Assembly: GCA_944389315.1 (NCBI GenBank)
Contig: CALXLX010000033.1
Coordinates: 2,981 to 66,980, forward strand
DNA length: 64,000 nucleotides
Direction: 5' to 3'
Source: an uncultured Opitutales bacterium
GTDB lineage: Bacteria > Verrucomicrobiota > Verrucomicrobiia > Opitutales > Intestinicryptomonadaceae
Shown here: positions 1 through 64,000 of the stretch, in pieces
Layout of the letters: the number at the start of each line of letters is the position of its first letter
How positions within the stretch are numbered: the first letter of the stretch is position 1
Translations under genes and position numbers: made by a program
Notes under the pieces: generated by a model
The model's database searches: none
What the model was told of the DNA's origin: nothing
Seen by the model: the letters and a program-made list of their open reading frames with translations, nothing else

Positions 1-1232
1 TGTCCGTCAGGGACAACCTCATTTCCGGGACCGGCAAGGGCTGGCTCGACGACATGGGCGGCATATACACCCTCGGGGCCTGCCCGGGTTCCATAATTTC
101 CGGCAACGACATTTCCGGTACAGACAGGCACCGCTACGGCGGCTGGGGAATATACAGCGACGAGGGCAGCTCCGGTTGGATAATAGAAAACAACCATGTG
201 AGAAATTGCAGGGACGATTCCTATTTCATGCATTACGGCAGGGGGATAGTTGTCAGGAACAACATCTTCGAGGATTCCAAGACGTCGCAAGTAGGCCTGG
301 GAAGGGTTTACGACGGCTCCTTTGAATACGCGGGGAATGTAGTTGTATTCTCGGAAGGCCGCGTCCTAAGGAACGATTCCCCCATTCCGCCGAAAGCCGT
401 AAAATTTGCCAAAAACATATATTGGCAAAGAGAGGGAAAACCCTTGGATTTCGGAGGGCTCGATTTTGAGAAATGGAAGAGCTTCGGCGGGCGCGACGAA
501 GGCTCAATAATAGAAAACCCAAATCTCCAGAATTATTCCGCGGCAAACCCCGCTCTGAAAAAGATAGGATTTAAACCTTTCAAGCTCGGAGACGCCGGGG
601 CGGATAAGGAGGTTTTGTCGAGAGCCATGAAACTCGCGGAGGGAAGGAGGCTTATAGGGCAGGCTCCGTCCGAGCCCGATTATTCACCCTACGGGGCGAC
701 AAACTCCACGAACTATCCCACAGAAACCGTGGGACGCATGCCCGCCAACATCGAGACTCCTCCCGACGCCGACAGCAATGCCATAATTGTAAAAAGCCAG
801 GACCGCAAAAAGTTCATAAGGCTCAGTTCCAACGAGGATAAGACTAAACGCTCGCAGCTTATATTCCGCTTTAAGGCTCCTAAAAACGAAGTGCGCGCGG
901 ACATAGAATTGCGGCTGGCGCCTGACTCCGACCTCACCGCCATATTCTACAGAGGCAAGAAGAGCGAAGATCTCAAGATATTCAAGGGGGGCCTGAAATT
1001 CGGGGAGATTTCCGATAGCGTAAGCGAATTTGACCAATGGCTGAATTTCCACATAGAGATGCATTCCGACGGCCACACCCTGCTCGAGATAAGCAGGAAC
1101 GGGAGAATCATAAAGAAGCTGGAAGGGAAAACCGCCGGCGAGGGACCCTTCTCTTCTCTGGTTTTGTCTGCGCCCAAGGGAGGCAATGCGCATGCGGATA
1201 TAGGCAATGTGCAAGTCGGGCCGGACGCATAG
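1..1232 (+). CDS. right-handed parallel beta-helix (PbH1) repeat protein, 5'-truncated by the window edge, with a C-terminal beta-sandwich-like tail
   Basis: The frame is open from nt 3 (..SVRDNLISGTGKGWLDD precedes the listed Met at 54). It has successive short turns GNDISGT / IENNHVRNC / VVRNNIFEDS / AGNVVVF typical of the pectate-lyase fold. Stop TAG at 1230-1232. Confidence 0.6.
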   Translation, partial: SVRDNLISGTGKGWLDDMGGIYTLGACPGSIISGNDISGTDRHRYGGWGIYSDEGSSGWIIENNHVRNCRDDSYFMHYGRGIVVRNNIFEDSKTSQVGLGRVYDGSFEYAGNVVVFSEGRVLRNDSPIPPKAVKFAKNIYWQREGKPLDFGGLDFEKWKSFGGRDEGSIIENPNLQNYSAANPALKKIGFKPFKLGDAGADKEVLSRAMKLAEGRRLIGQAPSEPDYSPYGATNSTNYPTETVGRMPANIETPPDADSNAIIVKSQDRKKFIRLSSNEDKTKRSQLIFRFKAPKNEVRADIELRLAPDSDLTAIFYRGKKSEDLKIFKGGLKFGEISDSVSEFDQWLNFHIEMHSDGHTLLEISRNGRIIKKLEGKTAGEGPFSSLVLSAPKGGNAHADIGNVQVGPDA

Positions 1233-1386
1233 ACCTTGCAGGAGGGAACGGACAGGCAGCAAATGGCATCATAACAGCATAGGCATGCAGCCTTTTGCGG
1301 GCGGCAATATTTGGCTATCTTCCCGCGGTGTAAAAAAAAGCTTGACGGAAGATAAAAAAGATAGAGCATGTATTGCTTTCAAAAAT

Positions 1387-1460
1387 TGGCCGATGGTGTA
1401 ATGGTAGCACAAAGGTTTCTGGCACCTTTTGTTGGGGTTCGAGTCCCTATCGGCCAACCA
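1387..1460 (+). tRNA. tRNA-Gln (anticodon CUG), CCA encoded
   Basis: Hand-folded 74-nt cloverleaf. Acceptor TGGCCGA/TCGGCCA. D-stem GTGT/GCAC with an AATGGTA loop. Anticodon stem AAGGT/ACCTT with loop TT-CTG-GC. 4-nt variable loop. T-arm TGGGG-TTCGAGT-CCCTA. Discriminator A plus CCA. Confidence 0.9.
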
Positions 1461-1665
1461 TTTTGATGGGGGTTGTTTTTGCGGAAGTTTTTAGAGTCTG
1501 GAATCCGCACAAATCCATTTGAGCAAGCCTTGGGATAATATATTTCCCCGAAAATGTCCGGGGAACATATGCCCGGGAACAAATATATACGGCAAGCTGA
1601 TCGGCGCATATTGCAACGTCAGTTCAAAGTTCAGAGATGCGGGTTAAAATACGCATAAAAGCATG

Positions 1666-1695
1666 TTGACATGTTGTTTTACATGTATTTATAAG
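1666..1695 (+). promoter_or_regulatory. candidate sigma70-type promoter for the glycosyltransferase operon
   Basis: TTGACA (1666-1671), an 18-nt spacer, then TATAAG (1690-1695). It lies about 75 nt upstream of the ATG at 1771. Sequence match only, and this lineage's promoter consensus is unknown. Confidence 0.35.
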
Positions 1696-1770
1696 TTGAG
1701 CACAGTCTGCATAAAGTTACTTTGCCGTTCCGATAATTTCTTAAAAAGATATATAGATAGAGACAATTTA

Positions 1771-2568
1771 ATGGATAACACCCTACAGGATAAAAATATG
1801 TCGGCAGACATTCTGAAAAATCCCCCCGGAGTGTTGAAATACAAGATATTTGTCATAAATCTGGACAGATCCGCAGACAGATTGCTGCAAATGCAGCGGC
1901 AGCTGGAAAACGCAGGATTAGAATTTGAACGGGTTCCGGCGGTAGACGGAAACGCGCTGGACGACGAGAGCATAGGCAGGAACTATTCAAAGGAGCTAAA
2001 TAGGAAAAAGTACTATGTGCCTTTAAAGAAGGCGGAAATAGGCTGTTATATGAGCCATCTGAAGGCCTGTAAAAAAATAGTCGAGAGCGGCTTGGACTAC
2101 GGAATCATCCTTGAAGACGACTTAATCCTAAAGAAAAATTTCCGCCTGCTTCCTGAAATCATAAGGCACATTCCGGCAGACTGGGACTACATAAAACTGA
2201 TTGCCCCGTTCAGGAAGAAAAGGATAACGGGAAGAATTCCAATAGAGATGTTTGAAAACGCCTCAGCCCGCCCGGAGAAGTTTGAACTTGTCAGATGGAA
2301 TAAACCCCCCACCGGGACACAGGCCTACGCGATTAGCCGGAGCGGCGCGGAGGAATTCTTGCGGAGGCGTTCGGTCTTTTTCCGCCCCATAGACGTCGAC
2401 CTGCAGTTCACTTGGGAGACGGGGATAGATGTCGTGGGCTTGGAGCCGCAGCTATGCAAGATTTCAGACGCAGAATCTACAATAGGCGGGAGGAAGTTGA
2501 AACCCCACTATCCGGCAGCCAGGCTAATATACAAACTAAAATACGCGATAAACTCTCTCATCAGATAG
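1771..2568 (+). CDS. glycosyltransferase family 25 (LOS/LPS beta-1,4-galactosyltransferase-like)
   Basis: N-terminus YKIFVINLDRSADRLLQMQRQLENAGLEFERVPAVDG, then EIGCYMSHL and ILEDD, the hallmark GT25 layout. I prefer the ATG at 1771 over the listed 1663, because the extension is Cys/Leu-rich junk overlapping the promoter. Confidence 0.8.
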   Translation: MDNTLQDKNMSADILKNPPGVLKYKIFVINLDRSADRLLQMQRQLENAGLEFERVPAVDGNALDDESIGRNYSKELNRKKYYVPLKKAEIGCYMSHLKACKKIVESGLDYGIILEDDLILKKNFRLLPEIIRHIPADWDYIKLIAPFRKKRITGRIPIEMFENASARPEKFELVRWNKPPTGTQAYAISRSGAEEFLRRRSVFFRPIDVDLQFTWETGIDVVGLEPQLCKISDAESTIGGRKLKPHYPAARLIYKLKYAINSLIR

Positions 2569-2571
2569 CAT

Positions 2572-3366
2572 ATGGGCAGTTTAAAATACAAAATCTTCGT
2601 GATAAACATGCCCGGATCAAAAGAGAGATGGGAGTATGTAAAAACGCAGCTAGACGGCTTCAAAGCAGACTACGAGCGCGTAGAGGGAATAGACGTCTCA
2701 AAACTCTCGGAGGGAGAATTGGACAAATACTATTCCTACTCGAAGAATAGGAAAACTTATCCGAAGCCCCTAACCCGGGGAGAGATAGGCTGCCACATGG
2801 CGCACATAAAGTGTTGGGAGGAGGCCCTGAGGAGGAATCTCGACTTCGCGGTGGTTCTTGAGGACGACATTTCCATAGACGATAGGTTTCCTGAGGCCTT
2901 GAAGTTCTTAGAGTCGCATCCGTCGGGCTGGGATTTCATACGCCTGCAGGCCGAGACGAAGCCGCGGAGGCTGTATTTCAAAGAGGACTTTGGGAGTTTT
3001 TCCATATATGAGTACATAAGGCACTCTGGCTGCACGTGGGGCTATGCTTTAAACTCCAAGGCGGCGAAGACCCTCGTGGAAAGTCTTCTTCCGTTTGGCA
3101 TGACGGCCGACTCTAATATGCACGCGTACTACCGTTTCGGGATAGACGTAAAGACGCTCATTCCGCCAGTCATATTCGCCAGGCCGAACAACGATTCAGA
3201 CATAGAGTGCGCGTCGATGCGCAAAAAGCAGCGGAATTTCTATCCGTTTGCAAGGCAGGTATTTTCCCTGCGGCACTATTTGGGACGCCTTGTCCAGCTC
3301 GCAAAACGCGACGGCACAGGGGTTTTTCTCCGGCGCATTGCCGGATCAAGGAACATTCTAACATAG
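2572..3366 (+). CDS. glycosyltransferase family 25, second paralogue
   Basis: YKIFVINMPGSKERWEYVKTQLDGFKADYERVEGID, EIGCHMAHI and VLEDD. It starts 4 nt after the upstream stop. Confidence 0.8.
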   Translation: MGSLKYKIFVINMPGSKERWEYVKTQLDGFKADYERVEGIDVSKLSEGELDKYYSYSKNRKTYPKPLTRGEIGCHMAHIKCWEEALRRNLDFAVVLEDDISIDDRFPEALKFLESHPSGWDFIRLQAETKPRRLYFKEDFGSFSIYEYIRHSGCTWGYALNSKAAKTLVESLLPFGMTADSNMHAYYRFGIDVKTLIPPVIFARPNNDSDIECASMRKKQRNFYPFARQVFSLRHYLGRLVQLAKRDGTGVFLRRIAGSRNILT

Positions 3367-3375
3367 GAGACTGAA

Positions 3376-4251
3376 ATGGAAAACTTATCCATAGGCATAC
3401 TAACCTGGAAGCGTCTGGACATTCTGAGGCAGACGCTGATTTCATATAGGGACAACGGCCTATTAGACCTGTCCGACGACATCACAATATTCTTCCAAGA
3501 AATGGGAGACGAGGAGGTTGCTCTGGCCAAGGAATTCAACATAAAATATATTGGCGACAAGGACAATGTAGGCATAAAAGAGGCCTACAAGGCTCTTGTC
3601 AACAAGGCGAAACATCCATATTTTATGTTTCTGGAAAACGACTGGTATCTTATAGAGAAAAGCGACGTTGTCAGAAGAAGGATAGAGGCGGGAATATCAA
3701 TACTCGAGAGCGGCAAGGCTGATGTTGTAAGATACAGGCACCGCATTAGGCCGGGATATCCGTGCGGCATAGTAAGGAGAAACAGGCGCAGGCCAGAGCT
3801 CACACCAAAAGATGATTTAGCTTTTGTACCCTCCACGACGGATATTCCCGAAAAGATATTCGACGAGATTTCCGCCACCGAAATACAAGGCGAGAAATAT
3901 TATTTTGTCGGGGCGAAGAACACGTACTGGACGAACAATCCGTGCCTGTTTAAAACGGACTTTGTTAGGGAAATTATGGATAAAGAGGTTAAGACTCTTA
4001 ATCCGGACAGGTTGATTAAGAAATACAATGTCCCATTTAAAAAGATATCCCTTGAGGGTGACTTAGGCAGATACTGGAAAACCACTGACCACGTTACGGC
4101 TTTGTCTCCCGGGCTTTTTATGCATCTCGATTATATCGACGATTTCAAAAAGCACATAAAGTTACCGGAAATATTCTTGAGGATATTGTGCTGGTTTATT
4201 CCCAACGCAAAGTATAGAAAATATCTAAGGGGCAAATATTCCAGAGTTTAA
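3376..4251 (+). CDS. GT-A-fold glycosyltransferase (family unassigned) with a basic amphipathic C-terminal tail
   Basis: AGGAGA RBS at 3365-3370. N-terminus LSIGILTWKRLDILRQTL (Rossmann-like first strand). ENDW stands in place of a DXD motif. C-terminal ...LCWFIPNAKYRKYLRGKY. The family assignment is tentative. Confidence 0.55.
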   Translation: MENLSIGILTWKRLDILRQTLISYRDNGLLDLSDDITIFFQEMGDEEVALAKEFNIKYIGDKDNVGIKEAYKALVNKAKHPYFMFLENDWYLIEKSDVVRRRIEAGISILESGKADVVRYRHRIRPGYPCGIVRRNRRRPELTPKDDLAFVPSTTDIPEKIFDEISATEIQGEKYYFVGAKNTYWTNNPCLFKTDFVREIMDKEVKTLNPDRLIKKYNVPFKKISLEGDLGRYWKTTDHVTALSPGLFMHLDYIDDFKKHIKLPEIFLRILCWFIPNAKYRKYLRGKYSRV

Positions 4252-4895
4252 CATCAGAACGATTCAAAAGCCCAGCACGGAATCGCAAAGACAGGCATTG
4301 CGTAAAAGATGCGCATATCGGCTGCAACAACATTCCGGAAACTGCGCCGCAATTTACACACGCACGCCGCATTGCGATTATCCCATGGGACTAATCGGCA
4401 TGCAAATCCGGCTTTGAGAAGCATTGATTCAAGAGATGTCTTTTTTGAGGGCGCTCGCATAGAAAACATTCTTTTGAACGCATTGCAACTTCTCCATTAA
4501 AGGAAAACTTTGTCTTTTAGCAAAGGCACAAACAGTCAGTTGATGGAATAACTTTCTAAAAGAAAATGTATGGGGATAAGATATGCGGCAGTTACCACAC
4601 TCACTCCCTCCGGGGGGAAAGCAGTCCAGGGAAAACACAAAATCGGAAAAGCTCCAATGGGCACTTGAACCGCCGGATATCCACCTAAACTGCCGCCCTC
4701 ACATAAGGCGCAGGGAATATCTTTTATCTTTACAATTATCGGCAACAAACATAGAAACCCATATTGGAGTTTCTCACCAGAACTCAGGGCCTGCATGGAT
4801 CCCAAGATATTCATAGTAATTTCCGTTTGCAATCCAGAGGAATATCTAAGACCATGTCAGAATTCCGCTCTAATATAGAAAGCTATTGTTAACAT

Positions 4896-5933
4896 ATGTA
4901 TAAGAATACTTTAGAGAAGATATTCTCGATAAAGGGGACAAGATCGCATAAGATCATGACAATTTTAGGGCTAGAGATAAAATATCGTCCCCTTAAAAGG
5001 AAACTGACATATCCATGGGAGACCGGCTGTCCCGCAGAAGAATTTATCCGGATGTACGACTCTCTCTTTTTCTTTAGCCGCATGAGGCTTCCTCGCGAGA
5101 TTACGCTTATAGAATGCGTTGCGCTTCTTGAAGCGGGAGAACGCGACAAGGCCCTTAGCCTTTTGTCATCATACATCAAAAAGCACGGATACAAGGATGT
5201 TGCCTCGTATATGCCGTTGGCTGAGTTATATTGCAAAAGCCAGAATGCAAATCAAGCCGACCTGACAGAGTCGGCTAAGGCGTACGATAGGCTCAAAGAC
5301 AGCAGGAGCAAAGGGCTGTTAAAAGACCTCATATCGGGGAAGAGCGTTGCCATTGTCGGGAACGGGCCGTCTGAGGTAGGATTAGGCCTCGGCGCAGAGA
5401 TAGAATCGCACGATGTAGTGATAAGGTTCAACAATTTCAAGGTTGACGGCTTTGAAGCAGACTACGGATGCAGGACAGACATATGGGTGAAATGCCAGAG
5501 AAACGATGTCGTGCATAGGAAGCTGAAAGACGTTTCCCTCATATTGTACGAACCTGACTGGGACAGGACACCCATATTTGAAGAATACATAAAAGTCATA
5601 CTATCAGACGACGCCCCTGCCGATTTCTTCCGTACAGAGGAGCACTCGCATTTATACGCCGCGCTCAAAAGCTCTCCTTCTACCGGCCTTGTTCTTATAG
5701 ACAATATATTCAAGTATAATCCAAGAGAGGTAGACGTCTACGGATTTCAATTTCTGCAGGAGATACAAGACGGCGTATGCTCCCATTATTTCAAAGACCG
5801 GAACAAGAGCAAGGACATGAGGATAGGTGGGATGCACAATTTAGGAAGGGAATCGGAATACATAACATCTTTCCTATTGGATAAATTCGGGGAAAGCACA
5901 AAAAAGAGGGTGGCTTCTACAGCGCAAAGATAG
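4896..5933 (+). CDS. GT29-like (eukaryotic-type) sialyltransferase homologue with an N-terminal helical extension
   Basis: Motif L-like VAIVGNGPS..GAEIESHDVVIRFNN....GFEADYGCRTD (aa 150-196). Motif S-like PSTGLVLID....VDVYGF (aa 261-284). HYF (aa 297-299). H-NLGR-E (aa 314-319). Confidence 0.7.
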   Translation: MYKNTLEKIFSIKGTRSHKIMTILGLEIKYRPLKRKLTYPWETGCPAEEFIRMYDSLFFFSRMRLPREITLIECVALLEAGERDKALSLLSSYIKKHGYKDVASYMPLAELYCKSQNANQADLTESAKAYDRLKDSRSKGLLKDLISGKSVAIVGNGPSEVGLGLGAEIESHDVVIRFNNFKVDGFEADYGCRTDIWVKCQRNDVVHRKLKDVSLILYEPDWDRTPIFEEYIKVILSDDAPADFFRTEEHSHLYAALKSSPSTGLVLIDNIFKYNPREVDVYGFQFLQEIQDGVCSHYFKDRNKSKDMRIGGMHNLGRESEYITSFLLDKFGESTKKRVASTAQR

Positions 5934-5983
5934 AAGCGGGAAGCCTTAAGAATTTATACATTTCAATACGAATCTGCAGGCAG

Positions 5984-7054
5984 ATGAGTTTAGTAATCAT
6001 TAGCATAATTCTCATATTTATATTTGTCGCGGCAATAATTATTGTGCGGCATAGAAAGAGATACAGGCGCAAAATAGCCATGCTTGAAAGCGAGAATATG
6101 ACGCTGTCTCGAAACTATGCGAGGTTTTGCCCCATATCTAAAAATAAACGCGCATACCTGCTCAACGACACCCGCAGAGAAACAAACCACTGCGGCTGCG
6201 AGCTTGTTAACAGAAACATAGAAATATGCCTGGAGAAAAACGGCATAGATGTGTCGTTTTCAGACTCCACCAATCCAAATTGCGACATTACGGACAAGAA
6301 TGCCTTTGTTTCTATACTCTCGCATATGGATATTCTCATATTAAACGGAGAGGGAACATTGCACGACGATGCGGGAACCCGTCTTCTTGAGAAATGCCTT
6401 TTGGCAAAAGAGCTTGGGATTCCGTGCGTCCTGATAAATTCCGTATGGCAAAACAACAGGATAAACAAAAAATATCTCCATATCTTCGATATTATAGCCG
6501 TCAGGGAATCTCTCTCCCTGCAGGAGTTGCCGCCGGAATATAGGCATAAGGCCTTGTGCGTTCCTGACTTAACAATGCTAAGCAATCCAGACTTGAAATA
6601 TTCGCACGCGGAAAAGCCTTGCACCGTACTGACGGACTCGGTCATAAGAAAAGTCTCCAAGAAGCTGGAAAAATATGCAAAACGCCACAAATATAAATTC
6701 TGGACGATGAATCCGAGGAACGGAAACATCTTCGTTACGGAGGAAAAGATAGCGTCCCTGGCGCGAGATTCCATGGTAATAACAGGCAGATTTCACGTCG
6801 CTACATTATGCATAAAATACGGAATCCCTTTCCTGGCTATAGAATCAAACACGCATAAAATAAGCGGTTTATTGAAGGATTCCAACCTGGATTTCTGCCT
6901 GATAAATTCAGTAGATGAGATAGACAATGCCATTGCGCGTTTCGACAAGGACAAATTCCATAAAAACGCATCAATATATACAAACGCCGCCAACAGCAAA
7001 ATAGACTCGCTATTCTCAGGCATAAGACGCCTCATTGCTAAAGGCGTCAACTGA
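5984..7054 (+). CDS. polysaccharide pyruvyl transferase family protein with an N-terminal transmembrane helix
   Basis: N-terminal hydrophobic helix SLVIISIILIFIFVAAIIIV. ILILNGEGTLHDD...IPCVLINSVW and ...MVITGRFHVATLCIKYGIPFLAIESNTHKISGL match the CsaB/WcaK-type pyruvyl transferase core. Confidence 0.65.
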   Translation: MSLVIISIILIFIFVAAIIIVRHRKRYRRKIAMLESENMTLSRNYARFCPISKNKRAYLLNDTRRETNHCGCELVNRNIEICLEKNGIDVSFSDSTNPNCDITDKNAFVSILSHMDILILNGEGTLHDDAGTRLLEKCLLAKELGIPCVLINSVWQNNRINKKYLHIFDIIAVRESLSLQELPPEYRHKALCVPDLTMLSNPDLKYSHAEKPCTVLTDSVIRKVSKKLEKYAKRHKYKFWTMNPRNGNIFVTEEKIASLARDSMVITGRFHVATLCIKYGIPFLAIESNTHKISGLLKDSNLDFCLINSVDEIDNAIARFDKDKFHKNASIYTNAANSKIDSLFSGIRRLIAKGVN

Positions 7055-7327
7055 GGCGCTTTTGCCTGCATATAAAACACACTAAGTGGAGAAAATCTCC
7101 CTTCTAAAATTTAAGGTCCAACGGCTTGCATTGCGACACAGGATCCGCAGAGTTTACTTTTTGTTCAAATTAGGATTGAAAACATTCCGAGAATCCTAAA
7201 AAAATTTTCATCGAGGAAAATATCTTAAAGCAAAGAATCTACCATAAAAAAATATGCAGTATATCTATTTGCGCTCACGTTATCTCTGCTGGCTCCAAAA
7301 CTTATTGCGAGTTTCGACGGGCTAAAT

Positions 7328-8400
7328 ATGAATATGGGAACCCTTTCCCTGCTCTCCGACGCAAAATCGCGCTCCATAAGCCCGGAAAACATAACCGGCG
7401 AAAAAGGCGGGGCAGCAACGGCGGACCCGTCTAAGGAAGTCCGCAACATCTCAAATGCAGCCCATGCGGCAAAAGAGCTCGGAAAGGGCTGGAAGGTGAA
7501 TCCGTTTCTAAAAATCTCCGCGGGGGGGAGACTATTACAATAGCAGAAATTAACGGCTCAGGAGCAATACAGCAGATATGGATGACGCCGACGGGCAACT
7601 GGAGGACGACTATTATCCGCATATATTGGGACGGCGAGGAAACGCCCTCTGTCGAGTGCCCGGTGGGAGACTTCTTCTGCAGCGCGTACAATAGCTACGC
7701 GCAACTGTCGTCGCTTGCAGTGTGCGTCAACCCGGGCAGCGCATTCAACTGCTACTGGAAAATGCCATTCCGCAAAAGCGCAAAAATAACCATGCAAAAT
7801 ATGGGAAATAAGGAGATGCGCCTGTACTACCAGATAAATTATGTGCTGGCAGAAGTCGGAGACGACGAAGCCTATTTCCACGCGCAATACAGGCAAAGCA
7901 AACCCACAAACGGCGGCATACATACTATTCTGGACGGCGTAAAAGGGAAAGGCCACTATGTGGGGACATACTTTGCTTGGCGCGTCAACAACACCGGCTG
8001 GTGGGGAGAGGGCGAGGTGAAATTCTACATGGACGGCGACAACCAGTTCCCGACTATATGCGGCACCGGCCTTGAGGACTACATCTGCGGCTCGTACAAT
8101 TTTGATGTCGGTAGAAAGTACGTTACGTTTTCAACCCCATATTCGGGCCTTACACAGGCAATCTGCCCGAAAGACACGTACGGCGGAGGGTCGAAATTTG
8201 GAATGTACCGCTGGCATATAACAGATCCCGTGAGGTTCGATTCAGACCTTAAAGTCGACGTGCAAGACTTGGGCTGGCGCGACGGCGGAAGGTACAACAT
8301 ACAAAAATCCAACATCTCCACCGTGGCATTCTGGTATCAGAGGGAGCCCCACGACCCCTTCCCCGCCCTTCCAAAAGCGGAAGACCTTGTCATGGAATAA
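7328..8400 (+). pseudogene. DUF2961 / GH172-family glycoside hydrolase, reading frame broken at a G7 homopolymer
   Basis: ORF 7328-7543 (..SRSISPENITGEKGG..GKGWKVNPFLKISAG) and ORF 7582-8400 (..IRIYWDGEETPSVECPVGDFF..) are the two halves of one DUF2961 protein. The second frame reads ..GETITIAEINGSGAIQQIWMTP from 7528 onward. The junction is the G run at 7522-7528. Confidence 0.75.
7522..7528 (+). repeat. G7 homopolymer at the frameshift point of the DUF2961 gene
   Basis: Sequence is cGGGGGGGag. A tract of 8 G (or 5 G) would fuse the two ORFs in frame. Confidence 0.9.
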
Positions 8401-8496
8401 AGCCTACCCAGGCGCGCGCGGCGGATTTTTTCATCCGCCCGCAAAACGCGCGGGGGGCATGGGCATTCAATAAAGGCCTAAGGCGGCAGAATTAAA

Positions 8497-9294
8497 CTAT
8501 GCCACTATGCCTCTGAATCCGAGCCTCGAAGAGATCTGATCCGCCTTCGATTTTATATACGCGCCAAGCCGGGGGAAATCCCTCTCATTTATCCTGCTTG
8601 CCGGCCCCGTAATCCAAATCGCAGCCACGGCGCACCCGCGTATGTCGAAAATGGGAGCGGCCACGCAGTTTACCCCGTCAACAACTTCGGCGACATCGGC
8701 GGAATACCCCTTCCTGCGTATGGAATCGAGCTCTGCGAGGAGAGATTTTTTATCCGTCATGGTAGACTTTGTGAATTTCTGAAGAGGGAAAGTCCCCATC
8801 ACGCAACTGAACTCGTCCTCCGGAAGATATGCCAGTATGGCCTTGCCCGGAGCCGACGCATGTAGAGGCGCCCGCATGCCTAGCCTGCCCAAAAAATTGA
8901 ACTGGTGGGAGCTTGCCTCCTGGGCGATAAGCACGCACTCCCCGTCGGCAAGGGCGCCGAGCATGACGGTCTCGCCGAGTTCGTTCCTGACGGCGCACAT
9001 TATGTCGACGCTCTCGCGCGGCAGGTTTGCCTCGTCCAAAGCAGAATACGCCAAAGAAAGAATATTCCTCGAGACAAAATACAAAGTGTTTTCCGGAGAG
9101 GCGCGCAAATAGCCCGACTTTAAAAGAGTCTGAAGTATGCGGAAAAGTGTAGTCTTATTTATCCCCATTGCCTGCACAAGCTCCGGGAAGGACGCCCCGT
9201 CGGGTTTCTTGGCAATATACTCGAGCACCTCGAAACTCTTGAGGACGTTCGGAATTATGTACGCGCCGTTTTTTTGAACCCTTCTCTTTTCCAT
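8497..9294 (-). CDS. IclR family transcriptional regulator
   Basis: N-terminal wHTH (VLKSFEVLEYIAKKPDGASFPELVQAMGINKTTLFRILQTLLKSGYL) plus a C-terminal IclR effector domain. It is divergent from rhaB. Confidence 0.85.
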   Translation of the reverse strand: MEKRRVQKNGAYIIPNVLKSFEVLEYIAKKPDGASFPELVQAMGINKTTLFRILQTLLKSGYLRASPENTLYFVSRNILSLAYSALDEANLPRESVDIMCAVRNELGETVMLGALADGECVLIAQEASSHQFNFLGRLGMRAPLHASAPGKAILAYLPEDEFSCVMGTFPLQKFTKSTMTDKKSLLAELDSIRRKGYSADVAEVVDGVNCVAAPIFDIRGCAVAAIWITGPASRINERDFPRLGAYIKSKADQISSRLGFRGIVA

Positions 9295-9512
9295 TTCCGT
9301 GAATTTACATTAGATAAATCAGTCAAAAACACCCGATTCAACAACAAAATACACCCCTCAAAATAGGCGCAAGCCGCGAAAATCATCTTTAATATACTCC
9401 GCGCAAGACAAAGTGTGCCTGGGGAAAACGACCTCCATATTTGTTGCAAATTTGTTTGATAAAAATACAAAAACGCTTAACCTTGGATTATTGTTAAAAT
9501 CTATTTGTATTT

Positions 9513-11000
9513 ATGGAAAACAAAAAAGTATTTTTGGCCATAGATCTTGGCGCTGGCAGCGGCAGACTTATGGCGGCGCTGTATGACGGGGAAAAGTTAA
9601 CGCTTGAGGAGGTCGACCGCTGGGCGTCGGAGCCTGTCGACGAGAACGGCTCGAAGCACTGGGACGTCGCGGCGATATTCGGCCATATAAAAGAAGCCCT
9701 CGCCAAGGCGGCGGCAAAATACGCCGACAGTGCCGTATCGGTTGCGGTTGACACCTGGGGTGTGGACTACGGCCTGCTCGACGAGGAAGACAATCTCATA
9801 AACAATCCCTTCATATACAGGGATTCGCGCACAGAGGGCATGCAGGAGAGGGTTTTCTCCAAGGTCTCCAAAGACGAGATTTACGCCGAGACCGGAATAC
9901 AGTTCATGTTTTTCAACACCATATTCCAGCTTGAAAGCGAGCTTGGCAAACCCGCCATATCCAAGGCAAAAACCTTCCTGATGATGCCGGACATAGTAAA
10001 CTGGCTGCTGACGGGGGTAAAGACGAACGAGCGCACAAACGCCTCCACCACGCAGTTGTACAATCCCAACCAGAAGGCGTGGTCGGGAAAGCTTTTGGAC
10101 AAGATAGGCATACCCCGCGGGATATTCTCCGCCCCCTTTGCCGAGGCCGGGACTGTGATAGGAGAGCTTAAGGATTCGCTCAAGGCCGAGCTTGGCTTTA
10201 AGAGTCTGAAGGTTGTCTCCGCGCCCAGCCACGACACCGCCGCTGCGATAGCCGGCATACCCGCGCGAACCACGCCCTGCGCGTATCTAAACAGCGGAAC
10301 ATGGTCTTTGGCGGGCATGGAGCTTTCCGCTCCGCTCATAAACGCCCAGACGCTCAAGGAGAACTTCACGAATGAAGTCGGCGTGGAGGGCACAATAAGG
10401 TTTCTTAAGAACATAACGGGAATGTGGCTTTTCCAGAAGTCGAGAGAGAGCTGGGCTAAGGCCGGACAGAATCCCAGCTATGCCGAGACCGACGCTCTTG
10501 CCGCCGCGGCAAAGCCAATGTTCAGCCACTTTGACCCCGACCATAAAGATTTTGCCATGCCGGAAGACATGGTAAAGGCCATAGAGGACCACTGCGCCGC
10601 GCGCGGCAGGAACATTCCGCGAGACATAGGCCAGCTTTCCCGCTGCATACAGGAGAGCATCGCGCTAAAGTACGCGCATGTTTTCAGCGTGCTCGGAAAA
10701 CTGACGGGAGAGAAGCTTGAAGTTTTAAGCGTAGTGGGCGGAGGCTCTAAGGACAAGGCCCTCACACAGATGACGGCCGACGCCACCGGCATGACCATAT
10801 ATGCCGGGCCCACGGAATCCACGTCTTTCGGCAATGTTCTAATGCAGCTTAAGGCCGCGGGGGACATATCCAATTTGAAGGAGGGGCGCGCAATAGTAAA
10901 CGCCTCGGTAAAGCCTCAGATATACACTCCGCAGAAGGAGAGCTCGCGCATGTGGCGCGACGCCTTGGAGAACTTCCAGCAAAATATTTTGGAAAAATAG
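9513..11000 (+). CDS. rhaB: rhamnulokinase (FGGY carbohydrate kinase)
   Basis: LAIDLGAGSGRLM, HWDV and VAVDTWGVDYGLLDEEDNLINNPFIYRDSRT are RhaB-type N-terminal motifs. The length fits at 495 aa. Confidence 0.75.
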   Translation: MENKKVFLAIDLGAGSGRLMAALYDGEKLTLEEVDRWASEPVDENGSKHWDVAAIFGHIKEALAKAAAKYADSAVSVAVDTWGVDYGLLDEEDNLINNPFIYRDSRTEGMQERVFSKVSKDEIYAETGIQFMFFNTIFQLESELGKPAISKAKTFLMMPDIVNWLLTGVKTNERTNASTTQLYNPNQKAWSGKLLDKIGIPRGIFSAPFAEAGTVIGELKDSLKAELGFKSLKVVSAPSHDTAAAIAGIPARTTPCAYLNSGTWSLAGMELSAPLINAQTLKENFTNEVGVEGTIRFLKNITGMWLFQKSRESWAKAGQNPSYAETDALAAAAKPMFSHFDPDHKDFAMPEDMVKAIEDHCAARGRNIPRDIGQLSRCIQESIALKYAHVFSVLGKLTGEKLEVLSVVGGGSKDKALTQMTADATGMTIYAGPTESTSFGNVLMQLKAAGDISNLKEGRAIVNASVKPQIYTPQKESSRMWRDALENFQQNILEK

Positions 11001-11003
11001 AAG

Positions 11004-11780
11004 ATGTTTAATCCTCCACAAGACAGAGTAATAGGAAAGCGGGTAAACTTCATGGCAACCTGCCTTTGCGACGCCATATTCGACGACGCCGCAAAAGCCG
11101 CGGTAGAAGTGCTCAGGCATTTCGGGGCGGAGGTTGTCCTTCCCAAGGACCAGACCTGCTGCGGGCAGCCCGCGTTCAACAGCGGAGATTTCGCAAGCGC
11201 GCGCAAGGTTTTAAAGAGCGCCTTCAGGGCCTTTTCGGAGAACGACTGGCCCATAGTTGTGCCGAGCGCGTCGTGCGCGGCGATGCTGTTCCACTCCTCC
11301 AAGATAGCCTTCCGCAACGAGAGCGAAAGCGAGCGAGCCGAGGTGGACGCGTTCGCCTCGCGCGTGTGGGAGTTTTGCGACTATCTTAAAAACTGCCTCG
11401 GGGTAGAGAAGATAGGCGGCTCTTTCAGCGCGCGCATAGCGGTGCACAACTCCTGCCATTCGAGGGGTACCCCCACGCCGGAGGCGCTCAGAAGCCTGCT
11501 GCTTTCGATAGAGGGCGTGGAGCTTGTCGAGTTTGAAGGCTATGACGATTGCTGCGGCTTCGGGGGGACTTTTTCTGTTGTGATGCCGAATATTTCGTCG
11601 GAGCTCGGCCTTGCCAAGGTAAACGCAATATCCGCCGCCGCGCCCGACATCATAACCGCGCCGGACACATCTTGCCTGCTGCACCAAAAGGGCATAGCCG
11701 ACAAAAACGGCATAGACTATCCTGTAATGCACGCGGCGCAGATATTCCGCGACGCTCTTAAAAACGGAGGGCTCCTGTAA
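11004..11780 (+). CDS. lutA: (Fe-S)-binding lactate utilisation protein A (CCG-domain protein)
   Basis: VNFMATCLCDAIF...DQTCCGQPAFNSGD and a second CCG repeat, HNSCHS...DDCCGFGGTF. Confidence 0.8.
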   Translation: MFNPPQDRVIGKRVNFMATCLCDAIFDDAAKAAVEVLRHFGAEVVLPKDQTCCGQPAFNSGDFASARKVLKSAFRAFSENDWPIVVPSASCAAMLFHSSKIAFRNESESERAEVDAFASRVWEFCDYLKNCLGVEKIGGSFSARIAVHNSCHSRGTPTPEALRSLLLSIEGVELVEFEGYDDCCGFGGTFSVVMPNISSELGLAKVNAISAAAPDIITAPDTSCLLHQKGIADKNGIDYPVMHAAQIFRDALKNGGLL

Positions 11781-13156
11781 TGGCTACGCAACCTATAGAC
11801 GATTTCTGCGCGAAGATAAAGCCGTCAACAAAGAGCGCGGTTGGCTCGGCCAGCAAGGAGACTACCGCCGCGCGAAAGAGGATATTTGAGGCGGCCTATC
11901 CCGAGGCGGGAAAGACCGACGCTCTCAGGGGCATCGCAAACGCCATAAAGGGGCAGGACCTGGCCGCAAACGTAAGGCGAGCGGCGGAATCCCTCGAAAG
12001 AAACGGCGTGAAGGTACTTTTCGCGGCAGACGCGATGGAGGCGAAGGAGCAGATTGCCGAGATATTCAAGGCCGAAGGCGTAAAGAACGCCGTCAAGGTA
12101 AAGAGCATGACGACGGAGGAGATAGGCTTAAACTCCTTTTTGCAGAGCCTTGGCACCGACATAGTCGAGACCGATTTGGGCGAGCTGATAATACAGATAG
12201 AGGGGGAAGGCCCCTCGCACATAGTGAAGCCCGCCATGCACAGGAAGAGGGACGACATCGCCGCCTCTTTTGAAAGGCACCACGTCGCAGACTCCTACGA
12301 CGACAACCCCCAGCACATAACCCTCAACGCGCGCAAGTATCTGCGCAAAAAGTTTCTCGCCGCAGACGCCGTCATAACCGGCGCGAACTACGTTCTTGCG
12401 AAGGAGGGCGCGATAGCGCTGATAACCAACGAGGGCAACGCGCGCTTTTCAATGGCGGGAGCAAAGATACACATAGCCATAGCGGGATTTGAAAAGGTCA
12501 TACCCTCCGCCAAGGAGCTTGCGGTATTTTTAAACCTGCTTGCAAGGAGCGCCACGGGGCAGCACAGCACGGTTTACACGGATTTCGTATCCGGGCCGGG
12601 CAGCGCGAAGAACAGCCCCCAAAAAATGTACTTCATATTTTTGGACAACGGGCGCAGCGACATACTCGGAAGCGAGTTTGCCGAGATATTAAAGTGCATG
12701 CGCTGCGGAGCCTGCATGAACAGGTGCCCGGTATTCAGGCTGATAAGCGGGCACGCGTACAGGGCGACATATCCGGGGCCGCTCGGCATAGTGCTCTCCC
12801 CGCTGCTTGCCGGAGAGAGGTTTTGCGAATACGCCGACTTGCCTAAGGCATGCACGCTCTGCGGGGCCTGCGCGGAAGTCTGCCCCGCGAAGATTCCCCT
12901 GCCGGATCTCGTCCTCAAGATGCGCGATCTTGCAAAGACGAAGCACTGCAAGGTTCCAAACGACATAAATTTTGCGCCGTTCTCATTTTTGGCGACGCGC
13001 CCGAAGCTTTGGCGGGCGCTTGTTCCGCTCAATAGGCTTGCAAATTTCCTGCCGCTTGGCGCGGTGAAGTTCGGGCCGCTCGGCAGGTGGCTTAAGACCA
13101 GGACACTCCCCTCTTTCAGGGGCGGATTATTCAGAAAGTGGTTCAAAAATGGATAG
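11780..13156 (+). CDS. lutB: iron-sulfur lactate utilisation protein B
   Basis: LUD domain plus two 4Fe-4S ferredoxin motifs (CMRCGACMNRCP, CTLCGACAEVCP). Its ATG overlaps the lutA stop (TAATG). Confidence 0.8.
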   Translation: MATQPIDDFCAKIKPSTKSAVGSASKETTAARKRIFEAAYPEAGKTDALRGIANAIKGQDLAANVRRAAESLERNGVKVLFAADAMEAKEQIAEIFKAEGVKNAVKVKSMTTEEIGLNSFLQSLGTDIVETDLGELIIQIEGEGPSHIVKPAMHRKRDDIAASFERHHVADSYDDNPQHITLNARKYLRKKFLAADAVITGANYVLAKEGAIALITNEGNARFSMAGAKIHIAIAGFEKVIPSAKELAVFLNLLARSATGQHSTVYTDFVSGPGSAKNSPQKMYFIFLDNGRSDILGSEFAEILKCMRCGACMNRCPVFRLISGHAYRATYPGPLGIVLSPLLAGERFCEYADLPKACTLCGACAEVCPAKIPLPDLVLKMRDLAKTKHCKVPNDINFAPFSFLATRPKLWRALVPLNRLANFLPLGAVKFGPLGRWLKTRTLPSFRGGLFRKWFKNG

Positions 13157-13751
13157 GGAAAAATTTTTAGACAGGATAAGCGGGGCCCAGAAGCGCGCGG
13201 GCAGGAAAATTCCGTCGGCGGAGTTTTCGGAGGAGGACGTAGTCTCAAAGCCCGCAATAGTTGGAACGCCTCTCGAGGCCTTCAAGCGCAACTTCAAGGC
13301 CAACAGGGGAACTTTATTTGAGAGCATAGACGACCTTATAAAATTCCTGCGGGCGCAGGGCTACAAGAGGGGCGTCATAGACGCGAAAGCCGGAGCGGAA
13401 CTTCCGGAGCTTGCCGAGGAGTTCGAGATGCTCAAATCTTTCGACAGGGCAAATCCCGACGAGGCGCAGTTCGGAGTAAGCAGGGCCTCCATGGGCATAG
13501 CCGAAAGCGGCGCTCTGGTATTGAAGGACTGCGACACGGCCGACAGGCTTACGTCCATAGCGCCGTGGATGCACATAGCCCTGCTGGACAAGACAGACAT
13601 AGTGCAAACCATACCCGAAGCGCTCGCAAAGACCCTGACGGATACTCCCTACGCAATATACGTCTGTTCGCCCTCGAAGACGGCGGACGTTGAGGGAATA
13701 CTCATAGAGGGCGTGCACGGGCCGGGCATACAGGCGTGTTTGCTCATCTGA
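13149..13751 (+). CDS. lutC: lactate utilisation protein C (LUD domain)
   Basis: It overlaps the lutB end by 8 nt. It has the size and the GIAESGALVL...MHIAL..IV motifs of the LutC/YkgG family. Confidence 0.7.
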   Translation: MDREKFLDRISGAQKRAGRKIPSAEFSEEDVVSKPAIVGTPLEAFKRNFKANRGTLFESIDDLIKFLRAQGYKRGVIDAKAGAELPELAEEFEMLKSFDRANPDEAQFGVSRASMGIAESGALVLKDCDTADRLTSIAPWMHIALLDKTDIVQTIPEALAKTLTDTPYAIYVCSPSKTADVEGILIEGVHGPGIQACLLI

Positions 13752-13832
13752 TTTGCGCATAGCTATGCGGCCGGAGCGCAAGTACGGGCGCAGGCCACAA
13801 CGGGTTCAGGGGAGCGCTGGTTTATCTTTTGC

Positions 13833-13864
13833 CCGCGCGGTGTGCGGTGGCGCGCGGCCGTTTT
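13833..13864 (+). terminator. possible intrinsic terminator after lutC
   Basis: CCGCGCG (13833-13839) pairs with CGCGCGG (13851-13857), followed by CCGTTTT. The U-tract is short and offset, so this is weak. Confidence 0.3.
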
Positions 13865-13956
13865 AATTGTTGAGTGCGGCCGAGAGCCGCCGTCCGGCGC
13901 GGAATTTTTCAAAAACGCTTGAAAAGTTTGCGGGACAACTGGTATTGTCTCTTGCG

Positions 13957-14298
13957 ATGAAGAAGATTATCCCCTTAGCAGCAGCCATTCTTCTGGGGGT
14001 ATTTCTGTCGGCCTGCAGCCACAGATACACGCCAGACAATATGGTCTCGTCGCCCAGAACCATGACGGGCATTTTAAAGTACAACGGGGCGGTGTTCTCT
14101 CCGATAAGCTTTCTGGCGCCGTACAAATACTCCCTATACAGCATTAACGGAGACTTCATAGGCTATGTGGACAACACCTCCATTCCTGCAACGGGGATGG
14201 ACTCTCTGCTAAACAAGCTTGTAGTTGTGCGCGGTGTAGCGCGCTACGAGGACGGGGACGTTGTAATAAAAGCGCAGAACCTGGATATTTCACGATGA
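13957..14298 (+). CDS. small lipoprotein, unknown function
   Basis: MKKIIPLAAAILLGVFLSAC has a lipobox LSA-C. Its stop overlaps the folD start (ATGA). I prefer the internal ATG at 13957 over the listed 13867. Confidence 0.55.
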   Translation: MKKIIPLAAAILLGVFLSACSHRYTPDNMVSSPRTMTGILKYNGAVFSPISFLAPYKYSLYSINGDFIGYVDNTSIPATGMDSLLNKLVVVRGVARYEDGDVVIKAQNLDISR

Positions 14299-15176
14299 AC
14301 AAGGACAATCTCATAGACGGCAACGCCGTAGCGAAATCCATACACGAGGAGCTAACCCGCGAGCTTGCGGGGCTAAATGCGCCGCGCAAGCCCTGCGTGG
14401 CATTCATCAGGGTCGGAGAGGATCCGGCGAGCGTCTCCTATGTAAAGAAAAAGCAGAGCGTCTCGGAGGCCATAGGCATGGAGAGCAAGCTGTTTGTTCT
14501 GCCCGAAGAGACCGGACAGGAGGAGCTAAACGCGCTGATAGACTCCCTAAACGCGGACGACTCCGTGGACGCCATGCTCATACAGGCCCCCCTGCCCAAG
14601 CAGCTTGACGAGCGCGCCACATTTAACAGGGTCAGGGCCGACAAAGATGTCGACGGTTTCAGCTCCGCGAATTTGGGCCTGCTGTGCCAGGAGAACAAGA
14701 ACGCTTTTGTTGCGTGCACACCCGCGGGGATAGTTGAGCTTCTTAAGCGTTCGGGCGTGCAGACGGCGGGGAAGCGCGCGGTTGTGATAGGCAGAAGCCT
14801 CATAGTGGGCAAGCCCCTGGCGCTTTTGCTCATGCAAAAAGGGCTGGACGCAACGGTGACTGTTGCGCACTCGAAGAGCGAGAATCTCGCCGAGATATGT
14901 TCGCAGGCGGATATTTTGATAGCGGCCGTGGGCAGGCCAAAGACGGTGACGGCGGACATGGTCAAGGAGGGGGCCTGCGTGATAGACGTGGGCATAAACC
15001 GCATTCCGTGCGCCGAGAAAAAGAGCGGATACAGGCTGGTCGGAGACGTAGATTTCGACGCGGTCGCCCCGAAGTGCTCGAAGATTACGCCCGTGCCGGG
15101 CGGCGTCGGCCCGATGACGGTTGCAATACTGATGAGAAACACCCTTGCGGCGTTCAAGCGGCACATGGGGAAATAA
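14295..15176 (+). CDS. folD: bifunctional methylenetetrahydrofolate dehydrogenase/cyclohydrolase
   Basis: Full-length FolD pattern (..VGEDPASVSYVKKK.., ..GRSLIVGKPLALLL.., ..PVPGGVGPMTVA..). Confidence 0.95.
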   Translation: MNKDNLIDGNAVAKSIHEELTRELAGLNAPRKPCVAFIRVGEDPASVSYVKKKQSVSEAIGMESKLFVLPEETGQEELNALIDSLNADDSVDAMLIQAPLPKQLDERATFNRVRADKDVDGFSSANLGLLCQENKNAFVACTPAGIVELLKRSGVQTAGKRAVVIGRSLIVGKPLALLLMQKGLDATVTVAHSKSENLAEICSQADILIAAVGRPKTVTADMVKEGACVIDVGINRIPCAEKKSGYRLVGDVDFDAVAPKCSKITPVPGGVGPMTVAILMRNTLAAFKRHMGK

Positions 15177-15196
15177 GCCAGCGGCGAATGGCCTGA

Positions 15197-15228
15197 GGCG
15201 GGAGGAGTTTTTCTTTCCGCCTTTTTTT
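15197..15228 (+). terminator. intrinsic terminator after folD
   Basis: GGCGGGA (15197-15203) pairs with TTCCGCC (15215-21), then T7 (15222-15228). Confidence 0.6.
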
Positions 15229-15298
15229 GCGGCGCGGGGCGGGGATGTTCCGATGAAAATTGACAGATGTTCAAAAAAGTTTTTGATGTAGGCAGACA

Positions 15299-16942
15299 AT
15301 GCAAAACTTCATATACGACATGGGCTACGACGAGTTTGCAAAGCTCGACGAACTTCGCCAAACCCTACCCTACGCCATAGCCTTTGGGCTGGCAAGAGCG
15401 GGGAAAGACCCGCTTCTTTGCGACTTCAGCGACGGCGACAAGACCCACTCCGGCTACGACATGCTTTCCGCGGCTCTGGCTCTTTGCCCCAAGCTTGCGA
15501 AGTTATCGGACAAGGCGCGCATAGGGGTGCTCATTCCGCCGTCTTTCGAGTCGGCGGCGGCTAACTATGCGCTGACCTTTGCGGGAAAGATTCCCGTGAA
15601 TTTGAATTTTACTATGGGGCCCGTCGCGGCCAAAAGCTGCGTGGAGACGGCCGATATAGATCTAATGCTCACCTGCAGGAAGTTCAGGGAGAAGATATGC
15701 GCGGCAAATCCGAAATATCCGTGGACGGACAAGGTCGTCTTTCTCGAGGACATTCTCGGCGCAATTTCCAAAGAGAGTTTAGCCGGGCTGAGGGAGCGGG
15801 CGGAAGAAGATTTTGACGCCCTCCTTGCGGACTACGGCATAGAAAAGTACGCGGACAACTCAAAAGAGGCGACTTTGGTCTTTACCAGCGGCAGCGAGGG
15901 CGCGCCGAAGGCCGCAATACTTACGCAAAAGAACATAATAGCAAACTGCCTGCAAGTGGAGCTAAGCCGCGTATTTACCAAGGAGGACATTCTCCTTGCG
16001 AATCTGCCGGTATTCCACTCCTTCGGGCTGCTCTTTGAAGTGTGGCTGATGGCGATAGCCTCGCGCTACACGGTAAGTTTGTTCAACCCGCTCGACATAA
16101 AGAGCAACATACGCGCCATAAAGGAAAAGCGCGCCACAGTCATGATAGGCAGCCCGACTTTTTTCAGGGCATACATAAAATACGCGGACCCCGAAGACCT
16201 AAAGACGCTGAAAAAAGCGATAGCGGGCGCCGAGAAGACTCCCGCCGGATTCGAGGACTTGTGGAACAGCACATTCTCGCCAAATTCCTACCGCGAAGGC
16301 TACGGGCTGACGGAGACTACGCCCGTGGTGGGGGTGAATATGCAGGAGGCCGACTACGGGTATTTTTCCACCGGCTCGCGCAAGGGCTCAATAGGCAAGC
16401 TTTTCCCCGGCATGAAGGCCCGCATTTTGGACGTGGGCACGCGCAAGGAGCTGCCTTTCGGGCAGAGGGGGCTGCTTAGCATGCTGGGGCCAAACGTCTT
16501 TGCAGGCTACCTGGGCCGCCCGGAGGCAACCGCGGAGGTATTCGACGGAGACTGGCTCGTCACGGGAGATTTGGCGAGGATAGACTCCGACGGATTCCTC
16601 TACATAGACGGAAGGTTGTCGCGCTTTTCAAAGATAGGCGGAGAGATGGTGCCGCACGCAACTGTGGAAGACGCCTTAAACAGGGCGTTCGGGTTCGATT
16701 CGGCGCAGACGCCCATGCTTGCCGTCTCGTCGAGGCTCGACGAAGGCAAGGGAGAGGCTCTCGTGGTCATAACTTCGGACAAGGACATAACCTTGCACAA
16801 GGTAAAAGACGCGCTTAGAGAGGCAGGCATAAGCAACCTCTGGCAGCCTAAATACATAGTGAAAACAGACAAGATACCCCTTCTGGCAAGCGGCAAGCTG
16901 GACTTGTTCAATCTATCCGAGCTGGCCAAGGGCGGAGCGTAG
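15299..16942 (+). CDS. AMP-binding acyl-CoA / acyl-ACP synthetase (Aas synthetase-domain-like)
   Basis: Adenylate-forming motifs LVFTSGSEGAPKAA, GYGLTETT and GDLARIDSDGFLYIDGRLSRFSKIGGEMV. There is no acyltransferase domain. Confidence 0.75.
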   Translation: MQNFIYDMGYDEFAKLDELRQTLPYAIAFGLARAGKDPLLCDFSDGDKTHSGYDMLSAALALCPKLAKLSDKARIGVLIPPSFESAAANYALTFAGKIPVNLNFTMGPVAAKSCVETADIDLMLTCRKFREKICAANPKYPWTDKVVFLEDILGAISKESLAGLRERAEEDFDALLADYGIEKYADNSKEATLVFTSGSEGAPKAAILTQKNIIANCLQVELSRVFTKEDILLANLPVFHSFGLLFEVWLMAIASRYTVSLFNPLDIKSNIRAIKEKRATVMIGSPTFFRAYIKYADPEDLKTLKKAIAGAEKTPAGFEDLWNSTFSPNSYREGYGLTETTPVVGVNMQEADYGYFSTGSRKGSIGKLFPGMKARILDVGTRKELPFGQRGLLSMLGPNVFAGYLGRPEATAEVFDGDWLVTGDLARIDSDGFLYIDGRLSRFSKIGGEMVPHATVEDALNRAFGFDSAQTPMLAVSSRLDEGKGEALVVITSDKDITLHKVKDALREAGISNLWQPKYIVKTDKIPLLASGKLDLFNLSELAKGGA

Positions 16943-17205
16943 AGAGCGTAAACTTCTTTGCGCAAAATGCGCCGCGTTGAGAAATCTTTCTTTGGCTAAC
17001 CCCGTCGCCGAAAAGAAAGGCGCATTCAACGCGCCTATGCGCGCTTAAAAAATTTCAGCGGCAGGCTATTGCATGGCGCAAGGAAAGCTCAGCCGCCAAG
17101 CCCCGGTTTAAGGGTAAGGAGAAAATACAAACGCTCCCCCGCCCTGAATATACGACGCATATCTGCCAAGGCGCTCCCGCGGAAGACATCGCACTTTAGG
17201 CCTGG

Positions 17206-19449
17206 CTAATCCTTTGTGCCTATCGCAGGAAGAAGCAACGTGGGCCTCTTCGGCGGAGTCTGCGAATCGTCTATGGCATTGAACTGTTCCTCAAGCATGG
17301 GCTCTATGCGAACTCCCTTCGTGCCGTTTACATAAACTATGCGCGGGCCCTCCGCGCGGGTGTTGTCCTCGTTGTTTATGACTACGGGATTGTCCGTCAT
17401 GACAACGGTCCCCGCCTTGGGATACACGTCAGCCCTGCCGCATGTAGCCACCTTAAGGCCCTGCTCCATCTTGACATTTCCGAACAAAATAATCTTGTCT
17501 ATGCCGCGCTCCTTGGACTGCGCCTGGGCGCCTGCCTGGGGCTTTAACATTACAACTTCTATCCTGTCGCAGGAGCCCTTCACGCCGTCTCCGGTGATTT
17601 CCACATCTCCCTCAAAAAAGTACCTGTCGGCCTTTGTCCCGCCAACAAGGCTCTGGCGGTTTGAAACTATGCGCGTGGGTTCTCCGCCTTGGGGGGAGTC
17701 TGCAGACATCTGGCTCTTTTCCAAACCAACGCCGTCCATATGCGGTAAAATTATGGACGGGCGCTCCTCGGGCTTGTCGGGAGAAATCAGCATCTCTACA
17801 AACCTGTGAGAAGTCTCCGCCGGTTTTTTCCCGCTTTTGGAATCCGCCTCCACCTTGGGGAATATGTACGCTATCTGCGACTTTGCCACATAGTCTTCGT
17901 GGGTCACTACAACGTCCTTAGCCGCGACTATCTGGCGTATGGCAGCGCTGCCGCCCTCGGCATCCACACTGTCGGCATAGACGTCCATAACCTGGCAGGA
18001 AGAATTCATACCCTCCGACGACACGCCGACATCCCCCGTAAATGAAAGTATGTTCGCCTCCCCCTTCTTTACGCTCTTTAAATTGCGGCTCTTAATTACA
18101 GTCTTTGAGTTTCCGCCCGCCTTGCCGGCCGCAACCGACGGATCCAGATCCTCCATGCCGCCGGAAAGCGTGACCACTACAAAATCTTTGGGATTCTTCT
18201 TGTCGGATATTGCCAGCGCCGTCTGGGAGTTTTGCAAGAGTATGATGCTCTTGCTCTCAAGAGTCATTCCCTTCTCGCGCTCCTCGAGCCTTGCGGAGTC
18301 CGTCAGCCAGGTTTCGCCCTTGGCGGGGAACACCTCAAGGCGCTTTGCCGAAGCCGTGCGGGAATCCTTAAAGAGCCTGACATCGCCCAACCCCTCTATC
18401 TTCGTTATCTCGGAGCCGCCAGATTTTGACGGCGAGGCATGCGCCATAAGGGAGTCAGCCTCGGCCTTGAACTTCGACGAAGTCACCTTCACGTCCCCCT
18501 CGAAGGAAAATTCAGAAAATCCCTCCTTGGGCTGGCTGAGCAGAGCTTCTTTGGAGCTTATGAAAATCGTATCGGGGGCGGAGGAGTCGCTCTCGTCGAC
18601 TATTATCGCGGTGGAGCGCGTGTTTGCGTCGGAAAAGCTCTTTATCGTATTCTTCGCCTTGCTTATCTCTATGCGCGCCCCAGAAAGAGACGCCTTGGAG
18701 GCCTCGTCGAAAAGGCTCGGCTTTTCCAGAAGAACTACGAGGTCGTCCGCCGGGATTATCTTGGCATAGCCGCTGGTGCTCTTTCTGCCGTCGGAATCAA
18801 ATTTTACGTTCCCCTTCGCCTCTATGTGCTTTACACCCTCCTGGGCAGATTTGCCCTCGGCATTCTTCAGCGTGCGGACCTCCAAAACATCGCACAGAGT
18901 CTTTGCCTGCGCGTTTACAACGCTTACGTTTTTCCTGAAGTCGAAACTGTTCTCCTCGGAACCGGTCGAGAAGGTCGCCTCAACGCTCTTTATCTGTGTC
19001 TTGTCCTCGGGCTTCTTGCCGGAGATGTCCAAGACAACGTCGGAATATATGTCTATCTTGTCCTGCTTGCCGCTCCAGAGCCAGCGCTTCCCCGTCAGAT
19101 TAAAGCCGTCTCCGGAAATTTCCACCTTCTCGTTGCTCCCGCCCTCGTTGAGGTCGGGATATACGTCTGCCAGCGGGCTTTTGAATGTGGCGCGTTTTAC
19201 CTGCGTCTTTTTGCCGTCGTACAAGTCGAGCTTAAGATCGGTAATCACTATCTTCTCCCCGACGTACCTGGCCGTGGATCCGAACACCTCCCAATCCTTA
19301 AACCCGCTGTCCGGATCAAAGTTTGGCAGCTCGAAATTCTTTACCAGCCCCGGCATTATGACGGAGTCCGACGCCGCAAAAGCCGCCCCGCACGCAACGA
19401 CCTGCGCGCAGATAAAAACCGCCGACAACCTGCTGAAAACCTTACGCAT
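17206..19449 (-). CDS. exported multi-module LptC/LptA (OstA-like) repeat protein
   Basis: Signal peptide or lipobox (..ICAQVVAC-GAAFAAS). LptC-like head (VITDLKLDLYDGKK...GDGFNLTGKRWLW..IDIYSDVVL). At least six G-[DN]-V-x-h... strands follow (GNVKFDSDG, GDVKVTSSK, GDVRLFKDS, GDVGVSSEG, GDVEITGDG, GNVKMEQGL), as in LptA. Confidence 0.55.
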   Translation of the reverse strand: MRKVFSRLSAVFICAQVVACGAAFAASDSVIMPGLVKNFELPNFDPDSGFKDWEVFGSTARYVGEKIVITDLKLDLYDGKKTQVKRATFKSPLADVYPDLNEGGSNEKVEISGDGFNLTGKRWLWSGKQDKIDIYSDVVLDISGKKPEDKTQIKSVEATFSTGSEENSFDFRKNVSVVNAQAKTLCDVLEVRTLKNAEGKSAQEGVKHIEAKGNVKFDSDGRKSTSGYAKIIPADDLVVLLEKPSLFDEASKASLSGARIEISKAKNTIKSFSDANTRSTAIIVDESDSSAPDTIFISSKEALLSQPKEGFSEFSFEGDVKVTSSKFKAEADSLMAHASPSKSGGSEITKIEGLGDVRLFKDSRTASAKRLEVFPAKGETWLTDSARLEEREKGMTLESKSIILLQNSQTALAISDKKNPKDFVVVTLSGGMEDLDPSVAAGKAGGNSKTVIKSRNLKSVKKGEANILSFTGDVGVSSEGMNSSCQVMDVYADSVDAEGGSAAIRQIVAAKDVVVTHEDYVAKSQIAYIFPKVEADSKSGKKPAETSHRFVEMLISPDKPEERPSIILPHMDGVGLEKSQMSADSPQGGEPTRIVSNRQSLVGGTKADRYFFEGDVEITGDGVKGSCDRIEVVMLKPQAGAQAQSKERGIDKIILFGNVKMEQGLKVATCGRADVYPKAGTVVMTDNPVVINNEDNTRAEGPRIVYVNGTKGVRIEPMLEEQFNAIDDSQTPPKRPTLLLPAIGTKD

Positions 19450-19450
19450 T

Positions 19451-20098
19451 CTACTTCAACGCCGCAGAGACCATTTTAAAAATACCGGAGAAAAGCTCCA
19501 CCGTATTGCTTGCGAGCATATAGGCGGGCGTTGAATAGACGTTGAGCTTTTCGTCGAAACAATAGTCGTCAACGGCGCAGTTTACATGCTTGGCTCCCAT
19601 CTTCTCGAGGGCCGATGCCGTTGAGGCGTCCGTGCCTATCGTGAGCCTGACGCCCCTTCCGCCCAAGACGCGCGCGGCTATAGCCGGGGATATGCACACA
19701 AAGCCCTGCGGCTTGCCCAAATCTGCCATGCCCAAAACGGCCCTTTCAACGTCGGGATTGACTGAACAGCCATCCCCGTCGAACGCAAAGGTGCACAAAT
19801 TCTTAGCCGCCCCAAAGCCGCCCGCGAAGAACATTGCGTCAAAACGCGCAGGGTCAAACTCTGAAAGCGGTGCGATATTCCCGCGGGCGATTCTCGCTGC
19901 CTCGACCAGAACGCTTCTGCCCCCCTTTGCCGAGGAGCCGTCGAGATGGTTGACAACATCCGCCTGCTCAATATCCGGCGCGAAGAACGACACCTCCGCC
20001 CCCTCCTTCTGGCAGGCGTAAAGCAGCATTACCGCTTCGTGTATCTCCGCGCCGTCATAGACGCCGCACCCCGAAAGGACTATCGCAACTTTTTTCAT
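19451..20098 (-). CDS. elbB: isoprenoid biosynthesis glyoxalase ElbB (DJ-1/PfpI superfamily)
   Basis: MKKVAIVLSGCGVYDGAEIHEAV...FFAPD...ICISP pattern. It ends 1 nt before the start of the LptC/LptA-like gene. Confidence 0.8.
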   Translation of the reverse strand: MKKVAIVLSGCGVYDGAEIHEAVMLLYACQKEGAEVSFFAPDIEQADVVNHLDGSSAKGGRSVLVEAARIARGNIAPLSEFDPARFDAMFFAGGFGAAKNLCTFAFDGDGCSVNPDVERAVLGMADLGKPQGFVCISPAIAARVLGGRGVRLTIGTDASTASALEKMGAKHVNCAVDDYCFDEKLNVYSTPAYMLASNTVELFSGIFKMVSAALK

Positions 20099-20146
20099 AT
20101 CCCTATTTTTTTCATATTAACCCGCGCCGGGCAATTTTATTTTTCG

Positions 20147-20923
20147 TCAAACTTCAAGTACGAGACCGTCGTATGCTATATGCATGCCCTCAGGGAGTTT
20201 TTCCTCCCAGACCTCGTAGTCTATATGGCAAGTAGTGTGCGTGAAATAGGAGACCTTCGCGCCGATTCCGGCGGCGTAGTCTATTGCCTCGTAAATCGTC
20301 ATGTGCGAGGGGTGTTTTTTCAATTTTAGGGCGTCGAGGACAAGAACGTCGGCGCCGCGGGCAAGCTCTATTGCCCTCTGGGGCAGCTCCTTGCAGTCAG
20401 TATAGTAGGCTATCTTCGCCCCGCCGCTTTCAAAAACCAGGCCAAGAGTCTCTACTGGCCCGTGCGGCAAAACCACGGAGCTTATGCGCCCGCTCTTTCC
20501 CAGGTCCAAAACCTCGGGCATCTTCATTGCATTGAAGCACGGATACCCCCTCTCGGTGGGCTTGCCCTTCATGGCGTAGGGGAACATCGCGGCTATGCGC
20601 TCGAGGCCGTAGTCGTTGGAGTAAACGTCTATTACGTTGTCGGGGAGCCTGTCGCAAAAGCGGCGAAGGTCGTCCATGCCGGCTATGTGGTCGGCATGTC
20701 CGTGGGTCAGCAAAAAGAGGTCTATCCAATCTACGCCGCAGTTTAGGCATTGCATCCTAAACTCCGGACCGGCGTCTATCTGCACATGTTTGCCGGCCAT
20801 CTCTACATGCGCGCTGGTCCTTGTCCGCCAATTCTTCGCGCAAGCCAAATTCAGCCCCCCGCCCTCGTAGGCGATGGGCGGAACTCCCTGAGAGGTTCCA
20901 GTTCCCAAAAATTTAAATCGCAT
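20147..20923 (-). CDS. MBL-fold metallo-hydrolase (PhnP-like)
   Basis: MRFKFLGTGTSQGVP and LLTHGHADHIAGMDDL (HxHxDH). Confidence 0.75.
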   Translation of the reverse strand: MRFKFLGTGTSQGVPPIAYEGGGLNLACAKNWRTRTSAHVEMAGKHVQIDAGPEFRMQCLNCGVDWIDLFLLTHGHADHIAGMDDLRRFCDRLPDNVIDVYSNDYGLERIAAMFPYAMKGKPTERGYPCFNAMKMPEVLDLGKSGRISSVVLPHGPVETLGLVFESGGAKIAYYTDCKELPQRAIELARGADVLVLDALKLKKHPSHMTIYEAIDYAAGIGAKVSYFTHTTCHIDYEVWEEKLPEGMHIAYDGLVLEV

Positions 20924-21156
20924 ATATATTAGAATCTCACAACATAGTTATTCTACCTATCTTCGATTGCAAGGCGGAACTCCCCGTTTTTGTTGCTATT
21001 GCGCAAGAATACCGCAAGATTTTTCCCCGCGGGGATGGAACGGCCCCTGCCGGCAACCAGACCGCGCCGCCGATAGCGCCTCTATATTAAAACGCCGCGC
21101 CATACCGAAAATTCCAGAAAATGGGAAATCCTTTCTATGGTTTCCCAAAAAAATAC

Positions 21157-21185
21157 TTGCTTATATGTCAATGCATTCATAATAT
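21157..21185 (+). promoter_or_regulatory. candidate sigma70-type promoter
   Basis: TTGCTT, a 17-nt spacer, then TAATAT. It lies about 60 nt upstream of the ATG at 21249, which has a GGAGGA RBS. Confidence 0.3.
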
Positions 21186-21248
21186 AGTTCCAATTTATCA
21201 CAAATTGTATTTTTGATATAAACAATATATTATACGGAGGAAATTCTG

Positions 21249-22634
21249 ATGTCAGGAAAGATGGATAGGCGTTCTTTTGTCAAGGCGGGAGCCGCATTGG
21301 GAGCTATGGCGGCATTCCCCGTCATAGGCTGCAACAGTTCTAAAGCCGGAGAGGGTGATTTGCCGAAGTATTCGGGCGCGGCGATAAAGGGCTCGGACAA
21401 GATTAAAGTGGGCTTAATCGGCTGCGGCGGCAGGGGCACGGGGGCGGCGACAAACGCCATGAACGGCTGTAACAATGTGGAGCTTGTGGCGGTTGCGGAT
21501 CTTTTCCAAGACAAGCTTGATTCCGTCGAAAGCAGGCTCAAAAGCCAGCTTAAGGGGCAGGAGAAGTTCGGCTTCGGCGGCAAGGAAAGCCAGATAAACA
21601 TTCAGCACAAGTTCTGCGGGTTCGACGCCTACAAAAAGCTTTGCGAGACGGATGTCGACGTTGTCATAGACGCCTGCCCGCCGGCATTCCGCACACCTCA
21701 CGCGGAGGCTATAGTAAACGCCGGCAAGCATGCCTTCCTTGAGAAGCCAGCCTGCATAGACATAACGCAGATGCGCAAAATGCGCGAGATTTCCGCCCTG
21801 GCGGACAAGAAGGGCCTTTCCATCATGGTGGGCACGCAGCGCCACTACAACAGGGGCTATCAGGAGGCCATAGAGCGCGTTAAAAACGGCGACATCGGCG
21901 AGATAGTTGCGGCCCAGTGCTATTGGAACAGTGCCGGATACGTCGGCCACAGCCAGCACGACGCCATGGAAAAGCAGGGGCTCCTCAAGGGTCTTTCGCC
22001 GGACGACATGGAGTACCAGATACGCAACTGGTTCAGCTTCATCTGGGCGAGCGGAGACCACATCGTAGAGCAGCACGTCCACAACATAGACGTGGTTCTC
22101 TGGGCCATGGGCTACAAGCTGCCCGTCGAGGTAAACGGCATGGGAGGCAGAAGCACGGACTTGCCCGTAATGACCTACGGGGACCGTTTCAGCCACTTTG
22201 CAATTGACTACGACATGGGCGACGGCGTGCACATTGCAAGCTACTGCCGCCAGGATCCCAACACTGCCGGGCACGTCATGGAGCGCGTGATAGGCACGAA
22301 GGGCATCATGGAGACGCACGAGTGGGGCAAGCAGAGAATCACGGGCGCGAAGGCTTGGGAGTCTCCCTACAAGAACACGCCGCCGAGCGTCATAATGGAG
22401 CACAAGGCCCTCTACGACGCCCTCAAGGAAGGCAAGCGCATAAACGCCCTGCCGGATCTGATCACCTCAACGGGAGTTGGCATAGCGGGCAGAATGAGCG
22501 CATTCTCCGGAAAGCGTTTCAAATACGGCTGGATGGTAGAGAAGTCCCAGGAGGACCTTATGCCCAAGCAGATGGCGTTTGTGAAAAACCCGCTGCCTGG
22601 CGTGCCGGTTCCGGGCAAATACCAGTTGGTGTAA
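21249..22634 (+). CDS. Gfo/Idh/MocA family oxidoreductase with a Tat signal and possible lipobox
   Basis: MDRRSFVKAGAALGAMAAFPVIGC (twin-Arg plus VIG-C). Rossmann IKVGLIGCGGRG and the EKP motif (AFLEKPACI). Confidence 0.8.
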   Translation: MSGKMDRRSFVKAGAALGAMAAFPVIGCNSSKAGEGDLPKYSGAAIKGSDKIKVGLIGCGGRGTGAATNAMNGCNNVELVAVADLFQDKLDSVESRLKSQLKGQEKFGFGGKESQINIQHKFCGFDAYKKLCETDVDVVIDACPPAFRTPHAEAIVNAGKHAFLEKPACIDITQMRKMREISALADKKGLSIMVGTQRHYNRGYQEAIERVKNGDIGEIVAAQCYWNSAGYVGHSQHDAMEKQGLLKGLSPDDMEYQIRNWFSFIWASGDHIVEQHVHNIDVVLWAMGYKLPVEVNGMGGRSTDLPVMTYGDRFSHFAIDYDMGDGVHIASYCRQDPNTAGHVMERVIGTKGIMETHEWGKQRITGAKAWESPYKNTPPSVIMEHKALYDALKEGKRINALPDLITSTGVGIAGRMSAFSGKRFKYGWMVEKSQEDLMPKQMAFVKNPLPGVPVPGKYQLV

Positions 22635-22656
22635 GAGAAATTTGCATACCGTTTTG

Positions 22657-22686
22657 CGGCCCGGGTTTTCCCGGGCCGTTTTTTTT
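22657..22686 (+). terminator. intrinsic terminator
   Basis: Perfect 9-bp stem CGGCCCGGG/CCCGGGCCG, a TTTT loop, then T8. Confidence 0.85.
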
Positions 22687-22851
22687 ACGATGAAGACTCC
22701 AACGGAAAAAGATGTCCGGAATAGAAATATATCGGGCGCCAGGCGGGGTCTCACAGGTTAAAAAAAAGCCCGCCTCTGGAAACGGATTAAAGCCCAAACT
22801 GCAGAGATTATCCCCGCAAGAAAACCGCTCGTGCAAAATCTTTCTAAGGAT

Positions 22852-22886
22852 AAAAAAAGCGCGGATATGAGAAAATCATTCCGCGC
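22852..22886 (-). terminator. intrinsic terminator after proS
   Basis: On the minus strand, GCGCGGA..(14-nt loop)..TCCGCGC is followed by T7. Confidence 0.7.
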
Positions 22887-22957
22887 GCCATTTTATCTTG
22901 CTGCTGACTGGTACGGCAAAACCAACCACTCAAAACCTGGCGGTTGATGAGCCTTAT

Positions 22958-24475
22958 TTAGTAGGACTTTGCAAATACAGCCCTCCGAGAGGCTTTTGCG
23001 CCGTCGAAGGGGCATACGCCCTCGGGCTCTCCGCCCTCAAGCGGAATGCAGCGCACGGTCACCTTCAGGTCCTTCTTAAGCTGCTCCTCGACCTCGGGAT
23101 TCCCGCTGAAATACGTCATGGCAAAGCCGCCGTGTATCTCGGGGTTGTCCTCGTTCTTGGGAGTGAAGAAGGAGTAGAACTCGTCCTTGGAGTCTATAAT
23201 GCGGGTGTTGTCCTGCCGGTACTTGAGAGCGCGGGCAAACATGGCGTCCTGTATGGAGGAGAGCATCTCCGGCAGGGTGCTTATAAACTCCCCGCGCGGA
23301 ACGGACTTCTTTGAGCCGTCGAAACGCGTCGACACAAACAGGCTGTCGGAAGCAATGTCCCTCGGGCCCACTTCAACCCTCAGCGGAACGCCCTTCTTTA
23401 TCCACCCCCATACCTTCTCGCCGCCGCGGATGTCGCGCGCGTCAAGAGCCACGCTCACTTCCGCGCCGCAATACTTTACTTCGGAAATCTGCTTCTTGAG
23501 CAAGTCGCAATACTCCATAATCTTGGCGCGCTCGGCCTCCGAATGTATAACCGGCAGTATCACAACCTGGGTGGGCGCAAGCCGCGGCGGAAGTATAAGG
23601 CCGTCGTCGTCGGAGTGCGTCATTATAAGCCCGCCTATAAGGCGCGTGGAAACGCCCCAGGAGGTTGTCCAGGCAAACTGCTGCTTCCCGTCCTCTGCAA
23701 GAAACTGTATGCCGCTTGCCTTCGCAAAATTCTGCCCGAGGAAATGCGAAGTGCCAGCCTGAAGGGCCTTGCGGTCCTGCATCATAGCCTCTATGCAGTA
23801 GGTGTCCACCGCGCCCGGGAACTTCTCGCCCTCGGTTTTCTTGCCGCATATTACCGGCATTGCCATGTAGTTTTGGGCAAAGTCCGCATAGACGCCGAGC
23901 ATCTTTGCAGTCTCCTCCTCGGCCTCAGCGCGCGTGGCGTGGGCGGTGTGCCCCTCCTGCCAGAGGAACTCCGCCGTGCGCAGAAAAAGACGCGTTCTCA
24001 TCTCCCACCTGACGACATTCGCCCACTGGTTTACAAGTATGGGCAAATCCCTGTACGACTGCACCCACTTCGCGTACGTGGCCCCTATTATGGTCTCCGA
24101 AGTGGGGCGCACTATAAGGGGCTCCTCAAGCGGGCTTGCCGGTACGAGCTTGCCCTCGGCGTTGAGCTCGAGCTTAGAATGGGTGACAACCGCGCACTCC
24201 TTCGCAAAGCCCTCTACATGCTCGGCCTCCTTCTGCAGATAGCTTACGGGGATGAACAGCGGAAAATACGCATTTGTATGCCCCGTATCCTTAAACATCT
24301 TGTCCAAAGCGCGCTGCATATTTTCCCACAGACTGTAACCCCACGGCTTTATGACCATGCAGCCGCGCACGGCGCTATTTTCGGCCAGCTGGGCGGCCTT
24401 GACAACCTGCTGGTACCATTCGGGATAATTCTCCGCCCTCGTGGGGGATATTGCGTTGCGTTTTTCTTTTGCCAT
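22958..24475 (-). CDS. proS: proline--tRNA ligase (archaeal/eukaryote-like type)
   Basis: N-terminus ..AISPTRAENYPEWYQQVVKAAQLAENSAVRGCMVIKPWGYSLWE.., class II motifs, and a C-terminal Zn-domain-like tail ending in Y. Confidence 0.9.
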   Translation of the reverse strand: MAKEKRNAISPTRAENYPEWYQQVVKAAQLAENSAVRGCMVIKPWGYSLWENMQRALDKMFKDTGHTNAYFPLFIPVSYLQKEAEHVEGFAKECAVVTHSKLELNAEGKLVPASPLEEPLIVRPTSETIIGATYAKWVQSYRDLPILVNQWANVVRWEMRTRLFLRTAEFLWQEGHTAHATRAEAEEETAKMLGVYADFAQNYMAMPVICGKKTEGEKFPGAVDTYCIEAMMQDRKALQAGTSHFLGQNFAKASGIQFLAEDGKQQFAWTTSWGVSTRLIGGLIMTHSDDDGLILPPRLAPTQVVILPVIHSEAERAKIMEYCDLLKKQISEVKYCGAEVSVALDARDIRGGEKVWGWIKKGVPLRVEVGPRDIASDSLFVSTRFDGSKKSVPRGEFISTLPEMLSSIQDAMFARALKYRQDNTRIIDSKDEFYSFFTPKNEDNPEIHGGFAMTYFSGNPEVEEQLKKDLKVTVRCIPLEGGEPEGVCPFDGAKASRRAVFAKSY

Positions 24476-24552
24476 ATTTGTGTGCCTAAAAAATAAAACG
24501 GCCCATCGGATAATTGTTTGCGATGAGCCAAATTGAATTTTCCTTCCCTATC

Positions 24553-24894
24553 TTAAAAACTCTTAACGGCTTCGTCCCGAGTTGAGAATATGGGGAATAT
24601 GCTTGTAAAGCCCGATATCTCAAAGACCTGCTTTACAGACGGTGCCAGGCTTGAAAGCACTATCTGCCCCGACACCTTCTTGAACTGTTTGGCCGCCGCA
24701 AGCAGAACCCTCAGCCCTGCCGAAGATATGTATTCAAGCTGCCTAAAGTCCAGAAGAACCTTAGTCTTATTCTCGGACAGCAGTGTAGAAAAAACCTTCT
24801 CGAGCTCGGCAGTAGTTGTGACGTTGAGCCTGCCTTTGAGAGTCACGACGCTAACCCCACCGACATCGTCCAAAGAAATTTCCATATTTTCCAT
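24553..24894 (-). CDS. STAS-domain anti-sigma-factor antagonist
   Basis: SpoIIAA-like, 113 aa, with ..LDFRQLEYISSAGLRVLL.. (the conserved phosphorylatable Ser context). Confidence 0.75.
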   Translation of the reverse strand: MENMEISLDDVGGVSVVTLKGRLNVTTTAELEKVFSTLLSENKTKVLLDFRQLEYISSAGLRVLLAAAKQFKKVSGQIVLSSLAPSVKQVFEISGFTSIFPIFSTRDEAVKSF

Positions 24895-25063
24895 AAAATT
24901 ATTTTGTTTGAATATAATCGTGGCGTAAAAAAAAGCAAAATCAACAATAAATTAAGAGCCTAAAATCCGTCTTGCTGTGCAAAGACATACCCGTTTCTGG
25001 CGGAGCGGAACGCGCGGATTCTCCACCCCATGGGAGGAAGCGGCCAAACCGCCTTTTTAGAGC

Positions 25064-25939
25064 TTAAGGCTTCAGCTTAAACTCTATGCCCGCCCATTCT
25101 CCCATAAAATCTGTGCGGGAGCTTTCCAATCTGCCATTAAGGCTCTTTTCAAAGACAGCCTTAACGGAGTCGGCCTCGGTTTTTAAGATGCCGCTTAAGA
25201 CAAGAACGCCGCCGGGCCTTACGGCGCGGCACAGAATCTCGGCGTTGTCGGAAAGAATGTTGGCCAAAATGTTGGCCAGGAGTATGTCGCAGCAGTTTGC
25301 GGGCAGGGAATCGGGAAGCCCGCCCGTCCAAAAAGCATCGTCTGGCAAATCTGAATTGCTGAAACGGGCGTTTTCGCGGCTTACCAAAACGGCGTCGGGG
25401 TCTATGTCAAAGCCCTTCACCTTCTTAAAGCCCAATAGGGCGGCGCTGACAGCAAGTATGCCTGACCCGCAGCCGGCGTCTATGAGCTCCTTTTCGGCGT
25501 AATCGGGATTTTCGGAAATGTATCTTTGCAGAGCCTGCGCGCAAAGGCGCGTCGTGGGGTGGTCGCCCGTTCCGAAAGCCATCTGGGCGTCAAAGTAAAA
25601 GACCTTATCTCCCTCCGGCAAAACGTAGGAGTCCTTCAGCCAGACGGGCACCCAATGCAAATTGCCACAGCTCCACGGCTTAAGATAGGCCTTGTAGGCG
25701 TTCTTCCAGTCGGCCTCGACAACGGGTTCCGCGGCGGCCTCGGGAAGGAAAGGCAGGCGGGCGCGCAAACTTGCAAGGCTGGCGGCGGCTTCCTCCTCCG
25801 AGTCAAAATATCCGCAGGCGCTCCAGCCGACGGGCTCGTTCCTGCGCTCGACAGTCCAATTCGGGTCGGATATCTCGTCTATAAGCTCCTCGAGCATGAG
25901 GGCGCTTTCCTCCGACAAATCAAAACCTATCTTTACCAT
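25064..25939 (-). CDS. prmA: ribosomal protein L11 methyltransferase
   Basis: FGTGDHPTTRLC and IDAGCGSGILAV. Confidence 0.9.
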   Translation of the reverse strand: MVKIGFDLSEESALMLEELIDEISDPNWTVERRNEPVGWSACGYFDSEEEAAASLASLRARLPFLPEAAAEPVVEADWKNAYKAYLKPWSCGNLHWVPVWLKDSYVLPEGDKVFYFDAQMAFGTGDHPTTRLCAQALQRYISENPDYAEKELIDAGCGSGILAVSAALLGFKKVKGFDIDPDAVLVSRENARFSNSDLPDDAFWTGGLPDSLPANCCDILLANILANILSDNAEILCRAVRPGGVLVLSGILKTEADSVKAVFEKSLNGRLESSRTDFMGEWAGIEFKLKP

Positions 25940-25987
25940 ATTTTACCTTTTGCCTGTATAAATAGATATTCTGACGCGCCCGCAAAG

Positions 25988-26809
25988 TCAAATCCCGAAA
26001 AACTCCTCGGCGTTTGCAGACGAAATTTCCGCAAGCTCACCGAATGGAATCTTAAAGACTTCGCGCGCGGCATACTCCACCGTAAGACGCAGGTTCGCCG
26101 GCGTATTTACACTGCCGCGCAGGGGCTCGGGGCTCAGGTAAGGACAGTCAGTCTCGAACATCACCCTGTCCAAGCCCTGGGCGAGCATGCACCCGCGCAT
26201 TTCCGAAGCGCTCTTATAGGTTATTATGCCCGTGAAAGACGCCCTTCCGCCCCCGCTTACAAGCTCGTCCAACTCGCTTAGATTGCCGCTGAAACAGTGG
26301 AAGACGACTTTTGAAAAATCCATGCCAACGCGCCGCAATGCGTCAAGACACTCCCTGTTCGCGCTGCGAGCATGGACCACCACGGGGCAGCCGAACTGCT
26401 TTGCAAAATAAAGCTGCCTCTCAAATATTTCCGTCTGGCGCGAAATTACTTTTGCGGCGTCCTCGGTCCAGGAGCTCCTGCGAAAGAAATCGAGGCCTAT
26501 CTCCCCTATGGCTACAGGCCTTGCCCGGCCGTCCTCCGCGAAGAAAGACCCGAGCGCCTCAAGCTGCAAGGAACTGTATTCAGTGATGTCCTCGGGGTGC
26601 AGACCCACAGCCCAGTAGACGTTCTGCTCCGATGCAGCCAAGTCCCTATATTTTGCCCAATCGTCGAAAGACGCGCTCTGGGTTATTATTTTTTCCACTC
26701 CCGCCCCGCGCGCGGCAGATAGCACTCCCGAAATTTCTCCGTTTTTTAAAAAGCGGTCGAGATGCGCGTGGGTGTCTATGAGGCCTGCATTCATTGAGGG
26801 GAAATACAT
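25988..26809 (-). CDS. TatD family hydrolase
   Basis: LIDTHAHLD.. and further metal-ligand motifs. I chose the start at 26809 (GAGGG 5 nt upstream) over the listed 26869. Confidence 0.85.
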   Translation of the reverse strand: MYFPSMNAGLIDTHAHLDRFLKNGEISGVLSAARGAGVEKIITQSASFDDWAKYRDLAASEQNVYWAVGLHPEDITEYSSLQLEALGSFFAEDGRARPVAIGEIGLDFFRRSSWTEDAAKVISRQTEIFERQLYFAKQFGCPVVVHARSANRECLDALRRVGMDFSKVVFHCFSGNLSELDELVSGGGRASFTGIITYKSASEMRGCMLAQGLDRVMFETDCPYLSPEPLRGSVNTPANLRLTVEYAAREVFKIPFGELAEISSANAEEFFGI

Positions 26810-26987
26810 ATGTACCCTCGCCCGATTCGGGCAAACATAAAATGCCGCCATGCTGGGCTTTTGATGCAAAGGCTACGCATTAAAAAATTTACGGATAAAA
26901 TACGTTTCTCCCCGCGGGCGCAAAATGCCGATATTTGTTTGACAAGAGGGCAAAGCAAATAAAGTCTTGGGTAAAAGGGACCCTAAT

Positions 26988-27908
26988 ATGGAAGAAATAG
27001 TGATAATAGGAAGCGGCTGTGCGGGGCTTTCGGCGGCCATATATGCGGCAAGGGCCGGCCTGAATCCGGTTGTGATAGAGGGCTCGCAACCCGGCGGCCA
27101 GATAATAACCACGACGGAAGTCGAAAATTTCCCCTCCTGGCCGGACGGAATAGCCGGCTTCGACCTGACTTGGAATATGAGGAAGCAGGCGGAGAAGTTC
27201 GGGACGAAGATTGTAGGGGCAAGCGTCGAGAAGGTCGATTTCTCCGGCGAGTCAAAAAAGATATTCTGCGAGGGGGATATAGTTTTTGAGGCAAAGCATG
27301 TGATTATCGCCACCGGGGCCGCCCCCAGAATGACGGGCGCAAAGAACGAAAACGACATGTACGGCGGCAAGGGTGTCTCCACCTGCGCAACCTGCGACGG
27401 CGCATTTTTCAGGAACATGCCCGTATGCGTGGTGGGCGGGGGCGACACCGCCTGCGAGGAAGCGACGTTTCTATCCCGCCTTTGCTCGGAGGTGTATCTG
27501 GTGCACCGCCGCAGGGAGTTTAGGGCCTCGAAGATTATGGACGAGCGCGTGCGCTCCAACCCCAAGATAAAGCTCCAGCTCGACAGCGTAATAGACGAGG
27601 TTCTCCCCGACGAAAACGGCAGATGCCGCGGCGTGAAGGTGCGCGACGTAAAGACGGGGGAGGAGAAAACCATAGACTGCAAGGCTCTTTTCCTCGCCAT
27701 AGGGCACATTCCGAACACGGGGGTGTTCAAGGGGCAGGTGGAGCTCGATTCCGAAGGCTTTGTAAAGACTTTAGGCGGCTCCATGGTAAAAACCTCCGTG
27801 AAGAACGTCCTTGTTGCGGGAGACTGCGCCGATAGGCTCTACAGGCAGGCAATAACGGCTTCCGCGATGGGGGTTATGGCGGCCCTTACCATAATTAACG
27901 ACTTGTAG
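26988..27908 (+). CDS. trxB: thioredoxin-disulfide reductase
   Basis: IIGSGCAGLSAAIYAARA, redox-active CATCDG, and GGGDTACEEA. I chose the start at MEEIV (26988). Confidence 0.9.
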   Translation: MEEIVIIGSGCAGLSAAIYAARAGLNPVVIEGSQPGGQIITTTEVENFPSWPDGIAGFDLTWNMRKQAEKFGTKIVGASVEKVDFSGESKKIFCEGDIVFEAKHVIIATGAAPRMTGAKNENDMYGGKGVSTCATCDGAFFRNMPVCVVGGGDTACEEATFLSRLCSEVYLVHRRREFRASKIMDERVRSNPKIKLQLDSVIDEVLPDENGRCRGVKVRDVKTGEEKTIDCKALFLAIGHIPNTGVFKGQVELDSEGFVKTLGGSMVKTSVKNVLVAGDCADRLYRQAITASAMGVMAALTIINDL

Positions 27909-27970
27909 CGCGCGCCTTTCAGAAACGCGTTTTCCGCAGGATATATACAAGGAAAATATTTTTATAATAT

Positions 27971-28004
27971 AAAAAGGCGCGGGGAAATTTCCTCGCGCCT
28001 TTTT
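27971..28004. terminator. bidirectional intrinsic terminator between trxB and the NCS2 permease
   Basis: A5-GGCGCGGGG-aaattt-CCTCGCGCC-T5. The 9-bp stem has one G-U pair. Confidence 0.75.
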
Positions 28005-28072
28005 GCTTGCAAGACGCGGCATGCCCCTACCCTTAAGGCGGAATATGCCTCCGGGCGGCCGGAGAAATATTT

Positions 28073-29413
28073 TTAGACGTGGTACAGCCCGAGGAATAGA
28101 AGCATGACCGCCGCCAAAGCCCAGGAGGAAGGCTTGATCTCGCGTCCCCTGCCCATGGCCGAGCGTATTATGACATAGGATATTATCCCGAATGCGAAAC
28201 CCTCGGTTATGCGGCAAGAGAGCATTATCATGACCATGCAAAGGCCCGCGGGTATAAGCTCGGCGTAATCGCGGGAATTTATATCTGCCAGTCCGCTTAA
28301 CATCATAAGGCCAACCATAATCAGCGCCGGGGAGACTGCCTCGGAAGGTATGGCCCCTATCAGCGGGCTTAGGAACAGCGCGAGCAAAAACAGGGCTCCC
28401 ACAACTATCGCCGTAAGCCCCGTGCGCCCGCCGGACTCTATCCCCGCGCTGCTTTCAACAAAAGACGTCGCAGTGGACGTGCCAAGAAGCGAGCCTATTA
28501 TTGTGGCTATGGCGTCGGCGGATAAGATTGAGCCCATCTTGGGCATGCGCCCCCTGTCGTCCATAAACCCGGCCCTGCGCCCCAGGGCGACAACCGTTCC
28601 TATGGTGTCGAACATGTCGAGCAAAAGCAAAGTAAGAATCACGGGCAAAGCCGTGCGGAAGTCCCTGAAAGGGTATGTCCAGTCAAGCGCAAGGAAGGTC
28701 TGGGATATCCCGTGCGGAACCGAGAACAGAGTATCGGGCGGGGAGGCTATAAATTCCCCGTCCGAGCCGCGTACGAAAAACCCCAGGACGGTCATCGCCA
28801 AGATGCTAAATATTATCGCTCCCTTAACCTTGCGGCACACCAGCCCCGCCATGAGCGCCAGCCCCAAAAGCACAAAAAGCCCGTTGGGGGAAATTATGTC
28901 GCCCACGGCGAGCATATTTTTAGAGTCAGAAACTATTATCCCCGCGCCGCGCAAGCCAAGAAACATTATAAAAAGGCCTATTCCGCACTGGAGACCCGTA
29001 AGCAGGGGCTTGGGTATCGCGTATATTATTTTCTCCCTGTATCCCGTAAGCGATATTACAAGAAAAAATATTCCGTTGTAAAACGTCACGGACAAGGCCG
29101 ACTGCCAATCCAAGCCCATCTGCGCGCAGATTATAAGCGCAAAATAGGTGTTTGTGCCCATGGCGGGGGCGACGGCTATGGGCATATTTGTAAGAAGCGC
29201 CATCACAAAGCAGGAGAGGGCCGATGTAAGCGCGGTGACGGTAACCAGCCCCGCCTTGTCCATGCCAGTCGACGATAAAATCGCCGGGTTTACGGCTATT
29301 ATGTACGACATTGCCGCAAAGGTTGTAAGGCCGGCGAGAAACTCCGTCTTAAAATCCGTATTGCGCTCGGACAGTTTAAATATAGAGGAAATATTGGCTT
29401 TCATCTGGAGCAT
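28073..29413 (-). CDS. NCS2 family nucleobase permease (AzgA-like adenine/guanine/hypoxanthine)
   Basis: Polytopic membrane protein. N-terminus ..FKLSERNTDFKTEFLAGLTTFAAMSYIIAVNP.. is typical of AzgA-type purine permeases. Confidence 0.8.
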   Translation of the reverse strand: MLQMKANISSIFKLSERNTDFKTEFLAGLTTFAAMSYIIAVNPAILSSTGMDKAGLVTVTALTSALSCFVMALLTNMPIAVAPAMGTNTYFALIICAQMGLDWQSALSVTFYNGIFFLVISLTGYREKIIYAIPKPLLTGLQCGIGLFIMFLGLRGAGIIVSDSKNMLAVGDIISPNGLFVLLGLALMAGLVCRKVKGAIIFSILAMTVLGFFVRGSDGEFIASPPDTLFSVPHGISQTFLALDWTYPFRDFRTALPVILTLLLLDMFDTIGTVVALGRRAGFMDDRGRMPKMGSILSADAIATIIGSLLGTSTATSFVESSAGIESGGRTGLTAIVVGALFLLALFLSPLIGAIPSEAVSPALIMVGLMMLSGLADINSRDYAELIPAGLCMVMIMLSCRITEGFAFGIISYVIIRSAMGRGREIKPSSWALAAVMLLFLGLYHV

Positions 29414-29468
29414 GCGCGGAGTTTTTTGTGCTTGAAAACGAGCCTCAAAGATAAAGCATAGCGGGGTT

Positions 29469-31007
29469 ATGTTGTCGAGAGTTTATTCGGGAGCCCTGAT
29501 AGGGATAGAGGCGCTGAGAGTCGACGTTGAGGTTGACACGGGTTCAATGGGAGAGCCCCGCGCCTTCATAGTGGGCCTTCCCGACGCGGCGGTGAAGGAG
29601 TCTTTGGACAGGGTGTCCTCCGCGCTTGCAAATAGCGGATACGCAATGCCCCCCGCAAGGCTTACGGTAAACCTCGCCCCCGGGAACGTGAGAAAGGAAG
29701 GCCCCATATTCGACCTTCCCATAGCCCTGGGCATAATATCAAATCTCGGCGCCATACCGCAGGAAGCCTTCGAGGACACCGCCATAGCCGGCGAACTCGG
29801 GCTTTCGGGAGGCGTAAGGGCCATTTGCGGCGGGGTGAGCCTCGCGCTCATGGCACGCAAATCCGGCTTAAGAAGGCTGATTCTGCCGCGCATAAGCGCG
29901 CACGAGGCCGCCCTCGTGGAGGGGGTTGACGTCTATGCCGCGGACTCCCTCTCCCAGGTGGCAGACTTTCTGTCGGGCAAAGGCCCTTTGGATAGAATAT
30001 CCGCCAAAGACTCCCTTTTCAATTTCCGCCATACAGCGCGCAATCTGCCAGATTTTGCCGATGTCAAAGGACAATCCCGCGCCGTGAGGGCCGCGGAAGT
30101 CGCCGTTGCTGGAGCGCACAACCTGCTTATGATAGGCTCCCCAGGAACCGGCAAGAGCATGATAGCAAAGCGCATTCCGTCCATAATGCCGGAGCCCTCC
30201 CACGAGGAGTTCCTGGAGATACTGGGCGTATATTCGGCCTCGGGGCTTACCCAAAGGCTGCAGGACGCCGTGATGGAGCGCCCATTCCGCTCGCCGCACC
30301 ACACCATAAGCGATGTAGGCCTCATAGGCGGCGGAACATCGCCCAAGCCGGGGGAAATATCCCTCGCCCACGGCGGCGTGCTGTTCCTGGACGAGCTGCC
30401 CGAATTTGGCAGAAACGTTCTTGAGGTTTTGCGCCAGCCGCTCGAAGACGGCGTTGTGGTAATATCGCGCGCGGCGGCAAAGATAGCGCTGCCCTGCCGC
30501 TTTATGCTTGTCGCGGCAATGAACCCCTGCCCCTGCGGATACCTCGGGGACGCGCGCAAGAAATGCTCGTGCACAAGCGCGCAGATAGCGCGCTACCGCG
30601 CAAGGATATCGGGGCCGCTGATAGACAGAATGGACTTGCATGTTGAGGTTCCAAGCCTGCCGCTAGAGAAGATATCCTCTGGGCAAAGCGGGGAAAGTAG
30701 CGCCGCGATAAGGCAAAGGGTGCTCGGCGCAAGGGAGATTCAAAGGAGAAGGTTCGCGGCGGAAAAAGGCATGGTATCAAAGGTAAACTCGGCGATGGAC
30801 ACCCGCCTTATAAAGGAGCACTGCAGGCTTTCGCCGGAGCTGGAAAGCATATTGCTTTCCGCCATGAAGCAGCTAAATTTGTCGGCGAGGGCGTGGGACA
30901 GGATACTTAAGGTCTCGCGCACAATAGCCGATTTAGACTCCTCCGAAGACATAGGCTCCGCGCATCTTATGGAGGCTATAAACTACCGCAGCCTGGACAA
31001 ATTCTAA
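29469..31007 (+). CDS. comM: YifB/ComM family Mg-chelatase-like AAA+ ATPase
   Basis: [23 protein letters not shown].., Walker [10 protein letters not shown], ..[11 protein letters not shown].., and a C-terminal Mg_chelatase_C-like region. Confidence 0.9.
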
Positions 31008-31094
31008 AACCCAGGAGACGCTTTTTAGCCCCTTCGGAAAGCGCCCGCAAATGCGCGTTGACAACGGCACGGCACCATAATTAGAGTGCCTGCC

Positions 31095-32600
31095 ATGCGA
31101 ATATCCTATATTCCTTTCATTGCGGCTTTTTTGTATATACTGCTTTCCGCAGCCTCCTCAATGGCGGAAGATAAAAACGCCACTCCGAAGAAGCCCAACG
31201 TGCTGTTCATACTTGCGGACGACCTGGGCTGGGCGGACGTCGGCTTCAACAATCCCAATACGTTTTACGAGACGCCAAACATAGATTCGCTGGCGAATTC
31301 GGGAGTTGTATTTACAAACGCCTATGCGTCGAGCCCCGTATGCTCGCCGTCGAGATACTCCATAGAGACGGGCAAGTATCCGGCGCGCTCGGGCATAACG
31401 AACTTTCTCGTCGGCAAGAGGGAAGGCAAATTCGCCCCCGCAGAGCTTACCGAAAACATGAGCGGGGAGCGTACCATAGCCCAGATGATGAAGCTCGCCG
31501 GATACGACACTTTCTTCGCGGGCAAATACCACCTGGGGAAAAATCCCGAATGCATGCCTCAAAACTGCGGGTACGACATAAATTTCGGCGGCTGCGGCTA
31601 CGGAATGCCAGCCGGTAAAAACTTTTACTTTTCCCCCTACAACAACCCCGCGCTCAAGGACGGACCCAAGGGCGAATACCTGCCCTACAGGCTCACGGAC
31701 GAGATTTGCAAATACATCTCCTCGCGCGACGCCTCCAAACCGGTTTTCATAATGGCCGCATACTATCTTGTGCACACCCCTCTCATGAGCGAAAAAGCCC
31801 TGGTTGAAAAATACAGGAAAAAGCGCGCGGGAATAAACAGGAGCGGGCTGGAGGAGTTCAGGCGCGAAAGGCAGGTGTGGCCTGTGGCTTCGGCAAGGGT
31901 GGACAAGCTCGTGCAGGATTCTCCCGAATATGCCGCTATGATGGAGGCTTTGGACACCTGCGTGGGGCGCCTGGTTGACTCCCTTAAGAAAAACGGCCTC
32001 TACGACGATACCATAATCATCTTTGCCTCGGACAACGGCGGGCTTTCAACGGGCGAGGCGTTTTCGACAAGCAACGCCCCTTTGCGCTGCGGCAAAGGGT
32101 GGCTGTACGAGGGCGGCATAAGGGTGCCCACCGCAATTTCCATACCGAATAAATTTATAAACGGCAAGGGCGGGCGGGCCAACTTCAAATGCGACATTCC
32201 CATATCGAACGTGGATTTCTACGCCACCCTTTGCGACTTCGCCGGAGTGCCTGCAAACAAAACGGACGGAATAAGCCTCAGAAAGGCCCTGGAAGGCGGA
32301 ACTCTTCCCGACAGGGCAATTTTCTGGCACTATCCGCACTATTCAAACCAGGGCGGATTCCCCGGAGCTGCCATAAGGCAGGGAGACTGGAAGCTTTTGG
32401 AGGATTTTGAGGACGGGCGCGTAGAGCTTTACAACATCGCAAAAGACATTTCCGAAAACAAAGATCTCGCCGCGGAAAATCCTCAAATGCGCGACGATTT
32501 GCGCAAGAAACTCCATCTGTGGTATGCCGAAACGGGCGCAAAGTTCCTTGAGCCGAGAACTCCCGGCCAAAAGCCCTGGAGGCCGAACCTTAAGAATTAA
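31095..32600 (+). CDS. Cys-type sulfatase (arylsulfatase A family), secreted
   Basis: Signal peptide. NVLFILADDLGWAD and the formylglycine motif C-S-P-S-R (SSPVCSPSRYS). I chose the ATG at 31095 over the GTG at 31086. Confidence 0.85.
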   Translation: MRISYIPFIAAFLYILLSAASSMAEDKNATPKKPNVLFILADDLGWADVGFNNPNTFYETPNIDSLANSGVVFTNAYASSPVCSPSRYSIETGKYPARSGITNFLVGKREGKFAPAELTENMSGERTIAQMMKLAGYDTFFAGKYHLGKNPECMPQNCGYDINFGGCGYGMPAGKNFYFSPYNNPALKDGPKGEYLPYRLTDEICKYISSRDASKPVFIMAAYYLVHTPLMSEKALVEKYRKKRAGINRSGLEEFRRERQVWPVASARVDKLVQDSPEYAAMMEALDTCVGRLVDSLKKNGLYDDTIIIFASDNGGLSTGEAFSTSNAPLRCGKGWLYEGGIRVPTAISIPNKFINGKGGRANFKCDIPISNVDFYATLCDFAGVPANKTDGISLRKALEGGTLPDRAIFWHYPHYSNQGGFPGAAIRQGDWKLLEDFEDGRVELYNIAKDISENKDLAAENPQMRDDLRKKLHLWYAETGAKFLEPRTPGQKPWRPNLKN

Positions 32601-32675
32601 GTATATAGCATCAATATTGTTGCAAAAACATGCCTCTATTGGAGGCCGCGGCGGATTCCACAGAAAAATAGGGCG

Positions 32676-32711
32676 AAGAAAAAATTTTTATTTTTTTTGA
32701 AAATTTTTCTT
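32676..32711. repeat. AT-rich inverted repeat
   Basis: AAGAAAAAATTTT (32676-) and AAAATTTTTCTT (-32711) are near-perfect reverse complements around a T-rich centre. Confidence 0.6.
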
Positions 32712-32788
32712 GCCAAGCGGCCAATAATGTTTCTTAATAGCGGCACAATAAAACAATTTTTCCTCCCCCCCCATCATATATAATAAGG

Positions 32789-32822
32789 CGAGCCTCAGCA
32801 TAGCTGAGGCTCGTTCTTTTTT
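32789..32822 (+). terminator. intrinsic terminator in the sulfatase-sufS spacer
   Basis: CGAGCCTCAGC/GCTGAGGCTCG, an 11-bp perfect stem with a small loop, followed by TTCTTTTTT. Confidence 0.8.
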
Positions 32823-32995
32823 ACCCATACGCTTGGCATTCAAGGCCACTTCAGAAGCAATGGCCACGGCGGAACAAAAGCGCCAAAGAATATACCAATA
32901 TGGAGGAAATTTCCCCCGCTCTATAAGCCTTAAGAAGAATTTTTTGCTTTAACGGAGGGGATTTTTCGTGTAATTACAGTAATAAAAGAAATATT

Positions 32996-34222
32996 ATGGG
33001 CTTCGACGTAGAAAAAGTAAGGAAAGACTTTCCGATTCTCTCAAAGACTCTCGAGGGCGGCAAGAAGCTTGTCTATCTTGATTCCTCCGCAACGGCGCAG
33101 AAGCCGCAATGCGTCATAGACGCAATAGTGGATTTCTACAGGGACAAGAACTCCAACATTCACCGCAGCGCGCATGCGCTGAGCATGGCTGCAACCCAGG
33201 CCTATGAGGACGCGAGAAAAACCCTCTGCGGCTTCTTCGGGGCGCCAAAAGATTTTACAGGAGTTTTTACGCGGGGCACGACAGAGTCCTTGAACCTCGT
33301 AGCCGCCTGCTACGGCGCCGCGAACCTCAAAGAGGGAGACGAAATACTCCTGACGCAGATGGAACACCACGCAAACATAGTTCCCTGGCAGATGATAGCC
33401 CTGCGAACCGGCGCGCGCGTGCGCGCGGCGAACATACTGCCAGACGGGTCTTTGGACCTTGACGACTTTAAGTCTAAGCTTTCTGCAAGGACAAAGATAG
33501 TGTCGGTGGCGCAGGCCTCAAACGTGCTTGGAACGGTAAACCCTCTGGGGGAGATATCGGCACTTGTAAGGAAGTACAGCCCTGCGGCACTGAGCATGGA
33601 CGCGGCTCAGAGCGCGCCGCACTACCTTGCAAACCTCGGGGATTTCGACTGCGACTTCATCTCCGTTTCCGGGCACAAGTGCTACGGGCCCACCGGCATA
33701 GGAATGCTGATAGGCAGAACCGAGCTTTTGGACGCAATGCCGCCCTATCAGGGGGGCGGAGACATGATAGATTCCGTCTCGTGGGAGGGCACTACATTCC
33801 GACCCTCGCCCGAGAGGTTCGAGGCGGGAACCCCAAACATAGCCGGCGCCGTGGGCTTCGCAAGGGCAGCCCAATACATGGAAAGCCTCGACAAAAACGG
33901 CGCGCGCGCGCACGAGGAGGAACTTCTTGAATTTACAACCGCGGAGCTTTCAAAGATAGACGGCGTTAAAATTTTCGGGCGGGCAAAAGGCAAGCTTGCG
34001 ATAATATCTTTCGCCGCCGAAGGCGTGCACCCGCACGACATTTCCTCCCTGCTCAACGCCGGGGGCATAGGCATAAGGACGGGCCACCACTGCGCGGAGC
34101 CGCTAATGAAAACCCTCGGGGTGCCCTCCACTTGCAGGGCGTCTTTTACGTTTTACAACACTTTGGAGGAGGCCGCCTATTTCGTCGAAAGGCTAAAGCA
34201 CGCCCTCAGCATTCTTAGATGA
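32996..34222 (+). CDS. sufS: cysteine desulfurase, SufS type
   Basis: ..VSGHKCYGPTGIGML.. (PLP Lys) and ..RTGHHCAEPL.. (catalytic Cys loop). Confidence 0.9.
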   Translation: MGFDVEKVRKDFPILSKTLEGGKKLVYLDSSATAQKPQCVIDAIVDFYRDKNSNIHRSAHALSMAATQAYEDARKTLCGFFGAPKDFTGVFTRGTTESLNLVAACYGAANLKEGDEILLTQMEHHANIVPWQMIALRTGARVRAANILPDGSLDLDDFKSKLSARTKIVSVAQASNVLGTVNPLGEISALVRKYSPAALSMDAAQSAPHYLANLGDFDCDFISVSGHKCYGPTGIGMLIGRTELLDAMPPYQGGGDMIDSVSWEGTTFRPSPERFEAGTPNIAGAVGFARAAQYMESLDKNGARAHEEELLEFTTAELSKIDGVKIFGRAKGKLAIISFAAEGVHPHDISSLLNAGGIGIRTGHHCAEPLMKTLGVPSTCRASFTFYNTLEEAAYFVERLKHALSILR

Positions 34223-35317
34223 TCCGAAGCTTACGCGCGCGCACTTTGTGCGGCGTATGTCGCATATGGGGTCCAGCGGCTTGCCGAGCGTGATATGCTC
34301 CGCGAACATGCGCGCAAAATAAGGGCTAAGCGCAAAGCCTTTAGAGCCGAAACCGTTGAATATCGCAATTCTTTCGTCCAGCGGGTGAAAGCCTACAAAG
34401 GGGCGCGTAGTCGCCGTGCACGGGCGCACCGCGGCCGTATGGCAAAGTACGTCTCCGGCAACCAGCTTGGGGTTTACGAAAAATTTTCCAAGCCAGCCTA
34501 AAAGTTCTCTTCTGGCCTCCGCCGTGGGCAGGGAGTCCAGACAAGCCCTGTCCCAGGTTGACCCCATGCGCAGAAAGCCTCCGGGAGAGCGCATTATCCA
34601 TTTTGTCTTATGGACTATGTCGTCAGGAAAATCCTTATCCTGCAGTTCGAGAGACAAAATCTCGCCCTTTGCCGGACGGAAATTCAGCCATTTGAAAAAC
34701 GGGTTCCGCGCGTCGATAAAGCCGCCGCAGAATATCGCCGCGCGCGCGGTAAGCCCGCAGTAATCCACCCCGCCCGAGACGCCCTTAAGGGCGCGGGCAT
34801 CGAAGTATTGCCTTATTAAAATACCCGAGTTTTCAAAATATTTTTCAAGGGCCTCCATAAGAACCGGAGGCTCAACCCAGGCACTGCGGTTTATGAAAAA
34901 AGAGCCGAACTCGTCGCGAAAATTGCGCGAAGAAAAAAAGCCGGGCGGATTTGGCCCCGAGAGGAAATCAGCATATGAAGGGTCGCCGAGCCTTTCGCCA
35001 AGCTCGCGCCCCTGCTCGGGAGAAACGGTGAGCGCAAGTATGCGCCGCCTGTGGAAGAATTTTGCCCCCAATAGGGCCTCCAAAGCGGCGTATCTTTGGG
35101 CGGCGAAAGGAAGGGCCTCGCGCGCGAGGGGACTTCTTACAAGCCGCTTACCCGTCACGGGGTTCAAAACACCCGCCGCGGCAAGGCAGGCGCCCGACAA
35201 GCGGTGGGAGTCGTCGAAAACAACAACACTACGCCCCAAAGAGGCAAGCTCCAAAGCCAGCATGGAGCCGGCTATGCCCTGCCCGACAATTATGTAGTCT
35301 GCGACATGCCCGGACAT
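34193..35317 (-). CDS. FAD-dependent oxidoreductase (DAO family)
   Basis: DYIIVGQGIAGSMLALELASLGRSVVVFDD dinucleotide fold. I chose the start at 35317, 11 nt after the ruvB stop. Its 3' end overlaps the sufS 3' end by 30 nt (convergent). Confidence 0.7.
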   Translation of the reverse strand: MSGHVADYIIVGQGIAGSMLALELASLGRSVVVFDDSHRLSGACLAAAGVLNPVTGKRLVRSPLAREALPFAAQRYAALEALLGAKFFHRRRILALTVSPEQGRELGERLGDPSYADFLSGPNPPGFFSSRNFRDEFGSFFINRSAWVEPPVLMEALEKYFENSGILIRQYFDARALKGVSGGVDYCGLTARAAIFCGGFIDARNPFFKWLNFRPAKGEILSLELQDKDFPDDIVHKTKWIMRSPGGFLRMGSTWDRACLDSLPTAEARRELLGWLGKFFVNPKLVAGDVLCHTAAVRPCTATTRPFVGFHPLDERIAIFNGFGSKGFALSPYFARMFAEHITLGKPLDPICDIRRTKCARVSFGSSKNAEGVL

Positions 35318-35327
35318 GAAAACGCGC

Positions 35328-36350
35328 CTACTCGAAAAGCTCGCCCTGCTCCACTCCGCTAATTCCAAGCGTGCGCCACGCCTTGGGGGTGAGCACCCTG
35401 CCCTGCGGAGTGCGCTGTATGTAGCCCTCCTGAATCAGGAAAGGTTCGTGAACCTCCTCTATGGTGTCGGCCTCCTCGCCCACGGCAACGGCTATGGTGC
35501 CGACCCCCACGGGACCTCCCTTGTAGTTGTCGGCCATGGTGCGCAGTATGCGCTTGTCCATATCGTCGAGCCCGTTGGAGTCTATCTCGAGAAGCTCCAA
35601 GGCGGCCTTCGCCACGGATTTGGTAATCTTGCCGTCGGCCCGCTCCTGGGCGTAGTCGCGGGTGAAGCGCACAAGGTTGTTGACTATGCGCGGAGTTCCG
35701 CGCGCGCGGCGGGAGATTTCGTCGGCCCCGCCGTCGTCAACGGGAATGTCCAAAAGCCGACACGAGCGCTTTACGATGGATTTCAAATCCTCCCGGGAAT
35801 AATAGTCCAGCCTCGTCTTGAGCGTAAAACGGCTGCGCAGCGGCGGAGTGAGCATACCCGTGCGGGTTGTGGCGCCCACGAGCGTAAAACGCGGAATGTT
35901 CAGCCGCACGCTCCTGGCGTTGGGCCCCTGGTCTATCATTATGTCTATGCGGAAATCCTCCATGGCGCTGTAGAGGAACTCCTCCACGTTGCGGGATATC
36001 CTGTGTATCTCGTCGATAAAGAGAATGTCGCCCTCCTCGAGGTTCGTAAGAAGCCCAGCAAGATCGGAAGCCTTTTCTATCACGGGCCCCGACGACACCT
36101 TTACCCCCGCACCCATCTCGCGGCCGAGTATAAACGCCAAAGTTGTCTTTCCCAACCCGGGGGGGCCGTATAAAAGTATATGGTTTAAGGGCTCCCTCCT
36201 GCGTTTTGCGGCGCCTACCATAACCCTGAGTTTCTCGACGGTCTTGTCCTGCCCCTTGAACGAGTCAAACCCCAGCGGGCGCAAAGACGCGTCTATCTCG
36301 TCGTCTTTTCTCTCGAGCGCGCTTTGCAGATAGTCGGAACCTTTTTCCAT
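35328..36350 (-). CDS. ruvB: Holliday junction branch migration helicase RuvB
   Basis: LRPLGFDSFKGQ.., LYGPPGLGKTTLA and FIDEIHR. Confidence 0.95.
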   Translation of the reverse strand: MEKGSDYLQSALERKDDEIDASLRPLGFDSFKGQDKTVEKLRVMVGAAKRRREPLNHILLYGPPGLGKTTLAFILGREMGAGVKVSSGPVIEKASDLAGLLTNLEEGDILFIDEIHRISRNVEEFLYSAMEDFRIDIMIDQGPNARSVRLNIPRFTLVGATTRTGMLTPPLRSRFTLKTRLDYYSREDLKSIVKRSCRLLDIPVDDGGADEISRRARGTPRIVNNLVRFTRDYAQERADGKITKSVAKAALELLEIDSNGLDDMDKRILRTMADNYKGGPVGVGTIAVAVGEEADTIEEVHEPFLIQEGYIQRTPQGRVLTPKAWRTLGISGVEQGELFE

Positions 36351-36498
36351 TTTTCAAATTTCCAAAAATAAAACTAATACAAGAGTAGCCCATATATACT
36401 CCCGCGCAAGCCTATTGTGTCTTCAAAATCCGCCGCAGCCCGCCCGGCGGAAGGCCGGAAAAACAATTGAGGGCTGCGCCCCAAGCCGCAGGGGCATG

Positions 36499-37242
36499 CT
36501 AATCCTCAAGAAATAGGCCCGCCGAGAACGAACAGCACGCCGCGGCCGTGTCTGTGCGCAAAACCCCTCCGCCCAAACTCGCCAGCACAAACCCGCGCGA
36601 GCGCAAAAAATTTCTGTCGGCAGCAGAAAACCCCCGTTCGGAACCCAAAACAAAGACGGCCGAGCGCGCGCGGCCCGCGCCGGGAACGGAAAACGCCCCC
36701 TTTATATCGACCGTTGCCTCGTACAAATCCGGCGCTATCAGCGCGCGCGGAGACGGCAAATTTAATTTTAGGACGGAATCTGCCATCTCCTCTAAAGACT
36801 CGAAGAAGTCCACCTTAGGCATATCCGTTCTGCAGCCCTGCGCAAGCCCCGCAATGCAGGAATCCCTCCATAGGCCCCCGGCAAAAAGGGAGCTTTTCGC
36901 ATATGCGGCAAAACTCTTTTCGGAGGGGTAAAAATATATGTATCTTACACCCATGCTCGCCGCGTCAAAAAGCACGCGCTTTGTTATCTGCGGACGCGCG
37001 TATGCAACACACAGGCAAATATTTACGCCCTTTGGATTGCCTACTATTCTCCACGGCCGCGCAAACACATATCCGGCCTCTGTTTTTACGAGCCGCGCTA
37101 CGCCCAAATCGCCGCCGGCTATGCCCACATACACCTCCGCGCCGTCCTCCGCTTTTAGCACCTCCCGAAGATGTTTTGCCCTTTCGTCGGAAAAAGGGAG
37201 CAAATCCGCCTCGCGGCTGTCTTTGAATATCACGGCGTTCAT
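36499..37242 (-). CDS. rsmE: 16S rRNA (uracil1498-N3)-methyltransferase family
   Basis: RsmE length and the C-terminal knot motif ..VLGSERGFS..E.. Confidence 0.75.
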   Translation of the reverse strand: MNAVIFKDSREADLLPFSDERAKHLREVLKAEDGAEVYVGIAGGDLGVARLVKTEAGYVFARPWRIVGNPKGVNICLCVAYARPQITKRVLFDAASMGVRYIYFYPSEKSFAAYAKSSLFAGGLWRDSCIAGLAQGCRTDMPKVDFFESLEEMADSVLKLNLPSPRALIAPDLYEATVDIKGAFSVPGAGRARSAVFVLGSERGFSAADRNFLRSRGFVLASLGGGVLRTDTAAACCSFSAGLFLED

Positions 37243-37286
37243 ATGTATGTATGCCCAAAATAAGATGTTGATATTATGGCAAAAAT

Positions 37287-37667
37287 ATGCACTTTAAAAC
37301 AGGTATGAATACAAAAGAATTTACCCCCCAAGACGAGGAAATTTTGCGCGAAAATATGAAACGCTGCTCGCCGGAGACTGTAGAGGCGGCAATAGCATTC
37401 AGAAAAACGGGCGACGTCTCCAAAATAAACGCAATAGTTCTAGGTATTCTGGAGCGTTTTGCGGACCCGTCGATGCGCGGTAAGCTCAAGGATCCGTCGG
37501 ACGACATGGTTCTGGCCCAGGAGCTTGGCTTGGACTCCCTTACCATGATGGAAGTGGTCCTTATGGTTGAGGATTCCATAGGAATTTCCATAGACACCGA
37601 AGAGGCGATGAAGCTGAAGACTTTCGGGGACATCAAAAATTATATAAATAAGAAGGCTGCCCAATAA
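37287..37667 (+). CDS. carrier-protein-like (phosphopantetheine-attachment) protein with an N-terminal extension of about 60 aa
   Basis: The C-terminal part (from about aa 70), DDMVLAQELGLDSLTMMEVVLMVEDSIGISIDTEEAMKLKTFGDIKNYI, is an ACP/PCP four-helix pattern with DSL (Ser84, nt 37536-37538). The start could be 37305. Confidence 0.6.
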   Translation: MHFKTGMNTKEFTPQDEEILRENMKRCSPETVEAAIAFRKTGDVSKINAIVLGILERFADPSMRGKLKDPSDDMVLAQELGLDSLTMMEVVLMVEDSIGISIDTEEAMKLKTFGDIKNYINKKAAQ

Positions 37668-37710
37668 AAGAAGGCCGCCGAAGATTCTGGGCAAGTTCGG
37701 ACAATACAAG

Positions 37711-38724
37711 ATGCAAGAGATTCCCGAGACGCAGACTCAAAGCGCGTTGATAGTGCGTCGTTTGACAAAATCCTACGGCGCGATAAAGGCCATAGACAAC
37801 GTCTCTTTCAGGGTTGCAAAGGGCGAGATTTTAGGGTTTCTGGGCCCCAACGGCGCGGGCAAGAGCACCACGATGCGCATAATAGCCGGCCTCAGCCAGG
37901 CTACGAGCGGCACTGTTGACGTGTGCGGAATAAGCGTGGCGCTATATCCCGACAAGGCGAAGAGCCACATAGGGTTTATGCCGGAGAACAACCCCCTACC
38001 CGAGGACGTCAGGGTCTTGGAATATCTGCGCTACAGAGCCAGGCTTAAGGGGCTGGACGGCAGGCGCCTGGCAGAGCGAGTCGACGAAGTGATGGACATC
38101 TGCCAGCTCAGGCACAAAGCCGCGCGAAAGATAATAGGGAATTTGTCCAAAGGCTTCAAGCAGAGGGTCGGAATAGCAGACGCCATACTTGCCGAGCCGG
38201 ACCTCATAATAATGGACGAGCCCACCATAGGCCTCGACCCCCACCAGATAATAGCAATAAGGGAGCTTATAAAATCCCTGAGGGGCAGAATGGCTGTGAT
38301 AATAAGCTCGCACATACTTCCGGAGATAGAGTTGGTTTGCGACAGGGCGATAATAATAAACCAGGGCTGCGTAGTGGCGAGCGGTTCTCCGGAGGCGCTA
38401 AGGAGGGAGTTTCTGCCCATGAACAGGCACAAGGTCTCACTGAAGCTTCAGCCCGACGAGTTCGGCAAAAGGCTCAAGAACATTTTGCCAAAGGCGGATT
38501 TCTCCGTCGATGCCGAGCTTGCCGACGCCGACGGATACTACCGCTATACGGTGAAGACGCCTCTGGAGGAGAGCGCGGGGGAGAAGCTGGTCAGAGAGTT
38601 TTCGTCCACGCCCGAATGCTGCCTCAGGGAAGTTGCGCTGGACAAGCCGAGCCTCGAGGAGGTGTTCATGGCGGCCACGCGCCGCAGTTGGGAACAGGTC
38701 ATGAAAAAGCCCGCGAAGGAATAG
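37711..38724 (+). CDS. ABC transporter ATP-binding protein (ABC-2/GldA-like, with a C-terminal accessory domain)
   Basis: Walker A GPNGAGKST, signature LSKGFKQR, Walker B IIMDEP, plus a C-terminal extension of about 100 aa. Confidence 0.9.
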   Translation: MQEIPETQTQSALIVRRLTKSYGAIKAIDNVSFRVAKGEILGFLGPNGAGKSTTMRIIAGLSQATSGTVDVCGISVALYPDKAKSHIGFMPENNPLPEDVRVLEYLRYRARLKGLDGRRLAERVDEVMDICQLRHKAARKIIGNLSKGFKQRVGIADAILAEPDLIIMDEPTIGLDPHQIIAIRELIKSLRGRMAVIISSHILPEIELVCDRAIIINQGCVVASGSPEALRREFLPMNRHKVSLKLQPDEFGKRLKNILPKADFSVDAELADADGYYRYTVKTPLEESAGEKLVREFSSTPECCLREVALDKPSLEEVFMAATRRSWEQVMKKPAKE

Positions 38725-38729
38725 ATATT

Positions 38730-39497
38730 ATGGGAAGGTTCAAAGCTCTTTTAAGCCACCAGATACAGTTGATGTTCATAGCTCCGTCGACGTATGTTGC
38801 GGCGTTTTTGTTCTTAAGCTTCATGGCGCTGATGTATCTTTTGTGCGTGGAGGAGATAAGCTCTTCCACCACGGCGATATCGCCGATGGAGACGTTTCTG
38901 TCCACGTTTTGGGTGCCGGTGCTTTTCATGGTTCCGCTGCTGACGATGCGCTCCCTTGCCGAGGAGAGGAGAATGGGCACTCTGGGGGCGCTGATGAGCA
39001 CTCCGGTTTCCGCATGGCAGATAGTGCTTTCAAAATACCTGGCCTGCTACATATTCTACATCCTCCTGTGGTCGCTGACTTTGGCGTATCCGCTGATACT
39101 GTTTTTCAGCCTGCCGCAGGCGGCCTCCGACGAGAGGATATTCTCGTGGCCGCAGATGTTTACGGGGTATTCCTTCATATTTGCGAGCGGGGCGATGTAT
39201 GTGGCCATAGGGATATTTTCAAGTTCGCTGACGCGCAGCACTCTGGTGGCGGGCATGCTGAGTTTCTGCATACTTTTCCTGGCGATAGTCGGCGTGGGCA
39301 TGATGATGAAGCTCGCCCCCGAGACGGAGAGCGCCTGGGGAACGTATATGGCGGGCGCGGCGGATTATCTGCAGCCCTTCAGGCAGCTCGAGGATTTCAG
39401 CGCGTCGATATTCGACACCAGGCCGTTTTTCCTGTATTTCAGCGCGACGGTCTTGCTGTTTGCCATAACGTCGCTTATAACGGAGGCTAAATCGTGA
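38730..39497 (+). CDS. ABC-2 type transporter permease (GldF-like)
   Basis: Six-helix hydrophobic protein starting MGRFKALLSHQIQLMFIAPSTYV, 6 nt after the ATPase stop. The listed 38337 start runs through the ATPase gene in another frame and is rejected. Confidence 0.8.
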   Translation: MGRFKALLSHQIQLMFIAPSTYVAAFLFLSFMALMYLLCVEEISSSTTAISPMETFLSTFWVPVLFMVPLLTMRSLAEERRMGTLGALMSTPVSAWQIVLSKYLACYIFYILLWSLTLAYPLILFFSLPQAASDERIFSWPQMFTGYSFIFASGAMYVAIGIFSSSLTRSTLVAGMLSFCILFLAIVGVGMMMKLAPETESAWGTYMAGAADYLQPFRQLEDFSASIFDTRPFFLYFSATVLLFAITSLITEAKS

Positions 39498-40972
39498 GAC
39501 GGAGTTTTGAGGATTTCCGCTTTGTCAGGCGGATAAGGAAGATAAATCTCGCCGCGCAGATAGTGCTTGGCCTGATACTCGTGGTTGCGCTAAACTTTCT
39601 CGCCGCGCGGCACTACTACAAGTACGATCTTTCCGCCAACAAGGTAAACTCCCTATCGCCGGAGAGCGCGGCGCACATGCTGAATTTGCCGGAGGACGTG
39701 GAGATATATTCGACATTCTCGAAGGGGGAGAGAAACACCAAGAACGAGCAGGAATACAGGCAGATAACGGCGCTCCTGAGGCGGTACGAATACGAGTCTT
39801 CCTTCGGGAAGAACGGAAAGATAAAGCTTAGGATTGTGGATCCGCATTTCGAGTCCCGCCTGGCGGAGAGCCTGTCGACGAAATTCGGGAAGGATATAGA
39901 CTCCTGCGTGATAATATCGGCCGGCGGCAGGTTCAAGAAGCTGTACTCGCCCGACTTGTACGAAATTTCCGCCGAGGACAGGGCATTTAGGGGAGAACAG
40001 GCAATAACGGGCGCGATAATCTCCGTGACAAACCCCAACGACAAAAAGATATACTTTTTAAAAGGGCACGGGGAGATGTCGCCTACGGACACGTCTCCGT
40101 CGAGGGGGCTTTCGGAGTTTGCGGCATATCTAAAGAACCTCAACTACGAGGTGGAGACTTTGGATTTGAGCCTGTCAAAGCAGGTTCCCGACGACGCCGG
40201 GCTGATTATAATAGCCTCCCCCCAGGCGAGCTTTCTTCCGCGCGAGATAGACGCAATAAGAAAGTATCTTTCAAACGCCAAGGGAAAGGCGGCAATATTT
40301 CTGGATTTGGGTTCCCTGCACGGCCTTGAGGAGGTTTTGTTCGAGTGGGGGATAATGAGCAACGACATGCTCGTGCTAGACACTTCCTCGGACTACGAGT
40401 CCTCCGACGGGGACCTCATAGCAAGGCGCTTCCCGCAGAATCCGCACCCGATAGTAAAATATCTGATAGACGCGCAGCTGCCCGTTCAGTTCGGGTCCGT
40501 GCGTCCCGTGAGGGAGGACATAGGCGCCCCCATAGACGACAACCTAAAAATTTTCCCGATAATACTCAGCGCGGAGACAAGCTGGGGGGAGAAGTCGTAC
40601 ATGCAGGGAGGAGTCCAGAAGTACGACGAAAGCACCGACTTGCCCGGCCCGCTTCCCCTTGCGATGGTTGCCAGCCGCAGCGGGGGGTCGGAACTCGGGC
40701 TGACCATACCCGGCGGGCGCGTGGCCGTTTTCGGCGACGACAATTTCATAGCCAACAAACGTTTCGGGAGGCTGGGCAATGCAAAGCTTGCGGTTAACAC
40801 AGTAAACTGGATGTTCGACGACAACGTCACCTTGAACATAGCCCCCCGCAAGACGCAGAGTTATTCCCTGACGTTGAGCCGTTCGGATTTGAAAAATTTA
40901 GCGTTGAAATTCAGCCTGCTTCCGTTGGGCGTCGGGCTCATAGGCATACTGGTTTACTTTGTGAGAAAATAG
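39494..40972 (+). CDS. GldG-like ABC-transporter auxiliary protein (N- and C-terminal TM anchors, large periplasmic domain)
   Basis: GTG start overlaps the permease stop (GTGA). TM helices LAAQIVLGLILVVALNFLAA and LLPLGVGLIGILVYFV. Internal ..KIYFLKGHGE.. and ..VAVFGDDNFIAN.. are typical of the GldG family. Confidence 0.7.
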   Translation: MRRSFEDFRFVRRIRKINLAAQIVLGLILVVALNFLAARHYYKYDLSANKVNSLSPESAAHMLNLPEDVEIYSTFSKGERNTKNEQEYRQITALLRRYEYESSFGKNGKIKLRIVDPHFESRLAESLSTKFGKDIDSCVIISAGGRFKKLYSPDLYEISAEDRAFRGEQAITGAIISVTNPNDKKIYFLKGHGEMSPTDTSPSRGLSEFAAYLKNLNYEVETLDLSLSKQVPDDAGLIIIASPQASFLPREIDAIRKYLSNAKGKAAIFLDLGSLHGLEEVLFEWGIMSNDMLVLDTSSDYESSDGDLIARRFPQNPHPIVKYLIDAQLPVQFGSVRPVREDIGAPIDDNLKIFPIILSAETSWGEKSYMQGGVQKYDESTDLPGPLPLAMVASRSGGSELGLTIPGGRVAVFGDDNFIANKRFGRLGNAKLAVNTVNWMFDDNVTLNIAPRKTQSYSLTLSRSDLKNLALKFSLLPLGVGLIGILVYFVRK

Positions 40973-40991
40973 AGGGAGGACGCAGAAAAAA

Positions 40992-42866
40992 ATGAGAAAC
41001 AAACTTACAATAGTTCTTCTTCTGCTGAATATTATCGTCTTTGGCGCAATATGGATGCTAGAGCGCTCGCCGCGCCAGAAGGCGGCCGCCGCGAGCCCCA
41101 TGGCCGACTTTACCATGCTGCAAGTCGAGGGCAAGAGCCTGGATTCCCCGCGCCTGATACGCCGCGAGAACAACCGCTGGCGCATAGTAAAGCCCATATC
41201 CTGGCCGGCGAATTTCTTCGCGGTAAACAGGATAAAAAGCCAGCTGGAATATCTGGACGGGCAGACGAGCTTTCCGGTTTCGGAGATAGAGTCCCACGGG
41301 CAGACTTTGGCGGACTACGGCCTCGACGCGCCAAACTTCATATTCAAGTTCGGGGACGACAAAAAGACCACGACGCTCAAGGTCGGCAAGGCAACCCCCA
41401 TAGGGAACAGGATATACATGCTCGACGAGGCCCTCGGCAGGATAATCGTCGTGGACAGGGAGCTTGTTGAGAGCCTCGCGATAGACATAGACCGCCTGCG
41501 TTCGCAGAACGTCTTTGAGATACCGAGGTTTGAGGTCGGGACAATCTCGATAAGAATACCGCGGCACGGGTCGGCGGAGTCGTCGGCATCGAGGTTCCTT
41601 CGCATAGGGCTAGTAAAGGACGGCCCGAGATGGAAGTTTGAATCCCCCGTCGCGGCCGAAGCCAACAACAAGGCAGTGGAGGCTTTCATAAGCTCGCTGT
41701 GCGCGCTGTCGGCCAAGTCTTTTGTGTCGGACGGCAAGGCGGTTGCAGATCTGGACATAGGAGCCTTTCCCCTCTCGATAACCCTGCAGGGCGTAAACCG
41801 CAGGCAGACGCTGCTGGTGGGCTCGCCAGTGCCCGATTCAGACCTGGTGTACGCAAAGTTGGAGGATAACCCCACGGTGTTTACTCTCGACGCCGGAGCA
41901 TTTAAGAACCTCGAGTCGCTAAAGACCTCTCTGAGGGACAGGAAGTTCATGAGATTCGACACCCCATCAATATCCGGGGTTGATATAGAATCGGGGAAAT
42001 CCTCCGTCAAGATAAGGAGCCTCAAAGACGGGAAGTGGGAGCTGTTGGGTTCGGGAGGCAACATTCCCGCGGACTCCGTGAAAATGACGGAACTTCTGGG
42101 AACGCTGTCCAACCTATCGGCGATAGATTTCGCCTCAGACAACTCAAAGGCGGATTTCAAATCCTACGGGCTGGACAACCCCGTCCTTAAGATAACGCTG
42201 TCCTTCGACGACAAGACTGAGAAGGCCCTGCTGATCGGCTCAACATACAAATACGGGGCGGCCTCCTTGGCGTATGCGGCTTTGGAGGGAGGCTCGAACG
42301 TATACGGAATTCCCGTCGGCATAATAAAGGAGTTCCCGGCAACTCCGCTGGACTACCGCTCAAGAATAATAAACGCCCTGCCCGAGAAGGCGGAGATAAG
42401 GGGAATAAAGCTGACCTACCTTGAAAACGCGCAGACGGTATTTGAATTGACCGCAAAGCCTGGCTCCAATTTGGCCGCGCAAATCGCGGAAATTTCGGAC
42501 AAGAGGAAACGTTCGGCGGCACAGACCATAGCCGGATACGGCAGGAATTTTGTCGCGCAAAAGTTCGAGGACTGCGCGTTTGCTGCCGACGGATTCAAAA
42601 ACGCCAAGGGGGAATTTGTTAAATGGCATTGGGTTCTCGAGATTACCGCGAGCCTTCCCGGAACGGGAAAGACCATAAACCAGACCTACAAATACTATCT
42701 CGCCGACCGCAGCGGAGGAACCGAACAGTTCGGCGGATTTGAGGATTGCCCGAATGTGTTCAACATTCCCCAGAAACTCATCAACGCCTTATTTGAATTT
42801 GAAACGGAAGTAATCGAAAAGGCGAAAGCGGCTCCGGCGCCGAAGAAGCCCGAAGAAAATAAGTGA
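40992..42866 (+). CDS. DUF4340 domain protein (N-terminal TM anchor)
   Basis: TM LTIVLLLLNIIVFGAIWML. ..WRIVKPISWPANFFAVNRIKSQL..LADYGLDAPNFIFKFGD..LKVGKATPIGNRIYM.. is the DUF4340 pattern that usually follows gldG-like genes. Confidence 0.65.
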   Translation: MRNKLTIVLLLLNIIVFGAIWMLERSPRQKAAAASPMADFTMLQVEGKSLDSPRLIRRENNRWRIVKPISWPANFFAVNRIKSQLEYLDGQTSFPVSEIESHGQTLADYGLDAPNFIFKFGDDKKTTTLKVGKATPIGNRIYMLDEALGRIIVVDRELVESLAIDIDRLRSQNVFEIPRFEVGTISIRIPRHGSAESSASRFLRIGLVKDGPRWKFESPVAAEANNKAVEAFISSLCALSAKSFVSDGKAVADLDIGAFPLSITLQGVNRRQTLLVGSPVPDSDLVYAKLEDNPTVFTLDAGAFKNLESLKTSLRDRKFMRFDTPSISGVDIESGKSSVKIRSLKDGKWELLGSGGNIPADSVKMTELLGTLSNLSAIDFASDNSKADFKSYGLDNPVLKITLSFDDKTEKALLIGSTYKYGAASLAYAALEGGSNVYGIPVGIIKEFPATPLDYRSRIINALPEKAEIRGIKLTYLENAQTVFELTAKPGSNLAAQIAEISDKRKRSAAQTIAGYGRNFVAQKFEDCAFAADGFKNAKGEFVKWHWVLEITASLPGTGKTINQTYKYYLADRSGGTEQFGGFEDCPNVFNIPQKLINALFEFETEVIEKAKAAPAPKKPEENK

Positions 42867-45814
42867 TTTTCAAGGGACAGAGGCATTTTCCGTCGAGGCG
42901 CGGCGGGGTTTTGTCGCGCGCGGCGTCTTGCGCGGCAAATTTGCTTTTGTTTTCAATGCTTGCGATTCAGTCGGGTTGGCTGGCCTTGTATTTCTCGGGC
43001 AAAGACCTGCCGGTGCCCGGGTTTCTGAAGAACTACATATCGGAATACGCCAGCGAAAACGGGTTCGCATTTACGGCCGAACGCGCCTATGTGGGGCTGG
43101 ATGGCAGAATCGTTCTAATAGGCGTATCCGCCGGATTCTTGGACGGCAACAATACCGTCTTCAGGGCCGAACGGCTCGAGATTGGCATAGACATAGCAAA
43201 GTTGGCCAGCGCCACATTCAGGCCTAATCTCCTGCTGCTAAAAAACGCCGCGCTATACGGAGGAAATAACGAGAAGGCGGCGGTCGAGAAAATCAACGCG
43301 CTCATAATCCGGAGACGGGGAAATTTCATTTTAAAAAGGGCGAGCGCCAACATGGGCGCCCTGAAGGTCAGAATGGGCGCGATAGTTCCAAAGAGCTTCG
43401 ATGCGGGCTCCCTGGGGTTTCTCCCTTCCGGCGGCGGGAAAGCCGCGGCGGGGGCGGGCAAAGCGGAGAGCCTGAGCCGCAGATGGGATAGCGCCTGCGA
43501 GAAAATAGCGGGGGCGGCAAATTTGTTCGACGGGTTCGACTCACCCGTGCTGGAGCTTAGCATAGACGCCTCCCCGGACGCCCGAACCTTTGCGGAGGCC
43601 GTCTTCACGGCGGAGAAATACAAAGGGCTTCTAAAAGAAAACCCCGTTGTTCTGTCAAGGCCCCGGGTAGATTTAAAGTTGGACAAACCCGGCGCCGACT
43701 ATGCGAGAGTCGTCATGAGGGTGGAGAAGTTGACAGCCGCAATTCCCGGGGAGAAATTGGAGGTCGGCTGCTCGGAATTCTCCGCGCTGTTGGAGGTGAA
43801 AAGTTTTAAAAAAAGGCTCTCTGCAGGAGGCTTTTCCGCGAGGCAAGCGGCGCTTTCCGCCGACACCCTCAAGGCGTCAAAGCTCGGGATAAAAAACCTA
43901 AGCGCCTCGAAGGACACTCTCTCCGCAGCAGACGCCACGGACGGCTGGCGGATTTTCTTCAGGCACGGCGACGGTTCCTTCGAGGCCGACCTGCGCGGAA
44001 ATTCCGAAAGGCTGCAGGTGCAGTTCGACTCGCGAGCAGACTTCAACGCGCTCATAAGGCATCCTTCGTTATCGCATGTAAAAGAGCTGCGCGGCACAAG
44101 TTTCAACGGGCCCGTGCACATATCCGGCATTTGCGACATATTTCCTCCGCGCGGAGAGGGAAACATGCAGGCGAAAATACGCGCGGACATGTTTGCGCAG
44201 GATTGTTCATTTCTGGGAATACCCGTCGAGGAGATGTCCTCGAAGCTAAGTTTCGACACAGAGGATAAGGTTTTCAGGGCGGATGGAGCCTCCATAAAGA
44301 CGCGCGAAGGCTGGCTCATAGGCGGAGACGTCTTTCAGAACATATCGGACGGCACCTATTCTTTCGCGCTGAAAGGCGGGATAATGCCCATGCGCATAGC
44401 AGGCATCATGGCCCCGTGGTGGACGAGAATATTCAAGACCACGCGCTTTGAAAAATCTGCCCCAGAGGCCGACGTATTTGTGGAGGGAAGATGGGGGCAT
44501 CCGGAATACATCTGGTGTTTTGCAAAAGCGGTCGGGGACGACGTTGAATACGGCGGCAGCCTCTTTAAAAGCTTCTCGGCCTTCGTTCTAGTAAATCCGC
44601 GCCTAATAGCGCTTCTGGACGCCGACATACAAAACGGGGAGAGCCGCGCGAAGTTCGACCTGCAATGGCTCTACGGCAAAAACGGCATAACCCACTTTGA
44701 AAAAAACACCCTAAACGGCAGTTTCGAGCTCACTCAAAGCGAGATAATCTCGCTGGCCGGCAGCGAGGTGGAGGAGATATTCAAGGTAATATCCTTCGCG
44801 GACAGACCCTCCGCGGAGGTCAACGCGCTGCTGTTCAATCCAAAAGACGCAAACGCCCCCGAAGACATGTACGAGGCGCGGATAAACTCCCACGGGAAGA
44901 TGTGCCTCGACGCCGTGGATTTCGACAATGCGTCGTTTTTCGCCTTCGCGCAGGGAGGCCTGATAGACGCCGGGGAGATAGAGGCGCAAACCTGCCACGG
45001 GGAGATTTTCGGCTCGGCAAGGGTTACCGACGTGTACGACAAGGAAAAGGCCTCTTTGCATCTGTCGCTAAACTGCCAGGATTTAAATGTCGGGGAGTTT
45101 CTCGAAACCCTGTCGGATATAGGCAAGACGCCCGAGCAAATACTCGAGGAAAACGCCCAGGACGCGCGGGACAGGCTGAATAATCAAAATGCAAAGGGGG
45201 CAAAAGGCGCCTTCGCCGGAGCGGAAGACGCGAAGCTCTCGGGGAGCATGACTCTTTCAGGGCCGCTGTTCGACCCTTCGGGGCTATCCGGGAACGGGAA
45301 TGCGGTGGTGCAAAGTCCGCAGCTGGGCAAGCTGAACCTTCTCGGGGCAATATCGCGCACGCTCGGCAGGTTCGGGGCGAACATGGGCACATTCGACGTG
45401 ACGGACGCCTCTGCGGAGTGTTCCGTCGGCGAGGGCTCAGTGGAGTTTAAAAACCTCGAGATAACGGGGCCAAAGATAAAGATATCTGGGCTTGCCAACT
45501 ACGAATTTATAAACGGAGACATAAAGGGCAGGCTTTTAATATCGCCGTTCGGCTCCATGGACACGCCCGTGCTCTCGCGCATATTCGCGGCGATAGACCC
45601 CTTCATGAGCGTCTTTGAGGTATTCTTAAGCGGCAAGATAGAAGACCCGGCCATAGGCGTTACGATAAGGCCCCTGAATATATTCAACTCCGAGGAGAAG
45701 CTTCTGGAGTCCTTCGACAAGGAGATGCGCCAGTCTGACGAAGGCAAAGAATCAAACGAGGTGAAGAAGGCCACCCCAGAGGGGGAAAGCTCCGGGGAAA
45801 ATGAAGAAAATTAA
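42863..45814 (+). CDS. AsmA-like / TamB-like large envelope protein (N-terminal TM anchor, acidic C-terminal tail)
   Basis: GTG overlaps the upstream stop (GTGA). TM AANLLLFSMLAIQSGWLALYF. The C-terminal ..FDVTDASAECSVGEGSVEFKNLEITGPKIKISGLANYEFINGDIKGRLLISP...VFLSGKIEDPAIGVTIRP resembles AsmA-family C-terminal domains. Confidence 0.55.
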   Translation: MIFKGQRHFPSRRGGVLSRAASCAANLLLFSMLAIQSGWLALYFSGKDLPVPGFLKNYISEYASENGFAFTAERAYVGLDGRIVLIGVSAGFLDGNNTVFRAERLEIGIDIAKLASATFRPNLLLLKNAALYGGNNEKAAVEKINALIIRRRGNFILKRASANMGALKVRMGAIVPKSFDAGSLGFLPSGGGKAAAGAGKAESLSRRWDSACEKIAGAANLFDGFDSPVLELSIDASPDARTFAEAVFTAEKYKGLLKENPVVLSRPRVDLKLDKPGADYARVVMRVEKLTAAIPGEKLEVGCSEFSALLEVKSFKKRLSAGGFSARQAALSADTLKASKLGIKNLSASKDTLSAADATDGWRIFFRHGDGSFEADLRGNSERLQVQFDSRADFNALIRHPSLSHVKELRGTSFNGPVHISGICDIFPPRGEGNMQAKIRADMFAQDCSFLGIPVEEMSSKLSFDTEDKVFRADGASIKTREGWLIGGDVFQNISDGTYSFALKGGIMPMRIAGIMAPWWTRIFKTTRFEKSAPEADVFVEGRWGHPEYIWCFAKAVGDDVEYGGSLFKSFSAFVLVNPRLIALLDADIQNGESRAKFDLQWLYGKNGITHFEKNTLNGSFELTQSEIISLAGSEVEEIFKVISFADRPSAEVNALLFNPKDANAPEDMYEARINSHGKMCLDAVDFDNASFFAFAQGGLIDAGEIEAQTCHGEIFGSARVTDVYDKEKASLHLSLNCQDLNVGEFLETLSDIGKTPEQILEENAQDARDRLNNQNAKGAKGAFAGAEDAKLSGSMTLSGPLFDPSGLSGNGNAVVQSPQLGKLNLLGAISRTLGRFGANMGTFDVTDASAECSVGEGSVEFKNLEITGPKIKISGLANYEFINGDIKGRLLISPFGSMDTPVLSRIFAAIDPFMSVFEVFLSGKIEDPAIGVTIRPLNIFNSEEKLLESFDKEMRQSDEGKESNEVKKATPEGESSGENEEN

Positions 45815-45929
45815 CCTGCATGCGCCGCGCGCAGGCCGAAGCCGGAGACCGGCCAAACGCCAAAAAAACGCCTGACATGGAAGAATTTTGTATTTGTAAA
45901 ATGGGTTTAAAGAGGCAATCCTATAGACA

Positions 45930-46868
45930 ATGAAAAACGGCAAACTTTTGTGCGCGGTTGCGGGAGTCGGCTATTTGGGCGAGCACCACGCGAGAATCTA
46001 TTCCGAGCTGGAGCATACGGAGCTGGTCGGCGTATTCGACCCCAACAGGCCGCGCGCCGAACAGATAGCGGCAAAATTCGGCTGCAGGGTGTTCGACTCT
46101 CTCGAGCAGCTGGGAGAAGCCGCAGAGGCCGTGAGCGTGGTGGTTCCCACGGACAAGCACGCGCAGGTGGCCGTACCGCTGCTTAGGCAAAACTGCCATC
46201 TGCTTGTGGAAAAGCCCTTCTGCACCACAACGGAGGAGGCCGAGGAGATGATTTCCGAGGCAAAGAAGCGCAACCTTATAATACAAGTCGGGCACATAGA
46301 GCATTTCAATCCGGCGATGGGCTTCATGGAGGAGCACGTGAAGAATCCGAAATTTATCACCGCGGACCGCCTTGCGCCCTTCAACCCGCGCGGGACCGAA
46401 GTGGGCGTCGTGCTCGACTTGATGATACACGACATAGGAATAGTCCTCAAGCTTGCCGCATCTCCCGTAAAGAGGATAGAGGCTGTGGGCGTAAACGTCA
46501 TAAGCAGCCGGGAGGACATAGGCAACGCGCGAATAGTTTTCGAAAACGGGTGCGTGGCAAATCTCAATGTAAGCCGCGTCAGCCTGAAGAAGCTCAGGGA
46601 GATAAGGATATTCCAGCCCGGCGGATACATGTCCTTGGATTTGATGAACCAAAGCGGCCACGTTGTAAAGATAGTCGACGGGGCGGTCGAGAGAATAGAA
46701 GTTCCCATGCAAAAGCAGGAGCCGCTGAAGATAGAGCTTGGAAGCTTCGCCGACTGCGTGATGAACCACCACGACCCGAAGGTGGACGCAAGGCTCGGCC
46801 TGCGCGCGCTGGAAGTCGCCCTTGAGATAACGCGGCAGATACGCGCTATGATGAACGATGCCAAGTAG
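45930..46868 (+). CDS. Gfo/Idh/MocA family oxidoreductase, possible UDP-GlcNAc 3-dehydrogenase (GnnA-like)
   Basis: Rossmann CAVAGVGYLGEHHARIY and the EKP motif (LLVEKPFC). About 312 aa. The 3' end overlaps the lpxB start by 11 nt. The GnnA assignment rests on context only. Confidence 0.6.
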   Translation: MKNGKLLCAVAGVGYLGEHHARIYSELEHTELVGVFDPNRPRAEQIAAKFGCRVFDSLEQLGEAAEAVSVVVPTDKHAQVAVPLLRQNCHLLVEKPFCTTTEEAEEMISEAKKRNLIIQVGHIEHFNPAMGFMEEHVKNPKFITADRLAPFNPRGTEVGVVLDLMIHDIGIVLKLAASPVKRIEAVGVNVISSREDIGNARIVFENGCVANLNVSRVSLKKLREIRIFQPGGYMSLDLMNQSGHVVKIVDGAVERIEVPMQKQEPLKIELGSFADCVMNHHDPKVDARLGLRALEVALEITRQIRAMMNDAK

Positions 46869-48042
46869 CAGCTCCATACCGCGTTCTTTTGCGCCACCGA
46901 AAGACGGGGCCTGCGATATTCTGCTGATAGCCGGAGAGCACTCTGGAGACCAGCAGGCCGCAAGAATGTTGCGCGCCCTGTCCAAGGAGGACAACACAAA
47001 GCGGGTGTGCGCATTCGGAGGCAGGGAGATGGAAGCGGCCGGGGCGCAGCTTTTGTTCGACATGACGGGATTTTCCGTAGTCGGGCTTTTCGAGGTTTTG
47101 AAGAATTACGGATTTTTCAAGGTCTTGGCGGAGAGAATCGTCGGCTGGATAGAAAAGTACAGGCCCAAAACCGTGTGTTTTGTGGATTATCCGGGCTTCA
47201 ACCTGCATCTTGCGGGCCTGTTGAAGAAGCGGGGCATAAGCATAAAAGGCGGTGGAAACGTCAGGGCGATATATTATATAAGCCCTCAAATCTGGGCGTG
47301 GAAGGCCGGCAGGCGCTTTAAAATGGCCGAGCTTCTGGACTCCCTTGCAGTGATATTTCCCTTTGAGACGGCCTGCTATGCTGACACTTCCCTAAAGGCG
47401 GAGTTTGTCGGCCACCCCTTTCTCGATCCCGGGCATGTCTCTCCCGTGGAGTACGACGCATCCTCCCCGCTGCTCTTTCTTCCCGGAAGCCGCAAGGCCG
47501 CAGTGGGAAGGATATTTCCCATAATGCTTAAGACTCTGCGCCTGCTCGGCAAAGAGAAGGCGCTAGTGCCCTACCCGAGCCAGACCATAAAGGCGGTTCT
47601 CGAGAAAATTCTCAAAAAGTTTCCGGACTTGAAATACAGGGTTAGCCTGCTGGACGATACAAGCTCCTTCCCCCTAAGGGCGAAAGCCGCCCTGATGAGC
47701 TCGGGAACCATGTCTTTAAATTGCGCCCTCGCGGGGATTCCCGCGGCGATAGTCTACAAGGCGAACATATTTACATATCTTGCGGCGCGCCCGATAGTGA
47801 GCATATCGTATCTTGGCATATCCAACATACTTTTGAACGGGTCCTCCCTGCTAGAGTACATACAGTTTGCCGCAAGGCCGGCTGTTTTGGCAAAGCGCAT
47901 GCGCTATTGCATGGACAACCCCAAAGCGCGCGCCGAAGCCCTTGCCGACGCAAATGAGCTAAAGCGCATACTTTCCGCTCCCAACAAGACAGGCGCCGCA
48001 GGCTGGCTTCTAAAAAACGCAAACGCGGCTTTGCCGAGGTAG
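46858..48042 (+). CDS. lpxB: lipid-A-disaccharide synthase
   Basis: ILLIAGEHSGDQQAARMLRAL, ..VDYPGFNLHLA.., ..YYISPQIWAWKAGR.. and ..LSGTMSLNCALAGIPAAIVYK.. Confidence 0.9.
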   Translation: MPSSSSIPRSFAPPKDGACDILLIAGEHSGDQQAARMLRALSKEDNTKRVCAFGGREMEAAGAQLLFDMTGFSVVGLFEVLKNYGFFKVLAERIVGWIEKYRPKTVCFVDYPGFNLHLAGLLKKRGISIKGGGNVRAIYYISPQIWAWKAGRRFKMAELLDSLAVIFPFETACYADTSLKAEFVGHPFLDPGHVSPVEYDASSPLLFLPGSRKAAVGRIFPIMLKTLRLLGKEKALVPYPSQTIKAVLEKILKKFPDLKYRVSLLDDTSSFPLRAKAALMSSGTMSLNCALAGIPAAIVYKANIFTYLAARPIVSISYLGISNILLNGSSLLEYIQFAARPAVLAKRMRYCMDNPKARAEALADANELKRILSAPNKTGAAGWLLKNANAALPR

Positions 48043-48051
48043 AATTTATTT

Positions 48052-48074
48052 GCCTTGCATAAGGCTATTTTCTC
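48052..48074 (+). terminator. weak candidate terminator after lpxB
   Basis: GCCTT-gcat-AAGGC followed by TATTTTCTC. The stem is only 5 bp. Confidence 0.25.
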
Positions 48075-48257
48075 GGCATGGATTTGCCAGCGGGCAGACA
48101 TGGAGTGAAGGCGCTTTTGCGGAAAACTGCGGGCATATTTGCGCGCATAGGAAAAACCGCAGCTGGTAATTGGCAACGGATAGTCCCTGCATTTGGGGAA
48201 TCGTTTCTTGCATTTCCCATATCCAAGAAAAAATGCCAGCGGCGGGCTGCCAGCTCT

Positions 48258-49475
48258 TCAGCGGGATATAATCTCCGCGGTATTTTTCAGCCAGCCGTTG
48301 TCGGCTGAGTCGAGATAGAGCCAGTCCAACCCCTCAGAGGACACTTTAACCGCGCATTCGCTCTCCGTGCCGTCCTTAAGGCGCGCAAGCACGCAATTTT
48401 TGCCCTCTTTCAAATAGACAAAATCTTTGGGCACCCGCCACAAGCCGCCAGATTTGGATACCGGCACTTCCGCCAGGGCCACCATTCCGGGCAGAAGGGT
48501 TTTTCTGAGGTTCTCCGGAGTGTCCTTGTCGAGCTTTACCCTGACTTCAAAGAACTTTTTGTGGCTCTGAAATTTGTCCTCCACGGCGAGTTTTGAAATT
48601 CCGTCTATAGTTCCCCTGAAAAGTTCGGACGGGCTAGACAGCAGCCTGAATGTCACAACCGCACCCATTTCAATATTCTTTATCAGCGCCTGCTCTATCT
48701 TGAGGGTAAGCCCCATGGTGGAGAAATCCGGCAGGCGCATAAATTCCATGCCCTGTGAGAGGAAATCGCCAACCTCGGACTGCCGCCACTTATTGTCTAT
48801 GAGTTTGTAGGGAAGAACTACCATGGAGTCGAACGGAGCGCGCAGGACGTAGTCTTCAAGATAGGTTTCGTCGCGGAATATGCGGTACTCGTGATGCCGC
48901 AACACGCCCTTGTGGCGCTTTATCCTGTCCTCGTTCATGCGCTTCGAGCCCTCGCGCTTGACGCGCGAGGCGTTGTACTGCGAGCGCGCGGAGGAATACT
49001 GCAAATCCGCCATTTGCGAGCGCATAGACTCGTAGAACTTAAGGCTTTGTATGTCCGAATAGTACAGTCCAAGCTGGTTTCTTGTTGCGGATATGTCCAC
49101 GCTCATCTCGTATTCGGACATGTCCCATTCCGCCTCGAGGTTCTCGAGGTCGAACTGGCTTGAATACATCAGTTCCTCCTTCAGCTCTATGGCGTTTAAA
49201 ACCGGACTTACGTCGAAACGCGCAATAATCTCCCCTTTCTTTACAAAGGTTCCCTCCTGCGGCAGATAGGTGAGCTGCTTTTCATACGGTGACAAGGGCG
49301 AGCGTATTCCCACATAGTAGAGAGCCTCCATGACTCCGTCCATTTTAACCGTCTCTATAAAATCTCCCTCGCGGGGTATGAAACTCGCGCACGGCCTGCT
49401 CCCCCCGCGGAGTATTAGTACCGCGGCAAAGACAACCGCAGCGCACACAGCAAGCGTTAGCGCAAATTTCTTCAT
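48258..49475 (-). CDS. HlyD/MacA-type membrane fusion protein, paralogue 3
   Basis: N-terminal anchor. Lipoyl-half motif LPQEGTFVKKGEIIARFD, a coiled-coil middle, ..VLRAPFDSMVV.., and ..LLPGMVALAEVPV.. Confidence 0.75.
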   Translation of the reverse strand: MKKFALTLAVCAAVVFAAVLILRGGSRPCASFIPREGDFIETVKMDGVMEALYYVGIRSPLSPYEKQLTYLPQEGTFVKKGEIIARFDVSPVLNAIELKEELMYSSQFDLENLEAEWDMSEYEMSVDISATRNQLGLYYSDIQSLKFYESMRSQMADLQYSSARSQYNASRVKREGSKRMNEDRIKRHKGVLRHHEYRIFRDETYLEDYVLRAPFDSMVVLPYKLIDNKWRQSEVGDFLSQGMEFMRLPDFSTMGLTLKIEQALIKNIEMGAVVTFRLLSSPSELFRGTIDGISKLAVEDKFQSHKKFFEVRVKLDKDTPENLRKTLLPGMVALAEVPVSKSGGLWRVPKDFVYLKEGKNCVLARLKDGTESECAVKVSSEGLDWLYLDSADNGWLKNTAEIISR

Positions 49476-50686
49476 TTGGCACCCCTGACAAGCTTCACCA
49501 TGCCTCCGCCCAATTCTGAGGCCGGCACATAGACAAAATTTTCGTCGGCGCGCGCGGCGCTTATGCTCCGCATGCGGCGTTCGCCGCCCGGCAGGAGAAG
49601 CTCCACACTTTTGCCGTCCCCCGAATCGGACACGTAGTCCACCGGAATGGCGTACACATTCTCAAACTCGCCCAAAATTATGCGCGCGGAAACCGTCATG
49701 CCCGGCATAAGCCCCGAAAGCCGCGGGGATTCGTCCAAGGCAATGTTTGCCTCAAAGTACCTGCGCGATTCCTCCCCCGAGATGTCGTCTGTTGGGGTTG
49801 CCGAAAAGCTCTTGACCCTGCCCGTAAACGTCTCCCCGGGAAGCGCCCGCGCACAAAACTCCACCTTCTGCCCCTGCCTGAGCATCTTTACGCCGCCCTC
49901 GCGCAGGCGCAATACCACGCATTTAGAGGAGAAATCAGGCAGACGGGCGAACTCCTGAAGCTGCACAAGGCTGTCTCCCTGCTCGGCCTTTTTGAGTATG
50001 CCGGCTATGTAGATTTGCGGATAGCTTATGACGGAATCGTACGGAGCGCGTATGTCGTAAAGGCCTATGAGATCCTCGGTCTTTTTGATATTTTTCTTGT
50101 GGCGCTCCATCTTGTCGTCCTGATACCCCTCGGCTATCTTGCGCTGCTGCGCGAGCCTGTCTTTCCGCGACTGCAAAGCCCCGAGATATCCGCGCTGGTT
50201 GTTGGCGCTTATCTGAGCCATCTTGCGCACAAGGGTTGCATGGTACTTTTTCTGGTCGACGTCCAAATCTTGGAGCGCGACTGTCTCTATCTGCATGGAC
50301 ACCGAATTTTCCGAAGTCTCCATGGTGGTGTCCCAGGCAAGGTCGAAGGCTGCCCTGTCCTCTATGAGAGTCTGGGTGCGCAGGGCCAGCTCCTCGAGGT
50401 ACAAGGCTATGTCCGAAGCGTCGAACTTGGCGACAAGCTCCCCCTTAGACACCTCCGCACCCTCCTCCTTAAGCCAGACTATCTGGCGGGAGAACCTGCT
50501 GTCCGGCGCGCGCAGCACGCTGAATTTGAAAGTGTCCACGCTGCCCTTTGCCTCCATCGCGGAAACCGCCCTTTCCAGCGGCGCGAACTCCCCGGAGGCG
50601 TATCCGCCCCCGGAGCCGGCAAGAAAGAACCTCGCCGCGAAGAATCCCGCGGCGGCGAGCAATACTGCCAGGACAAACTTACCCAT
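49472..50686 (-). CDS. HlyD/MacA-type membrane fusion protein, paralogue 2
   Basis: LKEEGAEVSKGELVAKFD, ..DIRAPYDSVIS.. and ..LMPGMTVSARIILGEFENVYAIPVDYV. It overlaps paralogue 3 by 4 nt. Confidence 0.75.
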   Translation of the reverse strand: MGKFVLAVLLAAAGFFAARFFLAGSGGGYASGEFAPLERAVSAMEAKGSVDTFKFSVLRAPDSRFSRQIVWLKEEGAEVSKGELVAKFDASDIALYLEELALRTQTLIEDRAAFDLAWDTTMETSENSVSMQIETVALQDLDVDQKKYHATLVRKMAQISANNQRGYLGALQSRKDRLAQQRKIAEGYQDDKMERHKKNIKKTEDLIGLYDIRAPYDSVISYPQIYIAGILKKAEQGDSLVQLQEFARLPDFSSKCVVLRLREGGVKMLRQGQKVEFCARALPGETFTGRVKSFSATPTDDISGEESRRYFEANIALDESPRLSGLMPGMTVSARIILGEFENVYAIPVDYVSDSGDGKSVELLLPGGERRMRSISAARADENFVYVPASELGGGMVKLVRGAK

Positions 50687-50692
50687 AAGCTC

Positions 50693-51904
50693 CTACTCGT
50701 ACCTCAAGGCGTCTATAGGGTTCATCTCCGAGGCGTTCTTCGCCGGATAATAGCCGAACACAACACCTATGAGAACCGAGAAGCAAAAAGACAAAGCAAC
50801 CGCCCCGAGAGGGACGGGCATGTCCCACCCGGTTGCAAATTTTATCACGAAGGTGAGCATCAGCCCCACAACTATTCCTATTACGCCCCCCGCGCTTGTG
50901 AGCACCACGGCCTCTGCGAGAAACTGCTGGCGTATGTCGAGCTTCGTGGCGCCCATGCCCCTGCGTATGCCTATCTCCTTAGTGCGCTCGAGCACCGAGG
51001 CGAGCATTATGTTCATTATGCCTATGCCGCCAACAATCAGGGATATGCTCGTTATCAAAAGCATGATGGAGTTGAACAAATTCTGGGTGTTTTCCGCCTG
51101 CCTCAACTGGGCTTCGGGAACCGTCATTTCAAAGTCGTCGAGGGCGCTATGCCTGCGCTTGAGTATCTTTGCGACAAACTCCGAAACCGCCCTTATGGAC
51201 GGAATGGAGTCTATGTAGAAAATCGCCCCCGAAAGCGGCGCCTCGAAGGCGGCGAGAGTCTCGGTAAGGAGGGGCTCGTTCCAGAGCAGATAGACGCCGT
51301 TGTCGTATCCCGGCTTTTCAGACAGCACGCCAACCACCCTAAAGTGCCTGTCGTTTATGCGTATGAATGAGCCCAGCGCCCTGCTCTGCTTGAACATTCT
51401 CTCCGCCGCTGAGGAGCCCAACACGCAGATCTTGGGGACATTTTCCTCGTCAGCCGCGGCAAACAGCCTGCCCGACTCCGCCGAAAGGCCGAGCATCTCA
51501 AAGAAATTTCCGTCTGTGCCCGTCACCTCCATGGCGCCGTTGAAGGATTCCGACTGCACAAAAAGCTCCTTCTTCTTAAGCGGAGAGGCGCGGGTAATTT
51601 CGCTTATGCTCGCCAAGATGAAATCCATGTCGGAGCGGCTCATGCCGTCGGAGACGTAGGCCCCCTTTTCAAACGCGTCGCGCCTGACCTGCGGCATGTC
51701 GGATACAAACACGTTGTTTATGCCCATCTCCTGTATGCCCTTTAGCGCCTTTCTCTTGGCGCCCTCGCCTATCGCCGTCATAGCTATGACCGCCGATACG
51801 CCGAATATTATGCCCAGCACAGTCAGAAAACTGCGCAACTTGTGGTCGAGCAGGCTGCGCAGGGACATGCGCAGGTACTTCAGAAATTTAACCGTTTTGA
51901 GCAT
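50693..51904 (-). CDS. ABC transporter permease, MacB/FtsX-type
   Basis: N-terminus LRSLLDHKLRSFLTVLGIIFGVSAVIAM (MacB_PCD type), a large periplasmic domain, and a C-terminal FtsX 3-helix bundle (..GIMNIMLASVLERTKEIGIRRGMGA..). Confidence 0.85.
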   Translation of the reverse strand: MLKTVKFLKYLRMSLRSLLDHKLRSFLTVLGIIFGVSAVIAMTAIGEGAKRKALKGIQEMGINNVFVSDMPQVRRDAFEKGAYVSDGMSRSDMDFILASISEITRASPLKKKELFVQSESFNGAMEVTGTDGNFFEMLGLSAESGRLFAAADEENVPKICVLGSSAAERMFKQSRALGSFIRINDRHFRVVGVLSEKPGYDNGVYLLWNEPLLTETLAAFEAPLSGAIFYIDSIPSIRAVSEFVAKILKRRHSALDDFEMTVPEAQLRQAENTQNLFNSIMLLITSISLIVGGIGIMNIMLASVLERTKEIGIRRGMGATKLDIRQQFLAEAVVLTSAGGVIGIVVGLMLTFVIKFATGWDMPVPLGAVALSFCFSVLIGVVFGYYPAKNASEMNPIDALRYE

Positions 51905-53153
51905 CGTAGGGGATAAACTCGGGTTTCAGATTCTTACGCCCGCCTTCAAGCGCCTTTCTGACCTGGGGCGTGGGCTTTACGGGAACGAGCTTGGGGGCAG
52001 ATTTCAACACGGCCTTAAAGTCGGTAAAATCCAGCAGTTCAACGTCCTCTCGCACGATGGAGCCGTCCTTGAAGGCGCAGATGTAGTAGGCGCCGCCGTC
52101 GCGCAGTATGAAATCAAGGGGGATAGTCGCGGCGTTTTCAAAGCTGTTTGTGAGTATCTCGGCGCGCGCGTTCATGCCCGGGCGCAGCTTGTCCAAGTCG
52201 CGCTCGTTTATCTTTATGTCGACATTGAATATCTTTATGTACGGATTGTTGCTCTTTATCTGAGCGAGGCGCTCTATCTTTGAGACCTCGCCCGTAAACG
52301 ACGCGTCCCTGAACGCCTCAAGCATTATGCGGCACTTCTGGCCCAGCTTTATCCTGCGTATGTCCTTCTCGTCTACCTCGACCCTGGCGACCATCTCAAA
52401 TAGGTTGGGTATGGTAAGAAACAATTGGTCCCAATATAGGCTGTCGCCTATCTGCACCTTGCGCTCCGCGCCGGATATTTTTATCTTCGGATAGACGACT
52501 ATCCCCTCAGAGGGCGCCTTCACGGTAAAGCTGTCTATGTCGGCCTTAAGCTTCTCTATGTCGCGCCTGTTCTGGTCTATCTGGTCCTGTATGTTTCTAA
52601 GCTGTATATCGCGGCGCTGCTCCTCCTGGCGTATGCGGTTCTCGGCAATCTTGACGTCGGCCGAGGCCTGGTTCAGGCGTATGAGGGCCTTCTTGCGCTC
52701 CATCTCGGGGGCGAACTCCATGGAGTCGTAGGTTATCTTCGAGATTTTCTCGTTCTCTACCTTGCTCTTGTAGGTTGCAACCCTCTCGTTGACGCTTATC
52801 TGAAAGGACATCTCCGTATCCTTGTACTTCGCGTGTAGGCCGGAATACTCCAATGTCTCGAGGCGCTCCTCCATCATGGAGGTGTCGAATGTGGCCAAAA
52901 CGTCGCCCTTCTTGACGAGGGTCCCCTCGTCGACCACCGTGACGAGCTTTCTTGGATAGCGCGTTCTGGGAGCGTTTATGTTTATGGATTTTGACGAATC
53001 CAGCACCCCGCTTGCGCGCATTACAACATCAACCTTCTCAAACTGGGGGCGCGCCGATATAAGCTCAATGCCGTCATCCGCCGCAAACATGGCAGGCGCC
53101 GCGCCCGCGCAGGCGAGAGACAAAAACAGCGATGAAAAAAACCTTCCGTTCAT
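51888..53153 (-). CDS. HlyD/MacA-type membrane fusion protein, paralogue 1
   Basis: VVDEGTLVKKGDVLATFD, ..TVKAPSEGIVV.. and ..LRPGMNARAEILTNSFENAATIPLDFI. It overlaps both neighbours. Confidence 0.75.
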   Translation of the reverse strand: MNGRFFSSLFLSLACAGAAPAMFAADDGIELISARPQFEKVDVVMRASGVLDSSKSININAPRTRYPRKLVTVVDEGTLVKKGDVLATFDTSMMEERLETLEYSGLHAKYKDTEMSFQISVNERVATYKSKVENEKISKITYDSMEFAPEMERKKALIRLNQASADVKIAENRIRQEEQRRDIQLRNIQDQIDQNRRDIEKLKADIDSFTVKAPSEGIVVYPKIKISGAERKVQIGDSLYWDQLFLTIPNLFEMVARVEVDEKDIRRIKLGQKCRIMLEAFRDASFTGEVSKIERLAQIKSNNPYIKIFNVDIKINERDLDKLRPGMNARAEILTNSFENAATIPLDFILRDGGAYYICAFKDGSIVREDVELLDFTDFKAVLKSAPKLVPVKPTPQVRKALEGGRKNLKPEFIPYDAQNG

Positions 53154-53836
53154 TCGGTAATCCTTCCGTCCTTTATGCGAACAACCCTGCGCGTCTTGTG
53201 GGCGACCTCCGGGTCGTGCGTGACTATTATCACCGTGACCCCGTTGTCGTTAAGGCGCGTGAAAAGCTCCATTATCTCCTCGCTGGTCCGGCTGTCGAGA
53301 GCGCCGGTGGGCTCGTCGGCAAGTATCAAAGAGGGGCTTGCAACAAGCGCGCGGGCTATGGCAACCCTCTGCCTCTGGCCGCCGGAAAGCTCGTTGGGCC
53401 TGTGGCGGGCGCGGTCGGCTATGCCGACAGTCTCAAGGGCGTGCATTATGACGTTTCTGTCCGCCGGCCTGTTCTGGTAAAACAGCGGAAGCGCGACATT
53501 CTCGTAGGCGGTATTGCGCGGAAGAAGATTGAAGGTCTGATAGACAAACCCTATCTCGCGCCCCCTGATGATGGATTCCTCGTCGTCGGTAAGATTTGTG
53601 ACGTCCTTGCCGTTTAGCCTGTAGACGCCCCTCGTCGGCCTGTCGAGAAAGCCTATTATGTTCATAAGCGTGCTCTTGCCCGACCCGGAAGAGCCCATTA
53701 TGGACATGTACTCGCCCTTGTATATCTTCAGATTCACATGCTTTAGGACGAGCAGTTCCTCCTTGCCGAGATAATAGGCCTTGTCGAGGTTTTCACATTC
53801 TATAAGGGGCGTTAAGTTTCCGTTGCTATCCGACAT
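53150..53836 (-). CDS. ABC transporter ATP-binding protein (MacB/LolD-type, stand-alone)
   Basis: GSSGSGKSTLMN, LSGGQRQRVAIARAL and ILADEPTGALD. Confidence 0.9.
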   Translation of the reverse strand: MSDSNGNLTPLIECENLDKAYYLGKEELLVLKHVNLKIYKGEYMSIMGSSGSGKSTLMNIIGFLDRPTRGVYRLNGKDVTNLTDDEESIIRGREIGFVYQTFNLLPRNTAYENVALPLFYQNRPADRNVIMHALETVGIADRARHRPNELSGGQRQRVAIARALVASPSLILADEPTGALDSRTSEEIMELFTRLNDNGVTVIIVTHDPEVAHKTRRVVRIKDGRITE

Positions 53837-53844
53837 CGCTCCTC

Positions 53845-55443
53845 CTATTCCTCATTATTGTCCGCAACCTTCAAAATTACGGACGGGCGGCTCTTAGCGC
53901 TTTTCCCCACGTTTAACCCCTGCGCAGCCGCCCCCATTCCAAGACCCTCGCGCGCGGATTTTGCCTTTTCCTTGTTTCTCTCCTCGGCCTCGCGCGCCTT
54001 GTTTAAAAAATACCCGCGAGACGACATTGACGCATAGCGCACGGATATCTCGTCGTTTACAGGGTAATCCGCGAGCATCTGCGCCACCTGCCTTAAGAAT
54101 GCGTACTTGCGCGATATGCTCGTCTTCATCGCCGAAAAGTAGCGGTTCTTCGTGCGTATCATGTCCCACGCGGAGATGGTGCCGGTTTTCATGCGGTCGT
54201 TTGATAGGTCGAAATCCCTGTGGGTGTAGCTTTCGCGCTCGTAGGCGACAAGATAGTCCGCATAGAGCTTCTCGAGGTTGGCCATGTCGTTTACTATCTG
54301 GTTGCGCACCGCACGCACGCTCTCGTCCAGCTGCAGCTGGCTTATGCGCCCCGTGTTGCGCTCGTTGGAAACCTCGTACATGGTTGTGAAAGTGTCCTGG
54401 AACAAATTCCACGTCAGCTGTATTCCCATGGTTATGTTGCGGGTCTTGGCGACGAGGGTATTGTAGTTGTTCTCCTCCTCCTGGTTCTCGTAAGAGGCGT
54501 AGAGCTTGACGCTGGGCAGATAGTCGTCGTACAGATACTTCAGATTCAGCTCGCTGGTCAGAAGGGAGTTCCTGAAAGTGTTTATGTCCAGGTTAGTCTC
54601 GAGCGCAGCGCGCATCATATCGTCCATATTCCAAACCATGGAGGCCGCATCGTCTATGCCCACACCGAGAAACTCCACTTCGGAATCAGGCGCAAGATTC
54701 ATGGTAAAAAACAGATCGTTCCTGGCTATCACATAGGCGTTCTCGGCGTTTATGCGCTCGCTCTCGGTGTCGTTGAAGTCGACCATATAGTCGAGCAGAT
54801 TGTACTCTGCTATGATTCCCGCCTGGTACTGCCTGCGGCTCTGGTCGCGCAGAAACTCCTCCTCTCGCGATTTCTTCCTGACTATCTCGAGAGTCTCCTT
54901 CTTCTCGAGATAGTTGTAGTACGCCTTCCTAAACGAGTTTAAAAAATTCCTCTCAACGGACATTCTGGCTATGCGCTGAAGCTCGCGCTTCTGAACGGCC
55001 AAAGTCATCTGCTGGTCTATGGCGTCGAGTTTTAGAAGCTCCTGGTCGAACCTGGCCGAGTAGCTCTCCGTGCGCTTTCCGACGGTATTTATGCTGTTCG
55101 AGTACTTTAGCGTTATGTCTGAATTTGTCGGCAGATGCTCCTTGAGAACGACGGACCCCGTAGGCTCCAAAGTGTCCAAAGACTCCGGAGAGCGGTTCTC
55201 CTGCTCTAGGCTCCTCCAGCTCAGGGGCGCGACGCTCAATGCTATGTCTGGGTAGTACTTAAATTCGACGAGCTTTACGTTGTTTATCATTATGTCGAGC
55301 CGCAGTTTTGCTATTTTTATCTGTTCGCTGCGGTCCCGGGCATATTCGTACGCGCTTTCAATATCGAAAACCTTCCCCTGGGCAAACGACAAATACGGCG
55401 CAATAAACGCCGCAATCGCGAAAAGTCTTAAAAAGGCTCCCAT
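53845..55443 (-). CDS. TolC family outer membrane channel
   Basis: Signal peptide MGAFLRLFAIAAFIAPYLSFAQG. It has a two-fold internal repeat of OEP-type helices and strands. I chose the start at 55443 over the listed 55575. Confidence 0.75.
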   Translation of the reverse strand: MGAFLRLFAIAAFIAPYLSFAQGKVFDIESAYEYARDRSEQIKIAKLRLDIMINNVKLVEFKYYPDIALSVAPLSWRSLEQENRSPESLDTLEPTGSVVLKEHLPTNSDITLKYSNSINTVGKRTESYSARFDQELLKLDAIDQQMTLAVQKRELQRIARMSVERNFLNSFRKAYYNYLEKKETLEIVRKKSREEEFLRDQSRRQYQAGIIAEYNLLDYMVDFNDTESERINAENAYVIARNDLFFTMNLAPDSEVEFLGVGIDDAASMVWNMDDMMRAALETNLDINTFRNSLLTSELNLKYLYDDYLPSVKLYASYENQEEENNYNTLVAKTRNITMGIQLTWNLFQDTFTTMYEVSNERNTGRISQLQLDESVRAVRNQIVNDMANLEKLYADYLVAYERESYTHRDFDLSNDRMKTGTISAWDMIRTKNRYFSAMKTSISRKYAFLRQVAQMLADYPVNDEISVRYASMSSRGYFLNKAREAEERNKEKAKSAREGLGMGAAAQGLNVGKSAKSRPSVILKVADNNEE

Positions 55444-55707
55444 ATGTTTTCCACCCCCGAAGAAACTTTTAAGATTGTTATATTTCCGAATCCCCCAAAG
55501 CAAGAACAAAACTAAACACGAACCAACAAAACCCCCATGTTTTAGCGGCGGCAGAGCCGGCCGGACAGAAGGCATTTTAAATTAAAACGCCAAACTCAGG
55601 CGACAGTTTCAAAATTTTAAATTGAGCGGGGCCTATTTTCTCCATGAGAGAGCCTCTGCTATAAAATATATGCGGCGGCTCTGCGGGGAAAAACGCCTTT
55701 TGCGCGC

Positions 55708-56718
55708 CTATTTTTTTACCGCATAAAGGATTTTGAATGCCGACCCCATGCCCGACGGGCTCATAAGCTCCGCAAGAGAGCGCTTGTCCGTCGATAAGGG
55801 CCCTTCGTTTCTTATTATGTCGTCCACGGCCTCAAAGCAGTTTTCAACGAAGAACTTCTCCTGGGAGACGCAGCGCGCCTCGCAGGCTCCAGTCCGCCCG
55901 GCGGCCTCTATGAAAGGCTCCTCCGGCGGGCTGAATGTCATGTCGAAATTGCCCGCGCCAAGCCTACGGTATCCTTCCAACAAATCCGCAAATTGCGAAT
56001 GTTTAAAATATCCGCGCGCCGTGCCGCGGGGAAAATCCGCAAGCTCGGCCGCAGTGCGGAAATAGTCCGCAAATATCAGCACTCCGCGCCAGGGCATGCG
56101 CATTATCCTCTCGAACAGCCCGACAGACTCAAAAGAATAGTCCAGGCAAAATCCCTCCGGATATGACTGCGCGGGGAAAAACTCTCCGAGCGCCGCAGAC
56201 TCGCCGGCGGGCAAATCCGCCTCGGTCTCCGACAAACCGCAGGGGTCTATCATGCGCTTCTTCCATGCTCCGGAGCGGTTTACAAACCTGTCGAAGGGAA
56301 GTGCGTCAGGCAGCTCGTTTGCAAATATCAATGCTCGGCCGCTTTCTATGTTTATATCGTCTCCAAGTCTGAATATGCGGGATTTTTCAAAGAGACGCTC
56401 CCCCGGCTCGTCGGCAATTTCAAAAATATCCAACCCGTCAACCCCAAAGCCTGTGAATTTTTTTGCCGCACAGCCCAAAAGGCGCGCAAGCAGCCCCGGG
56501 TTCAGGCTCTGCGACGTGAAGAAATCCGCCCCTTCGCGGCCAACCCTTTTTGCGTCTTTTACATAATATCCGTAAGGGACAGAATACAGGCACTCCCGCA
56601 CAAAACCGCTCCAAGATACAAGCCCTCCGCACGAGTCTGCAATGGCGCGGATATTCTCCGCAATCTTCGCGCTTGCGGTATTTGGAAAAGATTCTCTGTG
56701 CTTTTTACACTCTTTCAA
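55708..56718 (-). CDS. MidA/NDUFAF7-like class I SAM-dependent methyltransferase (COG1565)
   Basis: ..VSWSGFVRECLYSVPYGYYVKD...GADFFTSQSLNPGLLARLL.. matches the DUF185/MidA N-terminal pattern. Its start overlaps the recF 3' end by 14 nt. Confidence 0.6.
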   Translation of the reverse strand: MKECKKHRESFPNTASAKIAENIRAIADSCGGLVSWSGFVRECLYSVPYGYYVKDAKRVGREGADFFTSQSLNPGLLARLLGCAAKKFTGFGVDGLDIFEIADEPGERLFEKSRIFRLGDDINIESGRALIFANELPDALPFDRFVNRSGAWKKRMIDPCGLSETEADLPAGESAALGEFFPAQSYPEGFCLDYSFESVGLFERIMRMPWRGVLIFADYFRTAAELADFPRGTARGYFKHSQFADLLEGYRRLGAGNFDMTFSPPEEPFIEAAGRTGACEARCVSQEKFFVENCFEAVDDIIRNEGPLSTDKRSLAELMSPSGMGSAFKILYAVKK

Positions 56719-57790
56719 AATGGCCTTTCTCCGCCCTTATGCAGACCCAGTCCGCCCTGGCTCCCGACGAGGGCGGCGGAACCGTGGCGGTGGCTACAAC
56801 CTGCGCGGAAGAATCTATGCACTCCCAAAATGCGTCCCTCCTGATGGGGTCGAGCTCTCCCAAGATGTCGTCGCAAAGAAGCGCCGGCAGAACCTTTCCG
56901 CGGGCTTTAACAAGATCGAAGAACGCGAGCTTCAAGGAGAGGACCAGAGACCTCTGCTGCCCCTCCGAGGCGTATCTGCGCGCGTCGAGAGAATCTATTA
57001 GAATACTGAAATCGTCCCGGTGCGGGCCATTTTGTGTCGACCCCAAGAGCCTGTCTTTGGCCCTGCACTCCCTGAGGACTGCAATAAAATCATCGGGAGA
57101 GGATATCTCGCAATCCGGCTTCAGGTTTATCTCAGCGCCCTCTCCGTCGGCGCGGGAGAGCACAGAATACTTCCCGCAGGCGGACTTTGATATTACATCG
57201 AGATACTCCGCGCGCTTCTGCCGCACTATGTGCGCAGAATAGGCCATCTGGCTCTCAAAGGCATCGAACAAGTCGGCGTCATGGGAATCTCCACGCAAAA
57301 GCCCGTTGCGGCTGTCGAGGGCGGCATTATACCTTTTTAGGCAGTCGAGATACTCCCTGTCGACGGTTGATATCGCCATATCCACAAATTTCCTTCTGGA
57401 TAGCGGGGCCCCCCTGAGGAGCTGTATGTCTTCGGAACACAGGGCAAGCGCCGGGAAAAGACCGACAAAGTCCGACATCTTGGCAATCTGCTCTCCGCCA
57501 ACATCCACGGACTTTGAACGCGCCCCTATCTCCATGCAAACTTCCGTGCGGCCAAAGGTTTCATGCTCCAGGCAAAACAGCAGCCTTGCCGCGGGCGCGC
57601 CCTTTCTTACGAGCGCCGCAGACTTCGCCCCCCTGAAAGAGCGCATCGCGTTCAGCAGGCCGAGAGCCTCCAGCAAATTGGTCTTTCCCTGGGCGTTGCG
57701 CCCGAAAATCCAAACGCTGTCTTCCTCGAAATGCGCCTCGGCAAATTCGATATTTCTGAAGTTTTCCAGCCTTGCGAATTTTACCCTCAT
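56705..57790 (-). CDS. recF: DNA replication and repair protein RecF
   Basis: LENFRNIEFAEAHFEEDSVWIFGRNAQGKTNLLEAL, the SMC-like signature ..SEGQQRSLVLSLKLA.., and Walker B LLCDDILGELD. Confidence 0.9.
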   Translation of the reverse strand: MRVKFARLENFRNIEFAEAHFEEDSVWIFGRNAQGKTNLLEALGLLNAMRSFRGAKSAALVRKGAPAARLLFCLEHETFGRTEVCMEIGARSKSVDVGGEQIAKMSDFVGLFPALALCSEDIQLLRGAPLSRRKFVDMAISTVDREYLDCLKRYNAALDSRNGLLRGDSHDADLFDAFESQMAYSAHIVRQKRAEYLDVISKSACGKYSVLSRADGEGAEINLKPDCEISSPDDFIAVLRECRAKDRLLGSTQNGPHRDDFSILIDSLDARRYASEGQQRSLVLSLKLAFFDLVKARGKVLPALLCDDILGELDPIRRDAFWECIDSSAQVVATATVPPPSSGARADWVCIRAEKGHFERV

Positions 57791-57800
57791 TGGGCGCGCG

Positions 57801-58286
57801 TCATAGCGGGCAAATCAGGCAGACGGCCTGGGCGGCGACGCCCTCCTTCGAGCCTATCCAACCCATTTTCTCGTTCGTGGTGGCCTTGACCCCAACGTCT
57901 TGGGGGGAAAGCTTCAAAGTTTCGGCAAGGCGCTTTTTTATTGCCGCTATATGCGGCAAAAGCTTCGGGGTTTCGGCTATCAGCGTGCAGTCCACATTAA
58001 AAACCCTAAAGCCGAGTTTTCCAATCTCCTCTACCGCTCTGGCTATTATCTTTTGCGAGTCTATGTCCTTGCAGGAAGGGTCTGAAGGCGGAAAGTAATA
58101 GCCTATGTCAGGCAGGGCGGCCGCGCCCAATATTGCGTCGGCCACGGCGTGGCTTAAGACGTCGGCATCGGAATGCCCCAAAAGGCCGAGCGCATTTGGA
58201 ATTTCAACTCCGCCTATGACGCATCTGCGCCCCTCGACGAGCCTGTGGACGTCGTACCCTGTTCCTATTCTATAGCCTTTGTTCAT
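57801..58286 (-). CDS. ispF: 2-C-methyl-D-erythritol 2,4-cyclodiphosphate synthase
   Basis: RIGTGYDVHRL.., GHSDADVLSHA. Confidence 0.95.
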   Translation of the reverse strand: MNKGYRIGTGYDVHRLVEGRRCVIGGVEIPNALGLLGHSDADVLSHAVADAILGAAALPDIGYYFPPSDPSCKDIDSQKIIARAVEEIGKLGFRVFNVDCTLIAETPKLLPHIAAIKKRLAETLKLSPQDVGVKATTNEKMGWIGSKEGVAAQAVCLICPL

Positions 58287-59005
58287 TGCACTTTGCCTCT
58301 TTTTGAAATTAAAAACTCAAGATAGTCTATGTCGGAGGGAACCGTAATTTTAGGATTCGGCTCCGCATTCTCCACAAGGCTTACGGGAATCTTTCCAAGC
58401 CTCGCCGCGCCGACGTCGTCCGTCACGGCAATTTTGTTCGCCGAGACATATTCGTACGCGCTTAAAATTTCATCTCTTTTAAACGCCTGCGGGGTCTGCA
58501 TCGCCCATAGCCTTGCCCGCTCCAAGTCCTCCAGCGGGCATTTAGACAGGCTCTTCCTGTTTTTAGGCAGCCTTTTTATAGTGTCGGAAACCCTGTTTGC
58601 CAGCACCGCCGCGCCGTCTTTTTCCACGGCGTCACAGAGCCTGCGCACGTTCTCCGAGCCGAGCAACGGGCGGGCGGAATCGTGTATCAATACGCCCTCA
58701 AAAGCTTTTCCAACCTTGCGCAGCCCGTTTAGGACGCTGTCCTGCCTTTCCGCCCCGCCCTTCGCGAAGGCTATTTTTACATTTGAAGATTTTGCCAGGC
58801 CCGAAACCGCGTCTGAAATCGATTTTTTCTGCCGGGCGTCCCTGACGACAAATATAAGCTCAGAGACCCTGCCGCTGTCGGCAAACGCCTTGGCGCTGTG
58901 CCAAAGAACGGGCTTGCCCGCAAGAATGAACATGGTCTTGTCCTTGACAACACCCTTCATTCTTTTGCCTCCGCCCGCGGCGAGTATTACAGCGGCAAAC
59001 TTCAT
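58283..59005 (-). CDS. ispD: 2-C-methyl-D-erythritol 4-phosphate cytidylyltransferase
   Basis: AVILAAGGGKRM.. and ..VLIHDSARP... It overlaps ispF and pyrF by 4 nt each. Confidence 0.9.
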   Translation of the reverse strand: MKFAAVILAAGGGKRMKGVVKDKTMFILAGKPVLWHSAKAFADSGRVSELIFVVRDARQKKSISDAVSGLAKSSNVKIAFAKGGAERQDSVLNGLRKVGKAFEGVLIHDSARPLLGSENVRRLCDAVEKDGAAVLANRVSDTIKRLPKNRKSLSKCPLEDLERARLWAMQTPQAFKRDEILSAYEYVSANKIAVTDDVGAARLGKIPVSLVENAEPNPKITVPSDIDYLEFLISKRGKVQ

Positions 59006-59709
59006 CTTGCCGCCTCCAGCTGCCTTGTTATTTCTTCCGCGGCAAGGGCGGGGTTTGGCGCTTTAAGTATGGGGCGCCCGACAACTATGTACCCGGCACC
59101 GGCCTTTGCGGCGTCCTCCGGAGTGGCAACGCGCTTTTGCTCGTTTAAATCGGCCCCGGCGGGGCGCACTCCTGGAGTCACAAAAACCGTATCCTGCGGA
59201 AGGACCTTCGAGAGCCTTCCAAGCTCAAGCGGAGAACACACCAAGCCCTTTATCCCGCTCTTTAATGCAAGACGCGCAAGAAGCTCAACCTGGTCTGCGG
59301 GATTTGCCGCCACGCCCGTTGCGCCCAACGACGGCGCGTCGAAAGACGTAAGCACGGTGACTGCCAATAAAGTAAGATCGGGGCGGGTCTCCCTTGCCGC
59401 CTCGACGGCCCTGCCCATCATTTCTTCGCCGCCGGACGCATGCAAGGTTAGCATTCCTATAGGCAAGTCCGACAGGCTCTTCACCGCGCTTGCAACCGTA
59501 TTTGGAATGTCGTAAAGCTTCAAATCCAAGAACACCTTGTAGCCCATTCTGGACACGTCGTTTACGAACTGCGCGCCGTATTTATAGTACATCTGCATGC
59601 CTATCTTCACCCATTCGAGCCTTCCGGAGGTTTTTTCGAGAATGTCGAAGGCCGAGGGGCTGTCGGGCAGGTCGAGCGCGAGTATTAGTCTGCAAGCTTG
59701 TTTTGACAT
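59002..59709 (-). CDS. pyrF: orotidine 5'-phosphate decarboxylase
   Basis: LILALDLPD, DLKLYDIPNTV and ..YIVVGRPI... I chose the start at MSKQ (59709). The listed 59889 start runs across the ispE promoter and 5' region. Confidence 0.9.
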   Translation of the reverse strand: MSKQACRLILALDLPDSPSAFDILEKTSGRLEWVKIGMQMYYKYGAQFVNDVSRMGYKVFLDLKLYDIPNTVASAVKSLSDLPIGMLTLHASGGEEMMGRAVEAARETRPDLTLLAVTVLTSFDAPSLGATGVAANPADQVELLARLALKSGIKGLVCSPLELGRLSKVLPQDTVFVTPGVRPAGADLNEQKRVATPEDAAKAGAGYIVVGRPILKAPNPALAAEEITRQLEAAR

Positions 59710-59754
59710 ATTTTGCGGAATCCCTAATTTGGATGTTGAAAAAATTTTTCTAAG

Positions 59755-60639
59755 ATGAATCAAACAAAAAAGAAGTGCCCCTGCAAGATAAACGTTATGC
59801 TTGCCATAACCAATCCCCGGCCCGACGGGTTTCACGACCTTGTCAGCCTCGTCAGCCCCGTCGACTTCTGCGACGACCTTTCCGTGCAAATTTCCGAAAC
59901 TGAAGATTGCCTCTCCTGCAACGAGCCTGGCGTTCCCACGGACTCGTCAAACCTCGTGATGAAGGCCGCCGAGCTGTTCCGCAAGAAAAGCGGCATAGAC
60001 GCGCATTTTAAGTTTGAGCTTTTCAAGCGCGTCCCCGCGGGGGCCGGCCTCGGCGGGGGCTCGGGAGACGGCGCGACAGCCCTGCTTGCCGTAAACGAGC
60101 TTTGCGGAAACATTCTCGACACTCCCGCCCTTATGGAGCTTGCCGCGGAGATGGGGTCTGACTGCCCGCTGTTTCTGAGCCGAAAAAGCGTCGTAATGCG
60201 CGGCCGCGGGGAGAGGATATCCGAGCTTCCGCAAGCCGCCCAAGATGTTCTTTGCGGCATGAAGCTTATGATATTCAAGCCGTCTTTTTCCATAAATACG
60301 GGCGCGGCATACAGGCGCATGAGGGAAAACGGCACGTATTATATCCCGCCTGCGGAGGCTGAAAAGATACTTTCCGACTGGCTGGCAAACCCGTCCCTAA
60401 AAAATCTTCCGCTTGTAAACAACATGCAGCAGGCCGCCTTCGAGGAATTCCCGCAGCTGAAAGCCGCGCTCGAGGGGCTGAGGGAAAGATTTGGGATTCC
60501 CGCCATGATGAGCGGGTCGGGCTCGGCGTGTTTTGCGGTAGTAAACGATATTGCCGGGGACGAATCCGCCTTAAAGGCTCTTTCCGGCTACGCAAAAACC
60601 GCCCTCGGGCAGGATTGCATGACGGAATTTTGCCTCTAA
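59755..60639 (+). CDS. ispE: 4-(cytidine 5'-diphospho)-2-C-methyl-D-erythritol kinase
   Basis: CPCKINVMLAITNPRPDGFHDL.. and the GHMP motif PAGAGLGGGSGDGA. Confidence 0.9.
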   Translation: MNQTKKKCPCKINVMLAITNPRPDGFHDLVSLVSPVDFCDDLSVQISETEDCLSCNEPGVPTDSSNLVMKAAELFRKKSGIDAHFKFELFKRVPAGAGLGGGSGDGATALLAVNELCGNILDTPALMELAAEMGSDCPLFLSRKSVVMRGRGERISELPQAAQDVLCGMKLMIFKPSFSINTGAAYRRMRENGTYYIPPAEAEKILSDWLANPSLKNLPLVNNMQQAAFEEFPQLKAALEGLRERFGIPAMMSGSGSACFAVVNDIAGDESALKALSGYAKTALGQDCMTEFCL

Positions 60640-60792
60640 GAAGCCTTACCGCCGCGCGAAAACGAAGAATCTTTGAAGGGCAAACGCCCTCACGCGCCGC
60701 GGGATAGGCAAGCGGTTTTTAATAGGTATCCTAAGGAGGAGAACCTCCTATACGGAAGTTCCCGCCCTTTTAATTTTTAAGGGCGCGCAAAA

Positions 60793-61200
60793 TTAGAACC
60801 GGAAAGGGACATGCCCTTCCATGACGCCCGCCAGGCGCGAATACACGGGCTTGCCCTCGGGGGTGGAGATGCATGTTATCCACGATATGTCGTCAGCCTT
60901 GAGCTTTTCTACAATCTTTCGGCAAAGGGCAAGGGCTATGCCCCTGCGCCTGTACTGCCCGTAGACGAATAGGTCCAACAGATACGCGTCGGAAACGCCG
61001 TCGCTTAAGGCCCGGAAAAAGCCTGCGAACTCGCCCCCTTCAAAGGCGCCAAAAGCGCAGTAGGAGTTTTTAAGGGCGCGGCGCACGGCGTCTTCATCAA
61101 GCCTGTCTGACCAGCCCGCATCTACATACATTTTCGACACTAGCCCGACATGCTCGGGATTGTCCGCATCTATGGCAATTATATCCATATACCCTCTCAA
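60793..61200 (-). CDS. GNAT family N-acetyltransferase
   Basis: 135 aa with ..YRRRGIALALCRKIVE.. (the acetyl-CoA Q/RxxGxG/A-type loop). Its start overlaps the upstream stop by 4 nt. Confidence 0.75.
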   Translation of the reverse strand: MRGYMDIIAIDADNPEHVGLVSKMYVDAGWSDRLDEDAVRRALKNSYCAFGAFEGGEFAGFFRALSDGVSDAYLLDLFVYGQYRRRGIALALCRKIVEKLKADDISWITCISTPEGKPVYSRLAGVMEGHVPFRF

Positions 61201-62114
61201 AGTTTTTTGACGTCGGCCCTGAAGGGCTTGTACATGCGGACAGGATCCAAAGACTCCTTCGCCCGCCTGAGCCCCTCTATGCCCATATCCTGCTCCCTGT
61301 TCATAAACTTTCCGCCAAGCGCGCGTATGCTGACGGCCTCCTGCACCACCATCATCTGCGCGGCGCCGGGAACATCGTGGTAAGACTTCTCAAAATGCAC
61401 GTCGTATATCTGGGGCGTTAGCGCGCTAAAAACGGCGGCGGCAACTATGTTGCCCTTGGGGCAGAAAAGCATGCAGCCGTCGAGTCCCAATTCGCCGTAG
61501 GCGCCTTGCGCGCGCGTCATGGCCTCGGCCTCGCCGTCTATGCCCGCTTCGAGAGAAAGCTCGCGCATGAAATCGAAAGCTTCCGCCATATTCTCCGGGC
61601 TTATAGGCTCGAGCCTGTAGTCAGGGCACTCCGTCAGAAAATGCTTTATGTGGTTGCGTTTCTTGCGCAGCTTGGGCCCCGAAGAGTCTATAAGGCTTTC
61701 GACGTCGTATATATACTCAAAATCCCCCGCCTCGGAGCGCAGGGAAAAATACTTTTCGCAGTCGGGAAACTCCGCGGGCCAGTCGGACGGTATATCGTAA
61801 ATATGGCTCTTGCCGCCTATGAGGCCGCCGCGCTCAAATGCCTTGTATAGGCCGAACAATTCCTCGGGAGAGAACCTTTTGGGGGAGATGGGAAAGTGCA
61901 TGCGGCCGTCGTGCATATTGTAAATTACATCGAAGCCTTCCCCGGAAAACAGCTTTAACCCATAGGCCTGCGCCCAAATGTATATTGTTGCGAAGGAGTT
62001 TTCGCAGGAATCTGCCTCGGGCGTTCCGGACACAAAACCCTTTATTCTGTCCGCGTCGGCGAGACTAACGTCCCTTAGCATTGCGGCGTCTATTTTTAAC
62101 GAGTCGAAATTCAT
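61197..62114 (-). CDS. DUF2156 protein (MprF C-terminal / aminoacyl-PG-synthase-like domain)
   Basis: ..CENSFATIYIWAQAYGLKLF.. and ..FMNREQDMGIEGLRRAKESLDPV... are typical of DUF2156. I chose the start at MNFDSL (62114). The listed 62546 start overlaps the neighbouring gene. Confidence 0.6.
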   Translation of the reverse strand: MNFDSLKIDAAMLRDVSLADADRIKGFVSGTPEADSCENSFATIYIWAQAYGLKLFSGEGFDVIYNMHDGRMHFPISPKRFSPEELFGLYKAFERGGLIGGKSHIYDIPSDWPAEFPDCEKYFSLRSEAGDFEYIYDVESLIDSSGPKLRKKRNHIKHFLTECPDYRLEPISPENMAEAFDFMRELSLEAGIDGEAEAMTRAQGAYGELGLDGCMLFCPKGNIVAAAVFSALTPQIYDVHFEKSYHDVPGAAQMMVVQEAVSIRALGGKFMNREQDMGIEGLRRAKESLDPVRMYKPFRADVKKL

Positions 62115-62311
62115 TCGTAAAAAAACCTTATCGTAAAAAGAGATGACAATCTCAACAAAAATAATCGCCCATGCTAAATGCCGCACCGCGCCGTTGAACC
62201 CGCACCCACCTGATAAAGAGCCTAAGTTATGCCGCATTAAAAAAATCGGGCGCGCAGGACAAACATGCGGGCCCGATTTTTCAGATAAAAATATATACCT
62301 GCAAAATAAGC

Positions 62312-63130
62312 TCAGGAGCTCTTGTAATTTTGCAAGTACTTTATGCAAGGAGCCATATACTTTATGGCGTCGTCCTTCTGGGTGAACATTACAAACAAGA
62401 TTCCCTTGAAATTCTGCCGCTTCAGCTCTTTCAACACGCCTTTTAGGTCGCTCTTGCCTGTTCCGAATATGGCGCAGTCGGAATTGTCGAAAGCCACGTC
62501 CTGTATGTGCACATTGTACATCTTGCCCTCGAGCTTCTTTAGGCACTCAACCTGGTTGAAGTCCGAACGCGCCCAGTGGCCTATGTCGGGAAAGGTGCGC
62601 ACATGCTCAAAAGGCTCTATCGCAGAGAGCATGTCCTCGGGGCGCGGATATACAGCCGCAGAACTTTTTACCCCGTGGTTGTACAGCCCGACCTTGACGC
62701 CCGTCTGGGCCGAATATTTCTCGTACAAGGGCAAACTCTCTCGAGGAGCCTCTATACAGAGAGTCCCTATGTTAAACTCCCTGGCAAAATCAAAGAGATT
62801 CTTTATCTCGGCCTCTTTTGAGAGTCTAACATGCCCGTATCCGGCAACTCTTATTCCGTGCTTGGCAAAGAATTTCTTGAATTTCTCCCTGTCCTTGGCG
62901 CTTAACGCATGGGAAAACTGCACGGGGTCCTCCTCCGACAATTTAGCCCCCTGGAATATGAAGAAATCTTTAATTCCCAAGGGGGATAAATCTTTCGCCA
63001 TCTGTTCAAGAGTGGATTTCCTCCACGCGTAAGATGTAGCGCCTATCTTAAACTCAGCGCAGTGGCCGCATGAGCATAGAAAAAATATGCATATGAATGC
63101 AGCTATTAGCCCTCTTATAGAGATATTCAT
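62312..63130 (-). CDS. secreted xylose-isomerase-like TIM-barrel protein (sugar phosphate isomerase/epimerase family)
   Basis: Signal peptide MNISIRGLIAAFICIFFLCSCG, then the AP_endonuc_2 pattern (..GIRVAGYGHV.., ..VGLYNHG.., ..DIGHW.., ..HIQD..). Confidence 0.65.
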   Translation of the reverse strand: MNISIRGLIAAFICIFFLCSCGHCAEFKIGATSYAWRKSTLEQMAKDLSPLGIKDFFIFQGAKLSEEDPVQFSHALSAKDREKFKKFFAKHGIRVAGYGHVRLSKEAEIKNLFDFAREFNIGTLCIEAPRESLPLYEKYSAQTGVKVGLYNHGVKSSAAVYPRPEDMLSAIEPFEHVRTFPDIGHWARSDFNQVECLKKLEGKMYNVHIQDVAFDNSDCAIFGTGKSDLKGVLKELKRQNFKGILFVMFTQKDDAIKYMAPCIKYLQNYKSS

Positions 63131-63136
63131 GAAGAG

Positions 63137-64000
63137 CTATTCCTCTATGTTTATGTTGGAGCAATGCTCCACGACAAACTTCTTGGAGCCTTTGCGCTTT
63201 TCCATTGGCGGATAGGCGTTGGTCTTCTCGACCTTGTTGTTGCGCCATGTGAGGGAGTCCACGCAGTAGATGTTAAGCAAAGAGGCGTCGTCGAACATCT
63301 TGAAGGTGTTGTTCTCTATAAGAATGTTCTTGTTGTATCTTGAGGTTTCCCTGTGCTCCCTTATGCCGGCCCTTACGCTTATTACGGCGTTGCCCCAGTT
63401 CGCGTAGAGGCAGTTTTCAAAGGTGTTGCCCCTTATAGTGCAGTCGCGCGTGCCGCCCTGCTCGAACCAGAAGCACGAGTCGCCCTCAAAGAGTATGGCA
63501 GTTCCCGCCGACATAAAATGGTTGTTCTCCACAAGCGTCTTGCCGCGGCTGTTTATGAGCATTCCGCGCGCGCGGTTTCCGCGGGCGGTGTTGCCGCGTA
63601 TGACGACCTCCGGCCAGTCGCGCAGAACGGCGACGGCGTCGAGGGCCTTAACATCAGAAGGAATGTCGCTTTCAAGCTCCAGCACGGAGTATTCCTTATT
63701 GATTCTCTCAACGCTCTTTATGCGGTTTTCGTTTTTGCAAATCATGCTCTTGCCGCCTATGATTTCAACCCTGTCGCCCGCGCGGAAAGTGCCGAAGCCG
63801 AACTGTTCGTAATGGACGAGCTTCGTGAGTATCTTTCTGGGAGATATTACCTTTTCGATGCGCTCGTATATGCCGTGTATATTGGTAAAGTCGTCAAGCT
63901 GGCTCTCGAAAAAGTTGTTCTCGAGGACAATTTTGCCCTCGCAGTTTGAAAAGTGCGTTGCGTCCGCCGTAGCGCTTACCACGGCCCCCTCGGAGGGAGT
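63137..64000 (-). CDS. right-handed parallel beta-helix repeat protein (5' end beyond the window)
   Basis: The frame remains open to nt 64000. PbH1-type repeats: IRGNTARGNRARGMLI, VENNHFMSAGTAILF, IRGNTFENC, IENNTFKMF. Confidence 0.6.
   Translation of the reverse strand, partial: TPSEGAVVSATADATHFSNCEGKIVLENNFFESQLDDFTNIHGIYERIEKVISPRKILTKLVHYEQFGFGTFRAGDRVEIIGGKSMICKNENRIKSVERINKEYSVLELESDIPSDVKALDAVAVLRDWPEVVIRGNTARGNRARGMLINSRGKTLVENNHFMSAGTAILFEGDSCFWFEQGGTRDCTIRGNTFENCLYANWGNAVISVRAGIREHRETSRYNKNILIENNTFKMFDDASLLNIYCVDSLTWRNNKVEKTNAYPPMEKRKGSKKFVVEHCSNINIEE

Follow-up and report, generated by a model that had tools for sequence, protein, structure and literature searches.

The gene described here raises the question of how a protein with the four motifs of animal sialyltransferases comes to be encoded in a bacterial genome, to which glycosyltransferase family it belongs, and which sugar it might transfer to which acceptor. 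It lies in a stretch of 64,000 nucleotides, all of which was analysed and which we refer to as the window; its features are collected in Table 1. An earlier note on this DNA had reported an open reading frame carrying strings that resemble sialylmotifs L, S, III and VS, and translation bears this out with every string at the residues given, a combination far beyond chance. We propose that the product is a soluble bacterial GT29 enzyme that would transfer a CMP-activated acidic sugar to a glycan acceptor and so form an acidic surface cap, a reading to which we assign a probability of roughly three in four.

Table 1. Coordinates of the GT29 gene, its motifs and its neighbours in the window.
Feature	Coordinates	Strand	Evidence and remarks
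tRNA-Gln(CTG)	1387..1460	+	left edge of low-GC island; ARAGORN; Rfam tRNA 60.1 bits
GT25 gene, LgtB/Lic2A/LpsA-type family	1663..2568	+	PF01755, 106.7 bits
Second GT25 gene	2572..3366	+	PF01755, 108.2 bits
291-aa protein, probable divergent GT-A (GT2-like) glycosyltransferase	3376..4251	+	PF00535 sub-threshold: 18.1 bits, E 0.0028, aa 5-89
GT2 gene remnant, 27 codons	4795..4878	+	directly upstream of GT29 start; MDPKIFIVISVCNPEEYLRPCQNSALI*
GT29 (sialyltransferase-like) gene, bacterial type	4896..5933	+	345 aa, ATG start; ORF and translation, PF00777, AF2 model, fold matches
N-terminal region of GT29 protein	4896..5333	+	aa 1-146: strands at aa 10-30 form a small sheet of three, followed by a helical subdomain resembling TPR/PPR at aa 33-146; DSSP of model
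Sialylmotif L	5343..5483	+	aa 150-196, SVAIVGNGPSEVGLGLGAEIESHDVVIRFNNFKVDGFEADYGCRTDI; expected to bind the CMP-sugar, by homology
Sialylmotif S	5676..5747	+	aa 261-284, PSTGLVLIDNIFKYNPREVDVYGF
Sialylmotif III	5778..5792	+	aa 295-299, CSHYF; HY aligned with HYW of pig ST3Gal-I
Sialylmotif VS	5835..5852	+	aa 314-319, HNLGRE (H-x4-E); aligned with VHDGDFE of pig ST3Gal-I
Polysaccharide pyruvyltransferase-family gene	5984..7054	+	51 bp downstream of GT29; PF04230, 51.7 bits

Membership of family GT29

The protein matches the Pfam profile PF00777 (Glyco_transf_29) with 61.7 bits (E 9.5e-17), against a curated gathering threshold of 23 bits. The earlier note had proposed scoring profiles of other families in competition. 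At a cut-off as lenient as E ≤ 10, PF00777 proves to be the sole glycosyltransferase family found in Pfam, and the models for GT42, GT52, GT80 and GT38 give no match; NCBIfam contains no model matching this protein or any glycosyltransferase of the surrounding gene island. A profile built from 37 homologues finds pig ST3Gal-I (2wml/2wnb) with an E-value of 2.7e-21, aligning the whole catalytic domain and bringing all four sialylmotifs into register.

An AF2 model of the protein (pLDDT 91, pTM 0.87) predicts one Rossmann-like domain of the GT29 type, GT52, GT80 and GT38 being families with GT-B folds. Ranks 1 to 30 of a Foldseek search with this model are all occupied by animal ST3Gal1, ST6GalNAc2, ST6Gal1 or ST8Sia3, with E-values from 8.5e-7 to 1.2e-3 and modest TM-scores of 0.36-0.52 (normalised by target length, and with a predicted structure as query). 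The GT-A variant 2 sialyltransferase fold that the earlier note anticipated is thus present in the predicted structure. A member of another family that merely mimics the sialylmotifs, be it GT42 (CstII-like), GT52, GT80, GT38 or Maf/MptE-like (DUF115), is very improbable: GT42 and DUF115 do belong to the same broad fold class, and M. jannaschii MptE/HPPK follows the GT29 matches in Foldseek (E 0.005-0.03), but the GT29 structures score about four orders of magnitude better than MptE, and no Pfam model for these families, including PF01973, is matched at E ≤ 10. The C. jejuni GT42 enzymes CstI and CstII are likewise bacterial, cytoplasmic, single-domain sialyltransferases of GT-A-variant type, but no chain of either appears in PDB sequence searches or among the best 50 fold matches.

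A search of genome contigs with an alignment (A1) recovered 74 bacterial loci with relatives, from many phyla; an earlier search of genome contigs, for which this protein alone served as query, had recovered none, and the species' own copy was found among GTDB representative genomes by neither the single-protein nor the alignment search. The window protein shares 30-43% identity with homologues from many phyla of bacteria, 72% with a metagenomic homologue and 15-21% with animal enzymes. The gene is also present in a second assembly, with DNA that is 99.4% identical and three amino acid changes, none of them in the motifs, and it is intact in both. MAGs in which the island is found include GCA_949285065.1 (contig CASDXB010000013.1). 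The protein is a member of the bacterial branch of GT29, and the earlier note's reading of it as a genuine GT29-fold enzyme in a bacterium is supported, each of its proposed checks that could be run having come out in its favour.

Conserved residues, topology and known GT29 proteins

The residues invariant in the 37 homologues are V154, G155, N156, G166, I169, V175, R177, N179, G191, G264, G283, F284, H314 and E319. Motif L therefore contains an invariant VGN and an invariant V-x-R-x-N, together with a nearly invariant HD, and motif S opens with the nearly invariant P261, followed by G264, and closes with Y282 (nearly invariant), G283 and F284. His314 of motif VS is the presumed catalytic base, a role taken from established knowledge of GT29 enzymes. 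The sole D-x-D triplet, DWD at residue 221, lies outside the conserved columns.

The cysteines that form a disulfide between motifs L and S in animal enzymes had been reported missing, and this holds: Ser150 occupies the motif-L position and Arg/Glu the motif-S position of pig ST3Gal-I, the latter region reading HICDEVDLYGF in the pig enzyme and YNPREVDVYGF in the window protein, with no Cys before VDVYGF. There is no transmembrane segment (the highest Kyte-Doolittle 19-residue window scores 0.94), and the polar N-terminus is modelled as strands and helices, with no signal anchor or stem. The protein is presumably soluble and cytoplasmic, as previously suggested, a location that fits the absence of both the transmembrane segment and the L/S cysteines.

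The extra N-terminal helical region of about 145 residues noted earlier is seen in the model, where three short strands precede helices 33-146. Residues 71-121 give a weak match to TPR_19 and also match designed PPR repeats. Because most homologue alignments begin at about residue 65, helices 67-146 are part of the conserved module, and an N-terminal motif, IFS-x-K...HK-x-x-T-x-LG, is conserved in the closest subfamily.

The window protein shares with animal GT29 enzymes (pig ST3Gal-I, human ST6Gal1, ST6GalNAc2 and ST8Sia3) the Pfam family, the order of the motifs, the predicted fold and the motif-VS His, but it differs in having neither signal anchor, stem nor L-S disulfide and in its additional N-terminal helical subdomain; the animal enzymes reside in the Golgi lumen, whereas the window protein is presumably cytoplasmic. 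A closer precedent is provided by Petit et al. 2018 (Sci Rep 8:2946, PMC5811610), who described 23 bacterial GT29 sequences, chiefly of alpha-, gamma- or epsilon-proteobacterial origin, with four sialylmotifs but neither transmembrane segments nor L/S cysteines, treated GT42 as the nearest outgroup of GT29, and proposed bacterial GT29 as the source of all eukaryotic sialyltransferases. The window protein has the features of this bacterial GT29 sialyltransferase-like group: the four sialylmotifs, a bacterial host, and no transmembrane segment or L/S cysteines. The novelty claimed in the earlier note was thus overrated, and the protein is a further member of an already described group, modest as a discovery. 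Compared by description, it differs from the published set in coming from the metagenome-assembled genome (MAG) of an Opitutales-like Verrucomicrobiota gut bacterium, and its subgroup in having a conserved N-terminal strand-plus-helical region.

Recent transfer from an animal host or another eukaryote, or eukaryotic contamination of the assembly, might be suspected of a family first defined in animals and of a gene in a low-GC island beside a tRNA gene; yet the protein is much less similar to animal enzymes than to bacterial and metagenomic homologues, it groups within the bacterial sequences across a long branch from pig ST3Gal-I in a neighbour-joining tree (computed without support values), it lacks the transmembrane segment, stem and cysteines of the animal proteins, and its flanking genes are bacterial in two assemblies. 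We therefore regard such an origin as scarcely credible.

A low-GC glycosyltransferase island in an Opitutales-like host

Between about 1500 and 7500 the GC content is 0.41-0.50, as compared to approximately 0.55 in the rest of the window, and this segment contains, beside the tRNA-Gln gene, two GT25 genes, the GT2-like gene, the GT2 remnant, the GT29 gene and the pyruvyltransferase gene, in that order. Both GT25 neighbours named in the earlier note are confirmed by their PF01755 matches. The first of these may start further in, the same gene being called as 256 and 265 aa in loci L001 and L081. The 291-aa protein probably is a divergent GT-A (GT2-like) glycosyltransferase, judging from its sub-threshold profile match, and it has no match among PDB sequences. 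The 3' end of a homologue of this protein is located upstream of a GT2-GT29 pair in locus L078, in which the GT2 gene is intact and the GT29 product is 72% identical to that of the window; the GT2 remnant in the window has 54% identity to the first 26 residues of this intact GT2 (tblastn E 5e-6). In a GH172 gene near the island the start codon is altered and 2 bp are inserted, so that the gene is broken.

The truncated GT2 gene adjoining GT29 upstream and the broken GH172 gene nearby would be compatible with an island in decay, of which GT29 itself might be a degraded or inactive remnant, but the GT29 reading frame is full length, every family-invariant residue is retained, and the gene is intact in two assemblies that differ by three substitutions, all outside the motifs. 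A relic is accordingly improbable.

Homologues of the pyruvyltransferase gene adjoin GT29 on the same strand in four loci (L011, L047, L068 and L072), and in L074 one is situated 21 bp from a second GT29 copy; the pair is thus present in five other loci, which belong to two distant GT29 clades. Three GT25 genes together with GT29 are also found in a Mesorhizobium MAG. The island contains no flippase, polymerase or initiating transferase gene, and it therefore resembles a lipooligosaccharide (LOS), outer-core-type or similar decoration cassette. A search for the boundary of an integrated island, in the form of an att-like direct repeat matching the end of tRNA-Gln, yielded only short repeats at chance level, an Rfam scan of the whole window reported tRNA only, and promoter and terminator scans of the island gave nothing usefully above shuffled expectation.

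Other genes in the window encode LpxB, LptD and an OEP, and its RuvB shares 77-80% identity with the RuvB proteins of Opitutales MAGs. The tRNA, RuvB, LpxB and LptD genes show the host to be bacterial, with RuvB closest to Opitutales, and the presence of LpxB, LptD and OEP indicates that it makes LPS. On these sequence grounds we place the host among the Verrucomicrobiota, as an Opitutales-like diderm of the gut. Since it has LpxB and LptD, CMP-Kdo should be available in the host without extra genes.

In the LOS loci of Neisseria and Haemophilus, the GT25 galactosyltransferases LgtB/LgtE/Lic2A are accompanied by Lst (GT52) or Lic3A (GT42), and where GT25 genes accompany a sialyltransferase but not Wzx/Wzy, one expects an oligosaccharide ending in Gal to be extended step by step and given an acidic cap. 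At the level of gene content the island is similar, with GT25 genes beside a sialyltransferase-type enzyme and no Wzx/Wzy genes, but it differs in that the capping enzyme would be a GT29 rather than a GT52 or GT42 protein, and in including a pyruvyltransferase.

Candidate donors, acceptor and product

To gain insight into the donor we surveyed the neighbourhoods of 75 distinct GT29 loci. A nonulosonate-type CMP-sugar synthetase (CTP_transf_3 cytidylyltransferase) lies within about 5 kb of GT29 in 16 of the 75, directly abutting or overlapping a GT29 gene in L021, L027, L030, L042 and L061, and in ten loci a NeuB-family synthase is encoded no more than about 6 kb away. In the Microbacterium and Lentisphaerae loci L036 and L027, GT29 is the immediate neighbour of genes for a NeuB-like synthase and a CMP-synthetase. 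PseF-type nonulosonate models give the linked cytidylyltransferases their highest scores, KdsB models lower ones, and the linked synthases score highest against NeuB_NnaB, in all cases below the curated cut-offs; half of the cytidylyltransferases are fused to a Kdn-9-P/KdsC-type phosphatase domain. This linkage of GT29 to synthetase and NeuB-like genes supports a CMP-nonulosonic acid donor for the family.

The immediate relatives present a different picture. Neither neuA/neuB/neuC, kdsB nor any other CMP-sugar gene is present within the 64-kb window, and the 20 loci whose GT29 most resembles that of the window likewise have no such gene within 10 kb; the closest homologues (P0009, P0022, P0002 and P0003) are surrounded by GT2, Glf, LicD and methyltransferase genes, with no donor genes around them. 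The donor of the window clade thus draws no support from local context. We did not adopt a donor specific to this clade, as the donor-linked loci are interspersed with it in the neighbour-joining tree, which carries no support values.

Our leading candidate for the donor is a sialic-acid-type CMP-nonulosonic acid (Neu5Ac or Kdn), although we hold the case for it to be evenly balanced. CMP-Kdo is a less probable but serious contender, by which a GT29-fold enzyme would add non-core Kdo to LOS, O-antigen or capsule: its supply is implied by host LpxB and LptD, nonulosonate genes are missing both from the window and from the surroundings of the 20 closest homologues, and GT29 has been cited as transferring ulosonic acids such as Kdo for the K6 capsule locus of E. 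coli and for the synthesis of RG-II in plants. However, all GT29 enzymes with a solved structure and known activity use CMP-sialic acids, the linked cytidylyltransferases belong to the nonulosonate (PseF/NeuA-like) type and not to that of KdsB, often with a NeuB-like synthase, and nonulosonate-linked loci are intermingled with the window clade. Some other donor altogether is less likely still. The GT29-GT107 capsule protein of E. coli K6 is predicted to synthesize poly-Kdo, and a role as Kdo transferases has been proposed for the GT29 candidates in plant RG-II synthesis; these are likewise non-animal GT29 domains proposed to use CMP-activated ulosonic acids, although the K6 protein, compared by description, is a fusion with GT107 whereas the window GT29 is stand-alone.

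By homology, the protein would act as a metal-independent, inverting transferase in which motifs L and S bind a CMP-activated 2-keto-3-deoxy acidic sugar and His314 serves as the general base for transfer of the sugar to a hydroxyl of the acceptor glycan. The most likely acceptor would be a galactose-containing oligosaccharide assembled at the inner membrane face by the two GT25 enzymes and the GT2-like enzyme, and also modified by the adjacent pyruvyltransferase. The product would be an acidic surface cap in this LPS-making gut bacterium, and a host-like sialylated or Kdo-capped glycan, as the earlier note suggested, is plausible. A more specific version, in which GT29, GT25 and pyruvyltransferase build a host-like acidic LOS cap with sialic acid or Kdn on galactose in a mucus-associated member of the Verrucomicrobiota, is doubtful; such a cap might be combined with pyruvylated galactose, and the bacterium might obtain the sialic acid for it by scavenging from its host.

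No enzyme assay of any bacterial GT29 was found in the literature. The window GT29 is small, presumably soluble and modelled with confidence, and it has no L/S disulfide pair, so that it should be easy to express and to employ as a biocatalyst. The gut Verrucomicrobiota setting and the adjoining GT25 galactosyltransferases make mimicry of host glycans a testable idea. Were the host-like LOS cap to prove correct, no bacterial GT29 sialyltransferase would have been defined biochemically before this one, the recurrent pairing of GT29 with pyruvyltransferase would represent a new conserved glycan-capping module, and the proposed bacterial origin of eukaryotic sialyltransferases would gain an experimental footing. 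The neighbourhood survey yields donor hypotheses for the whole bacterial GT29 branch; it also shows that UDP-galactopyranose mutase genes are frequent, and pyruvyltransferase genes recurrent, beside bacterial GT29.

A GT29 protein with all four sialylmotifs

The open reading frame that the earlier note had assigned to a bacterial protein with the four defining motifs of GT29 sialyltransferases (L, S, III and VS) is present, with 345 codons and an ATG start, and the quoted motif strings lie at residues 150–196, 261–284, 295–299 and 314–319. The product matches Pfam Glyco_transf_29 with 61.7 bits and an E-value of 9.5e-17 (gathering score 23). The sole further Pfam family at E ≤ 10 is TPR, matched weakly in the N-terminal region; the models for GT42, GT52, GT80 and GT38 are all unmatched at that threshold, Glyco_transf_29 being alone among GT families, and NCBIfam gives nothing meaningful. 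A single-sequence search of the PDB finds pig ST3Gal-I at E 2.6e-7, and likewise ST6Gal1, ST6GalNAc2 and ST8Sia3.

Among 5.8 billion proteins, a word-indexed search identified 47 relatives, 46 of which have a precomputed PF00777 match and none a functional name. An alignment of 37 of these was used for motif conservation, profile and model. The cores of motifs L, S and VS are invariant in it: V154, G155, N156, G166, I169, V175, R177, N179 and G191 in the motif L region, and further G264, G283, F284, H314 and E319. The profile aligns with pig ST3Gal-I at E 2.7e-21 over residues 151–341 with the four motifs in register (VAIVGNG against CAVVGNS in motif L, PSTG...VDLYGF in motif S of both, HYF against HYW in motif III, and H-x4-E against VHDGDFE in motif VS). 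The cysteines that form a disulfide between motifs L and S in animal enzymes are missing as had been noted, with Ser150 in motif L and Arg/Glu ahead of VDVYGF in motif S, and the protein lacks any hydrophobic segment (Kyte-Doolittle maximum of 0.94 over 19-residue windows).

An AlphaFold2 model built from the 37-sequence alignment is confident (mean pLDDT 91, pTM 0.87) and has three short strands at residues 10–30, helices at 33–146, and an alternating strand/helix Rossmann-like domain from residue 150 onward. The first 30 Foldseek matches in the PDB are all animal GT29 structures (ST3Gal1, ST6GalNAc2, ST6Gal1 and ST8Sia3; E 8.5e-7 to 1.2e-3), followed by the MptE-like kinase of M. jannaschii at E ~0.005–0.03, and no CstI/CstII (GT42) chain is among the matches listed. 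The protein thus came through the profile and fold comparisons proposed for it, and Pfam match, motif register and predicted fold together support the reading that it is a genuine GT29-fold enzyme.

Filter-free phmmer against 1.84 billion 50%-identity representatives gave 1953 matches at E ≤ 1e-3, of which 485 reached E ≤ 1e-10 and 77 reached E ≤ 1e-30. The alignments mostly start at about query residue 65, and the helices at 67–146 therefore belong to a conserved module rather than to an optional add-on. Bacterial GT29 domains are also fused to GT2, GT4, GT8, DUF4422, Nucleotid_trans and MptE-like domains, in a build like that of multi-domain polysaccharide synthases. Such fusions of 660–1320 aa occur in nine of the genome loci fetched (L007, L008, L020, L022, L024, L026, L036, L056 and L067), and Moraxella nonliquefaciens and Helicobacter ganmani have GT2-GT29 fusions.

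The 23 sialyltransferase-like GT29 sequences that Petit et al. 2018 (Sci Rep 8:2946) described from bacteria, 19 of which were alpha-proteobacterial, have all four sialylmotifs but neither a transmembrane domain nor the motif L/S disulfide cysteines, and the authors proposed a proteobacterial origin for the eukaryotic enzymes. For the family as a whole, the central point of the earlier note and its cysteine observation were thus in print already. The window GT29 is a further, unannotated protein of this group, from a phylum, Verrucomicrobiota, not highlighted before, and its novelty is limited. New here are the composition of the gene island and the conserved helical subdomain, the recurrent pairing of GT29 with pyruvyltransferase and with GT25 across distant clades, and the frequency with which bacterial GT29 genes are linked to NeuB-like, nonulosonate-type CMP-synthetase and Glf genes. 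Full-text searches, in a literature set that leaves out most subscription journals, turned up no biochemically characterised bacterial GT29.

Neighbourhoods of bacterial GT29 genes and the donor sugar

Running the 37-relative alignment against one genome per GTDB species yielded 74 loci, from Melainabacteria, Akkermansia, Thermoguttaceae, Sphingomonas, Clostridia, Spirochaetes, Kiritimatiellia, Lentisphaerae, Actinobacteria (Microbacterium, Cellulosimicrobium, Luteimicrobium), Helicobacter ganmani, Moraxella nonliquefaciens, Halomonas, Shimia, Prosthecomicrobium, Mesorhizobium and others. All ORFs were clustered, cluster representatives annotated, and families counted by locus in the fetched sequence flanking GT29 (up to 10 kb). 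GT2 is found in 18 loci, UDP-galactopyranose mutase (Glf) in 15, the NeuB family in ten, CTP_transf_3 cytidylyltransferases in eight, cytidylyltransferase-HAD phosphatase fusions in eight, and pyruvyltransferases in five besides the window.

The cytidylyltransferase gene is directly contiguous with a GT29 gene, or overlaps it, in L021, L027, L030, L042 and L061. The GT29-linked cytidylyltransferases score best against a PseF-type nonulosonate model, with KdsB models lower, and the synthases best against NeuB_NnaB, all below equivalog cut-offs. For the fused phosphatase domain the matches are to Kdn-9-P and KdsC phosphatases, also below those cut-offs. Where the fused gene lies beside GT29 (L022, L026, L029, L032, L034, L036, L041 and L054, mostly Actinobacteria and MAGs labelled Clostridia, Lachnospiraceae or Selenomonas) a short NeuB-like synthase accompanies it, suggesting that a Kdn-type or Neu5Ac-9-P-type pathway feeds these GT29 enzymes. 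At the family level this linkage supports a CMP-nonulosonic-acid donor.

All major ORFs of the 64-kb window were scanned, and neuA/B/C, kdsB and other ulosonic-acid genes are absent; nor do nonulosonate genes lie nearby in any of the 20 loci that are closest to the window GT29. Loci with and without such genes are interspersed in a neighbour-joining tree, so their absence from the window says little either way. For the window GT29 itself we infer donor sugar, acceptor and biological role, and CMP-Kdo is a serious alternative donor, given that the host makes lipid A, that a GT29-GT107 protein of E. coli K6 is predicted to make poly-Kdo, and that plant GT29 proteins have been proposed as Kdo transferases.

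The loci with Glf within 10 kb are L004, L006, L008, L012, L015, L020, L026, L027, L028, L043, L047, L049, L056, L058 and L076; L078, fetched after this count, also has the gene. Bacterial GT29 enzymes may thus often act in galactofuranose-containing glycans.

A PS_pyruv_trans-family gene and a same-strand adjoining GT29 gene occur in L011, L047, L068, L072, L074 and the window. Outside the window the two genes are immediate neighbours in four of the five loci, and in L074 the pyruvyltransferase adjoins a second GT29 copy. These six loci come from two distant GT29 clades, and all six lack NeuB and cytidylyltransferase genes within 10 kb. In L075, a Mesorhizobium MAG, three GT25 genes adjoin GT29.

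The host and the low-GC island

The window is from a diderm bacterium by its gene content, which includes LptD, LpxB, a TolC-like OEP, ProRS, PrmA, RuvB, IspD/IspF, PyrF and ABC transporters. Its RuvB shares 77–80% identity with proteins whose names refer to Opitutales or Verrucomicrobia MAGs, and 74% with the Ruficoccus protein. The contigs derive from metagenome assemblies of gut type.

Features of the island and other loci in the window
Feature	Position	Strand	Remark
tRNA-Gln(CTG)	1387-1460		left edge of low-GC stretch
GT25	1663-2568	+	
GT25	2572-3366	+	
291-aa protein	3376-4251	+	sub-threshold GT2 match only
Gap	4252-4895		644 bp, between 291-aa gene and GT29
GT2 gene remnant	4795-4878	+	27 codons, inside gap
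GT29	4896-5933	+	
Polysaccharide pyruvyltransferase family	5984-7054	+	
GH172/DUF2961	7244-8400	+	broken
983-aa ORF	42863-45814	+	no Pfam family at thresholds used
380-aa ORF	45921-47063	-	no Pfam family at thresholds used

The GT29 gene lies in a stretch (~1500–7500) with a GC content of 0.41–0.50, against ~0.55 elsewhere, which holds five glycan genes, among them the two neighbouring GT25 genes that had been reported. The lower GC and the tRNA-Gln gene at its edge suggest that the island was acquired horizontally; neither an att-like direct repeat nor an integrase was found at it. The island lacks flippase, polymerase and priming transferase genes, and its arrangement is one that we take to resemble stepwise LOS-type extension loci. 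The island is also in GCA_949285065.1, 99.4% identical over 15.9 kb, where the GT29 protein has three differences, all at non-motif residues.

The GT2 remnant (MDPKIFIVISVCNPEEYLRPCQNSALI, then a stop codon) ends shortly 5' of the GT29 start and shares 54% identity with the N-terminal 26 aa of an intact GT2 on contig L078, whose gene overlaps a 72%-identical GT29 homologue. That contig goes on with a Glf gene, not a pyruvyltransferase, and the locus is thus mosaic. The rest of the gap (4252–4794, ~540 bp) precedes the remnant.

Relative to the intact 384-aa gene of L081 (the GCA_949285065.1 locus), the GH172/DUF2961 gene has its start ATG changed to ATA at 7246 and a 2-bp GG insertion at 7522–7523. 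It is split the same way in L001; either the gene is a pseudogene or the assembly is wrong at a run of Gs. The 380-aa ORF, which may be spurious, lies opposite the LpxB gene and overlaps it. A 27-nt segment of the second GT25 gene (2648–2674) is 85% identical to 5440–5466 of the GT29 gene (repeat family D2), which encodes KVDGFEADYG of motif L; this likeness is probably due to chance.

Follow-up and report, generated by a model that had tools for sequence, protein, structure and literature searches.

The operon described here lies in a 64,000-nt stretch of DNA (the window) from an uncultured member of the Opitutales (Verrucomicrobiota), in which gene calling places six open reading frames on the plus strand exactly at the coordinates in Table 1. 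The tight packing claimed in an initial annotation of this DNA, with overlaps or gaps of no more than 43 nt, is borne out by the sequence, as are its two GTGA overlaps at 39494 and 42863.

Table 1. Genes of the operon and its flanks, with positions in the window.
Feature	Position	Strand	Product	Family evidence
RsmE 16S rRNA methyltransferase	36499-37242	-		PF04452 74.9 bits; TIGR00046 68 bits (cut-off 41)
Carrier-protein (ACP-like) gene	37287-37667	+	126 aa	PP-binding
ABC ATPase, core gene 1	37711-38724	+	337 aa	ABC_tran
ABC-2 permease, core gene 2	38730-39497	+	255 aa	ABC2_membrane_2
GldG-like auxiliary protein, core gene 3	39494-40972	+	492 aa	ABC_transp_aux
DUF4340 protein, core gene 4	40992-42866	+	624 aa	DUF4340
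Divergent AsmA/YhdP-type protein (predicted), core gene 5	42863-45814	+	983 aa	Profile comparison and predicted structure
GnnA-like GFO/IDH/MocA oxidoreductase	45930-46868	+		PF01408 105 bits; NF040723 232 bits (cut-off 450)
LpxB, lipid-A-disaccharide synthase	46858-48042	+		PF02684 231 bits; TIGR00215 199 bits (cut-off 190)

All junctions were taken directly from the window sequence. The carrier gene is separated from the ATPase gene by 43 nt, and 5 nt lie between the ATPase stop codon and the permease ATG, so that the permease starts at the sixth base past the stop. The permease and GldG-like genes (TC[GTGA]) and the DUF4340 and 983-aa genes (AA[GTGA]) each share a 4-nt overlap, and 19 nt separate the GldG-like gene from the DUF4340 gene. 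Upstream, rsmE is divergent, with 44-62 nt between its start and that of the carrier gene; downstream, the GnnA-like gene follows the 983-aa gene after 115 nt and overlaps lpxB by 11 nt, an arrangement already proposed, with which the Pfam and NCBIfam matches and the coordinates agree. The GnnA-like oxidoreductase is similar to UDP-GlcNAc 3-dehydrogenase. Neither a terminator-like site on the plus strand nor a significant fold was found in the gap between the 983-aa and GnnA-like genes (45815-45929), and a terminator-like site is present at 48052-48065, 3' of lpxB.

Products of the operon

Families were called with the Pfam gathering cut-offs and the NCBIfam cut-offs, and membrane anchors with a Kyte-Doolittle scan (19-residue window, threshold 1.6). 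All six family labels given earlier proved right: five products pass the Pfam cut-offs (PP-binding, ABC_tran, ABC-2, ABC_transp_aux and DUF4340), and the label AsmA-like emerges only from profile methods and structure prediction. The ATPase, which is of the GldA/DrrA type, scores 98 bits for ABC_tran (cut-off 25), and its Walker A (GPNGAGKST), signature (LSKGFKQR) and Walker B (IIMDEP) motifs are all intact in the translation; among NCBIfam models it matches GldA best (261 bits, under the cut-off of 402.6), and the LptB model gives 140 bits (cut-off 240). The permease is GldF/NosY-like, with six hydrophobic segments and matches to ABC2_membrane_2 (PF12679) at 37.8 bits (cut-off 27.2) and to the GldF model at 89.7 bits (cut-off 288.5), and its homologues are 255-256 aa long at most loci. 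The carrier protein scores 34.2 bits for PF00550 (cut-off 20.8), with every ACP model of NCBIfam under its cut-off, and carries both a GLDSL phosphopantetheine motif and, at its N-terminus, about 50 additional residues; since the gene is called at 120 aa in a 53%-identical relative, its start in the window may be 37305.

The GldG-like protein matches ABC_transp_aux (PF09822) at 66.7 bits (cut-off 34.7), DUF7088 at 27.4 bits, slightly under its cut-off of 27.8, and the GldG model at 54 bits (cut-off 390), and contains an IFT52/GIFT-like region at 21 bits, below cut-off. The DUF4340 protein matches PF14238 at 172 bits over three stretches (cut-off 25); sequence search found no relative of solved structure, and those of its homologues (n=113) that are named come from Opitutales, Opitutaceae or Lentimonas. 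The membrane anchors suggested initially are recovered at both ends of the GldG-like protein (residues 19-37 and 469-487) and at residues 5-23 of the DUF4340 protein, and the positive-inside rule predicts periplasmic bodies for both. In the 983-aa protein the hydrophobicity peak is 1.57, slightly below threshold, and AlphaFold2 places a helix at residues 16-45; a peak above 1.6 is present in 105 of 111 members of its family.

The 983-aa protein has no Pfam match even at E<=10 and no NCBIfam match. Within its family, 37 of 52 members match PF13116 (YhdP) sub-threshold, and one is named 'AsmA-like C-terminal region-containing protein' by NCBI. Compared by hhalign with a bona fide YhdP/AsmA reference protein (144 bits for Pfam YhdP and 85 bits for AsmA), the family profile aligns at 97% (E 9e-11, 226 columns), and the family HMM finds the canonical protein by hmmsearch (E 3.7e-20), the matches at the N- and C-termini being collinear. 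Against the E. coli proteins, hhalign gives 87% for YhdP and 77% for AsmA, and no relationship to TamB is detectable (2.8%); by profile comparison, the C-terminal region shares homology with both YhdP and AsmA. The AlphaFold2 model, built with an alignment (pLDDT 88.2, pTM 0.68), continues from the helix into 49 beta-strands in about eight blocks parted by short helices. Foldseek matches in the PDB are weak (TM-scores 0.1-0.24), the best being the ApoB100 beta-belt and LptD, both lipid-handling beta structures, and the top 50 include no TamB and no YhdP structure. The family as a whole is fast-evolving, with members of 900-1000 aa that combine an N-terminal anchor helix with a nearly all-beta body, predicted to be periplasmic. 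In the NCBI version the product has 952 aa and starts at M32, which would cut the N-terminal helix; the upstream GTG start is supported by family conservation from about residue 18-29 and by an identical 4-nt overlap in a related locus (L001). By these profiles and the predicted fold, the protein belongs in the AsmA-like superfamily, where it is divergent and nearest to the YhdP/AsmA type.

A different role for these proteins, which we regard as distinctly unlikely, would make the ABC unit a mechanotransducer of the NosDFY, FtsEX or MacB type, or one with a non-lipid cargo. ATP would then reshape the GldG-like and DUF4340 proteins, assembling or moving a surface polymer, a glycan or an outer-membrane protein, and the AsmA-like protein would help to assemble outer-membrane proteins or polymers, the original TamB-type role, and would not serve bulk lipid flow. 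The PF12679 permease, the gliding GldA/F/G proteins (substrate unknown) as nearest named relatives and the GIFT-like region of the GldG-like protein are all consistent with such a role, as are a polysaccharide deacetylase gene and an MBOAT acyltransferase gene, each next (3') to one of two modules outside the Opitutales. Beatson and Ponting reportedly proposed in 2004 that the GIFT-type domain of GldG binds sugar; were this so, it would point to glycan or glycolipid as the cargo, against the reading preferred below. However, no conserved glycosyltransferase, polymerase or outer-membrane secretin/barrel gene lies beside the Opitutales operon, the hhalign comparison links the family to YhdP and AsmA and not to TamB, and AsmA-like proteins are now chiefly tied to lipid transport (PMC10665443, PMC10345924, PMC10900882).

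Conservation of the core and its neighbours

Synteny was surveyed at 81 loci, from 80 species-level Opitutales genomes and one ENA contig, of which 78 were informative. The core is a five-gene operon conserved throughout the Opitutales (Verrucomicrobiota): at 78 of 78 informative loci the ATPase, permease, GldG-like, DUF4340 and AsmA-like genes keep their order and strand, the AsmA-like gene always being last and immediately 3' of the DUF4340 gene. The synteny in relatives on which the initial annotation had staked its proposal was thus found at every informative locus. ATPase homologues occur at 77 of the 81 loci. Median gaps within the core are -1, -1, 5 and 6.5 nt (-1 nt between the permease and GldG-like genes) and, since no neighbour other than the core five is conserved in both the closer and the marine clade, the five genes have remained together through the replacement of their flanks. 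The linkage persists down to about 29% identity for the DUF4340 protein and about 15% for the AsmA-like protein, whose evolution is much faster than that of the other operon products. It also recurs in Cephaloticoccus and another Opitutaceae genome and, of four distant family members taken from metagenomes, in three; one family member, from the Puniceicoccales (P0259), is unlinked and sits after mutL.

The coupling is not general to GldG/DUF4340 modules: about 16 four-gene ABC/GldG/DUF4340 modules outside the Opitutales, including one in Binatia, have no detectable AsmA-like neighbour, which implies that the module has a function independent of such a bridge. These modules would fit genes that are co-regulated and mechanistically independent, the AsmA-like protein being a passive phospholipid bridge of the YhdP/YdbH kind, recruited for no other reason than to be expressed in step with the ABC/GldG/DUF4340 system, and the latter exporting or driving something else. 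The unlinked family member agrees with this, canonical AsmA-like genes are found singly (P0116), no ABC gene adjoins yhdP or asmA in E. coli, and passive flow is one current model (PMC10900882). However, linkage at all informative loci, by start/stop overlaps or spacers only a few nucleotides long and with all other neighbours replaced, exceeds what co-regulation usually preserves, and the AsmA-like gene is invariably the last, directly 3' of DUF4340; on balance, mere co-regulation seems rather unlikely.

The carrier gene is present at 33 of the 81 loci, rsmE at 32, the GnnA-like gene at 25 and lpxB at 26, all of them in the closer, mostly gut-derived clade. The carrier, GnnA-like and lpxB genes are missing from every marine Puniceicoccaceae/Coraliomargaritaceae locus and, in the closer clade, from at least five loci (L018, L023, L027, L032 and L033) at which the core persists, and the carrier gene is loosely spaced from the ATPase gene (median 114 nt). 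These three genes are lineage-specific neighbours outside the putative machine, and the restriction of all four flanking genes to one clade weakens the earlier argument, drawn from the carrier, GnnA-like and lpxB genes, for an acylated or lipid A cargo. If the cargo were lipid A/LPS or a specially acylated glycolipid, the carrier would supply the acyl group, the lipid A precursor would be made by the GnnA-like protein and LpxB, and export of the product would fall to the operon. The same-strand placement of the carrier upstream and of the GnnA-like and lpxB genes downstream, in the window and at about 25 related loci, and the gap without a terminator-like site between the AsmA-like and GnnA-like genes are compatible with this. 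It is nonetheless quite improbable, given the missing neighbours, the loose carrier spacing, a cluster without an acyltransferase, and products without homology to LptF, LptG, LptC or LptA beside an ATPase well under the LptB cut-off. Lipid A is not specifically indicated as the cargo, which is most likely a glycerophospholipid or other bulk envelope lipid.

A candidate lipid export route

Tentatively, and at somewhat less than an even chance, the best explanation of the locus as a whole is that the five core products form a single envelope machine that passes lipid to the groove of the AsmA-like protein. At the inner membrane, an (ATPase)2(permease)2 unit would spend ATP on extracting or flipping an amphipathic membrane lipid, and the GldG-like and DUF4340 proteins would serve as a periplasmic adaptor or scaffold that passes the lipid on. 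The AsmA-like protein would receive it in its hydrophobic groove and take it towards the outer membrane. The scheme would follow the logic of LptB2FGC-LptA-LptDE with unrelated parts. The inner-membrane extraction or loading of AsmA-like proteins, together with its energising step, is an acknowledged gap (PMC10900882), in line with the initial view that these proteins have no known energising partner, and the pairing of an ABC transporter with a bridge is established for Lpt (PMC10345924). Canonical AsmA-like proteins do without an ABC partner of their own, and one model under active consideration has lipid synthesis driving a passive flow (PMC10900882). Synteny is the evidence that points to a functional coupling of the ABC unit and the AsmA-like protein here, and from it the ABC unit may be the missing energy source of the bridge. 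A literature search found no paper describing an ABC-2/GldG/DUF4340/AsmA-like combination, consistent with the claim that no system of this composition has been characterised. By virtue of its gene linkage, the operon is a testable candidate for the loading machinery of an AsmA-type bridge, and an experimental lead.

Lipid might also be retrieved, as in Mla: drawn by ATP hydrolysis, mislocalised lipids would travel back along the bridge from the outer membrane to the inner one. This is very improbable, as Pfam detects no MCE domain in the operon and ABC-2 (type V fold) transporters are known as exporters. Mla is an established case of retrograde phospholipid transport powered by an ABC unit (PMC10345924), and in Negativicutes mlaEFD, tolC and tamB share one operon (PMC10665443); however, in Veillonella, Mla and TamB are antagonistic and do not form one machine (PMC10665443).

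Relation to known systems

The widespread four-gene module (for example in Binatia, L086) has the same first four genes, in order and Pfam families, but ends at DUF4340, with no AsmA-like gene detectable downstream (about 16 loci) and a shorter DUF4340 protein (about 460-500 aa) at the loci nearest the Binatia type. Among named proteins, GldA, GldF and GldG of Bacteroidota come closest to the ATPase, permease and auxiliary protein, and the substrate is unknown in both systems, but the three scores are far under the equivalog cut-offs (261/402.6, 90/288.5 and 54/390) and the host here is a verrucomicrobium. We know of no DUF4340 or AsmA-like partner in the Gld system.

The proposed logic resembles that of LptB2FGC-LptA-LptDE, with an inner-membrane ABC extractor leading to a periplasm-spanning hydrophobic beta-groove (PMC10345924). 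The non-ATPase parts are non-homologous, however: the permease is ABC-2 and not LptF/G, the bridge would be AsmA-like and not a beta-jellyroll oligomer, and no LptD-like barrel gene was found near the operon by Pfam, NCBIfam or the neighbour survey. The conserved mlaEFD-tolC-tamB operon of Veillonella parvula likewise combines a lipid ABC transporter with an adjacent AsmA-like gene, but that transporter is of the MCE/Mla type, retrograde and genetically opposed to the anterograde TamB (PMC10665443), whereas the Opitutales operon has no MCE domain and a spacing tight enough for translational coupling.

With E. coli YhdP, AsmA and YdbH, the 983-aa protein shares an N-terminal inner-membrane anchor and a long, nearly all-beta body, here predicted by AlphaFold2. 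Its length falls between that of YdbH (879 aa) and that of YhdP (1266 aa), and would be enough to span a periplasm. It differs from YhdP and AsmA in scoring below every Pfam and NCBIfam threshold, and shows no relationship to TamB/DUF490; and whereas no transporter gene adjoins yhdP or asmA in E. coli, here the AsmA-like gene always closes an ABC-2/GldG/DUF4340 operon.

A five-gene operon in the window and across Opitutales

The locus was described in the initial annotation as a six-gene operon, and ORF listing together with translation confirmed six same-strand genes (see the table) flanked, as had been described, by a divergent RsmE on one side and, on the other, by a GFO/IDH/MocA enzyme resembling UDP-GlcNAc 3-dehydrogenase and an LpxB that exceeds its NCBIfam equivalog cut-off. 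The junctions, read from the sequence, comprise a gap of 43 nt between the carrier gene and the ATPase gene, 5 nt between ATPase and permease, 19 nt between the GldG-like and DUF4340 genes, GTGA overlaps at the permease/GldG-like and DUF4340/983-aa gene junctions, and 115 nt between the 983-aa gene and the next gene.

Positions of the operon, its flanking genes and other features in the window
Feature	Start	End	Strand	Remark
tRNA-Gln (CTG)	1387	1460		Sole RNA gene in the window (ARAGORN, Rfam)
rsmE	36499	37242	-	Divergent from the carrier gene
Longer rsmE-carrier spacer	37243	37304		Applies if the carrier start is 37305
Carrier-protein (ACP-like) gene	37287		+	
ABC ATPase gene	37711		+	
ABC-2 permease gene	38730		+	
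GldG-like gene	39494		+	
DUF4340 gene	40992		+	
AsmA-like gene	42863	45814	+	983 aa
Segment ahead of M32	42863	42955	+	Left out of the public NCBI call
GnnA-like oxidoreductase gene	45930	46868	+	
lpxB	46858	48042	+	
MacAB-TolC-like efflux cluster	48258	55575	-	Six genes directly beyond lpxB

The divergent starts of rsmE and the carrier gene are 44 nt apart, or 62 nt with the carrier start seen in the syntenic relative L001 (53% identical in the AsmA-like protein), and even the longer spacer is a very tight space for two promoters. No sigma-70-like promoter was found within it, and the number of such promoters (7 found vs 6.2 expected) is not above that in shuffled sequence. The 115-nt gap after the AsmA-like gene holds no terminator-like site, its fold z-score is 0.27 and there is no Rfam match in the region; the first terminator-like site downstream lies after lpxB, and co-transcription of the AsmA-like gene with the GnnA-like and lpxB genes is possible in the window. 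The opposite-strand cluster beyond lpxB encodes, by annotation from L001, an OEP (TolC-like) protein, an ABC_tran ATPase, two HlyD/AprE-type barrel proteins, a MacB_PCD/FtsX protein and one protein without a Pfam match.

With each GTDB species represented by one genome, a scan yielded 80 loci, nearly all assigned by label to Opitutales or to a family within it, the remainder bearing broader labels only; the window proteins were mapped onto all ORFs of these loci, which were also searched with the AsmA-like family HMM. ATPase, permease, GldG-like, DUF4340 and AsmA-like genes follow one another on one strand in every locus that reaches beyond the DUF4340 gene (78/78, excluding three further contigs that stop at this gene), with median gaps of -1, -1, 5 and 6.5 nt, and the expected synteny of the AsmA-like gene with the ABC/GldG/DUF4340 genes was thereby upheld. 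The same arrangement is present in Cephaloticoccus and another Opitutaceae genome, and the DUF4340 homologues that carry a name belong to Opitutales, Opitutaceae, Lentimonas and Cephaloticoccus. An Opitutales-type five-gene cluster also lies on a contig labelled 'Yoonia sp.' (Alphaproteobacteria; L071), probably through misbinning in that metagenome-assembled genome (MAG). Of four distant family members taken from metagenomes, three share the arrangement; the fourth (P0259, from a Puniceicoccales MAG; L083/L084) lies away from the ABC module, with mutL and a GFO/IDH/MocA gene ahead of it, and is possibly a second paralogue that lacks the linkage. Identity across loci is 15-35% for the AsmA-like protein vs 29-54% for DUF4340, and by this measure the AsmA-like protein is evolving much faster than its operon partners.

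The flanking genes behave differently from the core. Only the closer clade, mostly of gut origin, has the carrier gene (33 loci), rsmE (32), the GnnA-like gene (25) and lpxB (26), and even there the lipid A genes are missing from at least five loci despite ample downstream sequence; in marine Puniceicoccaceae/Coraliomargaritaceae loci the gene downstream of the AsmA-like gene is usually on the opposite strand, and comparison of neighbours found no flanking gene family common to the two clades. Since the flanking genes are clade-restricted and the gap from carrier to ATPase is loose (median 114 nt), the conserved unit comprises five genes. It follows that the earlier argument for an acylated envelope lipid as cargo, drawn from the carrier protein and the lipid A neighbours, is weak, and a lipid A link was rejected as a conserved feature because the lpxB, GnnA-like and carrier genes are limited to one clade. 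A cargo of lipid A type, which the adjacency of lpxB in the window would suit, is very unlikely.

A divergent AsmA-like protein

Neither Pfam, even at E<=10, nor NCBIfam has a match for the 983-aa protein. A word-indexed homologue search returned two proteins with the single sequence (itself and the 53%-identity relative) and three with a profile, and an exhaustive HMMER search with the 983-aa family recovered 496 clusters at E<=0.001, mostly 880-1000 aa long among the 150 matches listed. Among 52 homologues from related loci, Pfam returned YhdP (PF13116) for 37, AsmA for five, DUF748 for two and TamB for one, all below threshold; the YhdP matches score 13-25 bits vs a cut-off of 46, and those shown cover the C-terminal part of the model. 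At gathering threshold the window protein and these homologues match none of the Pfam AsmA, YhdP, DUF748 and TamB models.

An hhalign comparison of a 111-sequence alignment of the family with P0116, a bona fide YhdP/AsmA/DUF748 reference protein (Pfam YhdP 144 bits, AsmA 85 bits), reached 97% (E 9e-11) over 226 columns corresponding to residues 681-944 of the window protein, and the family HMM matched P0116 at E 3.7e-20 with collinear N- and C-terminal segments. Against E. coli YhdP the probability was 87% (E 4e-6; residues 843-933 vs YhdP 1149-1255) and against E. coli AsmA 77% (E 2e-5; 259 columns), and one family member is named by NCBI an 'AsmA-like C-terminal region-containing protein'. 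The AsmA-like label is thus borne out by profile-level homology, without support from curated HMMs: the protein belongs to the AsmA-like superfamily as a divergent member closer to YhdP/AsmA than to TamB, and the subfamily found in these operons is overlooked by present curated models. Assignment to the TamB (DUF490) subfamily was rejected, hhalign against E. coli TamB giving 2.8% and the single TamB match among the 52 members having an E-value of 0.07. No Omp85 gene, sought among locus neighbours as a TamA partner, is conserved near the operon.

With an alignment of search hits, AlphaFold2 returned a model with pLDDT 88.2 and pTM 0.68 (pLDDT 34.6 from the single sequence alone), comprising a helix at residues 16-45 followed by 49 long strands in about eight blocks split by short helices or loops, a predicted architecture consistent with repeating beta-groove units. 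Foldseek against the PDB returned low-TM matches only, with the ApoB100 lipid-binding beta-belt and LptD heading the list, and did not place TamB or YhdP structures among the top 50 of this search; such matches would fit an extended lipid-handling beta-sheet, without testing the fold. Basic residues precede the helix, which is predicted to form a single N-terminal anchor; hydropathy reaches a maximum of 1.57 in this protein, and 1.6 or more in 105 of the 111 members of the family. The public NCBI call for this gene starts at M32 (952 aa), so that the predicted anchor helix would lose half its length. Better evidence exists for a start at the GTG at 42863, which shares bases with the stop codon of the DUF4340 gene: family conservation begins at about residue 18-29, and L001 has the same 4-nt overlap. 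Invariant positions in the family are few and fall in two groups, one in a helical insert (residues 505-542) between beta blocks (G505, P509, W519, W520, F529, D537, G542) and the other in the C-terminal region (G713, G812, G828, S831, G869); the WW motif (W519, W520) is a candidate docking or gating site.

The ABC module and its occurrence outside Opitutales

Family calls for the other five products were sustained by Pfam matches above gathering cut-offs (PP-binding, ABC_tran, ABC2_membrane_2, ABC_transp_aux and, in three stretches, DUF4340). The four neighbouring genes with PF00005, PF12679, PF09822 and PF14238 recur in the same order in 77-81 loci, and in other phyla as well. GldA, GldF and GldG are the closest NCBIfam families of the ATPase, permease and auxiliary protein, but assignment to these equivalogs was rejected (261.3 vs a cut-off of 402.6, 89.7 vs 288.5 and 53.9 vs 389.85, respectively), and on these scores the three proteins are relatives of GldA/GldF/GldG and not orthologues. 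Membership of the Lpt pathway was also rejected, with no LptF, LptG, LptC or LptA matches and an ATPase score on LptB of 140 bits vs a cut-off of 240, as was membership of Mla/MCE systems, with no MCE or MlaE matches among the six proteins in Pfam and NCBIfam.

Walker A, signature and Walker B motifs all read as intact in the translated ATPase. A hydropathy scan gave six segments for the permease, anchors at both termini of the GldG-like protein and one N-terminal anchor for the DUF4340 protein, and the positive-inside rule predicts that the three large proteins are periplasmic. A PDB sequence search found no relative of the AsmA-like family, DUF4340, GldG or the permease. A rival reading, a mechanotransducing ABC system with a non-lipid cargo or a role in outer-membrane assembly, is quite unlikely.

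Outside Opitutales the module was found without its AsmA-like gene. In a Binatia genome (L086) it ends at DUF4340, and the next gene is convergent. The Binatia permease type, used to seed a metagenome scan, led to 80 loci; about 16 of them have a DUF4340 match with 2.5 kb or more of sequence downstream, and in these the AsmA-like family HMM had no match adjoining the module; nor did Pfam find an AsmA-clan domain in ten downstream ORFs of non-Opitutales modules. The canonical YhdP-type gene (P0116) stands alone. In this sample, the combination of module and AsmA-like gene is specific to Opitutales-type loci. The proposal that module and AsmA-like protein are independent and co-regulated, for which the separate occurrence of the two speaks and against which the 78/78 linkage speaks, is unlikely. 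If the coupling were co-regulation only, the finding would shrink to a new, fast-evolving AsmA-like subfamily that Pfam and NCBIfam models currently miss.

Two four-gene modules outside Opitutales (L104, L122) have envelope-modifying enzymes next on the same strand, one a polysaccharide deacetylase and the other a deacetylase-family protein and an MBOAT O-acyltransferase. In many metagenome loci (L140, L143, L149, L153-L155, L157, L160-L164, L169-L171) the permease lies within an ORF of roughly 760-800 aa, mostly ~800 aa (reaching the contig end in L160), followed where sequence continues by a conserved + strand ORF of ~375 aa, with no separate GldG or DUF4340 match; these may represent a fused variant of the module.

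A possible lipid-moving machine and its precedents

That the five products form one lipid-moving envelope machine is our tentative reading. In such a machine, the ABC-2 unit would extract or flip an amphipathic lipid, GldG and DUF4340 would serve as a periplasmic adaptor anchored in the inner membrane, and the AsmA-like groove would lead the lipid to the outer membrane. The stronger proposal, that this would be the first AsmA-type lipid bridge with a dedicated ABC transporter to load and power it (from ABC-2 extractor through GldG-like/DUF4340 adaptors to a YhdP-like groove), is somewhat doubtful; if true, it would give the widespread, uncharacterised GldG/DUF4340 ABC module its first mechanistic role. 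Retrograde transport, in which these parts would carry their cargo the other way, is highly improbable.

How phospholipids exit the inner membrane into AsmA-like bridges, and whether energy is needed, is an acknowledged question of outer-membrane biogenesis; the literature describes the extraction step as unknown, deems LptBFG and LolCDE unlikely and, as an alternative, proposes that lipid synthesis drives a passive flow (PMC10900882). An order-wide operon joining an AsmA-like protein, an ATP-driven ABC-2 transporter and two periplasmic partners provides a concrete test system for bridge loading and energy, with cultured hosts in Intestinicryptomonas porci (L012), Thalassobacterium spp. (L038, L063) and Puniceicoccaceae strain Marseille-Q1082 (L018). 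It would also offer a first way into the function of the GldG-like and DUF4340 families, which are widespread, lack a solved structure by sequence search and are nearly missing from the literature searched, where four papers mention DUF4340. A Verrucomicrobium spinosum Tn-seq study classes as essential the DUF4340 region of VSP_RS39600, a possible orthologue (PMC12283558); five guessed neighbour locus tags do not occur in the supplementary text searched. The result is a hint that Verrucomicrobiota may need DUF4340 systems for viability.

The kinds of component are already known, and what is new is the AsmA-like subfamily and the composition of the operon, which make the locus a worthwhile lead for experiments. 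The initial interpretation holds in part: the family assignments and the synteny stand, and the cargo and the energy coupling are still conjecture. The initial statement that no characterised system of this composition was known stood up to a literature search, which found no paper joining DUF4340 or GldG to AsmA-like proteins. The proposed logic would be like that of the LptB2FGC-type Lpt pathway, although the component parts are unrelated. The nearest precedent for an ABC transporter and an AsmA-like gene in one operon is mlaEFD-tolC-tamB of Negativicutes, where genetics indicates opposing roles (PMC10665443).
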